A stretch of 64,000 nucleotides of DNA from an uncultured archaeon. Lineage in GTDB: Archaea > Asgardarchaeota > Thorarchaeia > Thorarchaeales > Thorarchaeaceae. Shown here one piece after another: positions 1-64,000 of this stretch. A model generated the notes under the pieces. That model was not told the DNA's origin, searched no databases, and saw only the letters and a list, made by a program, of their open reading frames with translations. Where the stretch lies: NCBI GenBank assembly GCA_964458565.1, contig CAYWJO010000004.1, positions 64,001 through 128,000 on the forward strand. The letters are read 5' to 3'. Positions within the stretch are counted from its first letter, which is position 1; each line of letters opens with the position of its first letter. Both the position numbers and the translations under genes were made by a program.

Positions 1-1
1 C

Positions 2-394
2 ATCCTTCTTTTTGGTTATAGTATAGGGGACTTGAACCTGATTATAACTGGGGAAACAATGTCTCTAATGCTTGTCTTCATTGTCGGATATATTCATGTG
101 CGATTCATTCCAGCTGCTCCTATTATCCTACGAGAAAATCTTTCCATTAGAGATGCAATTCAGCGTTGTTTCGATCTCACTAGCGGTCAGTTCATGCATA
201 TTGCAATCGGATTTCTAGGTTTGGTTTTCTTTGAATTCATGATATTCTTCTTCATTGTGAATATCTTCTCGATATTTGGAACCAGCTATATTGCTATTCT
301 TCTTCCATTCAATGTTTCTTTGCTTCTCTTCGCTGTACTACGACCGATATTTAGTGTAGTTGTATATAGGGATTTACTCTCTAGAGTAAAATGA
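2..394 (+). CDS. Integral membrane protein, 5'-truncated by the window edge
   Basis: Frame is open from base 2. Several hydrophobic helices and an 'I.daI.rcF.LT.G.F' motif typical of DUF975/GDPD-membrane-like proteins. Confidence 0.55.
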   Translation: MLLFGYSIGDLNLIITGETMSLMLVFIVGYIHVRFIPAAPIILRENLSIRDAIQRCFDLTSGQFMHIAIGFLGLVFFEFMIFFFIVNIFSIFGTSYIAILLPFNVSLLLFAVLRPIFSVVVYRDLLSRVK

Positions 395-405
395 AAAGAA
401 ATGAA

Positions 406-432
406 AGGTGCCTGACCTGTTTCCTGGCACCT
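406..432. terminator. Hairpin between convergent genes (probable bidirectional terminator)
   Basis: AGGTGCC (406-412) / GGCACCT (426-432) inverted repeat; T-rich tail on the minus strand. Confidence 0.5.
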
Positions 433-438
433 CTCCAT

Positions 439-1770
439 TCATTTGAGTCCATGTTTCTTAAGGAATTCACCTAATACATCATCAAGGTTAGGTCGTCCAA
501 TCTCCTGCAAATCATATCTGACTCGTATACTTGGTTTTTTAATATCAATAAGACGTGCAAGATCAATAGGTGTACCAATCACAACAGCATCGACATCTGC
601 ATTATTGATTGTTTCTTCAAGTTCTTTCATCTGTTTCTTGCCATATCCCATCGCTGGAAGAACATCCTCTAGGTGGTAATATTTCTCAAATGTAACCTCG
701 ATACTACCAACAGCATAAGGTCTTGGGTCCACTATTATTGCACCCGCTTTTCGTGCGGCTATGTAACCTGCACCATAAGGCATACCACCATGAGTAACGG
801 TTGGTCCATCTTCAACAACGATAACTCTCTTTCCTCTAATTGTGTTCATTTTCTCAATTCCCAGAGGTGAAGCAGCATCGATAATCGTTGCAGATGGGTT
901 AGCCTCCATGATGTTCTCACGAACCATCTCCACATCCTCATAGTCCGCAGTATCAATCTTGTTGATAATAACCACATCTGCCATTCTTAGATTTGTTTCA
1001 CCAGGATAGTAGGATATTTCATGACCTGGTCTGTGCGGATCTGTGATGACAATGAGCAAATCCGGTCTATAAAATGGAAAATCGTTGTTTCCACCATCCC
1101 ATGTGATTATATCTGCTTCCTGTTCCGCTTGCTCTAATATTCTACCATAATCAACACCCGCATAGAGGATAACCCCCATGTTGATCATCGGTTCGTATTC
1201 CTCTCTCTCTTCAATGGTGCACTTGTATTTGTCCATATCTTCAAGGGTAGCATATCTTTGAGCAATCTGAGTAGTTAAATCTGGGTCATATGGCATCGGA
1301 TGCCTAATATTTACTGGTTTCAGTCCCATTTTTACCAGAATTTCGTTGACGCGTCGGGATGTTTGGCTCTTACCGCATCCGGTTCTCACAGCACAAACTG
1401 CAATCACTGGTTTGTTGCTTTTTATCATTGTAGTATCAGGACCCATCAAACGAATGTCAGGACCTATTGAATTGACCCATGCAATTTTACCTCCTACTGT
1501 GTCGTAGGAAAGGTCTGAGTATGCTAGTATGCATTGCTCAACTCCAAACTTTTCTACTAATTCAGGTAATCTCTCTTCAGGGTAGATCTTTATTCCATCA
1601 GGGTACAGCTTACCTGAGAGTTCAGGTGGGTACATCCTATCCTCAATACCAGGAATTTGCTCAGCTGTAAAAGCAACGACCTCATAGTCTTCATTATCTC
1701 TAAAGTATGTATTGAAGTTATGAAAATCTCTGCCAGCAGCTCCCATTATGATTACTTTCTTACGAGTCAT
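439..1770 (-). CDS. P-loop ligase of the cyclic 2,3-diphosphoglycerate synthetase-like/'predicted GTPase' family; probably the arginine synthetase (ArcE)-type subgroup
   Basis: N-terminal IIMGAAGRDFHNFN, Walker-like AVRTGCGKSQTSR, RHPMPY, IEEREEYEP, WDGGNNDFPF, VEDGPTVTHGGM. Confidence 0.8.
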   Translation of the reverse strand: MTRKKVIIMGAAGRDFHNFNTYFRDNEDYEVVAFTAEQIPGIEDRMYPPELSGKLYPDGIKIYPEERLPELVEKFGVEQCILAYSDLSYDTVGGKIAWVNSIGPDIRLMGPDTTMIKSNKPVIAVCAVRTGCGKSQTSRRVNEILVKMGLKPVNIRHPMPYDPDLTTQIAQRYATLEDMDKYKCTIEEREEYEPMINMGVILYAGVDYGRILEQAEQEADIITWDGGNNDFPFYRPDLLIVITDPHRPGHEISYYPGETNLRMADVVIINKIDTADYEDVEMVRENIMEANPSATIIDAASPLGIEKMNTIRGKRVIVVEDGPTVTHGGMPYGAGYIAARKAGAIIVDPRPYAVGSIEVTFEKYYHLEDVLPAMGYGKKQMKELEETINNADVDAVVIGTPIDLARLIDIKKPSIRVRYDLQEIGRPNLDDVLGEFLKKHGLK

Positions 1771-2028
1771 TTACATATCCTGTCCTACTCAATGGATTTT
1801 GACATCACACACTGCCCCAATGAGGCACGATATAAAATGGTCGGTACGAACAGTCCGAATTCAATTGTTCGATTTTAAGAAAAAGTCTCCAAATAATGTT
1901 AATTCGCGTTATCTGATTCCTTTATCGAAAAATCGCAATGCAACACAAACATCTAAATAGGACCTATACGTATTGAAAGGAGATGCGCCTAACACAGGTC
2001 ATCTGTAGCGCTATGCTGGGGTGCTCAA

Positions 2029-2580
2029 GTGAAACTGGTCAAACTTGCCGGGGAGGCTATTCGTCTATTACGTGAGAGTGGGTCTGAAGGAATTCGCAGT
2101 GACGAACTCGCAGAAGCACTAGGAACACCAAAGCGAAGAGTCTATGATATTATTGCTATTCTGAGAGCACTAGGGAATATTCGCACAACACGACGGTATA
2201 ATGGTACCACGATATCCTGGATTGACCGATTCAGAAACTTCGTTCCTAAGGATAGTTATGATGATATAAAACAACAACTCGAAACAGAACGAGAGACCAG
2301 AAAAGGATTGCAGGTGCAAGTTGTTGAATTAAAAGAGCAGCTTAGAGTCACCAGACTAAAAATTCGTCGTGATGTTGAAGCAATTGAAACAATGGAAAAA
2401 ACTGAATTCAACACCTGCCAAATAAAAGTGCGTCCTCTATCAAGAAATGGATTCAAACGAGTGAAGGACTCCGGTATGGAAGTCATTATCGAAACAACCG
2501 AACCTGGTATGATTGTTGATCCAACTGAAGAGGAGATTGATGAGACGGAGGATTTGTTGAAAAGCATCCAAAGGCTATAG
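2029..2580 (+). CDS. E2F/DP-like winged-helix transcription factor with coiled coil
   Basis: ELAEALGTPKRRVYDIIAILRALG matches the E2F/DP RRxYD recognition helix, followed by a ..ISW wing and a heptad coiled coil. GTG start after GGGGTG. Confidence 0.7.
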   Translation: MKLVKLAGEAIRLLRESGSEGIRSDELAEALGTPKRRVYDIIAILRALGNIRTTRRYNGTTISWIDRFRNFVPKDSYDDIKQQLETERETRKGLQVQVVELKEQLRVTRLKIRRDVEAIETMEKTEFNTCQIKVRPLSRNGFKRVKDSGMEVIIETTEPGMIVDPTEEEIDETEDLLKSIQRL

Positions 2581-2587
2581 CAGTCTT

Positions 2588-2974
2588 CTAAACCTTTTTC
2601 CGAATTATAACTTTACTACCTCTTCTAATATCTGAGAGTGTATCTAATTCTTCACAGCTTACCACCTTGCCAATGATATTCACTTGACTAAATGTCTGCA
2701 TATCTTGTACATAGATACACAAGGAATCCCCCAGGGGCATATATGCTATATCTCCTTTTTTCACCTTGTTAGTTGGTTTGAGATTTCCTCGATTAATACC
2801 AAGAGTAATCTTCATTTCACCTCGAAGAAAGGCGGACCTACCTACAATAGGTAATACTGCTTTGATATCTTCCACAATCATTGGTCCTAGAACTCTATCA
2901 AGCACAGCTTCTAGCATCAGAGCCCCATCAAAATCTAGTACAAGTGGTACATCACTCTCAAGCATTTCACTCAC
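2588..2974 (-). CDS. Cyclophilin-like fold protein (DUF369/TM1367 type)
   Basis: V.KGDIAYMPLGDSLCIY and VNIIGKV motifs. Confidence 0.75.
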   Translation of the reverse strand: MSEMLESDVPLVLDFDGALMLEAVLDRVLGPMIVEDIKAVLPIVGRSAFLRGEMKITLGINRGNLKPTNKVKKGDIAYMPLGDSLCIYVQDMQTFSQVNIIGKVVSCEELDTLSDIRRGSKVIIRKKV

Positions 2975-3092
2975 AAGAAATCAAATAACATTCACCCACT
3001 TATGTTCTATGTTGAATCTTCGGCAAAACCTTAACTGTACTCAAACTGCTTCATATCATAAGTAAGACCGTTTCTTAAAGGGTGCATTTGAT

Positions 3093-4223
3093 TTGATGGA
3101 TAAGCTTGATGTTGCATTTGTTGTTGATACAACAGGATCTATGAAGGACGATATCAATGCGGTTAGGGATTCACTATTCGAAATTGTTAGTCAAATCACC
3201 GCGAAAACTATAGGGCTGTCAATCCGTTTTGGAATTGTATCGTATAGAGATCATCCTCCTCAGGATCGTACGTATGTAACAAGGACTTTTGATTTCACAG
3301 AAGACATCAAACGAGTGCACAAGGAAATAAGTCATCTAAATCCCTCTGAAGGTGGGGATACTCCTGAAGCTGTTGCTGATGCACTTCATGATGCCCGTGA
3401 AGAAATGTCTTGGGGACCAGATGCATACAAAGTCCTTCTACTGGTAGGAGATGCTCCACCTCATGGCCGACAATATTGTCGATTGGAGGATGATTATTTT
3501 CCTAATGGTTGTCCAAAAGGATTTGATCCTATTCAAGAATTGCAGGAGCTTAAGAGCGAACATGGGGGTACAGTTTTCATCTTTGTTTGCGGATGCAATC
3601 CACTCGTGGAGGAATCTTTTAGAAGAATTGCATCTTCGGTAGAAGATGGGAGATACTATTCACTTTTAGAGGCACATGAATTACCTACGGCGATATTAGA
3701 GATTCTGAAAGGTGTAGGTGATTTAATTGAGTTAGATCGTAAGGTCCTCCAATACTACACGAAACAAGATGGATTATTCAGTGTACCTGAAGGGGCCGAT
3801 GAATTAGGCATAACGGTGCGAGATATGAAAACCTCAATATCACGACTTATTGAAATGGAGCGTATTCCCAGATGGCCACGCGGCCGTCCTCTATCCTCCG
3901 ACAATAACGACTTGAAGGCTGCTCTGGGGGAGATTCCTGATGCTCTAATAGCTGGAAAAGCTGTTAATTATCGCATCAAGATTCGAAATGAAGGTCAAAT
4001 CACTGCCAATGTTCGTGTCCTTGTTTCATTGATTTCTTCGGATGGGATTTCCGAGGTCATAAACGAATTACATGAAATAGCACCAGATAGTTCGCAAACA
4101 CTGTCCCTTCGCCTTATTCCTATGGTTGATACACCAGGTCGTGCAAGTATCAGAGTTGAAGTACTATATGGATCAAAGACAATAGAATCTCAAATCTATG
4201 AAACAAGAATATTCACATCTTAG
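3093..4223 (+). CDS. vWA domain protein with winged-helix and C-terminal Ig-like domain
   Basis: LDVAFVVDTTGSM (MIDAS), GGDTPEAV, LVGDAPPHG; HTH-like VPEGADELGITVRDMKTSISRL; beta-sandwich C-terminus. Confidence 0.8.
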   Translation: MMDKLDVAFVVDTTGSMKDDINAVRDSLFEIVSQITAKTIGLSIRFGIVSYRDHPPQDRTYVTRTFDFTEDIKRVHKEISHLNPSEGGDTPEAVADALHDAREEMSWGPDAYKVLLLVGDAPPHGRQYCRLEDDYFPNGCPKGFDPIQELQELKSEHGGTVFIFVCGCNPLVEESFRRIASSVEDGRYYSLLEAHELPTAILEILKGVGDLIELDRKVLQYYTKQDGLFSVPEGADELGITVRDMKTSISRLIEMERIPRWPRGRPLSSDNNDLKAALGEIPDALIAGKAVNYRIKIRNEGQITANVRVLVSLISSDGISEVINELHEIAPDSSQTLSLRLIPMVDTPGRASIRVEVLYGSKTIESQIYETRIFTS

Positions 4224-4229
4224 ATCATA

Positions 4230-6875
4230 TTATTTCTGCTCAACTGATGTTGGGATTAATGATTCTATCGCGCTTACTAGGTATCCCAGAAATTGAAAAT
4301 GGAAATATCTCTCAAGTGAATAGATTCTACTTCTAATACTCCTATGTAGATTTTTATATTCATCTACATTAAATTCAGAGCCGATTCCGAATACATCCAA
4401 TGCATATCTTTCATGGTTTCCAATCGCACGAAGATACCCTTCCATCTCTTCAGAACTCTCAATTCCTCCATCTGAAAAAAGCAATATCAAGGTGGGACGC
4501 TCAGCACCCAGATCCTCAAGGTATTCAGCAATTGCCCGGTATGCATTAGATTCATTCTCTTTTTCTAAATCACCTTTTGTTGTGTCAAGAAGTGTATAGA
4601 CAAGAGATGTTAATACTTCGTCTGAAGAAATATCATTGTCAAAATCTATAAAATTCTGTACTTCGTTTCCCTTTTGAACTGAAAATTTTGAAAGGTTGTC
4701 TCCATTTAAAACCAAGCCTAATTTGCCTTCCGTCCTATTCATCATCACAAAATTGAGAATAAGTAGAACATTAATAATCGCACATTGTCGTCTTGTTATT
4801 GTTTTGTCCAATGAATCAATGAATCTGCTAATCTCTGGCACAATTTCAGAGATACTATCTAATGATTCTGTAAGTGAACTAAAATCATCGATGGTGATAT
4901 CCGTGTTGTCTAAATTCCGGCCCATCGAAATACAAAGGATGATGTTGAAATCCCGCAGGGATTGAGCTGGTCTAATTTGGATAGTACCAGTGATTATCCC
5001 CACCTCTCCTAAACCTAATTCTGGTGTTGATGAACTAATTACACATTTCATTTCTGGATCATGTTCAAGAGGACGTACAGCACTATTCCTACCAATATAC
5101 AAATTTTGTAAGAACTCCTGAATTTCAGACCTATGCAGATGCAGATATGAGATGATTTCAAATCCCGATCTAAGTGGTATCTGTTCAAAGGAGAAAACCG
5201 ACTGCTCTAATCGTGTGACTTCCGAATCATATTTGACCAAGTCCACCTGTTTGTCAACAAGGTCGAACGCATGTGCATCCTTTTTGGAAACCAAGACGCT
5301 TTTCTTTATACATGATGAATTCGTGTTGATATTACCTGCGCACCATTGACCAGATTCTGGATTCATTGCTAATACTAAGTCGTCTTCTATTAGCCCTGTC
5401 GCTCTGAGGTCCTCTGGACAAATTTGCAATGTGTTTCTCCTAATCTCCTCAGGTACAACAGCGAAATGAAGTGCTGAGACAATATCTTGCGCTTCTTTTA
5501 CTTGTAGTATTTTCAATAATTCTTGAGTATAAGCTGATAGATGCGATGGTGAGTCAAATGTATGTCCTGAGGTTGTTGTTGCAGCTTTAATCAGCGTGGT
5601 CATTACTTCAGATGTTCTCGATATTAATGAATCAGTAAATGTGCGACGCCATCCAGTTAACCTCAGTGTTTGGTCTCGATCAATATAAAGAGCAGTTGAA
5701 ATTAATGACTTTGACTTATTATCTTGAAGTGTTACAATGAGACTATTCAAATCAATGTAATCATCATCTGTTGCAATTAAATGATCACATGAAACAATAT
5801 GCTTGATATTCTGTGATGCGAGTACCTGTAGTATTCTTTGAAAATCTCCTAATGCAGAGCGACCTAAATTACCCTCAGCTGTAACTGATATATCATTTTC
5901 AATATAATGCATTGAATTAGGTCTTATCGGCAATCTTCGCAGAATGTTCGTACCTAGAATGCGTTGTATATCTTGAGGTCTAGCATTTAATTTTCGACTC
6001 AGTAAGTAGCTAAGTACTTCAGATATACTATTTCCCATTGCTGTATTGGGATATCCGGATGCAAAAACAATTCTTGTTGACCATTCATCACCTTGTGTTC
6101 GTTTGAGATAGTTGATAAGAGTTGAAAGAGACGATAGAGTACTTCCAGAAGTTAACACTCGACTATTTGGGATATCGACTAGTTTTACTATATCGTTCCC
6201 CCAAGACCGATGATCCGTTGTGGATAGGAATAATTCTGGTGAAGGGAGTCCTCCGTCTTTCACAGAGATTAACCAAGAAAGAAGGATATCAAGATCATCT
6301 CGGGATTCCAAATTTACAAATATGGGATATTTCGATTGAATGTGATTTATGAGATAGCTTCGCATGGTACTATCCATTAAATTTTCGAGATCACGCGAAT
6401 CACATGAACATGCCCAACCTGGTTTTGATATTGCGTCCAATCGCATATCTTGAACATGGTAAAATCTTGGTGAGTGAGGTGGACACATCGCCCATTCATA
6501 AGCCAAGTTTATATTATTCTGACGCTGTGATTTTGGTAATAGTGTGGTTCCGATGTTGAATAGTGGGTGGGTAAGGTAATAATCAATGAACCATCCAATA
6601 TCCAAAGCATTTGACAGAGTTCTATAGATATCTCCTAGAATAGGTGGTTTCTTGAGGTATTCATACGCCCGTCTGGGTATATATCTGAATGCGGTAGCGT
6701 ATGTACCAACGTAATCGAAAAGGCGATTTTCAACTCTATTGATATACATCAAGAGCTTCTCAGGACCAAACGACCTAGTTTGGTCCCCAATATGAATCTC
6801 ACCAAGGTTGACAACTGCATCAATTAAAACGAACCTTCTGATATCTCCAGTTTCTGAATCCTCGGCGACCAACAT
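4230..6875 (-). CDS. Fusion of degenerate amidohydrolase + CDC48 N-domain-like + degenerate vWA (pseudoenzyme paralog of the two divergent genes)
   Basis: Collinear similarity to 6996-8498 and then to 8545-9834; metal ligands replaced (DAVVN for DAHHH, ASGY for GTDY, ISMGRN for IDTSGS). Confidence 0.75.
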   Translation of the reverse strand: MLVAEDSETGDIRRFVLIDAVVNLGEIHIGDQTRSFGPEKLLMYINRVENRLFDYVGTYATAFRYIPRRAYEYLKKPPILGDIYRTLSNALDIGWFIDYYLTHPLFNIGTTLLPKSQRQNNINLAYEWAMCPPHSPRFYHVQDMRLDAISKPGWACSCDSRDLENLMDSTMRSYLINHIQSKYPIFVNLESRDDLDILLSWLISVKDGGLPSPELFLSTTDHRSWGNDIVKLVDIPNSRVLTSGSTLSSLSTLINYLKRTQGDEWSTRIVFASGYPNTAMGNSISEVLSYLLSRKLNARPQDIQRILGTNILRRLPIRPNSMHYIENDISVTAEGNLGRSALGDFQRILQVLASQNIKHIVSCDHLIATDDDYIDLNSLIVTLQDNKSKSLISTALYIDRDQTLRLTGWRRTFTDSLISRTSEVMTTLIKAATTTSGHTFDSPSHLSAYTQELLKILQVKEAQDIVSALHFAVVPEEIRRNTLQICPEDLRATGLIEDDLVLAMNPESGQWCAGNINTNSSCIKKSVLVSKKDAHAFDLVDKQVDLVKYDSEVTRLEQSVFSFEQIPLRSGFEIISYLHLHRSEIQEFLQNLYIGRNSAVRPLEHDPEMKCVISSSTPELGLGEVGIITGTIQIRPAQSLRDFNIILCISMGRNLDNTDITIDDFSSLTESLDSISEIVPEISRFIDSLDKTITRRQCAIINVLLILNFVMMNRTEGKLGLVLNGDNLSKFSVQKGNEVQNFIDFDNDISSDEVLTSLVYTLLDTTKGDLEKENESNAYRAIAEYLEDLGAERPTLILLFSDGGIESSEEMEGYLRAIGNHERYALDVFGIGSEFNVDEYKNLHRSIRSRIYSLERYFHFQFLGYLVSAIESLIPTSVEQK

Positions 6876-6995
6876 GATGGATTGCTCAATATTGATTTTT
6901 CTTGTATGAATATATGCCTGATGCGCATGTTATAACTTATTTTGAGGAAAGTTTTTTGGCAAATATACTCTCATATTTTCTTGGAGCACATCTGG

Positions 6996-8498
6996 ATGTT
7001 GATTATAGAGGCCGTGGTGGATCAACCTGAGCATGGGATTAAGAAAGGTGATCGATTCCGGTTGTACATTGTTGATGCGCATCACCATATGGGTAGAGAA
7101 GGAACTCATCGTAATACTCCAATAGGAGCATATGATTTCTATACACTTCTATGGTTTGAATTAAAGAAAATGTCTCAGCACTTGCTTGAGAATGAAGAAT
7201 TATTATTCGAACCTGTTTCAATTAAGCCGCCAAAGCTTCCGACGAAATTATTCAGCTCTAGGAAATCTTGGAGAAAAATGAACCACGGATGGATGGTTGA
7301 TCGTACTATTGTTTTTCCTTATTCTGATGATTATGCAAAATCCAAAATAGATGAAGTTGCGTTCAAGGTTTCTAATGATAAGATTGCAGGATGGACAACT
7401 CGTGCTCCCCATTCTTCGCGATTGATTGGATTCTTAAGATTGGATCCTTCTGATGGGAAAACATTTGGTCTGGATATATTAGAAGATGAAATCGATAGGT
7501 GCGTGGATTATCTTGGACTTCGGGGAATAAAACTCCATCCAATATCTCAACTCTTCATTGATGATATTGCTAGTCCTTCGATGCGAACAATATTTCATAA
7601 GGCTGGTACTCATTCTCTCCCCATAATAATTGATACGAGGAATATTCGTACAGTCTTGAAGTTAAAATCCCTCATCGATACAATGGATTCAGTCAAAGAC
7701 ATGGTTGTGCCAAAAATCATACTTGCTCATGCAGGAATGAGTCCTTCAGATACGCGTCTATATGAATCTCTATGTAATCCCAATATTTATTGTGAAACGT
7801 CTTCTATTCACGGTCTTGATGTCCCTCTTCTATTTGATATGGCACAAAAAAATATTGGTTCCAACTGGTCCGAAAAGATTCTATTTGGGACTGACTATTC
7901 ATTTCTGTCGACTCAGGCAAATGAGGTGATTCTCCATCTTCTATCCCGTAATTTTAATGGTACTCTCTCTGATATTCAAAGCATACTTGGCGGTAATGCG
8001 ATGAAACTTGTACAGACACCATATAGAAGAAAATCCGCCTCTGAAATTTCCTCTCTGCGAATAACTTGTACAAGAAGCCCATCAAAAACAAGACATCTAC
8101 TTGAAAACGAGATTGTAAAATCCATTGGTAATGGAGATTTGGATTTACAAAGCATTGATTTGATGGTCCCTGGAGGCGAGAAGTGGCCCCAGCTTCAGCC
8201 TCTATTCTCCGGGGGTTTTAATGGGATTCATTTCAGATCTTACCTTTTAAGTTTAAAATCCACAAATGACATACTTTTGCACCTCTGGATTCGCGAAAGC
8301 CCTCGACAATTCCTTTCATGTGCAATTCTAAGTCTCGATGAAATAGAGTTGATGTCTGAAGGTGCATTTTCACCACAACGGCTGAATTCAATTCTAATTG
8401 ATTCTATTTTGGATACATCTGAAATTGTGGAATCTCCTCAAATTCTGGTAAGGAGAATACAGGAACACATTTTGAAAAGCACTCCCAATAAGTCTTAA
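6996..8498 (+). CDS. Metal-dependent amidohydrolase (Amidohydro_2-type TIM barrel) with extra C-terminal domain
   Basis: VDAHHHMG, GLRGIKLHP, ILAHAG, KILFGTDY, ILGGNA. ATG at 6996 is preferred over TTG 6942 because it aligns with the paralog's N-terminus. Confidence 0.85.
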   Translation: MLIIEAVVDQPEHGIKKGDRFRLYIVDAHHHMGREGTHRNTPIGAYDFYTLLWFELKKMSQHLLENEELLFEPVSIKPPKLPTKLFSSRKSWRKMNHGWMVDRTIVFPYSDDYAKSKIDEVAFKVSNDKIAGWTTRAPHSSRLIGFLRLDPSDGKTFGLDILEDEIDRCVDYLGLRGIKLHPISQLFIDDIASPSMRTIFHKAGTHSLPIIIDTRNIRTVLKLKSLIDTMDSVKDMVVPKIILAHAGMSPSDTRLYESLCNPNIYCETSSIHGLDVPLLFDMAQKNIGSNWSEKILFGTDYSFLSTQANEVILHLLSRNFNGTLSDIQSILGGNAMKLVQTPYRRKSASEISSLRITCTRSPSKTRHLLENEIVKSIGNGDLDLQSIDLMVPGGEKWPQLQPLFSGGFNGIHFRSYLLSLKSTNDILLHLWIRESPRQFLSCAILSLDEIELMSEGAFSPQRLNSILIDSILDTSEIVESPQILVRRIQEHILKSTPNKS

Positions 8499-8544
8499 AA
8501 CCGCTCAGATGTAATGTCATTGTAGTAGAACAGGAGGCAGTGCA

Positions 8545-9834
8545 ATTACATCGAAATTATCTCTGGAAATTATTGATGGTGGAGACCTCAAGGGATTTGT
8601 TCATCTCAATCACGAGAAAGCAGAACAATTAGGCGCTGAGTTTGGTTCGATTGTTGTCTTTGAGGACCCGCAATCTGCGTTTTGGGGTGCTGGTGAAGTG
8701 CGTACAAATAATGAGGTGTCTGATGATAAAATCATGATAGATTCTCTTGTTTTAGAAGCATCACTCCTTATGGATGGAGATCAAGTAGAAGTTTCGTTAT
8801 ACGATGAGGATATGATTGCACTGGAATATGTTGAATTTGGGCTAAAGCCATTAACGGAGGAAGCAAACACAGAGGATTTGGTCACACGCGCTGCTGAGGA
8901 GGTTGAGAATCTGGAACGCCTTATTGGTGGTCGTTTGGTTTATCCAGGCATGTCTTTCAATTGGCCTGCCTTACAAGCAAAGGTGGAAATTATCAAGACG
9001 CGTCCCCATTTGACTGGAAAGAATTTCGCGAAGTTAGCTTTTGAGGCACTAAAGGAGAGAACTGGATACGAATTCAAGACCGTTGGGATTGCGACCCCAT
9101 TTAACGCAGTTCTATGTATTGATACAAGTGGATCGATGAAGACGACAGATGTTCCTGTAAAGGATATTGCTCACGCTCGTGAAGGGCTCAAAGACCTTGC
9201 AGGAGATAATCCTGAAGTACAGGAATTTCTTGATAGGTTCAAAGAGGGATCCAGAGTCAGTCGTGCTGAGGCTGCTGCAATGGCTGTCCTACTCTATCTA
9301 GCAGAGAAAGTTGGACGTGGATATGGAGAGAAAGTTGCCATAGTAACTTTCGAGAAAGATGTTAGTATAATGACTTTCATGAATACGGTTTCGGGACAAG
9401 TTCAACCATTTGTAGAGTGCACAGGGCGAGACAAATCCCTTGGTCTTCAGATTGTGAGTACTCATGTTGTCGATAAGGTTGAGGAAGGTGGTACTCTAAC
9501 GGATATGGGTAATGCGTTGAGCAAAGCAAGGGATGTGATCCAAGAATTCGGGGACTCTACTAAACCAACTATGCTCATTCTTCTTACTGATGGTATGACC
9601 ACTTCTGGTCCACCTCCATTGAAGGTTCTTAAGGAGCGATATAGCGACCTTAAGCATCTTGTAGTTTATTGTATTGGTCTTGGAGAACGTAGCGAGATTG
9701 ATGAAGAATTAATGCTGGCTCTATCACAACATGGTAATGGCACTTATCGTCATGTCGACAATATGAGAGATCTCTTAGAGTGGTATGGTCGCCTCGCTAC
9801 AGAATTTGCTGTTGTTATCAAGGGATCCGAATGA
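8545..9834 (+). CDS. CDC48/VAT N-domain (double-psi beta-barrel + subdomain 2) fused to vWA; probable ATT start
   Basis: Frame is open from 8515. First DPBB half (FVHLNHEKAEQLGAEFGSIVVF) lies upstream of the GTG at 8698. AGGAGG at 8532-8537, ATT at 8545. MIDAS IDTSGS...T...LTDG intact. Confidence 0.75.
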   Translation: MTSKLSLEIIDGGDLKGFVHLNHEKAEQLGAEFGSIVVFEDPQSAFWGAGEVRTNNEVSDDKIMIDSLVLEASLLMDGDQVEVSLYDEDMIALEYVEFGLKPLTEEANTEDLVTRAAEEVENLERLIGGRLVYPGMSFNWPALQAKVEIIKTRPHLTGKNFAKLAFEALKERTGYEFKTVGIATPFNAVLCIDTSGSMKTTDVPVKDIAHAREGLKDLAGDNPEVQEFLDRFKEGSRVSRAEAAAMAVLLYLAEKVGRGYGEKVAIVTFEKDVSIMTFMNTVSGQVQPFVECTGRDKSLGLQIVSTHVVDKVEEGGTLTDMGNALSKARDVIQEFGDSTKPTMLILLTDGMTTSGPPPLKVLKERYSDLKHLVVYCIGLGERSEIDEELMLALSQHGNGTYRHVDNMRDLLEWYGRLATEFAVVIKGSE

Positions 9835-9841
9835 TTTCTAA

Positions 9842-11149
9842 TCACTCATGCTCTAGAGCTTGGGCAAGACCCTTCAGAGTATCCTCATCCATTTCCTCAA
9901 GCTGATCCTGGGGCATACTATCTAGCATATCTTTAGGAATTGCTATCATTATCTTCGCTTTTGATTCCCCGAATTTCTGAGTCAGGTCTTTAAATCGTTC
10001 CTCTTCTTCCGGTGTACGTGATTCTTTTTCCTTCAAACTATCTTCGAGAATTTCTACTAATTCGGATTTCTTCATCGATTCCAATTTTGAATCCGAATAA
10101 TTCTCCTTAACGTGTAAGGGAAGTTCATCAATAATCTCAGATTTAGTCATGCTTTTGTATTCAGACCCACCTGTTGCAGCAGCCTCTTCATCTTCATCAG
10201 ATGAAGCGGCAATAAGCGCTTCCAAATCTTCTTCGGAAAGAGTATCAAGTGTTCCCGCCGGGAGGGATTCCTTGATGTCCTTAGGTATTTTTGCTATTAA
10301 TTCCTCACGAGATATTTTCTTTACCTTGCGGACACGAGTAACTTTTCTTACCTTAACCTTCTTCTTCTTCTCTTTTTCCTTATCAAATGATGAAAGCAAT
10401 GAATCAACAAGTTCCCTTGCAGTTTCAGGTGTGAGTCTTTTCAAATCTTCAGGTGGTAATGAATCTAATATATCATCGGGCAGTTCGTCAAGTATTGCTT
10501 CCACTTCTGCGGATTTTACTACAGAAGCTTCTGCATCTTTTGCGCGATCTTTCTCTAACTGTGCTCTATATTCGTCTTCTTTTTCTTCAAGAAGTATGGA
10601 TCCTGACTCCATCTCCTCTACAATAGACATGTCATAGTCGATATTAAAATCACGGTCTCGCCAATTGATGAAGTGATCAATACCTAGAGATGTCAGCTTT
10701 ATGGATGCTAGATATTCCCTTATCTCTTCTTCTCCCATATCCTCGAAGTTGTTTACGATTACAGACACTTTCTCTCTTGGAATCCGTGCCCAGATTGGAC
10801 CATGCAGCAATTTTGACAACCCAGCCGCACAATGCGAACGAACCCATGGATTAGAATCATGGAGTCCACGAATCATAGTCGGTATAGTTTTAGGTTGCTT
10901 GTACCATGCCAAAACTTGTGCTGCAGCAATTCGAACTTCTGCTTCCTCATCGTCAATTACATCGACAACATTGTCTACAATCGTAGGATCATTCAGGTCG
11001 ATTGCAGCTATTAGAGCACGAGCTCTCACAACATCAGAGGTGTCTGTGAAAGCTTTCTCGAGTGCCTTTCTTACTCTCTTGTCCTTTCTTGCCTGTATTC
11101 CTACTTCTTCCATTTCATATTCAAGCAATAGCCTTCTTGTTTCCGACAA
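9842..11149 (-). CDS. HEAT/PBS-lyase repeat protein with four C-terminal helical LP/IP repeats
   Basis: D.S.VVRARA / DEEAEVRIAAAQVL / DSNPWVRSHCAAGL HEAT repeats; acidic C-terminal half with four ~33-aa repeats. Confidence 0.75.
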   Translation of the reverse strand: MSETRRLLLEYEMEEVGIQARKDKRVRKALEKAFTDTSDVVRARALIAAIDLNDPTIVDNVVDVIDDEEAEVRIAAAQVLAWYKQPKTIPTMIRGLHDSNPWVRSHCAAGLSKLLHGPIWARIPREKVSVIVNNFEDMGEEEIREYLASIKLTSLGIDHFINWRDRDFNIDYDMSIVEEMESGSILLEEKEDEYRAQLEKDRAKDAEASVVKSAEVEAILDELPDDILDSLPPEDLKRLTPETARELVDSLLSSFDKEKEKKKKVKVRKVTRVRKVKKISREELIAKIPKDIKESLPAGTLDTLSEEDLEALIAASSDEDEEAAATGGSEYKSMTKSEIIDELPLHVKENYSDSKLESMKKSELVEILEDSLKEKESRTPEEEERFKDLTQKFGESKAKIMIAIPKDMLDSMPQDQLEEMDEDTLKGLAQALEHE

Positions 11150-11336
11150 GAGGAGTCCTCCGAAGCGACTAATTTCATTACTTCATGAAGAGTTGACTGG
11201 TGGCGTTTCAGCTCTTCTTTTCTATTTCAGAATATTGAAGTCCTATACTTAAATGAGTTGGCTCTACGTATATGGTTTTTGTGTCTATGTCACTTACCAC
11301 ATCAAATTTAGGAAGGTATGTTTTCAATCCTTTTGA

Positions 11337-12152
11337 ATGCACATGATTAATGATAAAGACTACCTGCGGATTCTGCTATTTTCTCTCATTATGTTTCTAA
11401 TTACTCTAGGAGCACTAGTACTCCCGATAATTGCTGGCCCTGATGCTGAGGGTTTAATCTCTACGCTCATGTTTTTTCTAACCTTCATACTTTTTTGGGT
11501 AACTGTAGCAATTTTCCTTTCCTGGGAAGGTAAAGGTGAATCCATCGAGAAATTGGGACTTGAATGGGATAACAAAACTATTCCCCATATCATGATTGGT
11601 GCTATTGTAGGCATCTTAGCTAGTGGTCTTGTTTTCATATTTGCAGCCTTTTTTGGCGGTGACCTTCGACCCGTTGCAGAAATTACAGGTGACTTAATCG
11701 TGGCTGAGGTAATAATCACAGCACCTGTTGCATTTTTCGAAGAATTGACATATCGCGGCTATTTAATGACTAGAATGGAGGGTCTATTTGGAAAAGAGTT
11801 GGCTATCGTATCAAGTGCAATTATTTTTTCATTGCTTCATTTTGCATGGTGGACCAGATTATCAGGATCTGAATTATACTTGATTCTCATTTTTACTTTC
11901 AATATGTTCCTCGGTGGAGTTGTCTTGGGTTATGGGTATTACCTTTCTGGAAGAAAACTCTGGGTTCCAATCGCATTTCATTTCACATGGAATATTATTG
12001 CATACATCCTCTTTCCTTCTTTCACTAGAGACCCTGTCACAAATCCCGGGATATTTCAGATAGAATGGGGGGTTACAACAATTCCAGGGTTCCTGTTTGG
12101 ATTATCCCTTTTTTATCTACTACTAAATGAAATTAAACGTAGAAAAAAATGA
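11337..12152 (+). CDS. CPBP (CAAX/Abi) family intramembrane protease
   Basis: FFEELTYRGYL, FSLLH, PIAFHFTWN motifs; multi-TM. Confidence 0.9.
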   Translation: MHMINDKDYLRILLFSLIMFLITLGALVLPIIAGPDAEGLISTLMFFLTFILFWVTVAIFLSWEGKGESIEKLGLEWDNKTIPHIMIGAIVGILASGLVFIFAAFFGGDLRPVAEITGDLIVAEVIITAPVAFFEELTYRGYLMTRMEGLFGKELAIVSSAIIFSLLHFAWWTRLSGSELYLILIFTFNMFLGGVVLGYGYYLSGRKLWVPIAFHFTWNIIAYILFPSFTRDPVTNPGIFQIEWGVTTIPGFLFGLSLFYLLLNEIKRRKK

Positions 12153-12181
12153 ATGGTCGGAATTCTTCTGACCTATTCAAT

Positions 12182-12907
12182 TCACTGTGATGGGGACTCA
12201 TCACCTGAGGAAACATAGCTGGCATCTTCCTTGGTGACAATCATAGTGAGTCCTGTTATCCCGATTATTGACACGGTTTCTCCTTTAGATATGGGTGGTC
12301 CTGATGTCTTTGCCCACCATATCTCTGCACCCACTTTGATCTTTCCTTTTGGATCGATGTCAGTAAGCGCCACAAGATCACTCATTTTGCCATATTGATA
12401 TTCCGGCCATTTCTCGTAGTCACGCAGGAATGCAAAGTATATACCCATGAGACAGAGAATAGATCCCGCCATGATGTATATTGGTAATCTTCCTGAGGGA
12501 TCAATTAAGACTGCAAGAAATATTGCAATCCCATAAAATGGAAAGAGCTTCAACGATACTTTTGCATCAATAAAGCCGCCTTCTATGACTCCACCACCAC
12601 CAGTGAATATGGCAAACATCATGTAGAGGATTCCACCAATTATGATGATTAACCACCATTGATTATTGATGTCCCACCCAGTCAACCAAATCTGAAATAC
12701 GAAAAGAATGACTACCAAGGGAACAACTACTTGAGCCATCGCTTTCCCTGTTGCAGGCTCTACTGTGAGAACCAACAGAGTAAGTACGATTGACATTAGT
12801 ATGAGTCCGAATAATGGGTCGACAAGGAAGTAAGTCATGCTGACACTTAGAACTGATAGCATTAGCATGACTACAACAATCTTTATCCAAGCATCCAATC
12901 CAAGCAC
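12182..12907 (-). CDS. NfeD family membrane protein (short form, C-terminal OB fold)
   Basis: Multi-TM followed by PKGKIKVGAEIWWA..GPPISKGETVSIIGITGLTMIV; adjacent to an SPFH gene. Confidence 0.8.
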   Translation of the reverse strand: MLGLDAWIKIVVVMLMLSVLSVSMTYFLVDPLFGLILMSIVLTLLVLTVEPATGKAMAQVVVPLVVILFVFQIWLTGWDINNQWWLIIIIGGILYMMFAIFTGGGGVIEGGFIDAKVSLKLFPFYGIAIFLAVLIDPSGRLPIYIMAGSILCLMGIYFAFLRDYEKWPEYQYGKMSDLVALTDIDPKGKIKVGAEIWWAKTSGPPISKGETVSIIGITGLTMIVTKEDASYVSSGDESPSQ

Positions 12908-12928
12908 CTCAAATCAAAAGAGTATGTA

Positions 12929-13765
12929 TCAATCCTCCACAGTACCCTTATCCTTGGGCAATCGTAGTCCTCCAGTTCCAACTGACATTGCTGCTGCTGT
13001 TCCTGCAGTTACTCCTACTTCAGGTATGTTTGTAGGTACCATGATGATTAGATTCGCGTTCTTGGATATCTCTTGCATAATGTTCCATGTTCTGAGAACG
13101 AACCCAACTGAAGATTTCTCATACATCTTCGCTGCTTTGAGCATGTTTTCAGCAGCTTCGAGCTCAGCTGTAGCTAGTGTGATTCTTGCTCGGCGCTCTC
13201 TCTCTGCTTGAGCTTCACGACTCATTGCATCTTGAAGTGCTGCTGGAATCACAACATCTCGTATCTCTACAGATGTGACTTTGACACCCCAATGTTCTGT
13301 CTTTTCGTCAATTAATTCTTGCAGGTGACCTGCAATTTGATCACGCTCAGATAGTAGCTGATCAAGTGTTACTTTACCTGTGGTTTCTCTCAATGTTGTC
13401 TGTGCTGCAAGTTCCACTGCTACCGCATAACGTTCTACTGTCAGGATTGCTTTCTCTACATCTATAATGCGGAAATACATGACAGCGTCTACAACAACGG
13501 GTACATTATCCTTAGTCAATGACCTCTCTGTCTTGAACGCGTATGTCAGAAGCCTGAGGGAAACTTTCATAGCTATTTTATCTAGCAGTGGAAATACCCA
13601 CACGATTCCAGGTCCCTTAATATTGCGGAATTTTCCCAATCTTAGTATTGCAATTCTCTCCCATTCCTTGAGAACTTTGATTCCTGATGCTACAAACATG
13701 AGGATAAATATCGCAATGAATGTGATGAGAAGCATAATCATAAATCCTAAATCAAACGTTTGCAA
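12929..13765 (-). CDS. SPFH/stomatin (slipin) family protein
   Basis: EWERIAILRLGK, LTKDNVPVVVDAV, AQTTLR, WGVKVTSVEIRD, AQAERERRA. Confidence 0.92.
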   Translation of the reverse strand: MQTFDLGFMIMLLITFIAIFILMFVASGIKVLKEWERIAILRLGKFRNIKGPGIVWVFPLLDKIAMKVSLRLLTYAFKTERSLTKDNVPVVVDAVMYFRIIDVEKAILTVERYAVAVELAAQTTLRETTGKVTLDQLLSERDQIAGHLQELIDEKTEHWGVKVTSVEIRDVVIPAALQDAMSREAQAERERRARITLATAELEAAENMLKAAKMYEKSSVGFVLRTWNIMQEISKNANLIIMVPTNIPEVGVTAGTAAAMSVGTGGLRLPKDKGTVED

Positions 13766-13913
13766 TTCTTATTTACTCCTCGCACTCACACGTTTCTCTA
13801 CGCGTGGTAAACGGTACAACTGTCCGTTTCTGTATGTATATCTACCTGAATGGTATATGAAGCTTCGTCTCTAATTATTGACGACCAAGTTGTTCAGTTT
13901 TTTCCTTACTAGC

Positions 13914-14879
13914 TTATGTATCTTCCATATCAAGAAGTAGCTCCTCTCTCTGAGCTGAACTGAATGGCATGGATGGAAGCGGAAATACATTCAGGATGGT
14001 TCGACTTATGGCAACTAGCAGTCCGGTAGTGAATATTGACGCTACTGTTCTCTCTATTGGATACAGAAACATGACTGCTGACCACCACCCCCAAATCGTG
14101 TTAACATCTAATCCAAAGGTGTAAAATAAATAGTAAACTCCAATTGCAGATCCTAAAGCTTGGTCAACCATAACCGCAAGGAATGCCAATATCCAAAATG
14201 CAAACAAGCTTTCAGCAAACAAATTCGAAAGAAGCATTCCTAGAATGATTAATACGAGAACACCACCTCCAAAGAGGATTATCGCTAATAGATGAAAGTC
14301 AGGTAAATAGAATAACCCGAATCCTGAAATTAGCAGCAAAGTGGGTACCAGAAGCAGGAATTTGTTTGGATTCTCAAGTTTTCTGAATATTATTTTTCCT
14401 GACTTAAAATTCAGATAATCTAAGAATTTAGTTGAAATCATTGGTACAGCAATGATCAATGCTAATACTAACCCGAAAAGGTGGAACCAAAGAAAACCAA
14501 TTCCAAGTATTCCGATTGGACTAAGAATGTATAATACAACCGCCATGAGGTAAATAACCAATACTCCTATTGGTTTACGAATACGAATAAATCCTGCCGC
14601 GAGCGCTCCAGCAGCTGTTGCTATAGGTGTGAATAGGCCGAGGACCATTAGTTCTGCATTAGCAAACATTGCAACATAGGAACCAATAAGGACTGAAATT
14701 GTACCTACGATTGGTCCTAAAAGGAAACCTGAAACTGCAGCGCTTACCATTCCTAGGGAAATGATCCCTCCTGTTCCAGCTGCAGGAACTGCTGGTATCA
14801 TTGTAAGAGTAAAATGAAGTGCAGCAAACATACTCGTTAATGCAATTCTATATGATGGGGAATCAATTTCATAGGTCAT
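13914..14879 (-). CDS. ECF transporter S-component-like membrane protein
   Basis: IALTSMFAAL N-terminus, GFLLGP..G..S..IG, YPIER motif; multi-TM. Confidence 0.6.
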   Translation of the reverse strand: MTYEIDSPSYRIALTSMFAALHFTLTMIPAVPAAGTGGIISLGMVSAAVSGFLLGPIVGTISVLIGSYVAMFANAELMVLGLFTPIATAAGALAAGFIRIRKPIGVLVIYLMAVVLYILSPIGILGIGFLWFHLFGLVLALIIAVPMISTKFLDYLNFKSGKIIFRKLENPNKFLLLVPTLLLISGFGLFYLPDFHLLAIILFGGGVLVLIILGMLLSNLFAESLFAFWILAFLAVMVDQALGSAIGVYYLFYTFGLDVNTIWGWWSAVMFLYPIERTVASIFTTGLLVAISRTILNVFPLPSMPFSSAQREELLLDMEDT

Positions 14880-14899
14880 CTACTACCCTCCGATTGTAG

Positions 14900-14918
14900 T
14901 GTAGTATAGTAAACTACA
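14900..14918. promoter_or_regulatory. Candidate operator palindrome TGTAGT-N7-ACTACA
   Basis: Inverted repeat in the 105-bp divergent spacer between the ECF gene and the HTH-PfkB regulator. Confidence 0.35.
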
Positions 14919-14984
14919 TAGGTAAGTATGTACATAGAGTCGACAAGAAAACAACTATTTGAACCTAACGGGAGCAAGTAAAAG

Positions 14985-16298
14985 ATGAAAAAACCCGTCG
15001 AACTCTGGCCCTATCTTCTTTTCCTGCCTATTGATATGGAGAAAAGAAACAAATTCATCAGGTCTATTTTGTCTTCAAAGGTTGCATCATCTATTTTCTC
15101 GAGCTTTGGAACCGAAGGCCGAGTACTTCAGAGAGACCTAGTTGAGGAACTTCCACATTCAAATAAGACCATAATCTCGTTTCTAGAAAAATTACGAAAA
15201 TATGGCCTTATCATTTCAGGTTCAGAGGTCTCTGGGGGAAAACGTGTTGTTGTTCATGAGTTAACGAAGACTGGGTGGGAATTTTCAAGATTCTTTTTCG
15301 AGGGACTGCCTTCAGATATTGGAGATTTGACTACATCTCTTTTGGAGGAATACTTGCTACGCCTCGTAATGCTGCATCGTGAGCAACAGCTTCCTGATAC
15401 GATGGTTTTTGACGCCTTTACTAGAGCTCGAACAAAGGCATTCATCCATAACTCTCCCAAATACAACAAATCAGATGTGACAATTATTGCACCCATTATT
15501 GTTGATACAATCCTGAAATGTAGAGATTTTCCATCTCCTGGTGAAACTGTTGAATACCAACCTTTGATGCGTATTCCAAGAGGAACTGGTTTCGATGTAG
15601 CAAAACAAATTGCAGACCATCAGGTTCGTGTCGCATATATCAGTGAGGTCGGTAATGATCAAAAGGGATGGAATGCTCTTTCAGAGCTAATACGACAAAA
15701 TGTAGACGTCACAGGTGTTAAAATATCTGAGACCTTACATACCCCTGAATCATTCACCCTTACGAATGAGAAAGACGAGAGAAAGCTAATTGACCGTAGT
15801 GAAAAAATAGCTTTCAATATCCATTCGCCCTCAGACGTTCCATGGAGTACCTTAGAGTCCACAAGGGTGGTTTTTCTTGATGATATCTCTCCTGAGGTTG
15901 GGATTACAATTGCTGTATTTTCACGGTCAAGGGGCATACCTGTTGTGATCAGTTGTCCACCACTATGTACTAAAGATCGATTTGAAGATTATATTCCATT
16001 TCTCTCCCAAGTAGATGTAATCCTAATGTCCAATGAATCATGGAGTGCGATCAAGAAAGTGATGGATAATAATCCTGTAAAACAGATGCGTCTTCATACT
16101 CAAGCTAGCATAATTGCCAGAGTTACAAAAAGAAGCTATAAACTCTATCTACCTGAAAAGGGAATCACAAGTCAGACATCCAATCAAAGTAATGACATTA
16201 CGACGAAATATATCTCGGGATTTCTGAAAGGTATGTTACAGGCATATAGCATTCAAGAGGCTCACAATATGGGCTTGGAGTATGAAGAATCAAGCTAG
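14985..16298 (+). CDS. wHTH + PfkB/ribokinase-fold protein (kinase probably inactive; ligand-sensing regulator)
   Basis: N-terminal HTH (QRDLVEELPHSNKTIISFLEKL); PfkB-like EVGNDQKG..L...NVDV and VDVILMSNESW. The C-terminal DTxGAGD motif is absent. Confidence 0.7.
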   Translation: MKKPVELWPYLLFLPIDMEKRNKFIRSILSSKVASSIFSSFGTEGRVLQRDLVEELPHSNKTIISFLEKLRKYGLIISGSEVSGGKRVVVHELTKTGWEFSRFFFEGLPSDIGDLTTSLLEEYLLRLVMLHREQQLPDTMVFDAFTRARTKAFIHNSPKYNKSDVTIIAPIIVDTILKCRDFPSPGETVEYQPLMRIPRGTGFDVAKQIADHQVRVAYISEVGNDQKGWNALSELIRQNVDVTGVKISETLHTPESFTLTNEKDERKLIDRSEKIAFNIHSPSDVPWSTLESTRVVFLDDISPEVGITIAVFSRSRGIPVVISCPPLCTKDRFEDYIPFLSQVDVILMSNESWSAIKKVMDNNPVKQMRLHTQASIIARVTKRSYKLYLPEKGITSQTSNQSNDITTKYISGFLKGMLQAYSIQEAHNMGLEYEESS

Positions 16299-17287
16299 TT
16301 ACTTGATGAGGCTAGTATCCAGAAAAACAATCCACCTAGAATCCAAACAAAGAGACCTGCTCCCAGTACAACTCCAAGAGTAGCTCCCATTCCGGAAGAG
16401 CCTAAGTTTACATGCATATTACTAAATTTCTTGAAACCACCAATATACTTGGTTTCATATTCGCAGTGAAACTCCTTCTCTGTTACCGCTCCACATATCT
16501 CACAGACGAATTTGTTTTGAACCATCGCACCAATTAGGCTGTCCAGATTGCAACCAATGAATGCAGTAAGAATGCCTAGAGGAATGATGAATGCTAGATG
16601 CTCCAATCCCCCTGTAACCGCCAAGTTGATTGGGATTGATCCCGGAGCAACAATTGCAAAAAACACTGCAATGAATCCTAGACCTATTCCAGCTCCTACA
16701 GCTGCAAGCTCACCAAGGAGAGATACTGCACCAATTGTCCCTCGTGGAACTCTTCTTCTCAGATTCGTTATCAATCTGGGTTTGCTTTTACTGAAAACTC
16801 CAATCTCGCTTGCTAGTGTATCTGCAGTAGTCGTAGCGACTGCCCCTATGAATCCACCAAACATCCAATATGGTAACGTGCTGGTACCATTAGCGATAAC
16901 ATCAATTCCAAGCGCTGAGTATTGGGCACCCCAAGGTGCAAATCCAGTTAGCCACATTCCGATTGAAAAGAACATCGGAATCAGTCCACTAGCCATTACA
17001 TTTCTCCAGGATCTCTTGCCCTTACTTTCTTGTGCAAGTCCCTGCTTTGCTTTTGCCTTATACTTGAATTTTGTAGCAATACCCGCACTAGTAAAGAAGA
17101 ATAACAGAAGAACGAATGCTGCAGGACCTCCTGTGTACCATGTCGTAAATCCAATTATGAACGCACCAATCAAACCTGAAATGTCAACAAATCCTATTTT
17201 GTAAACTAGAAAACCAATCATGCACATCATCAATAACCCTGAAACTACAGGGTGGTCTAGTATTGTTATCATTTCACACACATCCAT
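16295..17287 (-). CDS. DUF92/TMEM19 family membrane protein
   Basis: RSWRNVMASG, ADTLASEIG, GAVSLLGE, DSLIGAMVQ, CEICG..EFHC. Confidence 0.9.
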   Translation of the reverse strand: MDVCEMITILDHPVVSGLLMMCMIGFLVYKIGFVDISGLIGAFIIGFTTWYTGGPAAFVLLLFFFTSAGIATKFKYKAKAKQGLAQESKGKRSWRNVMASGLIPMFFSIGMWLTGFAPWGAQYSALGIDVIANGTSTLPYWMFGGFIGAVATTTADTLASEIGVFSKSKPRLITNLRRRVPRGTIGAVSLLGELAAVGAGIGLGFIAVFFAIVAPGSIPINLAVTGGLEHLAFIIPLGILTAFIGCNLDSLIGAMVQNKFVCEICGAVTEKEFHCEYETKYIGGFKKFSNMHVNLGSSGMGATLGVVLGAGLFVWILGGLFFWILASSSN

Positions 17288-17566
17288 GTATCATTACCTG
17301 CACAGCAGGTGCAATCACTGTAATCGGTGTTCTATCATCATATAATAACTGATATTTTGATTGTCTATTAGTTTATGAGGCGCGTTTTTTGACCTATTAT
17401 ACCTTTGCTCTTGGTCTTATATACTGTCGAAGGTTGAATGCGTCAATGCCGAAGTTGCGCAAAATATGCATAGTTTAATAGGCTCTTATTGGACAAAATA
17501 AGGATTTTTAGGTTCGATTTAAGATACTTTCCTGATTATAGCTCTTTAATGGTTCTAAAAAAAGCT

Positions 17567-27748: not shown

Positions 27749-29332
27749 ATGTCTGATGAATCCCCACAAATTGACTGGCGCGACTCAAACTGGTACACAT
27801 CAATCGCTGATTTTGTAAGTAAATTTAGACGTCATAGGATGGGACTCATTGGGATAACAATCCTAATTTTTTACATCGTAATCGCGATTGCTGCTCCATT
27901 TATCGTTCCTTACGATCCTTCTCCCGCAAATAAGATTGCACCTCCCTTTCTTGCACCTGCTTGGATGCAAGTCTTTGATCCTCTGGGGGTTGTTACATCA
28001 GAACAAATCGACAATCAATATCTCGAATCATCACCCAACGTTACTATAGTTGGTGCCCATCAAGATAGATTCTCTTCAGTTCATTATCCAAGTTCACAAA
28101 ATAAGAGCCATTTCAATATGACTTGGACGCATGTTGCCGGACAAGAATTGGATTTCCACGAAACACTGGATAATACAGTTCATCCTGATTGTATGGATTT
28201 CATCTATATGACTCATACATTCGAGTGGGGATTTCAAAGCATGCCCAGTGATGTAAACATGACCTTCGATTATGGTGTAACTCGTACTGGTACCTTTGCT
28301 ACTCAAGAATATAGTGGACTTATGTTTAAGGTTTTCATCTATCTGATAGATTCTTCAGGTAACTGGTGGAAAGTCTACGAGTCTTTCCCACCATATTATG
28401 AATTGATCCAAAATAGACGTATTGATTTAAGCTACTTCGATGTAGTCGAAGGTTGGGAGGGTATGACTTCACACCTAAATCAGACCGAAGATCCAACAAA
28501 ACAATTGACAGTTGCTGTCGTTTTATCACCTACGGATAATTTCAGAAAATCTAGAAGTCCTAGCAATCCGATTGACTATCCGATCCTCAATTATACTGGG
28601 TCAGTTACTGTGCAGATAAAACGTTTGAGTATGATTGCATATGGAGATTACTTTGGTATTCTTGGTACCACTGATAAAGGTGCAGATGCATATAGCCAGT
28701 TAATATGGGGAACTCGAATATCATTAACAATTGGAATTCTAGCAACAGGCATCTCAACAGCAGTTGGTGTGGTTGTTGGAATGACCGCAGGATATTTCGG
28801 TGGAAAACTAGACGAGATATTAATGAGGGTTGTTGACTTCCTCCTCGTGATACCAGGACTGCCGCTTATGATGGTCCTTGCGGCCTTCCTAGGGCCGACT
28901 ATAGAAAATATAATTGTGGTCATATCTATACTTGGTTGGACGGGGACGTCTCGTCTGATCCGGTCACAGGTGATGGCTGAAAAGAACAAGGCATACGTCG
29001 AGAGTGCGAAGGCAATTGGAGCCTCCGATACTTACATTATATATCGTCACATTCTCCCTAATGTAACACCAATCTTGTTCGCTGACATAACATTGGGTGT
29101 CGTTGGTGCCATCCTTTCGGAATCTGGTCTTGCGTTCCTTGGTCTTACTGACCCAAGCGAACCAAGCTGGGGTAGAATGCTTGCTGACGCACAGGCCGCT
29201 GGTGGATTCAGCAATGGTGCATGGTGGGTTGTAGTCTTCCCGGGACTGATGATTACTATATTGTCACTCGCTTTCACCTTTGTTGGTCATACGCTTGATC
29301 AAGTACTTAATCCGCGTTTGCGTGAGAGATAG
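27749..29332 (+). CDS. oppC: Oligopeptide ABC transporter permease (OppC type), copy 2
   Basis: Paralog of 24321-25961; start MSDESPQ at 27749 after GAGG aligns with MSEETKQ of copy 1. Confidence 0.88.
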   Translation: MSDESPQIDWRDSNWYTSIADFVSKFRRHRMGLIGITILIFYIVIAIAAPFIVPYDPSPANKIAPPFLAPAWMQVFDPLGVVTSEQIDNQYLESSPNVTIVGAHQDRFSSVHYPSSQNKSHFNMTWTHVAGQELDFHETLDNTVHPDCMDFIYMTHTFEWGFQSMPSDVNMTFDYGVTRTGTFATQEYSGLMFKVFIYLIDSSGNWWKVYESFPPYYELIQNRRIDLSYFDVVEGWEGMTSHLNQTEDPTKQLTVAVVLSPTDNFRKSRSPSNPIDYPILNYTGSVTVQIKRLSMIAYGDYFGILGTTDKGADAYSQLIWGTRISLTIGILATGISTAVGVVVGMTAGYFGGKLDEILMRVVDFLLVIPGLPLMMVLAAFLGPTIENIIVVISILGWTGTSRLIRSQVMAEKNKAYVESAKAIGASDTYIIYRHILPNVTPILFADITLGVVGAILSESGLAFLGLTDPSEPSWGRMLADAQAAGGFSNGAWWVVVFPGLMITILSLAFTFVGHTLDQVLNPRLRER

Positions 29333-29504
29333 AGTGTATCCAATAATCCTCAGTCTAAAAAGAAAAGATGGCCGATACAGATTTCGATATAATGGCCATT
29401 TTCCGACATACCTATGTGTATTAATGCCCAGCATAAGGCTTTTATTGACATTTGTGGAACGTCAGCATCAATCCGATTCCGACTCGGAAGGAGATAGAGA
29501 GAAT

Positions 29505-31439
29505 ATGCTTAAAGACCGTCGACGAGTTCTTGCATTAACACTCGTTGCCGCTTTTGCGTTTATGGCAATTTCACCTATATTTGCCACAGCACAATTTACA
29601 GTTCCAGGTGGACTTAAAAATGGTCCATATGTGGACAAAATTGTGTATAACGTAATTGAAGGTGACGACCAGCAGGTCCTCGCTCTACAGAATGACGAGA
29701 TCGATCTTATCGGTGATATGGTCGATCCAACTCACCTAGCCACTTTACAGGCAGCTGAGAATATTGAGGTAGCAAACGTACTCCGAAACGGGTACGGTTA
29801 TGTTACCATTAACACAGCAAAGAACCCATTCAACTACACAGACTTCAGACGAGCAATTGCCTTTGCTCTTGACAAGCAGGCAATCTCAGACGATGCTTGG
29901 GATGGTTTATCAGAACCTCAAGACTCAATGGTAGCTAAAGTCAACCCGTTCACAAGTGAAGGCCTTCTACCTTACACTTACTATGAGGCACAGGTTGCTC
30001 TTGGAAATCAGATGCTGGATGACCTCGGAATGGAAATTGATCCCCTCACAACCTTCAGACTCACACCAAATGGTGATGCATTTGACGTGCTAGTTGAGTG
30101 CGCACAGTCATCCAACATTGCTATTGAAGTTGGTGAGAAGGTTGCTGAAGCACTTCGTGCTCTACACGTTGATGCAGTATCAGAACCAACTGACTTCTAT
30201 GAGTATCTGAACAGGCTCTACTTCCACGGTGACTATGACATCGTATTCCTTGGTTCAAGCTTCACCACCTTTGATGTTGACTGGATTGCCTATGAGTACT
30301 GGTCAGAGTTTGCTGATGAGCCATACTACAACTTCCCCAACTGGCAGAACGCAACCTACGACAGCTGGAGAGACCAACTCCTCCATGCGACTCAGTTTGA
30401 AGATGTCTACGAGGCAGCCTTCAAGATGCAGGAGATATGGGTCCATGCATGTCCAATGATCATCTGTTATGAGAACACTCTCTTGTCAGCCTATAGGACC
30501 GATAAGTTCGAGGGTCTCATTAACAGTGTGATTGATGGTGTACCTGGATGGTGGACAAACTACAAAGTTCACCTCAAGCCAGGTCAGTCTGGTGCTCCTT
30601 GGAGTGGTACATTCCGCTGGAGTAATCCACTCGACCTTGACACCTTCAACTTCATGACGGGCAGCTCTGCGTACACCAATAATGTCCTCATGAATCTCTA
30701 CGACAGTCTCATGACCATTGATTACAATGGTAACGACATATTGTGGTTGGCGGAGAATTATTTCGCTGAAACCCACGCTGATAATCCATCAGTGCCAGAT
30801 GGCTATACCAGATTTACATTCGATATGATTCAGAATGCAACCTGGACTGATGGTACTCCACTGACTGCTGAGGATGTTGCATACTCGCTCAACTATTTCC
30901 GTGATTCGCCAGCTAACCCATACGGTCCTGACCTTTTGGAGATGACTGCAGCGTATGCTCCAACAACATACAGGGTTGTAATAGAATTCAGTACTGAGTC
31001 ATATTGGCATCTACATACTGTTGCATACAAGACCATTATTCCGAAGCACTTCTTCTTGACTATTGGTCTTGATGGATGGAACACTTGGGATCCACAGCCT
31101 CCAACAGAGGGTATGGTCACATCAGGTCCATTCAATGTGTCTGACTACGTTGCTGGTGAGTTCTGTGAAGTGACTTGGAATCCAGACTACTTCTATGGTA
31201 TGGATCGTGATGAGATTTGGCAAACAACAACACCTGGTCCAACCACATCCACATCCACAACCACGACTCCAATTACAACGACTGAGCCTGGAACAACCAC
31301 TGAAACAACCACAACCACTGAAGAACCAACCACTCCTGTAGCACCTGTACAAGACTTCACCATGGCAATTGTTGCCGGTGCAGTTGGTGCGGCAGTTGTG
31401 ATTCTCGTTGGTGGATATGTACTGCTTAGGCAGAAGTAG
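29505..31439 (+). CDS. oppA: Oligopeptide ABC transporter substrate-binding protein with Thr-rich linker and C-terminal TM anchor
   Basis: Signal peptide MLKDRRRVLALTLVAAF, FRRAIAFALDK, WTDGTPLTAEDV, GPF, Thr-rich linker, TM helix + RQK. Confidence 0.88.
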   Translation: MLKDRRRVLALTLVAAFAFMAISPIFATAQFTVPGGLKNGPYVDKIVYNVIEGDDQQVLALQNDEIDLIGDMVDPTHLATLQAAENIEVANVLRNGYGYVTINTAKNPFNYTDFRRAIAFALDKQAISDDAWDGLSEPQDSMVAKVNPFTSEGLLPYTYYEAQVALGNQMLDDLGMEIDPLTTFRLTPNGDAFDVLVECAQSSNIAIEVGEKVAEALRALHVDAVSEPTDFYEYLNRLYFHGDYDIVFLGSSFTTFDVDWIAYEYWSEFADEPYYNFPNWQNATYDSWRDQLLHATQFEDVYEAAFKMQEIWVHACPMIICYENTLLSAYRTDKFEGLINSVIDGVPGWWTNYKVHLKPGQSGAPWSGTFRWSNPLDLDTFNFMTGSSAYTNNVLMNLYDSLMTIDYNGNDILWLAENYFAETHADNPSVPDGYTRFTFDMIQNATWTDGTPLTAEDVAYSLNYFRDSPANPYGPDLLEMTAAYAPTTYRVVIEFSTESYWHLHTVAYKTIIPKHFFLTIGLDGWNTWDPQPPTEGMVTSGPFNVSDYVAGEFCEVTWNPDYFYGMDRDEIWQTTTPGPTTSTSTTTTPITTTEPGTTTETTTTTEEPTTPVAPVQDFTMAIVAGAVGAAVVILVGGYVLLRQK

Positions 31440-31444
31440 TTTCA

Positions 31445-31482
31445 ATTTGGGGACTAAGTCCCCAAATCCCTTTCTTTTTTTT
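31445..31482 (+). terminator. Hairpin + T-tract terminator after oppA
   Basis: Perfect 10-bp stem ATTTGGGGAC / GTCCCCAAAT followed by CCCTTTCTTTTTTTT. Confidence 0.7.
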
Positions 31483-31570
31483 CAAACTCATTTCAAGACT
31501 AGTTAGTACCGTATTCATTGATTGCGTGTACCTCATTGTCTTTTAATAGATTTACAGGAAAAAGGAAGAA

Positions 31571-32449
31571 GTGAATTCAATGAAGTTCGACAGAGACCGT
31601 ATAACACTCATCATTATCTCACTACTACCTGTTTTCATTGGTTCCTTATTATCTGCTAGCGTTATTTCATCAACGGCCATTGGAGAGATTATCTCTGACT
31701 CGCGCGCTTTCACTCCAAGTGAGTTGATTATCCAAGCTGTTGTTTCAACGCTGATGGGCGTCTTTGTTGTTCTTTCGTTGTTCTATTTGATGTCCCGAAA
31801 AGGACGTGGCGTCCAGAAAATAGCTGTTGCATTCATTGTTTCTCCAATACTTTACTTGGTTTCATTGTTCCTGGGACAGTCCATACTAATTTTAATTTTC
31901 ACAGGCTCAAATGATGCGTTTCAAGGAATATTGCTTGTAGTATCATTAGGAATTTCTATGTTATCCATCGTATTGATAATGATCGATGCTATTCCTCCAA
32001 TGATTCGAAATTTATTCGTTGCTTTCTATGGTAGCACATTTGGAACATTTCTCGGTTTAACAACCGTTACAGCAAGCATGTCGATTTTGATTCTCTCGTT
32101 AATAGTAGAGGATTTCTTCCTGACCAAATATAATCCAATTGCTGATGAGGAGTATATGGACTCAAAGATAGGAAGTGATCCATTTGATTACACTCGCATT
32201 CAATCTGAAAGTGTCGCAGTGGGTGTTGGTGATTTTGTAGCTTTCTCACTTATAGCTGCTCATTCTATAGCATATTTCCCAATTTTTGTTGCAGCCTCGT
32301 CAATGCTAATGTTGTGTGTTGGTATTATAATCAATATAGCAATTCTTGCTAAAGTGGGTGAGATATTACCTGCTATTCCATTACCTGCTATACTTGCTGT
32401 CGTACCTTGGTTTCTTCATATTGCCTCTTACATTGCCTTAGGAGGGTGA
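31571..32449 (+). CDS. Presenilin/signal-peptide-peptidase-like GxGD intramembrane aspartyl protease
   Basis: About 9 TM; ..VEDF (YD-equivalent Asp), VGVGDF, LPAIP (PAL motif). Confidence 0.7.
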   Translation: MNSMKFDRDRITLIIISLLPVFIGSLLSASVISSTAIGEIISDSRAFTPSELIIQAVVSTLMGVFVVLSLFYLMSRKGRGVQKIAVAFIVSPILYLVSLFLGQSILILIFTGSNDAFQGILLVVSLGISMLSIVLIMIDAIPPMIRNLFVAFYGSTFGTFLGLTTVTASMSILILSLIVEDFFLTKYNPIADEEYMDSKIGSDPFDYTRIQSESVAVGVGDFVAFSLIAAHSIAYFPIFVAASSMLMLCVGIIINIAILAKVGEILPAIPLPAILAVVPWFLHIASYIALGG

Positions 32450-32510
32450 GTTAGCTGAATGCATTGAGCGGAAAGAAGATATTCATCAATGTCAGTACAA
32501 AATGTCGTGA

Positions 32511-33068
32511 ATGACAATGATATCGGATGACAGACCTCAGAACATGATTATTGGATTGGCAATCATTATTGGCGTGATTAGTGCTTTTTCACTTGCTAGT
32601 ACAACTACATATTATACAGGTACTATCTACATGGTCCGATATATGGATATTAATTTAGAAGAGATTAGTATCAGTGGTTTGGATATCAATAACAAAAGCA
32701 CAGACATACTTATGCGTCTTGTTTTTAATTTCCAAATCCCCGACACAAGCACAGGAAGTGTTCGTCTCACATATATTGCTGCTCAAGTGATTGTAATTAT
32801 AGATGACGTTGCAGATGAATTGAGCTATACTGTTTTTAGAAGAGATATATCACGACAGGATGGTCAGTTGACACCTAACTTCAATAGAAACTTTACAATT
32901 TATGGACCAATTACAGATTCTACTGACAGAAATACATTGTATAACGCATCTGTTGCAGATAGCTGGAATTTCTCAATCGAACTCAGATATTTCTATCAAT
33001 CATTTGGTTCAACAGCAGATGATGTGAACATAAGATTGTATTTAATTGATCAAGTACGCCTCACTTAA
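32511..33068 (+). CDS. Membrane-anchored beta-rich extracellular protein
   Basis: N-terminal TM, beta-strand-rich body, several N-x-S/T sequons. Confidence 0.55.
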   Translation: MTMISDDRPQNMIIGLAIIIGVISAFSLASTTTYYTGTIYMVRYMDINLEEISISGLDINNKSTDILMRLVFNFQIPDTSTGSVRLTYIAAQVIVIIDDVADELSYTVFRRDISRQDGQLTPNFNRNFTIYGPITDSTDRNTLYNASVADSWNFSIELRYFYQSFGSTADDVNIRLYLIDQVRLT

Positions 33069-34108
33069 TTATCACCAGAAAGCATCCCTTTCAGTCGAGC
33101 GATAACCTCTATAGAAGCCGGGTTGACATCCTTTTGTCTAGCTAATTTAACTGAGAGAACATCTAGGAAGTGTATTTGAGCTAGAGTTTCATCTATCAGG
33201 GAATCAGTCTTGAATTTCAATTGATGAACAGGTATATCGTAAGACTTGTAGATTTCAATCGTTGCTTCAAGCCGCCTATGCAGCTGGACTGATTCAAAGC
33301 AGCTTCGAAGAAATATCGGTATGATTGCAAATTCCTTAAAACCCACTATAGATTCAATTTCATTGTGATTTACTTCGGGTATCTCAGATGAGAAAGCGAC
33401 ACTCTTACTATTCTCATTGATTTGACATTTAGCTCTATATGCAACTGGAGCGAGATTGTTTGCACCTATGAAAAGGAGTATTGAATTTGTTAATTCATTT
33501 ATTATCTGAAAATTCCATTGTTTCCTGAGCGCTTGAATTTTCTTTGACGCTAACTGAAACTCTGTTCTTTCGAACCCAAGAATTATTTCCAACTCATTCA
33601 TGAGTACGGAGAACAGAATAGGGAATGCTGCTCTTGGCTGAAATCCAGGTGGAATGACTTGATATGGAACTCCTAGATTTTTCAAGATATCTCCAATCTT
33701 ACCTCCAGAAGTAATTGCAGTAACTCTGCAGTTCTTCATTATCGCTTGTTCAAGGCTAGAAATAGTTTCTGCAGTATTCCCTGAATAACTGATTGCGATG
33801 ACAATCCACTTCGTATCGATGTAATGTGGTATGTCATAGTTCCTGATTACTTCAATTGGAATGTTGGATTTTGATAATAAAAGTCCCTTACAGATAGATC
33901 CTGCAATCGAACTTCCTCCCATTCCGATGACACAGATCCCAGCAATCTCTTCCCTTGATATATTTTCTAGATATTTTACTATTCCTAAATCTAGGTGCAC
34001 CAAGGACAAGAGTTCTGGAAATCCATCAGCCATACTTTCCATATCATCTAGGTCAATGCTTTGGATATCTTTCAAGATTCTCAACAAATCTTGTATCTCG
34101 TTTTTCAT
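33065..34108 (-). CDS. Bifunctional phosphoglucose/phosphomannose isomerase (SIS)
   Basis: GMGGSSIAG, SYSGNTAET, TSGG, QPRAA, QINENSK, PEVNHNEIE. Confidence 0.9.
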   Translation of the reverse strand: MKNEIQDLLRILKDIQSIDLDDMESMADGFPELLSLVHLDLGIVKYLENISREEIAGICVIGMGGSSIAGSICKGLLLSKSNIPIEVIRNYDIPHYIDTKWIVIAISYSGNTAETISSLEQAIMKNCRVTAITSGGKIGDILKNLGVPYQVIPPGFQPRAAFPILFSVLMNELEIILGFERTEFQLASKKIQALRKQWNFQIINELTNSILLFIGANNLAPVAYRAKCQINENSKSVAFSSEIPEVNHNEIESIVGFKEFAIIPIFLRSCFESVQLHRRLEATIEIYKSYDIPVHQLKFKTDSLIDETLAQIHFLDVLSVKLARQKDVNPASIEVIARLKGMLSGDN

Positions 34109-34196
34109 TTAATAGTGATTCGTTATTTCTCTGAAAGAATAACACTAATGAGAGGCTTTTTGAACAAGTTGTATAGTTTGAATTCGAGGTGGACAA

Positions 34197-34688
34197 ATGG
34201 GTATTATGAAAACCGCAGCAATTAAGGGTCTAATTCCTGCTGGAAACAAAGTCGCGGAGCTTCGACACAACATATACAACATTATGGTGAAGACTCCCCT
34301 GGTTTTAGAAGAACAGTTAGGGCAAGACGGTCTAACCGCACTTGCTGAGGTTTTTCGCAGATTAGGACGTGAGGATGCAAAAGGGATGAAGGACCGACTT
34401 GGGTTTGGTGAAACTTTGAAAGATTCTGTTGATGCATGGAAGGTCATTGGCCATGTCTTAGGATCAAAAATGAGTGATACTTGGATATCAGAAACCCGTG
34501 TGGAATTTCATCACCAATATTGCCCTCAGCATGAAGCTTTCCAGAAAGAGGGAAAATTCTATTGTGAAACTATATGTTTACCCTACATGGAATCAATCGC
34601 ATCTGGTATAGCACCATCAGTAAAGATGGATGTTGTTAGAGCATCTGATGAGAACCAACCTTGCATCAAAGGTTTGACTACTGATTGA
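34197..34688 (+). CDS. V4R/ATC-hydrolase-like protein with conserved Cys
   Basis: YCPQH...YCETIC...PCI pattern after a helical N-terminus. Confidence 0.55.
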   Translation: MGIMKTAAIKGLIPAGNKVAELRHNIYNIMVKTPLVLEEQLGQDGLTALAEVFRRLGREDAKGMKDRLGFGETLKDSVDAWKVIGHVLGSKMSDTWISETRVEFHHQYCPQHEAFQKEGKFYCETICLPYMESIASGIAPSVKMDVVRASDENQPCIKGLTTD

Positions 34689-34753
34689 ACTAGTTGAATG
34701 ATGTTACAGCTTCGTTATCTTCAGAGTCATCATAATGTAAATCCCCTAGGATT

Positions 34754-35470
34754 ATGCTTAAGTGTGGGAGGGTTCGGAATCAATTGGGAATTCTCTTGCT
34801 AAAAGCTGTAGTTTTTGATCTCGATGGTACAATTACAAAATTGATTCTACCATTAGAAGATATGAGACAGGACACCAAGACCTTTTTCATTACAAAGGGA
34901 CTTCCTCCCCATCTAATTGACCCTGCTGATGGTATATCCAGCACAAAACACAAAGCTCTGAAATTCTTTAAAGAGAACGGAATTACTTCTGATGAATGGA
35001 ATTCGTGGTGTGAAGAACTGGATTTTGTTTTGGACTCCCATGAAACAGATGTCGCTCATCGTGCAGAACTGATTGATGGATCATTGGATGCTGTCAAGAG
35101 AATACGTAGTCTTAGATTAAAAACCGCAATTTTGACAAATAGTGGGCGATTAGCAGTTGATGTTATTCTGAACCGAATTCCACTTGAGAGTTATTTTGAT
35201 TTGATTCAAACACGATCTGAATCTAGTAGACCCAAGCCATTTCCAGATGGTATTCTTGAAGTCGTTGAAAAATTGGGTGTCAGGATTGATGAAGCTTTAT
35301 ACATTGGTGATGCGAACATTGATGCCGTGGCTTCTTGTTCAGCAGGTATTCAATATTGGGGGGTTACTACTGGAGAAACTCAGGAAGATATCTTGTTGAG
35401 CTCTGGAGCTATGAAGGTCTTCAAATCTCTTGATGAAGTGTATTATGAGATTGAAAGGTCTATCAAATAA
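34754..35470 (+). CDS. HAD family phosphatase (phosphoglycolate phosphatase-like); start probably a few codons downstream
   Basis: FDLDGT, LTNS, KPFPDG, YIGDANID. Confidence 0.88.
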   Translation: MLKCGRVRNQLGILLLKAVVFDLDGTITKLILPLEDMRQDTKTFFITKGLPPHLIDPADGISSTKHKALKFFKENGITSDEWNSWCEELDFVLDSHETDVAHRAELIDGSLDAVKRIRSLRLKTAILTNSGRLAVDVILNRIPLESYFDLIQTRSESSRPKPFPDGILEVVEKLGVRIDEALYIGDANIDAVASCSAGIQYWGVTTGETQEDILLSSGAMKVFKSLDEVYYEIERSIK

Positions 35471-35699
35471 CTTGGCCAATTGTTAAGTTAACAATCGGTC
35501 AAAGATGTCCTTAATTTTTTAATTTCCTCGTACCCCTCTTTTGAGTTTAATTTATTCAAAATAGTCGTATTCTATCAAGTAACAGCGCATTTTGGCTGAT
35601 TACCCGAATCAAAATAGTGTTATATGTATATTCTCTCGATTTATCTTGCAAACAGTCCACTACCTTGTTCTGTACCTATCAGATGAGGGTATAAAAAAG

Positions 35700-36080
35700 A
35701 TGAATATTGATGAAGGAGCATATCTAGTGCTAAAAGGCGCAACTGGAGCATTTAGTTGCAATGTGCCTATTCTTCCTCGGGAATGGTCTGATACAAATCG
35801 TCCATATGTAGCGCTTCTATTACTTGTGCAAGATGTCGTCCAGCGTCTAATGCTCTCATATCCCCATCCTGACGGGTTTCTGGAAATATCTGAGATCGAA
35901 GACTTACCGGAAGAATCAATCATCGAAGTTCGTATAGACTCCCGTGAGTATAGCTATTATCGAAAAGAAAATAGTACCTGGAGGAAGGTTGGCGCAGCTC
36001 AAGATCCATTTCTTGTCGAGGTTTTCTCCCAGAGCGGAAGTCCTCTTGTAATGAACATGGTTATGGGAACAACTATGTAA
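35700..36080 (+). CDS. Hypothetical protein
   Basis: ATG at 35700 after GAGGG; coding-like ORF; no recognised motif. Confidence 0.55.
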   Translation: MNIDEGAYLVLKGATGAFSCNVPILPREWSDTNRPYVALLLLVQDVVQRLMLSYPHPDGFLEISEIEDLPEESIIEVRIDSREYSYYRKENSTWRKVGAAQDPFLVEVFSQSGSPLVMNMVMGTTM

Positions 36081-36092
36081 TTAGTGTAAGAT

Positions 36093-36236
36093 TCAATACC
36101 ATTCAAACTCTTCTCCGCAACTGTTGCATCGATGATTGAGAACTATCACTTCGTCTGGTGGTGGGCCATGATTAATTTTCTCTACATCTGAACTGTCGCA
36201 AAAGGGGCATCTTGGAATGTTATTATCATCTGATAT
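36093..36236 (-). CDS. Small zinc-ribbon protein (47 aa), not in the ORF track; no ATG/GTG/TTG upstream of the first Cys pair, probable ATA start
   Basis: Translates ISDDNNIPRCPFCDSSDVEKINHGPPPDEVIVLNHRCNSCGEEFEWY*; CPxC...CxxC; TATA-like TTTAAATT ~25 nt upstream. Confidence 0.6.
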   Translation of the reverse strand: MSDDNNIPRCPFCDSSDVEKINHGPPPDEVIVLNHRCNSCGEEFEWY

Positions 36237-36283
36237 AGTACAGAATATTGTGAGGTTTTAATTTAAATTGTTTCAATGAATAA

Positions 36284-37012
36284 TTATGTTAAATTCACTT
36301 GGACAGCTCTGCACCAGAATGCTTGCGAAACCAGGTCCTTAGCTTCATCCAATGTTATATCTTGCTCAGTAACTATATCATGTATAGACATGCCCGTTCT
36401 TAATGATTGGATGAACTTGGTCATTCTGAATACCGTACTCGGTAGTTCATTCCTCGGAATATATTTACTCCACTCTTGGTCTACTTCGATGATGGTTTGT
36501 TCTGTCAGTTCAGATAGAACCAATGTCCTTCGGACATAGTGGTCAAATTCTTTGAAAGCAGAACCTTGCAGATCATCTGCATATCGTAGTACATAGAAAT
36601 TCTGTTCAAACTCATTAACAATCCGCTGAAGTTTTTCAGTTACATCCGGTGTTGCCTTTGATACTGCAAGAACTCCAATAGACCACTCACCTTTCTCAAT
36701 CAGCAATATAACATCATCACCAAATTCCGTTTTCCATGTTTTCGCTGATGTCCCAGTCACTTCCTGCATGAAACTACTCATGGCTGATACAAATCCAGAT
36801 ATGATCTGAGGGTCTGGCATTCCATTAACAAATTCATGCCAGTATGGTGCGAGTCCACTCTGACTATTGAGAACGATGAGTACCTTAGCGTTTGTGAATT
36901 CAGGATAGTCAAAACTAGAATCAGGTGAAAACAACCATCTTCGTAGTACACTTGTACTATGAGATAGCTTGCGATATATATTTAGCAAAAATCTCCTGAT
37001 TACATACGCCAT
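36284..37012 (-). CDS. Longin-like domain protein with C-terminal winged-helix (Asgard eukaryotic signature protein type)
   Basis: VLIVLNSQSGL.Y...DPQIISGFVSAMSSFMQEV...LQRIVNEFEQNF, typical of Asgard longin/sigma-adaptin-like domains. Confidence 0.65.
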   Translation of the reverse strand: MAYVIRRFLLNIYRKLSHSTSVLRRWLFSPDSSFDYPEFTNAKVLIVLNSQSGLAPYWHEFVNGMPDPQIISGFVSAMSSFMQEVTGTSAKTWKTEFGDDVILLIEKGEWSIGVLAVSKATPDVTEKLQRIVNEFEQNFYVLRYADDLQGSAFKEFDHYVRRTLVLSELTEQTIIEVDQEWSKYIPRNELPSTVFRMTKFIQSLRTGMSIHDIVTEQDITLDEAKDLVSQAFWCRAVQVNLT

Positions 37013-37231
37013 ATTTCCTGCATCCGACCCAAATATCTCTAATTCGAGGAAAATTTTCCTCTACTACTTTGCATGAATGTTTTCCGAAATCATTTGAAAT
37101 CAAATCGATGTCGTTCGCACTCAGTCTGCGAAACTCCTAGGTGTATCCTTCCACAGACGATATATTATCACTGCTTTGATTTAAGGGTTGTTGGTTAGCA
37201 AATAGTGATTTTCTGTGTGCTAGAAAATAAG

Positions 37232-37368
37232 ATGAAGGTGCGAGGAGCGTCAGAATAAGTTAGGTTCGCTTTGGGGTTTGAGGAGGAGAGGATGTGTGCA
37301 CTATGTGCGATTAGGATTCTTTCGGATTTTGGAGGGAGGGAGTTTGACGCTACCTCGACACTCGTTCA
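37232..37368 (-). ncRNA. Candidate small RNA: long terminal stem enclosing CU-rich (anti-SD-like) segments
   Basis: 37238-37254 pairs with 37343-37361; minus-strand interior has CUCCCUCCCUCC and CCUCUCCUCCUC; TATA-like TTTTTATAAG ~25 nt upstream; no ORF. Confidence 0.4.
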
Positions 37369-37431
37369 ATTGATATGGTTTTTGGGATTCCTTATAAAAA
37401 TTGTGATATTCTCAATATCTTTATGATTTAT

Positions 37432-37446
37432 TTGCGATAATCGCAA
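37432..37446. promoter_or_regulatory. Perfect palindrome TTGCGAT-A-ATCGCAA (candidate operator)
   Basis: 15-bp palindrome in the long intergenic region. Confidence 0.4.
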
Positions 37447-37514
37447 TATTAAGGCGTCCTACATTTCCTTAAATCGAAATTATTTCATAATATTCTCAGC
37501 TACTAAACACAGCA

Positions 37515-37588
37515 GGCTTGGGGGTCTACCCATTCTCTCTCTCCTTCGATTCGCGTAAGAGACCCCCGCGCCACTTTTCTATTTTCTG
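37515..37588 (+). ncRNA. Candidate small RNA or terminator: GC stem with CU-rich loop and T-rich tail
   Basis: GGGGGTCT (37520-37527) / AGACCCCC (37560-37567), loop with CCCATTCTCTCTCTCCTTC, tail ACTTTTCTATTTTCT; no upstream plus-strand CDS to terminate. Confidence 0.35.
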
Positions 37589-37647
37589 TCCAGCAAGCTT
37601 TAAAGGCAAAGCAGATTTCGCAACTATCAATTCAAGGAGCGAGTACA

Positions 37648-38082
37648 GTGTCGGTAGCAAAGAAAGCTGTTGATAGCACAATTCGCAAAGTGCTTGTTTA
37701 TACTGCAGAGATAATTATGGCAATAATTCTACTGGTGTTGGTATGTCTACCACTCGCGTTTGCTATACCCCTTTGGTTTCAATGGGTTCTTTTCGGAACT
37801 CAGTCTGCTGATCTATGGTTAAATCCACTAACCCTGTTCGGAGCAGGTGGTGCAGTCTGGGTTACTGCATTTCTAGGTCTCATCGGAATCATCCTTGCTT
37901 ACCCATACATGATGAAGATGATTTCCGACGAAAAATCTGAAGATGTTCAGTCTGAAGAAGAAGAAGAAGAAGAAGCAATTCTAGAAGACGCGCTTCTAGA
38001 GGAGATCGATGAAGAGGATAGTATGACTTCACTCGAAGATGATACTGACATGGATGAAGAAGATGCAGAATCAGAGGATTAA
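37648..38082 (+). CDS. 2-TM membrane protein with highly acidic tail
   Basis: AGGAG before GTG; two hydrophobic helices; E/D-rich C-terminus. Confidence 0.65.
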   Translation: MSVAKKAVDSTIRKVLVYTAEIIMAIILLVLVCLPLAFAIPLWFQWVLFGTQSADLWLNPLTLFGAGGAVWVTAFLGLIGIILAYPYMMKMISDEKSEDVQSEEEEEEEAILEDALLEEIDEEDSMTSLEDDTDMDEEDAESED

Positions 38083-38903
38083 ATTCCGATTTTCTTGCTC
38101 AACTTCTCAACAAGTACTTCGAATGCTTTCGCAACTTCAGAATCACTTTCTTCAATTACAAAAGGTGTACCTTTATCACTGAAAGTAATGACTCTCGGAT
38201 CCAGAGGAAGTGCTCCCAGATTATCTACACCATACTCCTTTGTGGCTTTCTCAACCGATCCTGAACCAAAGATACTGTAAGAAGAACCACATTCAGGACA
38301 TACAAAACTTGCCATATTTTCAATGAATCCCAGAACAGGAACCCCCATTTTCTGTACTAGTTGAACAGCACGACGCGCATCTAACACTGCTACTTCTTGT
38401 GGTGTTGTTACTATACAAACTCCATCGATATCTGGGATGAGTTGCAATATACTGAGAATTTCATCTCCTGTTCCTGGTGGGAGATCCACAATTAAAACAT
38501 CCACATCTCCCCAATTCACCTCTGCTAAGAATTGGTTGATCACTCTGGCAACCAAAGGCCCTCTCCACGCAACTGCATCGTCTTCATTTCGTAGGAGAAA
38601 ACCCATGCTCATCACCTTTGTGTTTAGTGGTCCTTTAATGGGGTTAATTCTGTTATTTTCTACCATGGGGTGTTGCCCATCAAGTCCAAGTAGTTTTGGA
38701 ACATTGGGTCCGTAAATGTCAACATCCAATATGCCTGCTTGTAATCCTTTCTTCGCAAATGACATAGCTAAATTCGTTGCTACCGTTGTTTTTCCTACGC
38801 CACCTTTGCCAGATAAAACAACAATCTTGTGTTTGATTGCTTTCATATTCTCTCTAACTTCAGGAGGAACCAAATCTTTCATTTTCTCTTCATCAGTAGT
38901 CAT
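38079..38903 (-). CDS. mrp: Mrp/NBP35 Fe-S cluster carrier ATPase
   Basis: SGKGGVGKTT, DVDIYGPN, WRGP, DLPPGTGD, VTTPQ, ENMA..CPEC. Confidence 0.92.
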   Translation of the reverse strand: MTTDEEKMKDLVPPEVRENMKAIKHKIVVLSGKGGVGKTTVATNLAMSFAKKGLQAGILDVDIYGPNVPKLLGLDGQHPMVENNRINPIKGPLNTKVMSMGFLLRNEDDAVAWRGPLVARVINQFLAEVNWGDVDVLIVDLPPGTGDEILSILQLIPDIDGVCIVTTPQEVAVLDARRAVQLVQKMGVPVLGFIENMASFVCPECGSSYSIFGSGSVEKATKEYGVDNLGALPLDPRVITFSDKGTPFVIEESDSEVAKAFEVLVEKLSKKIGI

Positions 38904-38969
38904 ACCAAGAACACCAAGTCTGCTGCTTGGTCACTCAGATATAAACAGTTAGAATGCGGCGTATGAACA

Positions 38970-39779
38970 TTATTCCCGAAAGCGTTTAATTAAGTCTAAG
39001 GCGAGCTCTTTTGTACCGGCTGCGATAAAACTCATTCTTTGCGTCATATTCATTGGTAAGTTGAACCTCTCACCAAACTGATTGATGACATATCCTCCGG
39101 CTTCGAGCACCATGTGTGTGCCGCAAACATGAACTAAAGGAAGGATATCCCGTAAATCTACCATCGCATCTAATGCACCAGATGCAGTCCAGCATAAATC
39201 TAGAAGATTACTGCCAGTTCTTCGAGCATCATAGACGCCTCGCAATAAGCTTAGTGACCTCTCCCCAAATTTTCCATTGAGGTCTCTTTTGGTGTCATAT
39301 GAGATAATAGCCGTAGAAGGATCTGTTAAACCAGAAGGTTTTATTCTTTTACCATTTCGAGTAGCACCTTTTCCTGAGATTGCTATGTATGTTTCTTTTG
39401 TGAAAAATGAGTCAATGATACTTACTTCTACATCATCCGTCGTTACTTTTTCATTGTAGGGAATTGCAGAAATCCCTACGGATACCATTTGGATTCCACG
39501 TTCCAGATTGGTTGACCCATCAATTGGATCTATCACCGCGATATACTCTGGTGTCTTCTCGGGATTAATTACTCCTTGTTCTTCGGTAAAAAAGGCAAAC
39601 GAGATGTCTGAGCTATTTAGCTCCGTTATGATGTTATCCTCAGCTTGCTTGTCTAAGAGTAGTGTGTTATCGCCATAGGGATTAACTTCACCTGTTCGTT
39701 CTGTAGCTCTTTCCAAATTACTCAAAACGGTCTCTTTAGCGATTTCAGCAGCTTTCTTGAGAATATTCACAATTGTCAT
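38970..39779 (-). CDS. suhB: Inositol monophosphatase / FBPase family
   Basis: TEE, IDPIDGSTN, RRTGS..LDL. Confidence 0.8.
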   Translation of the reverse strand: MTIVNILKKAAEIAKETVLSNLERATERTGEVNPYGDNTLLLDKQAEDNIITELNSSDISFAFFTEEQGVINPEKTPEYIAVIDPIDGSTNLERGIQMVSVGISAIPYNEKVTTDDVEVSIIDSFFTKETYIAISGKGATRNGKRIKPSGLTDPSTAIISYDTKRDLNGKFGERSLSLLRGVYDARRTGSNLLDLCWTASGALDAMVDLRDILPLVHVCGTHMVLEAGGYVINQFGERFNLPMNMTQRMSFIAAGTKELALDLIKRFRE

Positions 39780-39896
39780 AACACATCATCACGTCATGCC
39801 AGTATAATCGTCTTTAAGACTATCCCCGGGTGTTGCACAATTCTTTAAATGCTTCAGGTGAGCAAAAGATATTGAAATACAAAACGGTGTAAAGTA

Positions 39897-40553
39897 ATGG
39901 GTTTCTTGAGCGGTAAAAAAAAGGTTGATACCGAACGTGGTATGCTTGAGATGAAAGGGACAATGAATGCCCTTACACTCAGGATTCGTAGATTAGAATC
40001 AAGAATGGTTGAGGAACAGAAATCTGCGAAAGATGCAATGGCAAAGGGAGACCGTGCAATTGCTAGGCAACACTTGAGCATTGTAGTGGACCTCGAGAAT
40101 CGAAGAACTAGGTATCAACAGCAATATCTTACATTAGAAACTGCACTCATGAATATTGAAGAAGCTAAAGACCAAGCTGAAGTTCTAAGAGCTTTTGGTA
40201 TTGCAAATGAGGCTCTCACCGAAGCTCGCTCACTTTTAAGTCCACAAGAGATTCAGATTCAACTTGATAGACTGTCGGAATCATTCGAACATATCTCAAT
40301 TGCAGGTGATTTGTTATCTGAAGACCTCTCGGGTTCCACAACAACGCTTGAAGCAGAAGACAAGATTGAACGACAGATGGATGCACTTGAAGCTGAAATT
40401 CTATTAGAGAAAGAGGGGGTTCTTCCACCGTTACAGACGGAGGGAGAGGTTTCCAAGGAAAGAAAAGCTTCTGCTGATGAAAAACGCGTCGACAAAATGC
40501 TTACCGATTTAGAAGAGGAAGCAAAAACAGAACGTGAGAAAGAATCTGAGTGA
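39897..40553 (+). CDS. ESCRT-III / Snf7 family protein (Vps20/32/60-like)
   Basis: MGFLSGKKK N-terminus, long helical hairpin with AKDAMAKGDRAIARQHL, LETALMNIEEA...EVLRAF..ANEAL, acidic C-terminal helices. Confidence 0.8.
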   Translation: MGFLSGKKKVDTERGMLEMKGTMNALTLRIRRLESRMVEEQKSAKDAMAKGDRAIARQHLSIVVDLENRRTRYQQQYLTLETALMNIEEAKDQAEVLRAFGIANEALTEARSLLSPQEIQIQLDRLSESFEHISIAGDLLSEDLSGSTTTLEAEDKIERQMDALEAEILLEKEGVLPPLQTEGEVSKERKASADEKRVDKMLTDLEEEAKTEREKESE

Positions 40554-40583
40554 TACGCATCCATTATTTCAGGAGACCCTCAT

Positions 40584-41243
40584 ATGAGAATAAAACTTGT
40601 AGTTTTTGATGTCGATGGTACATTGACCAAACATAGCAGTATTTGGTGGAGATTACACGAATTATTTGGAACAGAGGATGAAGGTCGTCTGTACTATAAA
40701 CAATATTTCGCTGGTGAAATCGATTATGATACATGGGCTGAGCTAGATGCAATGCTTTGGAAAGGAAAGCAATTGAAAGATGTTTTAGATGCTGTTGAAA
40801 ACACTCAATTAGTTCCTGGTGCAAAAGAGACGGTTGATGTATTAAAAGAAAATGGAGTGCAAGTGGCAATTCTCTCTGGGGGCCTTGATGTTCTAGCCAA
40901 TTCAATTGCTCAAAGAATCGGAATCGAATTCGTATTGACCAACAAGCTTCTGCATCAAAATGGTATCTTAACTGGAGAAGTTGTGTCACTTGTTGGGTGG
41001 GGTGAGAAGATGAAGGAGATACACCAGATATGTGAGCATTTTGGAGTGAGTCTGGATGAAACTGCTTTTGTAGGTGATGGACGTAATGACATTAGTGTAC
41101 TCTCCGTAGTAGGCTTGTCAATAGCATTTAATCCGGAGGATAAGGAAGTAGAGGATGTGGCTCAGGTCACTATTCGTAACGATGACCTGACCCTAATTTT
41201 ACCTCATGTTATTGGTGGAAATATGAACAGCACGAAGACATAA
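40584..41243 (+). CDS. serB: Phosphoserine phosphatase-like HAD hydrolase
   Basis: FDVDGTL, LSGG, TN.L...NGILTG, FVGDGRND. Confidence 0.75.
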   Translation: MRIKLVVFDVDGTLTKHSSIWWRLHELFGTEDEGRLYYKQYFAGEIDYDTWAELDAMLWKGKQLKDVLDAVENTQLVPGAKETVDVLKENGVQVAILSGGLDVLANSIAQRIGIEFVLTNKLLHQNGILTGEVVSLVGWGEKMKEIHQICEHFGVSLDETAFVGDGRNDISVLSVVGLSIAFNPEDKEVEDVAQVTIRNDDLTLILPHVIGGNMNSTKT

Positions 41244-42436
41244 GCTTGAAGCAGAATTATCATGGCGCCTTCAAAGAAATCAAGTCTATGGTCATCAGTG
41301 ATTGCCCGTTTCAAGAACCAGAGACTTCCAGCAATAACTACAATTTGGAATAGAACATACTGATCGAGTGGGATTGGAACGAAGATCCCAATTCCACCAG
41401 CAACCAACAGAACAATCTGCAGAATACCGCCTATGAGATTTCCCACCGCGAGTCCGACCTTACCCTTTGCTGCAGCAATGAGTGCGATACCATGTTCAGG
41501 AAGCGCACCTGCTGCTCCTAGAATTAATGCAGCTATTCTTACCGGGTTTGCTACATCCTCTATAACAGTGCTATAGTTATGAAGAAACAGTTCCACCGAG
41601 CTGGTCAGCATCTCCCCTGCAAAGAAAATGCCAACGAATCCAATAAGAGTTAGTATAATAGCACCTCTCTTTTTATGGTGGGGTACTGTAGTTTCCTTGG
41701 TTTCTGCAACATCTCCAGTCACTAATACTGCTGCATACACCAAATACGAAATAAACAACACAAGTGATGCTAATCGTGGAAACGTGAGTCCACTCAACCC
41801 GTTAAGGTCCGTTGTACCTCCACTGGCAATATTTTCCAATGCGCGTTCAATGAATTCTAGATGGTAGACTACTCCAAGAGCAAACATACTAACAAGTGCA
41901 ACTATCGTCCATCGAATTAGTACGGAATCCTTCTTGATTGCTTCTTCTGGAACTTCCATATCATCAGCTTTTCCTTTGGTTGCTATCATGATGGTAATTC
42001 CTAGGAGAAGCATATTGAACCCTGCTGCAACAAGAACTGACAGGACTGCGATGTCCAAGAGTTCCTGACTTCCTTGGGTGTATCCATTGAAAGCGGATAT
42101 TCCACTAACTACAGCTTCTGGCATATTACTTGCTAGACTAGTTAACATACCTGCTACATATGCTGTAAGACCAAGGTGTCCCGCAGTACTCTCGATACCC
42201 TCTACAGCCCATTCAGATGGTCTGAATGCCAACCAGGTTCCACATATTATCCCAAGAATGATGAGGATTTCAAGATACTGATGTGTTGTTGGATAAAGGA
42301 AAAAACGCAAATAAAAATAGACTAGAATCAGTGCCAACACAAAGAATGTTTCCTTCCGTCCAATTCTGAGTGACTCTTTGACACCATGGTATTCATGTAT
42401 TCCATCAATAGATTGAGTTCCGTCTGACTGATTCAC
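41204..42436 (-). CDS. Ca2+/cation (CaCA) antiporter
   Basis: Two alpha repeats (SLASNMPE and AGALPEH...GNLIGG); about 11 TM. Confidence 0.8.
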   Translation of the reverse strand: MNQSDGTQSIDGIHEYHGVKESLRIGRKETFFVLALILVYFYLRFFLYPTTHQYLEILIILGIICGTWLAFRPSEWAVEGIESTAGHLGLTAYVAGMLTSLASNMPEAVVSGISAFNGYTQGSQELLDIAVLSVLVAAGFNMLLLGITIMIATKGKADDMEVPEEAIKKDSVLIRWTIVALVSMFALGVVYHLEFIERALENIASGGTTDLNGLSGLTFPRLASLVLFISYLVYAAVLVTGDVAETKETTVPHHKKRGAIILTLIGFVGIFFAGEMLTSSVELFLHNYSTVIEDVANPVRIAALILGAAGALPEHGIALIAAAKGKVGLAVGNLIGGILQIVLLVAGGIGIFVPIPLDQYVLFQIVVIAGSLWFLKRAITDDHRLDFFEGAMIILLQAYVFVLFIFPPIT

Positions 42437-42517
42437 TTTGTATCCTCACATGGACTCTTTTGCGTTTCGTGGTATATTATAGACCATGTCCATTTAATAA
42501 AATGACGACTTTTAACG

Positions 42518-43690
42518 CTACTGACTTTCTTTCGGTCCATCGTAGCTGTACCTTGAACCTGAGCCAGTATTAAGAAGAATGACGTCATCGTTGTAGTCAA
42601 TTTCGCCTGTTTCAACAAGATTTCTTATACCTGCCATTCCTACAGCAGACTCTGGACAGAAGTCCATCCCTTCCATTCTAGCCACCATTCTTCTAATTGA
42701 ATCAATTTCTTGTTCCGCAACTGCTACTGCAGTTCCCCCCGAATCTCTAATTGCTTGTAGAATCAGCTTATCTGCAAATGGACTAGGCACTCTTAGTCCA
42801 TATGCTTCCGTAGATCCATCTGGCCAAGGTTCAATACTTGGGAGATCAAGTTCTATAGCTTTGACAATTGGTGCACAACCTTCACTCTGAGCAGCATACA
42901 TTCTTGGGCGTTCACTTCCGATAAGTCCCAAGGTTTCAAGTTCATCGAATGCTTTCCAGATCCCAATTATCCCTGTTCCCCCGCCAGTTGGACATATGAT
43001 GGCGTCAGGGACTGACCATCCCAATTGTTCAGCAATTTCAAATCCCAATGTCTTTTTTCCTTCTACTCGATAGGGTTCTTTTGTTGTAGATAACGGGATC
43101 CAATCACCAGGTGTTTCACTCATGGCCGCTCCACAATCCGAGATAGTTCCATCTACTCGAGTGATTTTCGCACCAAATAATTCACTTTCGTAGAAGAATG
43201 GATATGGAGTATCAAGAGGCATCCAGATATGAGCTTCCGCACCTGCTGCAGCGCAATATGCACTAAGTGATACAGCAGCATTTCCAGCCGAAGGAAGTGC
43301 GAAAGATTTGTAGCCAAGCTCAAGATGTTTGGACACTGCTACCCCCAGTCCTCTGTCTTTGAAACTTCCTGTTGGATTCATTGATTCATCTTTTATTCTA
43401 AGCATTCTCAACCCAAGATGCTTCCCCATTCTTTGGGAAATCAATAGAGGTGTCCATCCCTCTCCAAGACTTATAATGAAAGATGGCGATTTAACCGGTA
43501 AAAGCTGAGAATATCTCCACATTGAATTGGAATTTGAGGGGAACTCTTGTCTAGCTAAATCTTCTCTTACACCAATCATATCATATCGGGCAAGCAGAGG
43601 AGATCCACAAACACAATATGTCTTCTTTTCATGTACTGAGTGTTTACGTAAACAAAGTGGACATTCAAGAAACTCGATATGTGAAATCAA
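42518..43690 (-). CDS. thrC: Threonine synthase (PLP, N-terminal Zn ribbon)
   Basis: SLGEGWTPL, NPTGSFKDRG, SAGNA, EGKKT, PTGGGTG, NTGSG. Confidence 0.85.
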   Translation of the reverse strand: MISHIEFLECPLCLRKHSVHEKKTYCVCGSPLLARYDMIGVREDLARQEFPSNSNSMWRYSQLLPVKSPSFIISLGEGWTPLLISQRMGKHLGLRMLRIKDESMNPTGSFKDRGLGVAVSKHLELGYKSFALPSAGNAAVSLSAYCAAAGAEAHIWMPLDTPYPFFYESELFGAKITRVDGTISDCGAAMSETPGDWIPLSTTKEPYRVEGKKTLGFEIAEQLGWSVPDAIICPTGGGTGIIGIWKAFDELETLGLIGSERPRMYAAQSEGCAPIVKAIELDLPSIEPWPDGSTEAYGLRVPSPFADKLILQAIRDSGGTAVAVAEQEIDSIRRMVARMEGMDFCPESAVGMAGIRNLVETGEIDYNDDVILLNTGSGSRYSYDGPKESQ

Positions 43691-43765
43691 ACCATCTGAC
43701 CCATGAATACTTATACAATCATCCTTATTTGTGTATGACTTTTCAGTAAATCAGTTGGTGTTACC

Positions 43766-45004
43766 TTGAGTAATTTGAGACGACCAAATCTTCCCTTCAC
43801 AGCACTGGTTGGTCTCGATACATTGAAGCTTTCTCTTATCCTAAATGGTATCAATCCTAAAATTGGTGGAGTTCTTATCTCCGGTCCCAAGGGTACAGGA
43901 AAAACTACAGCTGTCCGTGCTCTCGCGGATTTATTACCTGAAGTTGAAGAGGTAAAGGATTGCAGGTTCGGTTGCAATCCAAAAGGAGACAGCATGCTTT
44001 GCGAGGAATGCCAATCGACGATTGATGCAGGTAAATCTCTAAAAATCCGTACTCGTAAGATGCGTGTTGTGAATCTTCCCTTATCAACAACTGAGGACCG
44101 ACTGATTGGTGCCCTTGATATCGAACGCGTTCTAAAAGATGGAATACAAGCGTTGAAACCAGGCATTCTTGCTGAAGCTCACCAGAATGTTCTGTATGTA
44201 GATGAAGTGAATCTTCTTCCAGACCATCTTGTTGATGATTTGCTTGATGCTGCAGCTACCAAAGTGAATCTTATAGAACGTGAGGGGATTTCAATTATGC
44301 ATCCCTCTGATTTTGTTTTAATTGGTACGATGAATCCGGAAGAGGGTGAATTGCGGCCCCAACTTCTTGATAGATTTTCATTGCACGTATCTATTGGTAG
44401 GAATCTTAACGTTGATGAAAGAATGGAGTTAGTTCGAAGGAACCTTGAATTCGAGGACGATCCTGAAGGGTTTCGAGAGAAGTGGATGAAAAAACAAGAA
44501 GAACTCCTTGATATGATTTTGAAGGCGAAAGAACTTCTCCCAAACGTGATACTATCAGATAGTAAGCTTCGAGCGATTGCTATGGCTTGTGATGCGTTAG
44601 AAGTCGATGGCGTTCGCCCTGATATCATCATCAGTAAAACTGCTATTACTCATGCTGCTTATAGAGGTAGAACTGAGGTTACTCTTGATGATATGAAGCT
44701 TGGCGCACATCTAACACTTAGCCACAGAACCAGACGTGGTGGACTTCTGGAACCTCCTTCACCGAATGATATCAGTGATGCTATCACTAAGGCTGACGCA
44801 ATCACAAAAAAAGACGATCGTCGAAAATCACCTACTGACTCACCATCTGAATCTGAGGATGATTCCGGACCAAGAATGAGTGGTGGACGTTTTGGCAGAC
44901 AGTCACAAGTGCTTGAAACCGAAATGGCTGACGGTAAAAAAAAACTCCGAAGAACATTCGGAATCCTCAAGGGAATCCCATTAAGGGTACGATTTGTGCC
45001 ATAA
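43766..45004 (+). CDS. Chelatase ChlI/BchI-type AAA+ ATPase (0-frame product; -1 frameshift at 44936-44944 would fuse it to the vWA ORF)
   Basis: GPKGTGKT, TEDRLIGALD, PGILAEAH, LYVDEVNLL, NPEEGELRPQLLDRF. Confidence 0.88.
   Translation: MSNLRRPNLPFTALVGLDTLKLSLILNGINPKIGGVLISGPKGTGKTTAVRALADLLPEVEEVKDCRFGCNPKGDSMLCEECQSTIDAGKSLKIRTRKMRVVNLPLSTTEDRLIGALDIERVLKDGIQALKPGILAEAHQNVLYVDEVNLLPDHLVDDLLDAAATKVNLIEREGISIMHPSDFVLIGTMNPEEGELRPQLLDRFSLHVSIGRNLNVDERMELVRRNLEFEDDPEGFREKWMKKQEELLDMILKAKELLPNVILSDSKLRAIAMACDALEVDGVRPDIIISKTAITHAAYRGRTEVTLDDMKLGAHLTLSHRTRRGGLLEPPSPNDISDAITKADAITKKDDRRKSPTDSPSESEDDSGPRMSGGRFGRQSQVLETEMADGKKKLRRTFGILKGIPLRVRFVP
44936..44962 (+). other. Candidate programmed -1 frameshift/slippage signal (A9 + hairpin)
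   Basis: A9 run; the -1 frame opens right after TAA at 44935-44937 and runs into the vWA ORF; TCCGAA/TTCGGA hairpin immediately downstream. Confidence 0.7.
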
Positions 45005-46437
45005 TGATGATTATCCTATTTTCCTATCTTGCTTGGATTTACTGGAGTCCTATCAATACTCTATTGGGTCAGCCTGTTCCATCATTCCCTTCCCTCGTAG
45101 CTCTTCTCCTAAATACCTTGGTCTACATTCCTATCATGTATTTCACTATACGTAGATGGCTTCGTACAATGACGCGACGAACAGGTGGACCTGCAGCTGG
45201 TATCGATGTTGTCGAGCGAGGGCGGGCTCTCCCTGAAGCTGGAGATCAATGGGGTACTGCTTCTCGACACTACGAAACAGAAGAGCCTTCAAAGATTATA
45301 GGATCAAAATCAGATATTCGTGAACCCAGAGGTATCGATGCTGCATTCTTTGTAAGACTTCCTGATCTTGATGAAGGTGAAGAAATCTTCGATAGGGACG
45401 AGCTACTCAAAAGAGCAATGATACGATCAACTGTTTCCTCGGGTGGATGGATCAACAAACGTGTAAGTTCTAGATCAATGGGCACATTGAAGACATCTGA
45501 TTCCTCCAAACAAGGCAGACCAGTTAGGTCTCGTGCTCCCATAGGAGAGATATCAAGTATCGACCTACCTGCAACGATACGGGCCGCTTTAGGGCGTCAA
45601 GGATATTATAATCCAACGGAAGGTTTGAGAATCCAAACTCGTGACATTCAAGAACCAGTTTACTCAGGACGGTCCCCTCTCACAGTGATATTGGTCATCG
45701 ATGTTAGTATGTCTATGAAAGGCGCAATAAAATCTGTTAAGGAAGTGCTTCGACGGATAGAATCTGAAACAAGAGGGTCTCGAGACAGAATTGGTATCAT
45801 TGCCTTCAAGGATAGTGGAGCTATTGAAGTTCAAGCGCCGACATCGAACTGGAACAAGGTTTACCGGGCTCTAGCCCGATTGAAAATATCTGGTCTCTCG
45901 CCATTAGCTGAATCATTGATGAAAGCAATCGAGACTATTCAACGCGAAAGAATGCGAAGTAACGAGGTTGAGCCTCTTGTCATCTTAATTTCCGATTTCG
46001 CAGCAAACATACCATTAGCTCAATCTGCTGGTCCTGGTCAGGCACAATATACTCCCATAAGAGATCTTGTAAAAGCTGCAAGATTAATCCGGAAGTTCAA
46101 AATGCGAATAGCTACAGTTAATGTAAACAAAGAACAGGTCCGATGGGTGAAATTCCTCAAACGACCTTATCACGAGGCATTGGAACTCGCTGTTACTCTT
46201 CGAATGCGTAAGGAAGGTTTTCATGATGTAACGGAAACAATTCTTGCCATTCCCGAATTCCGTAAATCATTTGGTGCATTCTTGATTTCGCGAATTGGTG
46301 GAGGTCGTTGTTATCTCCACAAAGAGATTATGGATATGCAATCTGTACTCGGAACTCTACTAGCTGCCAATGTAACTCGATCAAAATTGAAAGCAGAAGA
46401 GATGAAGAGAGCTGAGGAATACATAGCTATTTCATAA
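45004..46437 (+). CDS. ChlD/BchD-type vWA domain protein with two N-terminal TM helices (frame open from 44938)
   Basis: IDLPATIRAA, LVIDVSMSM (MIDAS), RDRIGIIAF, GLSPLAESL, ILISD. Confidence 0.8.
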   Translation: MMIILFSYLAWIYWSPINTLLGQPVPSFPSLVALLLNTLVYIPIMYFTIRRWLRTMTRRTGGPAAGIDVVERGRALPEAGDQWGTASRHYETEEPSKIIGSKSDIREPRGIDAAFFVRLPDLDEGEEIFDRDELLKRAMIRSTVSSGGWINKRVSSRSMGTLKTSDSSKQGRPVRSRAPIGEISSIDLPATIRAALGRQGYYNPTEGLRIQTRDIQEPVYSGRSPLTVILVIDVSMSMKGAIKSVKEVLRRIESETRGSRDRIGIIAFKDSGAIEVQAPTSNWNKVYRALARLKISGLSPLAESLMKAIETIQRERMRSNEVEPLVILISDFAANIPLAQSAGPGQAQYTPIRDLVKAARLIRKFKMRIATVNVNKEQVRWVKFLKRPYHEALELAVTLRMRKEGFHDVTETILAIPEFRKSFGAFLISRIGGGRCYLHKEIMDMQSVLGTLLAANVTRSKLKAEEMKRAEEYIAIS

Positions 46438-46501
46438 AATAATAATAGAATCCATTTATTTTGATGCATGTTCCTGTATAGATATGCACTAGTCCGAGAG
46501 T

Positions 46502-46574
46502 CTGATGACATAGTGAGTGAGGAGTGCCTCGAATGAGGCTCAATGATATCACTTTTCATACATCAGCCACAGGC
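46502..46574 (+). ncRNA. Candidate archaeal H/ACA guide RNA (stem - pocket - stem - K-turn, 3' ACA)
   Basis: CTGATG/CATCAG lower stem, internal loop, AGTGA/TCACT upper stem, tandem GA with AAT bulge (GTGA...AATGAT), GCCTC/GAGGC cap, ACA at 46569-46571 15 nt from the pocket top. Confidence 0.45.
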
Positions 46575-46597
46575 TAGTGCACCTACCTATTCGGTGA

Positions 46598-47614
46598 TTG
46601 ATGATGTTGCCTGGAAAAATACCCCCCGAGGTTCTAAAACGTATCATATTTTCAAACCTTGGAACGAAGGACGATGATATTCTTCTTGGTCCGGGGATTG
46701 GTCAAGATGCTTCTGTGATACGTGTTGGTGACAGTGTCATCATCGCATCAACTGATCCGATAACCGGGTCGATTGAAGATATAGGATGGCTCGCTGTCCA
46801 TGTCAATGCTAATGATATTGCTACGTTTGGAGTAGAACCTAGGTGGTTTCTTACTTCTATTATGTTACCAGCTGGAACTCTAGAATCCGAACTAGAGCGA
46901 ATTATGAATCAGATTCACGAAGCTGCTGAACCTCTTGGAATCTCGGTAGCTGGTGGGCATACAGAAATCACAGAGAAACTCCAGAATCCGATTATTGCAG
47001 GATTCATGATTGGGGTCTGCAAAGAAGGTGAATATGTCACTTCATCAGGGGCTAAGGAAGGTGATTCTATTATCATGACAAAGACAGCCGCTATCGAAGG
47101 CACGGCGATTCTTGCAGCGGAAGGATATGATTACCTTCAGAAACGCATAAACGAAAGTACCATTAAAAGTGCTAGGAGTTTACGAAACCAGATTAGTGTA
47201 GTACCCGAGGGTATTGCAGCAATGAAGACGGGGTACATTACAGCTATGCATGATCCGACAGAGGGTGGATTATCTGGCGGACTACACGAAATTGCGGATG
47301 CAAGTGGTGTTGGTTTTAGGGTGGATTTCGAGAAGATACCGATTGATAATGCGTCACGTGAGATATGCAATATTCTTGATGTTAATTTTATGGAACTAAT
47401 CAGTTCAGGTTGTATGTTGCTGACATGCAATTCTGAAAATGTTAATAGCGTTTTAGAGGCTATACAAGCAGTTGGTATTGAAGCAACCGTGATTGGCAGG
47501 ATTATTTCTGATTCGAATCATCGTGTTGTTATCGATTCAATGGATGAGCGAGCATTGGATCGACCTATTACTGATGCTCTATGGGATGCATTGAAGAAGA
47601 TTAAATCTCCATAA
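46598..47614 (+). CDS. AIR synthase-related protein (HypE-like)
   Basis: GPGIGQDAS, STDPITG, NANDIA, GGHTE, AMHDPTEGG, LISSG. Confidence 0.85.
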   Translation: MMMLPGKIPPEVLKRIIFSNLGTKDDDILLGPGIGQDASVIRVGDSVIIASTDPITGSIEDIGWLAVHVNANDIATFGVEPRWFLTSIMLPAGTLESELERIMNQIHEAAEPLGISVAGGHTEITEKLQNPIIAGFMIGVCKEGEYVTSSGAKEGDSIIMTKTAAIEGTAILAAEGYDYLQKRINESTIKSARSLRNQISVVPEGIAAMKTGYITAMHDPTEGGLSGGLHEIADASGVGFRVDFEKIPIDNASREICNILDVNFMELISSGCMLLTCNSENVNSVLEAIQAVGIEATVIGRIISDSNHRVVIDSMDERALDRPITDALWDALKKIKSP

Positions 47615-48383
47615 ATCGTTTCAATTCCTCTAAGTCATCGTCTCTTACTGATTCAATAATCATGGGTGAAAGAGATATGTTTCCATTAACCAGTACTTCA
47701 AAAGCGTCACTACCATGCGTCGGTTCACTCTCTTCCCCCCTTATCCAATAGTATTCGTTTCCATTGGGATCAACTCTATTCTCTATATCATTTTTCATCC
47801 TGATTCGTGTTGGACGCGTTATTACAATAAATGAATCTTTTTTTAGAACCTTGGGAAAATTCAGGTTTAAGGCATCTATGCCAGTGGGAATCCCTTTGGC
47901 TATTATGGTGTTGATGATCTGAATCACATGTTCGCATATCTTTGAATAATCGCGATTGTTCTCAATACCTGAAAACCACTCTTTGGATCCCACCACTTCA
48001 GATACTGCAAGAGCTGGATATCCAAGAAACGCCGCTTCCAAAGCTGCACCAAGAGTACCACTTGTCATAATACTTTGATAGCCCAGATTTGCTCCAGGAT
48101 TTATCCCTGATACGAAAATATCGATATCATCGATCATTGCATCCGCTATTAGCGCTGAATCTGCTGGGGTTCCGCTATGATTATAGAATTCTTCAATATT
48201 GGCATGTTGTATTTTGGTTATTCGAAGTGGATTGTTAAGGGAAAGCGATTTGCTTGTAGCGCTACGTTGTCCATCCGGAACAACTATAGCTAGTTCGTAT
48301 TCTTTTGACAATGCTTCTACAAGCTTCATGAACCCTGTAATCTTTGGCCCATCATCATTCACTAGACATATCTTGGTCATCAT
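47601..48383 (-). CDS. surE: 5'/3'-nucleotidase SurE
   Basis: VNDDG, QRSATS, GTPAD, SGINPGANLG, SGTLGAALEA. Confidence 0.9.
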   Translation of the reverse strand: MMTKICLVNDDGPKITGFMKLVEALSKEYELAIVVPDGQRSATSKSLSLNNPLRITKIQHANIEEFYNHSGTPADSALIADAMIDDIDIFVSGINPGANLGYQSIMTSGTLGAALEAAFLGYPALAVSEVVGSKEWFSGIENNRDYSKICEHVIQIINTIIAKGIPTGIDALNLNFPKVLKKDSFIVITRPTRIRMKNDIENRVDPNGNEYYWIRGEESEPTHGSDAFEVLVNGNISLSPMIIESVRDDDLEELKRFMEI

Positions 48384-48403
48384 TTTTCACTCACTGGATG
48401 TTT

Positions 48404-49504
48404 TCATTTGTATTCTTTCTCAAGAATATCTACAATGTATTTAGACGCTTTTCCGCTTCCATATGGACTTGCAGTAGGTGCTTTCCAATCGCTTGATTCT
48501 GCCCTTTGAATCGACAGTGGAAATATCTTGGGATTTACTCCAACAACAATTGCATGACCAGATTCCACTGCTTCTGGTCTTTCTGTTGACGTTCTTAGCA
48601 CGAAAGCCCTTTTGTTGATTGAAGGTGCTGTAACTTCTTCTTGAATGCCTCCTGAATCAGTGATCACAAAGTCACACTTCTTTAGAAGATACAGGAAATC
48701 AAGATATCCTGGAGGATCAATAATATGCACTTGCTTGCTGGTTTGAATTCTATCCATGAGCTCATATTCTTTTAGTCTTGACAATGTTCGTGGATGAGCC
48801 GCAAATACTATGTCCCGGTTTAATGAAATAAGTCCGTCTACAATTCCCTTCAAAATCCGTCTATCATCAACATTCTCAGCTCTATGTAGAGTAAGTAAGA
48901 CGAATTCGTTTAGATTAAGTTCCTTGATTGGATTCTCTCGAGTTGTTGCTTTTGGAATTATCTCTTGGAGCATATCAATTACTGTATTTCCTGTTACATG
49001 AATGTCTCCCCAAACTGATTCTCTCCGAAGGATTTCTGCTGCATGTTCAGTTGGGGCAAAGAGGTATTTTGATACATGATCTGTAAGTCGACGATTATGT
49101 TCTTCTGGCATCCTGATGTCATAACTCCTTAGACCAGCTTCTATATGTCCCACAGGAATCTGCAACTTAACAGATGCAAGCGCTGCAGATAATACTGCAT
49201 TAGTATCTCCCTGGACAAGAGAAACGTCTGGTTTGGTATCCATAAGAGACTCTTCTATTCCGACAAGTGCTCTTGCAGTCTGTTCACCTTGTGTTGCTGA
49301 GCCTATCTGGAGATTTTTATCTGGAGATCTGAGACCAAGATCACTGAAGAACGCTTCACTCATGAACTGTGAATAGTGCTGCCCAGTATGAAGCAGGAAT
49401 ACTGTGTGATTCCGCCTCTCTAGTTCATGAACCACAGGTGTCATCTTGATTATTTCAGGTCTTGTACCTATTGTTATGAAGACATACAACTCTAAGAAAC
49501 CCAT
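48404..49504 (-). CDS. wecB: UDP-N-acetylglucosamine 2-epimerase (non-hydrolysing)
   Basis: GTRPEIIKM, HTGQHY, VQGDTN, HIEAGLRS, MPEEHNR, TDSGGIQEE, TERPE. Confidence 0.93.
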   Translation of the reverse strand: MGFLELYVFITIGTRPEIIKMTPVVHELERRNHTVFLLHTGQHYSQFMSEAFFSDLGLRSPDKNLQIGSATQGEQTARALVGIEESLMDTKPDVSLVQGDTNAVLSAALASVKLQIPVGHIEAGLRSYDIRMPEEHNRRLTDHVSKYLFAPTEHAAEILRRESVWGDIHVTGNTVIDMLQEIIPKATTRENPIKELNLNEFVLLTLHRAENVDDRRILKGIVDGLISLNRDIVFAAHPRTLSRLKEYELMDRIQTSKQVHIIDPPGYLDFLYLLKKCDFVITDSGGIQEEVTAPSINKRAFVLRTSTERPEAVESGHAIVVGVNPKIFPLSIQRAESSDWKAPTASPYGSGKASKYIVDILEKEYK

Positions 49505-49568
49505 TGATTAATTACATGTGAAACACATAAAGGTGATTACTTGTACTTTGAACTCATAAGACCTAAAA

Positions 49569-49595
49569 GAGTCTAAGATAGTTCTAGTTAGACTC
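49569..49595. promoter_or_regulatory. Inverted repeat GAGTCTAA-N11-TTAGACTC in a divergent promoter region
   Basis: Perfect 8-bp arms between wecB and the membrane-HhH gene. Confidence 0.35.
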
Positions 49596-49618
49596 AAATA
49601 TCGCGTTGAGGGATTTGA

Positions 49619-50407
49619 TTGAGATACGGAATTGGAGTATTCATTGGTGCTTTGATAACTGGCATTGCTTATCTTGGTAGCTCTGTTATCCAATGGATTG
49701 GTTATGGTATAACAGATGAATCTACATTGGCTTTGCTCTGGTCAATCTTTGTCATTTGGAGTGTCATTTCATTCCTCATGGTTACAATTCCTCCTCTAGT
49801 CTTCTACTTCACACGACGTGAACAATTCAGAAGGTTCTTCTTTCTCGAGATGGGTGGCGTGTTCCTTTTTACACCCCTTTGGCTTGTACTGTCTCTTGAA
49901 ATAACCGGGACGAAAAGCTGGGTCTATCTATTTACAGAGGGTTTAGGCGGAATTCCTTTCTCGGGTCAACATGGTTCAATCGAGGCGATGAATATATCCC
50001 CAATATTGGCCATTCCCATCTTACTCGGTTTCTTGATATTGGGAGCAGTCATGCTGCAACCTTCATTCATATCTAAATATGAAACCCCCACAATGAGAAC
50101 AAAGACATTCAAGGTTACCGCAGAACCTGAACCTGTGACATCCGAAGATATGATGGAGACAGAAATGCCTGAAATATCTCGACCAGTCCCAGATGAATCT
50201 AGTGTTGAAGAACTACGTCAACAACTTCTAGCAATTGAGGTAGTTGGCTCTATCATCGAGCGTTTAATATCAGCAGGCTATGCAACAGTTACTGATTTAG
50301 TAGCAGCAAAACCCGAACATATTTCTCAGGCGGCAAGTATAAGCATTAAGGATGCTGAATTATTATTACTTGCTCTTCAGAAATCCGTCTGGTTCGGTGA
50401 CATTTGA
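49619..50407 (+). CDS. 4-TM membrane protein with C-terminal helix-hairpin-helix (RadA N-domain-like) module
   Basis: Hydrophobic N-terminal half; C-terminal IERLISAGYATVTDLVAAKPEHISQAASISIKDAELL. Confidence 0.6.
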   Translation: MRYGIGVFIGALITGIAYLGSSVIQWIGYGITDESTLALLWSIFVIWSVISFLMVTIPPLVFYFTRREQFRRFFFLEMGGVFLFTPLWLVLSLEITGTKSWVYLFTEGLGGIPFSGQHGSIEAMNISPILAIPILLGFLILGAVMLQPSFISKYETPTMRTKTFKVTAEPEPVTSEDMMETEMPEISRPVPDESSVEELRQQLLAIEVVGSIIERLISAGYATVTDLVAAKPEHISQAASISIKDAELLLLALQKSVWFGDI

Positions 50408-50409
50408 GA

Positions 50410-51162
50410 TCAATAATGAATAGGATTGGTCTTAATCATAGCATCTAATGCTACATGGATAAGGTCATCTAGCTTAGGTTTTCCTATAATCTTCGCCTCT
50501 TCCTCTATAGGTTCACCGACAATAACACAGATGGCTCCAACTCTAACTCTGCGGAGTTGACCAATTACGAAGAGTGCTGCTGCTTCCATCTCTGTTGCAA
50601 GAACTCCAGCCGCTCTCATTCCGTCCCATTTTCTTTTCATTCTTTCAGGATCTGCCACCATTTCGGGATACTCGCTATAAAAGGAATCTTTGCTATGTCC
50701 AATTCCTACAAAATGCTTGGCTCCTAAATCATCAGCTGCCATCTTCAAATTTTGAACAAGCAACGTATCTGCTATCGCAGGATATTCGATTGGTACATAC
50801 TGTCTAGATGTTCCATCATCGCGGACTGATCCTGTAAATATTACTAGGTCTCCTGCTCGAAGTGACGAATCGATTGCACCCGCTGTTCCGACTCTCACAA
50901 ATATTTTGCAACCAACTTTTACGAGTTCCTCCAATGCAATTGCTGCTGAAGGGCAACCTATGCCTGTTGAACAAACAGCAACAGGTACTCCCTTGTATTT
51001 TCCCTTGAAACTCCAATATTCTCGCTTATGGGCAATTTCTTCTGGTTCCTCAAAAAAGGTTTCAGCAATTTTCTTTGATCTTTGAGGATCACCTGGAAGA
51101 AGAACTAGCGGGGGAATTTCACCAGGTGCGATGTCAATGTGGTATTCCTTCTCGTTTGCCAT
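50410..51162 (-). CDS. udp: Uridine/nucleoside phosphorylase
   Basis: LLPGDPQR, STGIGCPS, RVGTAG, RDDGTS, EMEAAAL. Confidence 0.88.
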   Translation of the reverse strand: MANEKEYHIDIAPGEIPPLVLLPGDPQRSKKIAETFFEEPEEIAHKREYWSFKGKYKGVPVAVCSTGIGCPSAAIALEELVKVGCKIFVRVGTAGAIDSSLRAGDLVIFTGSVRDDGTSRQYVPIEYPAIADTLLVQNLKMAADDLGAKHFVGIGHSKDSFYSEYPEMVADPERMKRKWDGMRAAGVLATEMEAAALFVIGQLRRVRVGAICVIVGEPIEEEAKIIGKPKLDDLIHVALDAMIKTNPIHY

Positions 51163-51264
51163 CGTTCAATCAACGGATGGCCTTTGACCACCTTGTTTAA
51201 ACTATTTGGTGTGTGTCCGACAGCCTTAAAAGATTCCCACAAGGCGCGTCTGCAAGTGTTGGCA

Positions 51265-51486
51265 ATGAGCGAAGAACTTACCGAACTTGAACAATTGATA
51301 CTACCTGTCATCATTGAAGACAGCCATAGAGCAAGTGCAATTTCACGTATCCTGATCAAAAAAGGCGTTGCATGTGATAATAATGCGGTCGTTCAAGCCT
51401 TGAATTCTCTAGAATCAAAGAGTCTAGTTGAACGCTATACAACAAAGGCTTGGATTGCCACAACTAAGGCACAGGATTATGTTTGA
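51265..51486 (+). CDS. Small winged-helix protein
   Basis: MSEELTELEQLIL...VVQALNSLESKSLVERYTTKAWIAT; ATG at 51265 avoids overlap with udp. Confidence 0.55.
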   Translation: MSEELTELEQLILPVIIEDSHRASAISRILIKKGVACDNNAVVQALNSLESKSLVERYTTKAWIATTKAQDYV

Positions 51487-51490
51487 AATC

Positions 51491-53149
51491 TTATCGAATG
51501 ACTCTACCACACGCGCCACAGAACTGAGCCTCAGGACCCACGTCCGAGCCACAATCTGGACATTTACCCATATACTCATTCCAACGCAATATTAGCTTCT
51601 CATCTAATCCTTCAGTCAGTAACTGCCTTGCTTGAAGATTTCGTAATCCTGGTTTCAACAGATCCTCAGGGGTATCTAGAAGCATGGAACTAGAAACATT
51701 GAGAGTGTGTAAATTGTCCTTAAACGACCGACTCTGTTCAATATACCTCTCAATTGTGTCTTTCAACCATTTGTCTAGTTCACTTGATAAAACTTGATGC
51801 TTGATTGGAATAGTTACTCTCTCAGAGGGACTCACTCCAGGTGTGAATAATGAGATTGTTTCGTCATGATAAGATACAATTAGGAATTCGACGTCTAAAT
51901 GAGTTAGGGGCGCTATTTCCTTAATGCCTGAATTATTGAATGCATAGTCACTTATCCGGTTCAGTTCGATTTTTGCAGATTCAATTCTTTCTTCCAGCGC
52001 ACGTTCAAATTTACTCACTGCTAATTTTGCATTTTCCTGAAGATCTGCCATTTCATTTTCTTTCTGACTCCTTTCCAAATCAAACTCAACGAGTCGCAAT
52101 TTTCTCTCTCTGATTTGTGCATCAATATCGGAAGATATTGCAGATATCTCCTCTTCCATTGACTTCTTCATCGATTCTATTTTTCCACTAATCTCGTCGG
52201 TCTTATTTCGAATTTCTTTGATGACATCTTGATATTCAGGAGTTTTTGTTTCTAATTTCTGAACTAATTCATCAAACAAACTGAACGCATCTTCAACACA
52301 TTCCCCCGTCTGGCCGATTGTTATTCTGGCATCCCTCGTAAGTATAGCAAGATTTTCAAAATGGTCTTCTAGACTTGAGAGTATTCGGGTGAAATCCGCT
52401 GTTATAGCACGTAATCCTATCTTGAATTTTTGGTCCAAATCATAGATCGAATCTTGCTTTTTCTCTTGTAACTCACTTATCTCTAGTTCTGTAATTTCTT
52501 CATGAGTTCGTACTCTACGAGACCATCGATCTCTCTCAGAAGTAAATACGTTCTCAATAGCAGTAACCTTTTCACGAAGATGCTCTCGTGAAAACTTCCG
52601 CAGTTCCTCAAGTTCTGCTAATCTGGTCTTTGATTCATCAAGAAGTTTTTGAAAACGACTACTGATATCCAATGCTTTTTGGGAATCAATAGTTTCGTCA
52701 AGTCTGTTCAGTTGTTCTGTGGGTTCCAATAATACATAATGATTTGACTGATTTATAAGATTAGATGAATAAATCAAAGATTGTACGGTGTGAATCGATT
52801 GCTCAATATTACCAAGAAGCTCCAAAGCCTTACTTACTGAATCTGGAATCGTTCCAGGTTCAGAAGTTGCACTACTAATTATTCTCTTGATGGCTCCAAG
52901 TGCTCTATTCTCAGTAACTTCTATCGAAATGGAATCAAGCGCTATGGCTGAGAGTAAAATTGATTCGGTCTCTGCAACCTGTACAATCCAGAATGGTAAG
53001 GCGATAAATGCCAATCCAGTTATTTTTTTGTTCTCTCTCATTGATTCTGCAAGTCCGAATCCAAGAGCTAATGACGTTTCGGGATTTTCCGATTGGTAAT
53101 CCTCCCCTTTCTTTTGATATAGAAACTTTAATGCTAATTGCCTAACCAT
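51491..53149 (-). CDS. Long coiled-coil protein with C-terminal zinc ribbon
   Basis: About 250-aa heptad region; CPDCGSDVGPEAQFCGACG. Confidence 0.7.
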   Translation of the reverse strand: MVRQLALKFLYQKKGEDYQSENPETSLALGFGLAESMRENKKITGLAFIALPFWIVQVAETESILLSAIALDSISIEVTENRALGAIKRIISSATSEPGTIPDSVSKALELLGNIEQSIHTVQSLIYSSNLINQSNHYVLLEPTEQLNRLDETIDSQKALDISSRFQKLLDESKTRLAELEELRKFSREHLREKVTAIENVFTSERDRWSRRVRTHEEITELEISELQEKKQDSIYDLDQKFKIGLRAITADFTRILSSLEDHFENLAILTRDARITIGQTGECVEDAFSLFDELVQKLETKTPEYQDVIKEIRNKTDEISGKIESMKKSMEEEISAISSDIDAQIRERKLRLVEFDLERSQKENEMADLQENAKLAVSKFERALEERIESAKIELNRISDYAFNNSGIKEIAPLTHLDVEFLIVSYHDETISLFTPGVSPSERVTIPIKHQVLSSELDKWLKDTIERYIEQSRSFKDNLHTLNVSSSMLLDTPEDLLKPGLRNLQARQLLTEGLDEKLILRWNEYMGKCPDCGSDVGPEAQFCGACGRVIR

Positions 53150-53216
53150 TTTACTAACCTCATATTGAGAAGATGATACTTCTAATTATCTTTTGTCAAG
53201 ATTGAATTTATCCTTG

Positions 53217-54203
53217 TTAAAGAATTTTCACAAGAGTGTTGACAATATTGTAGCATAATTCTGGGTGGTTAACACAGAATGTTTCTGTATATACAGTATT
53301 GGTTGTAACAATTCTACCTTTGCTCTTTTCCACCAGTCTTTTGAGAAGATCCTCTCCTCTTTCCACTAGTGGAATAACATGTGCAACTGCCATTGCTATC
53401 TCTCTGGCTCCTAACCCGTTCAATCGGTCTGAAGCTTCAAGAAGAGTACTACCGCTTTTTGTGAGGTCATCAACGATTATTACACATTGATTACTGACAT
53501 CAAGGTCTCCTTTAAGATGCACATGATATGAATCATCTCGTGATTTGCCAAATCCCTTAACTGCGAATCTCTCTTGACCCCCTTCATCTGGCGTGACCAC
53601 AGTATATTCATCGAATTTGCAGGAAATAGCACTAAATTCGATCAAGTCGGGAATTACATCTATCTCCTCATATATTTCCTTCTCGCGTAAGCTTTGAACC
53701 CATGGTAAACTTGGAGACGCATGAGGATTAATCACCCAAACTTTGTTGGATGCCTCAGCAATCATCTCTGTTGCCCACCTAGCAGAAACTGCTTCTCCAG
53801 TGAGAAATGCTTTATCTTGAAGAGCAAATGGTTGAAACGTAAGAACAACTTCAACTCTAGCGGCTGGCGCTATTGGTACGGATTTGTACTCTTTATGTCC
53901 TATCGGAACTACTTTTACCGGTCTTTTTAGAATGCTTAGAAGAAGAAGAAGTTCAATCACTCGATCCGATGTACTATAGAACTCTGTTTCAGATGGACAC
54001 GAGCCCGTACAACTTTGTATAACGATTACTCTTCTATCAGACAGTTCCTCAATCTTCTGGATTCTAGCATAAATATCAGCATTTGGAAAGAATCTTCTAA
54101 GATCATAATTCAATCCTGAAGAGTATACCCGATAACCTAGTTCCTCATATCTAGTTCGAAGATGTTCTGCACCACTTGCAAGAACCACGTCATAATCCTT
54201 CAT
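53217..54203 (-). CDS. Ribose-phosphate pyrophosphokinase-like phosphoribosyltransferase
   Basis: RFFPNADIYARI, QDKAFLTGEAVSAR, INPH, TPDEGG, IIVDDLTKSGSTL. Confidence 0.75.
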   Translation of the reverse strand: MKDYDVVLASGAEHLRTRYEELGYRVYSSGLNYDLRRFFPNADIYARIQKIEELSDRRVIVIQSCTGSCPSETEFYSTSDRVIELLLLLSILKRPVKVVPIGHKEYKSVPIAPAARVEVVLTFQPFALQDKAFLTGEAVSARWATEMIAEASNKVWVINPHASPSLPWVQSLREKEIYEEIDVIPDLIEFSAISCKFDEYTVVTPDEGGQERFAVKGFGKSRDDSYHVHLKGDLDVSNQCVIIVDDLTKSGSTLLEASDRLNGLGAREIAMAVAHVIPLVERGEDLLKRLVEKSKGRIVTTNTVYTETFCVNHPELCYNIVNTLVKIL

Positions 54204-54253
54204 GACTGTTCGTGACTTCTCGCATACGCAGCTCCTTTTGAGACTTGCGCCTT

Positions 54254-54799
54254 CTAAATCATCTCCGGTTCTTGCTGTCCAACGTAACGACTGGCTTTTC
54301 GTTTATCGTATCCAACCTTTGAGGGGCTACTTAATGGAACAAACATAATCTGGACTATACGCATCCCTGGATACAGAAGAACTGGTGCAAGATTCTCACA
54401 ATAAATCTCAAGGGTGAGACGGCCTGGTTTTTCAGAGCCCGTTCCTGGATTAACTAAGCCCGCAGCATGCACGATGATACCCAATCTTGCCACACTTGAA
54501 CGCCCCTCCAAAAGTGCTGCATACTTGGAACTGATTGCTATAGATTCCCTCGTTTGTCCCAATATGAACTGACCGGGCAATATCATGAAAGGTTCTCCTT
54601 TTGTATCAAGAAGGCGTGTACCCGAGGATACATCCATCTGAGATTTGATATCCACAGGTGGTCCGGGATCATACACTCGAAAAACACAATCAAGAGTGAG
54701 GTCAATACTACATGGACCCAATGAGGTTTCATCATAAGGGTCAATCAAAATTTCTTTATTTTCTATGGCTTTCTCGATATCAACATCAGAGAGCATCAT
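54254..54799 (-). CDS. dcd: dCTP deaminase
   Basis: MLSDVDI, PCSIDLTL, EGRSSVARLG, LTLEI, YPGMRIVQIMF. Confidence 0.88.
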   Translation of the reverse strand: MMLSDVDIEKAIENKEILIDPYDETSLGPCSIDLTLDCVFRVYDPGPPVDIKSQMDVSSGTRLLDTKGEPFMILPGQFILGQTRESIAISSKYAALLEGRSSVARLGIIVHAAGLVNPGTGSEKPGRLTLEIYCENLAPVLLYPGMRIVQIMFVPLSSPSKVGYDKRKASRYVGQQEPEMI

Positions 54800-54885
54800 T
54801 GTATAGTCCTCCTAGGTTTACTTTATTACGTCATACTACAACATAAAATGGTTGTCGCATATATCTTTCATGCCACCACGAGGTA

Positions 54886-55602
54886 GTGAAATCCTTGAGC
54901 CTGACAGCTCGTGATATAATTCATAAACTTGCAGAATCTACATCACACTCTTATAGCGAAATAGCTGCTAGAGTAAATCAGTTAATGGTTGAGGGAATTA
55001 GTCTATCTGATGCAATCAAATCTATTGCTAATTCTGAAAACCTTGATACACAAGATTATCTAATATCTTCTGAGAGCATAGTTGAGGAAGCACGTACTAT
55101 TCTGATGGAGGACTACACCCAAACTCTTATGATTTCAGCAGTAATGGCTCAAATGGTCGAATCGGAAGGAAACGAACGACTACCTGTTCCCGCCTTCTTT
55201 GCTTTCATGGAAATTCTCTCTATGGTCGACGACGCTCCAAAAGACCAAAAATCAGAAACCTCTGATGAGATTGATAAATACACAACCAGAATGATTGAAT
55301 TGATGACTACTCTTGTTTCCGTTATCTGTAGTTGGTCAACTACTGGAATCACAGGAATAGCCAAAAATTGTCCGAAAGAATTACGTGAAATTGCTCAGCA
55401 AATCCATTGGAAAACAAAAATGTTTCAGAGTGGTATATGGAGTTGCATTTCTTGTGGGAGTATGGTTGATATCAAAGAAACGAAGGCACTCCTATGCAAA
55501 GATTGCGATTTCGCTTTATCTGATGAACTATCGCGACTTCATCCATCTTCTAGCGAACGCGAAAGGATTGGTTACGGACAAACTAAAGATGTCGATGAAT
55601 AG
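54886..55602 (+). CDS. Hypothetical protein with C-terminal Zn finger
   Basis: CISCG...LCKDC; GAGGT before GTG. Confidence 0.6.
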   Translation: MKSLSLTARDIIHKLAESTSHSYSEIAARVNQLMVEGISLSDAIKSIANSENLDTQDYLISSESIVEEARTILMEDYTQTLMISAVMAQMVESEGNERLPVPAFFAFMEILSMVDDAPKDQKSETSDEIDKYTTRMIELMTTLVSVICSWSTTGITGIAKNCPKELREIAQQIHWKTKMFQSGIWSCISCGSMVDIKETKALLCKDCDFALSDELSRLHPSSSERERIGYGQTKDVDE

Positions 55603-55605
55603 ATA

Positions 55606-56241
55606 TTAAATTTCGAGGTCTAATCCTGAATTCAGCATCTCTCTTAAGGAAATAACATCTTCCTGCGTAACTGTAACATCATCGATTTGGAATATTGCAG
55701 TTCCACCATCTACACTCTCTAAAAAGAGGATAACTGCATCGAGTCCTGCTGCATTTCCAATACTAAGAAGTGGTCCCGTAAGTCCATCATAGAAATCAGA
55801 TCTACCCATTGGAATTCCCATTCGATTCAGGAGCCTCTCCCCTTTCTTTGATAATATCTGTCCACAAGTTGGTGCATCGTGGCTCATTGCTGCAATGATG
55901 AACCGAGATGGAACATTCCCCCGCAAATAAAAAAGCATGTCTGTTACCCATTCAAATTCTCGAATAATCACATCACCAAAAACAATCATTAGGTCATCAT
56001 TTATCATTCCTTGGACTGGTACTACCGGAGGTTTGAGTTGTACCGGATATTTATTCCATGACGAGAATGAAGGTGAATTAAAAATCAAAACTGATTCAAA
56101 ATGTCTTTGTTCATAGAGATGACGACACAAAGATTGGCCAAGAGGATTTAAACCTAAAATCACCGTGCAATTTTCATCAATCTTTCTTTTCTGGTATACC
56201 TCTAATATTGGAGATATCCACTCCTGCTTGAATTCAACCAT
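55606..56241 (-). CDS. PAC2 (proteasome assembly chaperone)-like protein
   Basis: VILGL..LGQ...HL N-terminal motif and DGLTGPLLSIG...GLDAVILF resemble the PAC2/PbaA fold. Confidence 0.45.
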   Translation of the reverse strand: MVEFKQEWISPILEVYQKRKIDENCTVILGLNPLGQSLCRHLYEQRHFESVLIFNSPSFSSWNKYPVQLKPPVVPVQGMINDDLMIVFGDVIIREFEWVTDMLFYLRGNVPSRFIIAAMSHDAPTCGQILSKKGERLLNRMGIPMGRSDFYDGLTGPLLSIGNAAGLDAVILFLESVDGGTAIFQIDDVTVTQEDVISLREMLNSGLDLEI

Positions 56242-56479
56242 TATCCTCGCCTCATGAGTGTTGACTATACCAATGTATTATGATATCTGCAGGTTACGGT
56301 TTTAATTTAATAGGTTCTATAGAAGTAAAGAATGACCGATATACTGAACACTATGTGTGTCAAATTTATCCTGATTCCGTAATAATTTCATGACATGATC
56401 AATTAATCCCCATCCGATTAATTTATGTAGAAGCCATGGTGGGAGCGGCTTGCTTAAACATCATGGTGAGTGAGGTTCA

Positions 56480-57826
56480 TTGGATAGTTATATCGAAAGT
56501 GTCTTAGAAAAGGTCAAGGCGAAAGACCCTCAGCAGAAGGTCTTTCATCAGGCCGTTGAAGAAGTGCTGGAAACTTTAGAGCCTGCCATTCAGAAATTTC
56601 CCAAGTACAAAGAACATGCTATTCTTGAAAGGATTACAGAGCCTGAGAGAATCATCCAATTCAGAGTGCCATGGGTAGATGATGAAGGAAAGGTCCACGT
56701 GAATAGAGGATTCAGAGTTCAATTCAACTCAGCCATTGGTCCTTACAAAGGTGGTCTCAGATTCCATCCTACAGTTACTCAAGGTATGCTGAAATTCTTA
56801 GGGTTTGAGCAGATTTTCAAGAACAGCCTTACAGGTCTACCCATGGGTGGTGGTAAGGGTGGTTCTGATTTTGATCCTAAAGGTAAGTCTGATAGTGAGG
56901 TTAGAAACTTCTGTCACAGTTTCATGCTTGAATTATATCGGCATGTTGGTCAGTTCATTGATGTCCCAGCAGGTGATATCGGAGTTGGTGGTCGTGAAAT
57001 TGGTTACCTCTATGGTATGTATAGAAAGGTGACTAATAATCATGGAACCTGTGTACTTACAGGTAAAGGTCCAACATATGGTGGATCACTGATTCGTCCG
57101 GAGGCAACAGGCTATGGCTGTGTATATTTCACTTCAGAGATGTTAAAAACTCGAGGTGAAGAGTTTAAAGGAAAGACTGTTGTTGTTTCTGGTTCCGGAA
57201 ATGTTGCACAATATGCAGTTGAGAAATGCATTGATTTAGGTGCAAAGGTTATCGCCCTCAGTGATTCGAGCGGCTGGATTCATGACCCTGATGGTATTGA
57301 TAGAGATAAGCTAGCTTGGATTATGGATTTGAAAAACGTTCGTAGAGGTCGTATCAAGGAATATGGCGAACACTTTGGTGTAGACTATACCGCTGGTGGA
57401 AGTCCTTGGGGTCTAAAGTGTGATGTTGCACTTCCCGCCGCTACTCAGAACGAGGTAGATGAAAAGGAAGCACAGGCATTAGTCGACAACGGAGTCATAG
57501 CTGTTGGTGAAGGCGCAAACATGCCTTGTGTACCGAAAGCAGTTGAGATATTCCAAGAGGCTGGAGTCCTATATGGTCCTGGTAAAGCCGCCAATGCAGG
57601 CGGGGTTTCAGTATCAGGTCTCGAGATGGCTCAAAACAGTCAACGCTTCTTCTGGAGCAGTGAAGAGGTAGATAGGAAACTTCACGAGATTATGGTTAAC
57701 ATTCATAGTACAGCCTACAAGACAGCTGAGATGTTTGGTCAAAAAGGAAATTACCTTCTTGGTGCAAATATCGCTGGCTTTCTTAAAGTCGCTGACGCCA
57801 TGATTGACCAGGGCTTTTTGGTGTAA
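56480..57826 (+). CDS. gdhA: NADP-specific glutamate dehydrogenase
   Basis: GPYKGGLRFHP, FEQIFKNSLTGLPMGGGKGG, DVPAGDIGVG, RPEATGYG, SGSGNVA, KAANAGGV. Confidence 0.96.
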   Translation: MDSYIESVLEKVKAKDPQQKVFHQAVEEVLETLEPAIQKFPKYKEHAILERITEPERIIQFRVPWVDDEGKVHVNRGFRVQFNSAIGPYKGGLRFHPTVTQGMLKFLGFEQIFKNSLTGLPMGGGKGGSDFDPKGKSDSEVRNFCHSFMLELYRHVGQFIDVPAGDIGVGGREIGYLYGMYRKVTNNHGTCVLTGKGPTYGGSLIRPEATGYGCVYFTSEMLKTRGEEFKGKTVVVSGSGNVAQYAVEKCIDLGAKVIALSDSSGWIHDPDGIDRDKLAWIMDLKNVRRGRIKEYGEHFGVDYTAGGSPWGLKCDVALPAATQNEVDEKEAQALVDNGVIAVGEGANMPCVPKAVEIFQEAGVLYGPGKAANAGGVSVSGLEMAQNSQRFFWSSEEVDRKLHEIMVNIHSTAYKTAEMFGQKGNYLLGANIAGFLKVADAMIDQGFLV

Positions 57827-57834
57827 AATTAGTT

Positions 57835-57866
57835 TGCAGTCCCTCTGGGGCTGCACTTTTATTTCT
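57835..57866 (+). terminator. Hairpin + T-tract terminator after gdhA
   Basis: TGCAGTCCC / GGGGCTGCA then CTTTTATTTC. Confidence 0.6.
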
Positions 57867-58474
57867 TATTTTTTAATAATATCTAATAATTCTGCTAGAC
57901 GTCTCTTGATATCTGTTTCAAGTGTTCGAAGATCCGCGAGTTGACTGATTTGTTCCAAATGCTGCTTACGATATACCTCGTCAGAAATTTCAGTTCTTCT
58001 TCTTTGCCATTCTATTTCATCCATTTGAGCATTGATTTCTCTACGTCTCTCCATCACCAATTCAAATCCAGCTTTAAGGGACATCCATTCAACCATTGCA
58101 TTACTTTTTTCTTGTTCAAGTCGCTCTTTTCTAAGTTGTTCCGATTCTATCTCCTGGAGTCTTCTATTTGCTCTTCGAATTTCTCGTTGAATTTCATATA
58201 GTCTAGCTTCAACCTCTCTCTTAAGCTGAACCATTTCTGTTGATTCCAGCCACCTGTCGCGATAGAGTTTGATATGATCCTGTTCTGAGATTGATCCTTG
58301 TTCAAGTTTGAGGTCAAGACTAGTTAATTCCACCTGTACGATTTGCAGTTTCTCTTTGATTTCTGAATAGGATTGTCTCAGAGCAACCCATTCAACACTA
58401 TATTGTGAAAGAACCTCTTTGGGTTCCAAATAGTAAGGATCTTTTCTATCTGGGGCATCATTTCCATGACTCAT
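57866..58474 (-). CDS. Coiled-coil hypothetical protein with internal duplication
   Basis: Two similar halves (VEWVALRQSY.../VEWMSLKAGF...; GSISEQDH/TEISDEVY). Confidence 0.65.
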   Translation of the reverse strand: MSHGNDAPDRKDPYYLEPKEVLSQYSVEWVALRQSYSEIKEKLQIVQVELTSLDLKLEQGSISEQDHIKLYRDRWLESTEMVQLKREVEARLYEIQREIRRANRRLQEIESEQLRKERLEQEKSNAMVEWMSLKAGFELVMERRREINAQMDEIEWQRRRTEISDEVYRKQHLEQISQLADLRTLETDIKRRLAELLDIIKK

Positions 58475-58566
58475 GGTATTGTTGAGGGATATGGAGACTT
58501 ATAGAGTTTTTACTCATTATTAATCCTTAAGAGGAGGCTATGTTCTGCTAAAAGTTGTGAGTATAA

Positions 58567-59640
58567 ATGCAGATTCAGGATGAACTTCTTCCCCCTGAAA
58601 ATCGAAAGCAGAAACCCGCTGATGTTCTAAGTGTTGCTTTTGGTACTGTCTTTACTGATCATATGCTATCAGTTCAATATGACCAAGGTATGTGGAGGAA
58701 TGCCCGAATTCATCCATATAGACCATTGAATTTAGATCCCGCATCACTATGTCTCCATTATGGACAAGGAATATTCGAAGGTATGAAGGCATATCGTCGT
58801 GCTGAACGTATTCTTCTTTTCCGTCCAATTGAAAATTTCAAACGTTTCAATACATCTGCGATACGTATGGTTATGCCAACAATAGATGAGAATTTCGCTT
58901 TGGAGTCTCTAATGCGGTTACTGAAGATAGAACGAGATTGGGTGCCTACTTTGAAGGGAAGTTCACTTTACATTCGACCTACAATGATTGCAACAGAACC
59001 GAAGCTTGGAGTAAAACCTTCCGATGAATATCTTTACTTTGTAATCCTGAGTCCAGTTGGTCCGTATTTCAAAGAAGGTTTCAATCCTGTCAAAATCATG
59101 GTTTCGGAAAATCATGTTCGGGCAGCTGAAGGTGGCGTTGGAGCAGCAAAAACAATCGGTAACTATGCAGCTAGTTTGAAAGCAGGCACTTTGGCGACAA
59201 AAATTGGATACTCGCAGGTTCTTTGGCTTGATGCTCATGATCAGAAATATCTTGAAGAAGTAGGAACAATGAATATCTTTGTGAGGTTCGATGATGAATT
59301 AGCAACTCCTCCTTTGTCTGGCACAATCCTGCCTGGAATCACACGTGATTCAGTCATTCAGTTAACGCGAAATTGGGGTTACAACGTAAATGAGCGTAGG
59401 ATTTCAATCAATGAGGTTATCGAAGGGCTTAGATCCGGAAAAGTTGAGGAGGTATTTGGTTGTGGCACAGCTGCTATTATTGCTCCAGTCGGTCATCTCT
59501 ACTATCAGAATACCGAACATCTTGTTTCTGGTGGTAAAATTGGAGAATTAACTCAGAATCTATACGATGAAATAACAGGAATACAATCAGGCGAAAAGGA
59601 AGACCCCTTTGAGTGGGTCGTTGAGGTCTCCCAAGATTAG
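58567..59640 (+). CDS. ilvE: Branched-chain amino acid aminotransferase
   Basis: FGTVFTDHM, LHYGQGIFEGMKAY, LYIRP, KTIGNYAAS, EEVGTMN, ILPGITRDS, GTAA. Confidence 0.93.
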   Translation: MQIQDELLPPENRKQKPADVLSVAFGTVFTDHMLSVQYDQGMWRNARIHPYRPLNLDPASLCLHYGQGIFEGMKAYRRAERILLFRPIENFKRFNTSAIRMVMPTIDENFALESLMRLLKIERDWVPTLKGSSLYIRPTMIATEPKLGVKPSDEYLYFVILSPVGPYFKEGFNPVKIMVSENHVRAAEGGVGAAKTIGNYAASLKAGTLATKIGYSQVLWLDAHDQKYLEEVGTMNIFVRFDDELATPPLSGTILPGITRDSVIQLTRNWGYNVNERRISINEVIEGLRSGKVEEVFGCGTAAIIAPVGHLYYQNTEHLVSGGKIGELTQNLYDEITGIQSGEKEDPFEWVVEVSQD

Positions 59641-59641
59641 C

Positions 59642-60010
59642 TTATTCAATATCAAAAGCTTTGCGTTCAGCATCAGATATTGCTGGTGATTCGTTGTCTA
59701 GAGATTCCCACTCTGGTGGAGGTTCAACATGAGGCTTATCGATGTCTAGGTCTTCGAATTTTGAAACTTCAGTTTCAGAATCTTCTTCCTCATCTTCAGT
59801 ATCCTCATCTCTTTCTTCAGAATCCTCTTCCTCCTCATCCTCTTCATAAGCCTCGACTTTTATCGCACCAGATTCAATTTTATCAATGAGAAGGTTGAAC
59901 AATCTCTCGACTACTGCACTACTTCCTTTAGCCTCAAACTCGAGATCGCCTAATTCAAATTCTATCTCAACATAATCTTCTTTTTTATATCCCGATTCAT
60001 CATCAGTCAT
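59642..60010 (-). CDS. Acidic hypothetical protein
   Basis: VEIEFELGDLEFEAKGS beta motif plus a long D/E tract. Confidence 0.6.
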   Translation of the reverse strand: MTDDESGYKKEDYVEIEFELGDLEFEAKGSSAVVERLFNLLIDKIESGAIKVEAYEEDEEEEDSEERDEDTEDEEEDSETEVSKFEDLDIDKPHVEPPPEWESLDNESPAISDAERKAFDIE

Positions 60011-60128
60011 TGTATTTACCTATATGCCTCTTAATCGCAATCCTATTAAATTCTCCATGTGTGGACATTGATTCCTAAATCCTTTTAGCATAGATGTGTA
60101 TAGTGAAGAAATTGCGGACGTGCTTCTC

Positions 60129-60620
60129 ATGACCTCACAACTCACAGTTGATTACACCAAGTGTACAGGTTGTCGGATTTGTGAATTAGCTTGCTCAGCT
60201 AAACATGAAGGAAGTTTCAGACCTAGTTATGCAAGACTTAAGATAATCAAGTACGACGATTTAGGATTAGATATACCAAACGTTTGTGGGCCATGTGAGG
60301 AGGCACCTTGCGTCGATGTATGTCCGGTCTATGCGATGCGTCGTGATCCAATAACAAAGATGACTTTTCTAGACCATGATAAGTGCATCTTGTGTAAGAC
60401 CTGTGTTGGCGCTTGTGTAAATGGAGTCATCTTATTAGATACTGAGAAAATGCGGATTATCAAATGCGACCACTGTGGAGGAGACCCCGAATGTGCAAAG
60501 GTCTGCCCTACAGGTGCAATAAAGTATGGTCCCACCGCACAATCTACGATTGTAGAACGCCACCAGAAGGCAATGACCTATCTTGCGGAAATGAAGAGAG
60601 CTGCTGATACACATGAATGA
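60129..60620 (+). CDS. 4Fe-4S dicluster protein (AOR-associated Fe-S subunit)
   Basis: CTGCRICELAC, C..CEEAPCVDVCP, CILCKTCVGAC, KCDHC.GDPECAKVCP. Confidence 0.9.
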   Translation: MTSQLTVDYTKCTGCRICELACSAKHEGSFRPSYARLKIIKYDDLGLDIPNVCGPCEEAPCVDVCPVYAMRRDPITKMTFLDHDKCILCKTCVGACVNGVILLDTEKMRIIKCDHCGGDPECAKVCPTGAIKYGPTAQSTIVERHQKAMTYLAEMKRAADTHE

Positions 60621-60635
60621 GCTGGGTGTGGTATA

Positions 60636-62528
60636 ATGAGATTTGGTGGTTATAGAGGTCGAATCCTGAGAGCAGACTTGAGCGCTGGCACGTTCAAAGC
60701 TGAATCCATCCCTGAGGACTGGATTCGAAATTATATCGGTGGTGATGGTTTTGCTGCTAGGTTACTCTATGAGGAAGTACCAGGAGGTACTGATTCGTTG
60801 AGTCCAGAAAACAAACTCATTGTGGCAACAGGTCCAATTACCGGTACATTGTGGCCGATGAGTGGACGTACAGTTTTTGTATCCAAAGCCGCTCAAACTG
60901 GTATTTGGGGTGAGAGCCACGTTGGTGGATTTGCTGGAGCTGAGTTGAAATACGCAGGATATGATATGCTCGTCCTAGAGGGAAAATCTGAGAGGCCTGT
61001 ATATGTCTTGATTCAGGATTCACATCTTCAATTGGTCGACTCATCAGACTTTTCAGGCATGCACACTAATGATGTCACATCTGCAATCAAAAAGCGTCAC
61101 AATGATCCTGACATTCAAGTGGCTGCTATTGGACCGGCTGGTGAGAATCAGGTAAAGTATGCCTCAGTTATAATCAACAACGCTCGTGCCGCAGGTCGTA
61201 CCGGGATGGGTGCTGTATTGGGCTCAAAAAATGTCAAAGCTATTGCAATACGTGGAACCGGTGCAATAGATGTGCATGATCATGAGCGATTTGTTGAACT
61301 AGCTAAGGAGGCACACATGAGAATTCGAAGACATCCTCAAGCGCAAGAGATGGGAAAATGGGGTACATGGATTCTTACAGCAACAAAGCAAGAGATTGGA
61401 GAGTTACCTACATTCAATCATAGAACCGGTGTATTTGATGAATGGGAGAAGCTTAGCGGTGACTACATTCGCCCCCGTTATACTATATCTGACCGTGCTT
61501 GTTTCGGTTGTAGTTTGGGATGCAAAAAGGTAAATTATATTCCACATGGCCCTTACAGCGGCACCTTGGAAGAAGGTCCAGAATATGAAGGTCTGATGTC
61601 TTTTGGGAGTCTCCTTGGAATTGGGGATTACCCCACATGTCTGAAAGCTAATCAATTGTGTAATAGATATGGAATGGATATCATCTCAGTTGGCGCGACA
61701 ATTGCATTCGCGTTCGAGCTCTACGAAGAAGGCATCATCAACGAGAAAGATACTGATGGTCTGAAACTAGAATGGGGAAACAAAGCGGTAGCGATAAAGC
61801 TCGTAGAGATGATTGGGAAACGTGAGGGCTTCGGTGATATTCTCGCAGAAGGAAGTAAAATCGCCGCTGAAAAAATCGGTGGCAGAGCTGCAGAATTCGC
61901 GATGCATGTAAAAGGCCTTGAAGTATCAGGACAAGATGGACGCACTCACAGGAGTATAGGACTCTCCCATGCTACTGGTGCACGAGGTGCTGATCATCTG
62001 CGTAGCCTTGTAATTGTCGATCAAATGGGATATCGGGAAATAGCTGCAGAACGGTGGGGTGAGGATAAAATTCCAGAAATACTCGACCCATACACAGAAA
62101 CATACAAGGCTGCAGCAGTCGTTGAAACCGAAAATGCGTACTGTATTCGAGATACACTCATTGTCTGTTGGTACTCGGTATCATGGCCTCCTATTTTTTG
62201 GATGGACGATTTTGCAAAGATGCTACCTCTTGTGACAGGCATTGAGGAATTTGGTTCCCTTGAGTTACTTACTGAGATTGCTGAGCGTCAGGTGAATCTA
62301 AAGCGTTTATTCAATGCAAGAGAGGGCATAACTCGAGCGAATGACAATTTGCCAAAAAGATTTACGGATGAACCTATGCCTGAAGGTCCTGGAAAAGGAC
62401 AAGTTGTTAATCTCAATCCAATGCTTGATGATTATTACACTCGACGAGGATGGAATCTAGAAACAGGTCTTCCAACAAATGATACAATTAAACGTTTATC
62501 ACTTGAGTGGACTCGTAACTACAATTAG
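60636..62528 (+). CDS. aor: Tungsten aldehyde:ferredoxin oxidoreductase family
   Basis: LKYAGYD, IGPAGEN, RAAGRTGMGAVLGSKNVKA, CFGCSLGC, GPEYE, RGADH, YY..RGW. Confidence 0.92.
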   Translation: MRFGGYRGRILRADLSAGTFKAESIPEDWIRNYIGGDGFAARLLYEEVPGGTDSLSPENKLIVATGPITGTLWPMSGRTVFVSKAAQTGIWGESHVGGFAGAELKYAGYDMLVLEGKSERPVYVLIQDSHLQLVDSSDFSGMHTNDVTSAIKKRHNDPDIQVAAIGPAGENQVKYASVIINNARAAGRTGMGAVLGSKNVKAIAIRGTGAIDVHDHERFVELAKEAHMRIRRHPQAQEMGKWGTWILTATKQEIGELPTFNHRTGVFDEWEKLSGDYIRPRYTISDRACFGCSLGCKKVNYIPHGPYSGTLEEGPEYEGLMSFGSLLGIGDYPTCLKANQLCNRYGMDIISVGATIAFAFELYEEGIINEKDTDGLKLEWGNKAVAIKLVEMIGKREGFGDILAEGSKIAAEKIGGRAAEFAMHVKGLEVSGQDGRTHRSIGLSHATGARGADHLRSLVIVDQMGYREIAAERWGEDKIPEILDPYTETYKAAAVVETENAYCIRDTLIVCWYSVSWPPIFWMDDFAKMLPLVTGIEEFGSLELLTEIAERQVNLKRLFNAREGITRANDNLPKRFTDEPMPEGPGKGQVVNLNPMLDDYYTRRGWNLETGLPTNDTIKRLSLEWTRNYN

Positions 62529-62627
62529 ATTTCTCTTTTATTCTAATAATATTGAACTAGCATATACCGACTCAGATATGAGTTCTGCTGCAATGCAAAT
62601 GATTCTTTAATGCATCCTCCACTCTGA

Positions 62628-63596
62628 TTACATTCTTACGTAATCGACGTTGTGGGTTGCTCCACATGCTTCACACTTGTATTGGTCCGGTCCAACCCAA
62701 TCAATTGTTTCGTAACTCATAGGTGCATTGCAGTTTGTACATCTATTCTTAATCTGAGGTTTGACTAGTACAACTCCTGCGGTTGTTCCTGATGATGCAG
62801 TAGCTTGCATCTCTTGCCTTGTTTCTGTTGCTTCAAACATTGTTTTTGGTGTTACCGAGTCCGCAATAGTGTATTGTGAAAGTGGGTGAATTGCATCAAT
62901 TCGCGAGTATGGCATAACAAGCCACTCAAGATAGTCACAATTAATTTCATCCCAGCATCTTTGTTGCCAAACAGCAAGAAGATGGTCTTGACGAGGTACA
63001 GTACCCTTTATTTCGAATTCTCCTGTGGTTGCCTTGAGCTTTAGTCTATTTCCCCTCGATTCGAAGGTTTCAACCATGTGCATTGGGAACATGTACACCT
63101 TGCGTTTCTTCGCATCAAATTGATATAGTCGATAATTAGTAAGTATGAAACTATCTGGCCAATATGTGAATACCACTTCATCCTTGAGCCAAGCAAATGT
63201 TGTGTAGAAATGTCTTGAAAAGGGTCTATGGAATCCGACCCATGACCATCTGTTATAGGGCTGATTTTCATGTATAAATGGGATTCCTGACATTTCACAG
63301 AGTCGTCTTTGATCTCCTGCAGTGATTCCAGAATATTCTTTGAGGCCCAAGGCGGCTCTCACCTGTTCCCTTGGAACTAGTTTCCCAACTACATTGACAA
63401 TCCCATTTACAACGCGGAACATAGCTGAGTTTGGAGTCAATTTGTATTCCTTGATTATATGCAATGGCAGACTCACATTGGATCTTGTCCCCTCATCCCA
63501 CTGAATGAGTCTGAAATTTGTTAACACATAACTTCTAGTATGTGAGAGGCCTCTCTCACCAGGAGCCATAATAACTGAATTCAACTCTATGAACAC
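62628..63596 (-). CDS. Tandem PH/GRAM-like domains + C-terminal zinc ribbon
   Basis: Duplicated motif SYVLTNFRLIQWD / SFILTNYRLYQFD; CTNCNAP...CEACG. Confidence 0.65.
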   Translation of the reverse strand: MFIELNSVIMAPGERGLSHTRSYVLTNFRLIQWDEGTRSNVSLPLHIIKEYKLTPNSAMFRVVNGIVNVVGKLVPREQVRAALGLKEYSGITAGDQRRLCEMSGIPFIHENQPYNRWSWVGFHRPFSRHFYTTFAWLKDEVVFTYWPDSFILTNYRLYQFDAKKRKVYMFPMHMVETFESRGNRLKLKATTGEFEIKGTVPRQDHLLAVWQQRCWDEINCDYLEWLVMPYSRIDAIHPLSQYTIADSVTPKTMFEATETRQEMQATASSGTTAGVVLVKPQIKNRCTNCNAPMSYETIDWVGPDQYKCEACGATHNVDYVRM

Positions 63597-63675
63597 CTAT
63601 TATCCGTTTTATTCCTATGACTGTACGAAGGTACTCTGATAAAGCTTCGGCGTATCATTCATACGATATACTACT

Positions 63676-63885
63676 TCATCTCGGTACTGAAAGATAGAGG
63701 ATATCATCGAAACCAACGATCCCAAAACCTGATGGGTTCTCAAGTTTCACATGTTCTTCGAAGATTTCTGCGACCCTCACATTTGGAATTTTGGCAAGAG
63801 TGTCTCTTTGTTGGTATTTAAGATAAACCGTAAATACTGATTGATTTAATTTCAAATCGCTGAAGATATTCCTCCAATCCGGCAT
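63676..63885 (-). CDS. Small protein, possible Sm-like/SH3-type beta-barrel
   Basis: GGAGGT upstream; helix followed by five short strands ending ..DDILYLSV. Confidence 0.45.
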   Translation of the reverse strand: MPDWRNIFSDLKLNQSVFTVYLKYQQRDTLAKIPNVRVAEIFEEHVKLENPSGFGIVGFDDILYLSVPR

Positions 63886-64000
63886 CGATTTGTACCTCCG
63901 ATTGTATCAGAGCATAATTCAGTTGCATTTAACACTTACCCAAAATGCAATGTGGTTTGCTTATTCACTGTCCAAGAGAATTTTCAAATTATGTGGACTT

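What the first reader, a model, noticed from the sequence alone, without database searches (positions are those of the whole stretch)
4230..9834. Head-to-head active/dead pair: amidohydrolase + CDC48N-vWA genes facing a fused pseudoenzyme copy of both
Seen: the 881-aa minus-strand protein aligns end to end with the two divergent plus-strand genes. Against the amidohydrolase: RFVLIDAVVNLG vs RLYIVDAHHHMG; GWFIDYYLTHP vs GWMVDRTIVFP; EWAMCPPHSPRF vs GWTTRAPHSSRL; EWSTRIVFASGY vs NWSEKILFGTDY; YLLSRKLNARPQDIQRILGTN vs HLLSRNFNGTLSDIQSILGGN. Against the CDC48N-vWA protein: NPESGQWCAGNINTN vs DPQSAFWGAGEVRTN; FNIILCISMGRNL vs FNAVLCIDTSGSM; PTLILLFSDG vs PTMLILLTDG. The fusion has lost the amidohydrolase HxH/Asp metal ligands and the vWA MIDAS DxSxS, yet remains an intact 2.6-kb ORF sharing a 120-bp divergent promoter with the intact genes. 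Established: gene fusion indicates that the two split proteins act together; CDC48 N-domains are substrate/adaptor-binding modules; vWA domains are common partners of AAA+ ATPases and the proteasome. Inference: a heteromeric complex (active amidohydrolase + CDC48N-vWA adaptor + dead scaffold copy) that removes an amide-linked protein modification or feeds substrates to CDC48/proteasome. I do not recognise this as a described system.
Basis: partly seen in the sequence, partly recalled or inferred. Interest (0 to 1): 0.88.

Follow-up and report, generated by a model that had tools for sequence, protein, structure and literature searches.

The report
Dead fused copy of hydrolase-adaptor pair
In this Thorarchaeota (Asgard archaeon) genome, an 881-residue protein is an ancient, well-preserved but catalytically dead single-chain copy of its two neighbours, a metal hydrolase and a Cdc48N-vWA binding protein; those two neighbours belong to a gene set with a giant amide-bond ligase that I found in most sampled Asgard families and in no paper I searched, and its function is untested.

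Summary
The 881-aa minus-strand protein (FUS, 4230-6875) is homologous end to end to the two divergent genes. Residues 1-391 match the amidohydrolase (AMI, 6996-8498; hhalign E 1.3e-24). Residues 472-857 match the Cdc48N-vWA protein (VWA, 8545-9834; E 9.9e-35). Structure models support all three folds.

AMI and VWA keep their metal sites. FUS has lost them in every ortholog examined, yet it is under purifying selection (dN/dS 0.05-0.20).

- FUS is not confined to Thorarchaeota. Dead fusions of 840-895 aa occur in at least three other Asgard families, and trees put all of them on one branch.
- AMI and VWA belong to a wider set. A giant GCS2-type carboxylate-amine ligase (window 17567-20980) lies next to AMI in 9 of 10 sampled non-Thor families.
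- Two near-complete Thor genomes have cleanly lost ligase, AMI and VWA but keep FUS beside a HEAT-repeat gene. FUS is therefore not an obligate partner.
- VWA starts at a conserved AUC/AUU/AUA codon.
- Foldseek ranks DEPDC5/Iml1 first for both VWA and FUS; homology is unproven.

Function is unknown. This scan has reported the same module and dead fusion before in other genomes.

The parts
4230..6875 (-). FUS: 881-aa fused pseudoenzyme. By model and alignment: dead amidohydrolase TIM barrel (~aa 1-320; 5916-6875), alpha/beta middle domain (~321-470; 5466-5915), Cdc48N-like domain (~471-636; 4968-5465), vWA-like domain without MIDAS (~637-881; 4233-4967).
6876..6995 (.). 120-bp divergent spacer between the FUS and AMI start codons. 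Promoters are presumed and were not mapped.
   Evidence: sequence read directly
6996..8498 (+). AMI: 500-aa Amidohydro_2-family metal hydrolase with intact DxHxH / K-x-H / D / H / D residues and a ~150-aa C-terminal extension. It has an ATG start preceded by GGAG.
8533..8547 (+). Shine-Dalgarno GGAGG (8533-8537), a 7-nt spacer, then the ATT start codon of VWA (8545-8547). The first codon is ATC in 43, ATT in 4 and ATA in 3 of 51 Thor sequences.
8545..9834 (+). VWA: 429-aa protein. It has a complete Cdc48/p97-type N domain (double-psi barrel plus beta-clam, aa 1-180; 8545-9084) and a canonical vWA domain with intact MIDAS (aa 181-429; 9085-9831). It is ~77% identical across Thorarchaeota.
17567..20980 (-). 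Giant GCS2-type carboxylate-amine ligase (1137 aa, with a long beta-rich tail). It is the third member of the Asgard-wide ligase-hydrolase-vWA set and lies 7.7 kb from VWA here.
9842..11149 (-). HEAT-repeat protein (435 aa), convergent with VWA. It ends up directly upstream of FUS on the same strand in genomes that lost AMI and VWA. Possible FUS partner; inference only.

Best explanation
SHOWN. AMI (an active-looking Amidohydro_2 metal hydrolase) and VWA (a Cdc48N-vWA protein with an intact MIDAS site) are two members of a three-gene set whose third member is a giant GCS2-type ATP-dependent carboxylate-amine ligase. I found the set in most sampled families of Asgard archaea. Before Thorarchaeota split from at least three other Asgard families, an AMI-VWA gene pair was duplicated. 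One copy fused into a single reading frame in the AMI->VWA order and lost its catalytic and MIDAS metal ligands. That copy is FUS. It has been kept at full length under purifying selection ever since.

INFERRED. AMI and VWA form a heterodimer, and FUS is a single-chain model of it. The ligase makes an amide bond on a carboxylate-bearing substrate and AMI hydrolyses that bond or a related one. VWA docks the substrate or a partner through its MIDAS site and its Cdc48N peptide-binding domain. FUS acts as a non-catalytic binder, scaffold or regulator that recognises the same kind of partner without turnover, probably together with the adjacent HEAT-repeat protein. FUS can work without the active enzymes. 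The conserved near-cognate AUH start keeps VWA translation low or regulated relative to AMI.
For: - Homology and loss of sites.
- Folds.
- Selection by dN/dS over 11 close locus pairs: FUS 0.05-0.20, AMI 0.05-0.15, VWA 0.013-0.065.
- FUS distribution: 78 of 85 Thor-family genomes, 11 of 11 genomes of the f15+f16 class, and one f3 genome.
- Single origin: FUS halves fall on one side of a branch with support 100/99 (N half, IQ-TREE) and 100 (C half, FastTree).
- AMI-VWA adjacency outside Thor.
- Ligase next to AMI in 9 of 10 sampled non-Thor families, with VWA within about 6 kb in 8 of them. In G122 and G120 each of two AMI-VWA pairs has its own ligase.
- Joint loss: G325 and G327 lack ligase, AMI and VWA through two separate clean deletions in an otherwise syntenic region. 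Four further genomes lack all four genes.
- Physical pairing: FUS model pTM 0.84. AMI+VWA complex ipSAE 0.43 (runs 0.47, 0.43, 0.25) against best control 0.00. The tool rates this weak support; the runs agree in at least 63% of contacts and partner pLDDT is at least 78.
- AUH start.
Against: - No biochemical data exist for any member.
- All characterised Amidohydro_2 enzymes and YbdK/GCS2 ligases act on small molecules, so a protein substrate is speculative.
- FUS survives in two genomes (98% and 95% complete) where no AMI, VWA or ligase was found, so its role need not involve them.
- More distant VWA-family members are not next to AMI, and G285 has the genes dispersed.
- The complex prediction is only a weak pass.
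- Long-branch attraction could falsely group the fast-evolving FUS halves.
- The whole Thor region is syntenic over more than 20 kb, so adjacency within Thor alone says little.
Confidence: 0.6

Rival explanations
1. Small-molecule metabolism. The ligase and AMI run a gamma-glutamyl-type or other amide cycle on a metabolite, as proposed for FluG or for gamma-glutamylation pathways of amines. VWA and FUS are assembly or regulatory subunits rather than substrate adaptors.
For: Characterised GCS2/YbdK and Amidohydro_2 enzymes act on small molecules (established knowledge). The nearest structures to the FUS barrel are COG3618-, LigW- and LigI-type enzymes. FluG fuses an amidohydrolase to a gamma-glutamyl ligase (PMC6478659). 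Ligase-AMI adjacency is the tightest link in the set.
Against: The set carries much protein-binding apparatus: a Cdc48N domain, a MIDAS vWA domain, a ~650-aa beta-rich tail on the ligase, and a dead scaffold copy. VWA is under very strong constraint (dN/dS ~0.03). None of this is expected for a simple metabolic pair.
Confidence: 0.3
2. VWA, and the C-terminal half of FUS, are archaeal homologues of the NTD-SABA front half of DEPDC5/Iml1. The module would then be an ancestor or relative of the GATOR1/SEACIT scaffold that works with longin-domain proteins and Rag-like GTPases.
For: DEPDC5/Iml1 chains are the top Foldseek matches for both VWA (E 4e-13, ~425 columns) and FUS (E 8e-10). The family profile hits the DEPDC5 NTD at E 2.3e-4, slightly better than Cdc48 itself. 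A review describes the NTD as NSF-N-like and SABA as Sec23-like and calls the combination unique (PMC8534245). NPRL2-like longin proteins are reported in most Thor MAGs (10.1101/2020.10.19.343400).
Against: TM-scores are low (0.26), and p97 N-D1 scores nearly as well (E 7e-11, TMq 0.30-0.35). The Pfam IML1 model finds nothing in this genome, and neither does the NPR2 model. The vWA domain is a generic MIDAS vWA whose best matches are bacterial vWA, ITIH1 and TFIIH p44. No longin or GTPase gene is linked here. The two-domain combination could have arisen twice.
Confidence: 0.2
3. VWA is a maturation factor that loads or repairs the metal centre of AMI, like the vWA partners NorD, CoxE and CbbO. 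The well-conserved CobW-like GTPase 7 kb away would act as metallochaperone.
For: vWA MIDAS adaptors of metalloenzymes are an established theme. A NorQ-NorD vWA structure is among the fold matches. The cobW-like gene is conserved at 79-83% identity in the syntenic block.
Against: No MoxR-type AAA+ ATPase is found in the neighbourhood. The cobW-like gene stays in genomes that lost AMI and VWA. This reading explains neither the ligase link nor FUS.
Confidence: 0.08
4. FUS is a decaying pseudogene or an annotation artefact.
For: It has lost all catalytic residues, and it is the least conserved protein of the block (35-40% identity).
Against: FUS is an intact ~850-900-aa ORF in about 90 genomes across four families. 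Its dN/dS is 0.05-0.20. It has its own invariant motifs. Its model is confident and compact.
Confidence: 0.01

Closest known systems
Amidohydrolase_2 family (Pfam PF04909; e.g. COG3618 lactonase-like 4dlf, LigW 4icm, LigI-like 4i6k, ACMSD type)
   Same: AMI passes the Pfam cut-off (42.3 against 26.4 bits) and keeps the HxH, His and Asp ligands. The FUS N-terminal domain has the same TIM-barrel fold (Z 15-16.6).
   Different: No solved relative is detectable by sequence (best E 0.53). AMI has an extra ~150-aa C-terminal domain. It is always paired with a Cdc48N-vWA protein and a GCS2 ligase. The FUS copy is catalytically dead.
DEPDC5 / Iml1 (Sea1) N-terminal NTD-SABA half of GATOR1 / SEACIT
   Same: It shares the two-domain layout of a Cdc48/NSF-type N domain followed by a vWA/Sec23-trunk-like domain, with no ATPase. 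It is the top Foldseek match for both VWA and FUS.
   Different: There is no IML1 Pfam signal. The SHEN, DEP and C-terminal domains are absent. The MIDAS site is intact here. No longin partners are linked. Homology is not shown.
Cdc48/p97/VAT N domain (PF02359)
   Same: VWA residues 1-180 superpose on the whole p97 N domain (TMt 0.69-0.75). 18 of 37 family members hit CDC48_N, and the Jordarchaeia ortholog passes the cut-off.
   Different: The domain is attached to a vWA domain instead of AAA+ rings. The window's own protein scores only 12 bits against the Pfam model.
FluG / NodGS-type amidohydrolase plus glutamine-synthetase-like ligase fusions (PMC6478659)
   Same: An amidohydrolase is coupled to an ATP-dependent amide-forming ligase of the GS/GCS fold, and the substrate is unknown.
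   Different: The ligase here is GCS2 (PF04107), not GSI. The genes are separate rather than fused. There is an added vWA adaptor and a dead paralog. The set is confined to Asgard archaea in my searches.
Pup ligase / depupylase system (PafA / Dop)
   Same: A GS/GCS-fold carboxylate-amine ligase is paired with an amide hydrolase. This is a possible write-and-erase logic.
   Different: The hydrolase here is a TIM-barrel enzyme, not a ligase paralog. No Pup-like tag and no AAA+ unfoldase is linked.

Membership tests
Amidohydro_2 (PF04909) | Match to the family HMM above the curated cut-off | tested here: met
   AMI scores 42.3 bits against a cut-off of 26.4, E 1e-10. FUS does not match, and its f16 ortholog scores only 20.3 bits.
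Amidohydro_2 (PF04909) | (beta/alpha)8 barrel with HxH, His and Asp metal ligands | tested here: met
   The ligands are invariant in 16 AMI orthologs. The barrel fold is shown on the FUS paralog (Z 15-16.6). AMI itself was not modelled. FUS fails the ligand test.
vWA (PF00092 / PF13519) | HMM match, Rossmann-like vWA fold, MIDAS DxSxS...T...D | tested here: met
   VWA_2 scores 40.2 bits against a cut-off of 27. Fold matches reach Z 21-23. D193, S195, S197, T319 and D349 are conserved. FUS has the fold (Z 15-17.7) but no MIDAS site.
CDC48_N (PF02359) | HMM match above cut-off | tested here: inconclusive
   The window protein scores 12.2 bits against a cut-off of 35.1. 18 of 37 family members match (best 7.7e-9), and the Jordarchaeia ortholog scores 35.5 bits.
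CDC48_N (PF02359) | Double-psi beta barrel plus beta-clam fold | tested here: met
   Isolated p97 N-domain chains align over ~185 columns with TMt 0.69-0.75 and rmsd 3.6-4.3. The family profile hits DPBB designs and Cdc48.
DEPDC5 / Iml1 (PF12257 IML1) | Match to the IML1 HMM | tested here: not met
   There is no match at E <= 10 in the whole genome.
DEPDC5 / Iml1 (PF12257 IML1) | NTD (Cdc48N-like) followed by SABA (vWA-like) | tested here: met
   DEPDC5/Iml1 is the top Foldseek match over ~425 columns for VWA and also the top match for FUS. TM is only 0.26.
DEPDC5 / Iml1 (PF12257 IML1) | SHEN, DEP and C-terminal domains; NPRL2/3 longin partners | tested here: not met
   The protein ends after the vWA domain (429 aa). 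The NPR2 HMM finds nothing in this genome. No longin gene was seen among the neighbours scanned.
MoxR-vWA maturation systems | Adjacent MoxR-type AAA+ ATPase | tested here: not met
   No AAA+ family was found among the neighbours in the window or in related loci.
Pup-type tagging (PafA/Dop) | Hydrolase that is a paralog of the ligase; small tag protein; AAA+ unfoldase | tested here: not met
   The hydrolase is a TIM-barrel enzyme. No linked AAA+ gene was found. A tag gene was not searched for.

The most novel reading that the evidence does not exclude
The Cdc48N-vWA protein and the back half of FUS are true archaeal homologues of the NTD-SABA half of DEPDC5/Iml1. On this reading, the front half of the GATOR1/SEACIT scaffold descends from an Asgard module that was wired to an amide-bond ligase-hydrolase pair, possibly sensing or marking an amino-acid-derived metabolite. 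FUS would be an early example of the enzyme-to-scaffold transition seen in eukaryotic signalling complexes.
Probability: 0.15. Interest if true: 0.9.

Novelty: new variant of a known kind. Interest (0 to 1): 0.68.

Why it matters
[quoted passage not shown] Conserved, unstudied multi-protein sets in them are candidates for precursors of eukaryotic machinery.

The fusion is a natural Rosetta stone. It indicates that a metal hydrolase and a Cdc48N-vWA adaptor work as one unit. The link to an ATP-dependent amide ligase, and their joint loss, define a concrete three-enzyme system that can be tested at the bench.

The dead single-chain copy has been kept since before the split of several Asgard families, and it is sometimes kept alone. 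That makes it a clear prokaryotic example of an enzyme pair turned into a non-catalytic scaffold.

The DEPDC5-like layout and the conserved non-AUG start add two further testable points.

Tried and rejected
- Sequence searches of AMI, VWA and FUS against solved structures gave nothing useful for AMI and FUS.
- The IML1 and NPR2 Pfam models found nothing in the genome.
- The ESM Atlas feature search returned only generic vWA clusters.
- No RNA holder is listed for the stretch. DNA holders are salt-marsh metagenomes, so expression and the start codon could not be checked with reads.
- Contexts of more distant VWA-family proteins (P0028, P0040, P0042, P0032, P0033) showed no AMI neighbour or lay at contig ends.
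- L037 (a scaffolded chromosome) looked as if it lacked AMI and VWA, but it has N-gaps at that spot.
- VIA-align on the whole VWA model listed only vWA matches, so it could not rank DEPDC5.
- Paper searches for Asgard with DEPDC5, GATOR1, Cdc48 plus von Willebrand, or carboxylate-amine ligase found no description of this module.
- The pseudogene reading was rejected on dN/dS and conservation.
- The complex job gave 'weak support' only.


Full report
THE GENES. The region holds three ORFs.
- FUS lies at 4230-6875 on the minus strand and encodes 881 aa.
- AMI is on the plus strand. Its ATG is at 6996, three bases before the TTG I first used, and orthologs all begin M-L-V-V after a GGAGG.
- VWA is on the plus strand and ends at 9834.
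- FUS and AMI are separated by 120 bp (6876-6995).

The genome is a 3.7-Mb, 93-contig MAG that is 93% complete. Its closest relatives are records titled Candidatus Thorarchaeota.

THE HOMOLOGY IS REAL AND RUNS END TO END. Pairwise BLASTP of FUS gives 2e-8 against AMI and 2e-11 against VWA. I built family alignments for FUS (A1, A4), VWA (A2) and AMI (A3). With these, hhalign matches FUS 1-391 to AMI 1-425 (prob 99.6, E 1.3e-24) and FUS 472-857 to VWA 6-407 (prob 99.9, E 9.9e-35). FUS is therefore AMI plus VWA in the order of the two genes.

AMI passes Pfam Amidohydro_2 (42.3 bits). VWA passes VWA_2.

AMI orthologs keep D26, H28, H30, K178, H180, D212, H244 and D299 invariant. VWA keeps D193, S195, S197, T319 and D349. 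FUS has none of these in 29 Thor sequences.

FOLDS.
- The VWA model (pLDDT 87.5) has a complete Cdc48/p97 N domain in residues 1-180. Isolated p97-N chains align with TMt 0.69-0.75 over about 185 columns.
- VWA residues 181-429 form a canonical vWA domain. VIA Z is 21-23 against 4fx5, ITIH1, TFIIH p44, BatB and the Sec24 trunk.
- The family profile hits double-psi-barrel designs, DEPDC5 and Cdc48. 18 of 37 members hit Pfam CDC48_N.
- The FUS model is confident and compact (pLDDT 88.7, pTM 0.84).
- FUS residues 15-318 match Amidohydro_2-type barrels at Z 15-16.6 (4dlf, 3cjp, 3nur, LigW, LigI-like). Residues 635-876 match vWA domains at Z 15-17.7.
- FUS also has a middle alpha/beta domain (~321-470) that matches the AMI C-terminal extension in part and has no assigned fold.

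FUS IS SELECTED. FUS is found as a full-length ORF in 78 of 85 genomes of the Thor family. In 11 pairs of closely related loci, dN/dS is 0.05-0.20 for FUS, 0.05-0.15 for AMI and 0.013-0.065 for VWA.

VWA is about 77% identical across the family, against 48% for AMI and 35-40% for FUS. That puts VWA among the most constrained genes of the block, together with Band7 and a CobW-like GTPase.

FUS IS OLDER THAN THORARCHAEOTA. Profile searches in other Asgard genomes found fused proteins of 840-895 aa in three families:
- G122 (family f16): hhalign against A1 gives E 1.5e-44 over 826 columns.
- G120 (family f15).
- G006 (family f3).

All 11 genomes of the class that holds f15 and f16 carry one. Each has lost most metal ligands, in slightly different ways. 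The split AMI and VWA proteins of the same genomes are intact.

In trees, the N-halves of all FUS proteins fall on one side of a branch from all AMI proteins (support 100/99, IQ-TREE). The C-halves fall on one side of a branch from all VWA proteins (support 100, FastTree). With the shared fusion, this points to one ancient duplication and fusion. Long-branch attraction remains a caveat.

Representatives of f11, f13, f18, f19, f21, f22 and f23 showed no FUS with my queries.

A WIDER MODULE. VWA-family proteins occur in 249 of 400 genomes sampled from the window's phylum.

The giant GCS2-type ligase of the window (17567-20980) has homologs directly beside AMI in 9 of 10 sampled non-Thor families (G122, G120, G006, G193, G148, G131, G072, G133, G087). 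In G122 and G120 it occurs twice, once beside each of two AMI-VWA pairs. The exception is G285, where the genes are dispersed. VWA lies within about 6 kb in 8 of the 10. In Jordarchaeia loci the gene convergent with VWA is also this ligase.

A NATURAL DELETION EXPERIMENT. Within the otherwise syntenic Thor region:
- G325 (98% complete) and G327 (95% complete) lack AMI, VWA and the ligase but keep FUS.
- In their loci the HEAT gene now sits directly upstream of FUS on the same strand.
- In L048 the two genes that flank the ligase elsewhere have become neighbours, so the ligase was removed cleanly.
- G328 and three genomes of genus g15 (91-99% complete) lack all four genes.

The three active genes are thus lost together, and FUS with HEAT can persist alone.

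PHYSICAL PAIRING. The evidence has four strands: the fusion itself, the conserved adjacency, the compact FUS model, and a complex prediction for AMI plus VWA. That prediction scored ipSAE 0.43 (runs 0.47, 0.43, 0.25) against 0.00 for the best of three controls. The tool rates this as weak support. It reports run-to-run contact agreement of at least 63% and partner pLDDT of at least 78. Given the strong prior, I take it as mild support.

THE START CODON. VWA has no ATG, GTG or TTG in frame before codon 52, which lies inside the barrel. In 51 Thor sequences a GGAGG is followed after 7 nt by ATC (43), ATT (4) or ATA (3). One sequence has ACC there with ATC as its next codon.

Upstream frames are unconserved and often closed by a stop within 4-12 codons. 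19 sequences have no canonical start in the first 12 codons. Jordarchaeia and Freyarchaeota orthologs have ATG at the same place. AMI uses ATG.

The simplest reading is initiation at a conserved near-cognate AUH codon. This suggests set or regulated low translation. It is inferred, not shown.

DEPDC5. DEPDC5 and Iml1 chains are the top Foldseek matches for VWA (E 4e-13) and for FUS (E 8e-10). A review describes the DEPDC5 NTD as NSF-N-like and SABA as Sec23-like (PMC8534245).

Against homology: TM is 0.26 and p97 N-D1 scores almost as well. The IML1 and NPR2 HMMs find nothing. The vWA domain is generic. I rate homology at roughly 0.15-0.2.

PRIOR KNOWLEDGE. My paper searches found no description of the module. 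Liu et al. (10.1101/2020.10.19.343400) report NPRL2-like longins in Thor but no DEPDC5 homolog.

This scan has reported the same ligase-hydrolase-vWA module and the dead fusion in other genomes. I reached the ligase link and the dead-fusion reading from my own searches before reading those notes. They are AI notes, not independent evidence.

VERDICT. The trio is the Thorarchaeota form of an apparently undescribed Asgard ligase-hydrolase-vWA set plus an ancient dead single-chain copy of the hydrolase-adaptor pair. Chemistry and substrate are unknown.

Noticed in passing
window 8533-8547 and about 50 orthologous loci (L008-L068): The VWA gene appears to start at a conserved near-cognate Ile codon (ATC, ATT or ATA) placed 7 nt after GGAGG. 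Gene callers truncate the gene (366 aa in L004) or pick a later start.
   Followed up: yes
window 17567-20980 (-) and 21076-21516 (-): A giant GCS2-type ligase of 1137 aa with a long beta-rich tail. A 146-aa gene lies upstream of it and is retained even where the ligase is deleted (L048).
   Followed up: partly
window 9842-11149 (-): A HEAT-repeat protein with a long acidic and Lys-rich repeat tail. It stays next to FUS when AMI and VWA are deleted (L048, L055). A HEAT protein also lies near the Jordarchaeia pair (L070:1043-1759).
   Followed up: partly
window 12929-13765 (-), L098:13987-14922, L099:3-854: A Band7/SPFH gene lies divergently next to the FUS-like gene in f15 and f16 genomes, and about 6 kb from FUS in Thor, with NfeD. 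This may indicate a link to the membrane.
   Followed up: no
window 439-1770 (-): A 443-aa protein that is 79-83% identical across Thor genomes, with only a weak CobW/HypB/UreG P-loop match. It looks like an unusual, highly conserved GTPase.
   Followed up: no
window 3093-4223 (+): A second vWA protein (VWA_4/VWA, with an Ig-like C-terminus) convergent with FUS. Other Thor genomes have two or three extra genes between it and FUS.
   Followed up: no
window 2029-2580 (+): An E2F/DP-type winged-helix protein (Pfam E 3e-9), conserved in the syntenic block.
   Followed up: no
G320:C27:82673-84106: A Thor genome (97% complete) with FUS and a divergent 708-aa ligase-like ORF (36% identity) 7 kb away, but no AMI or VWA found.
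   Followed up: no
family f22 genomes (e.g. G193, G261) and P0035, P0037, P0042: In the largest sampled Asgard family, the VWA homolog is a 700-770-aa protein with extra N-terminal double-psi-barrel copies. It is not adjacent to AMI, while the ligase and AMI remain adjacent.
   Followed up: partly
L071:5984-7950: An AbiEi/AbiEii toxin-antitoxin pair is inserted between AMI and VWA in one relative of the Jordarchaeia loci.
   Followed up: no
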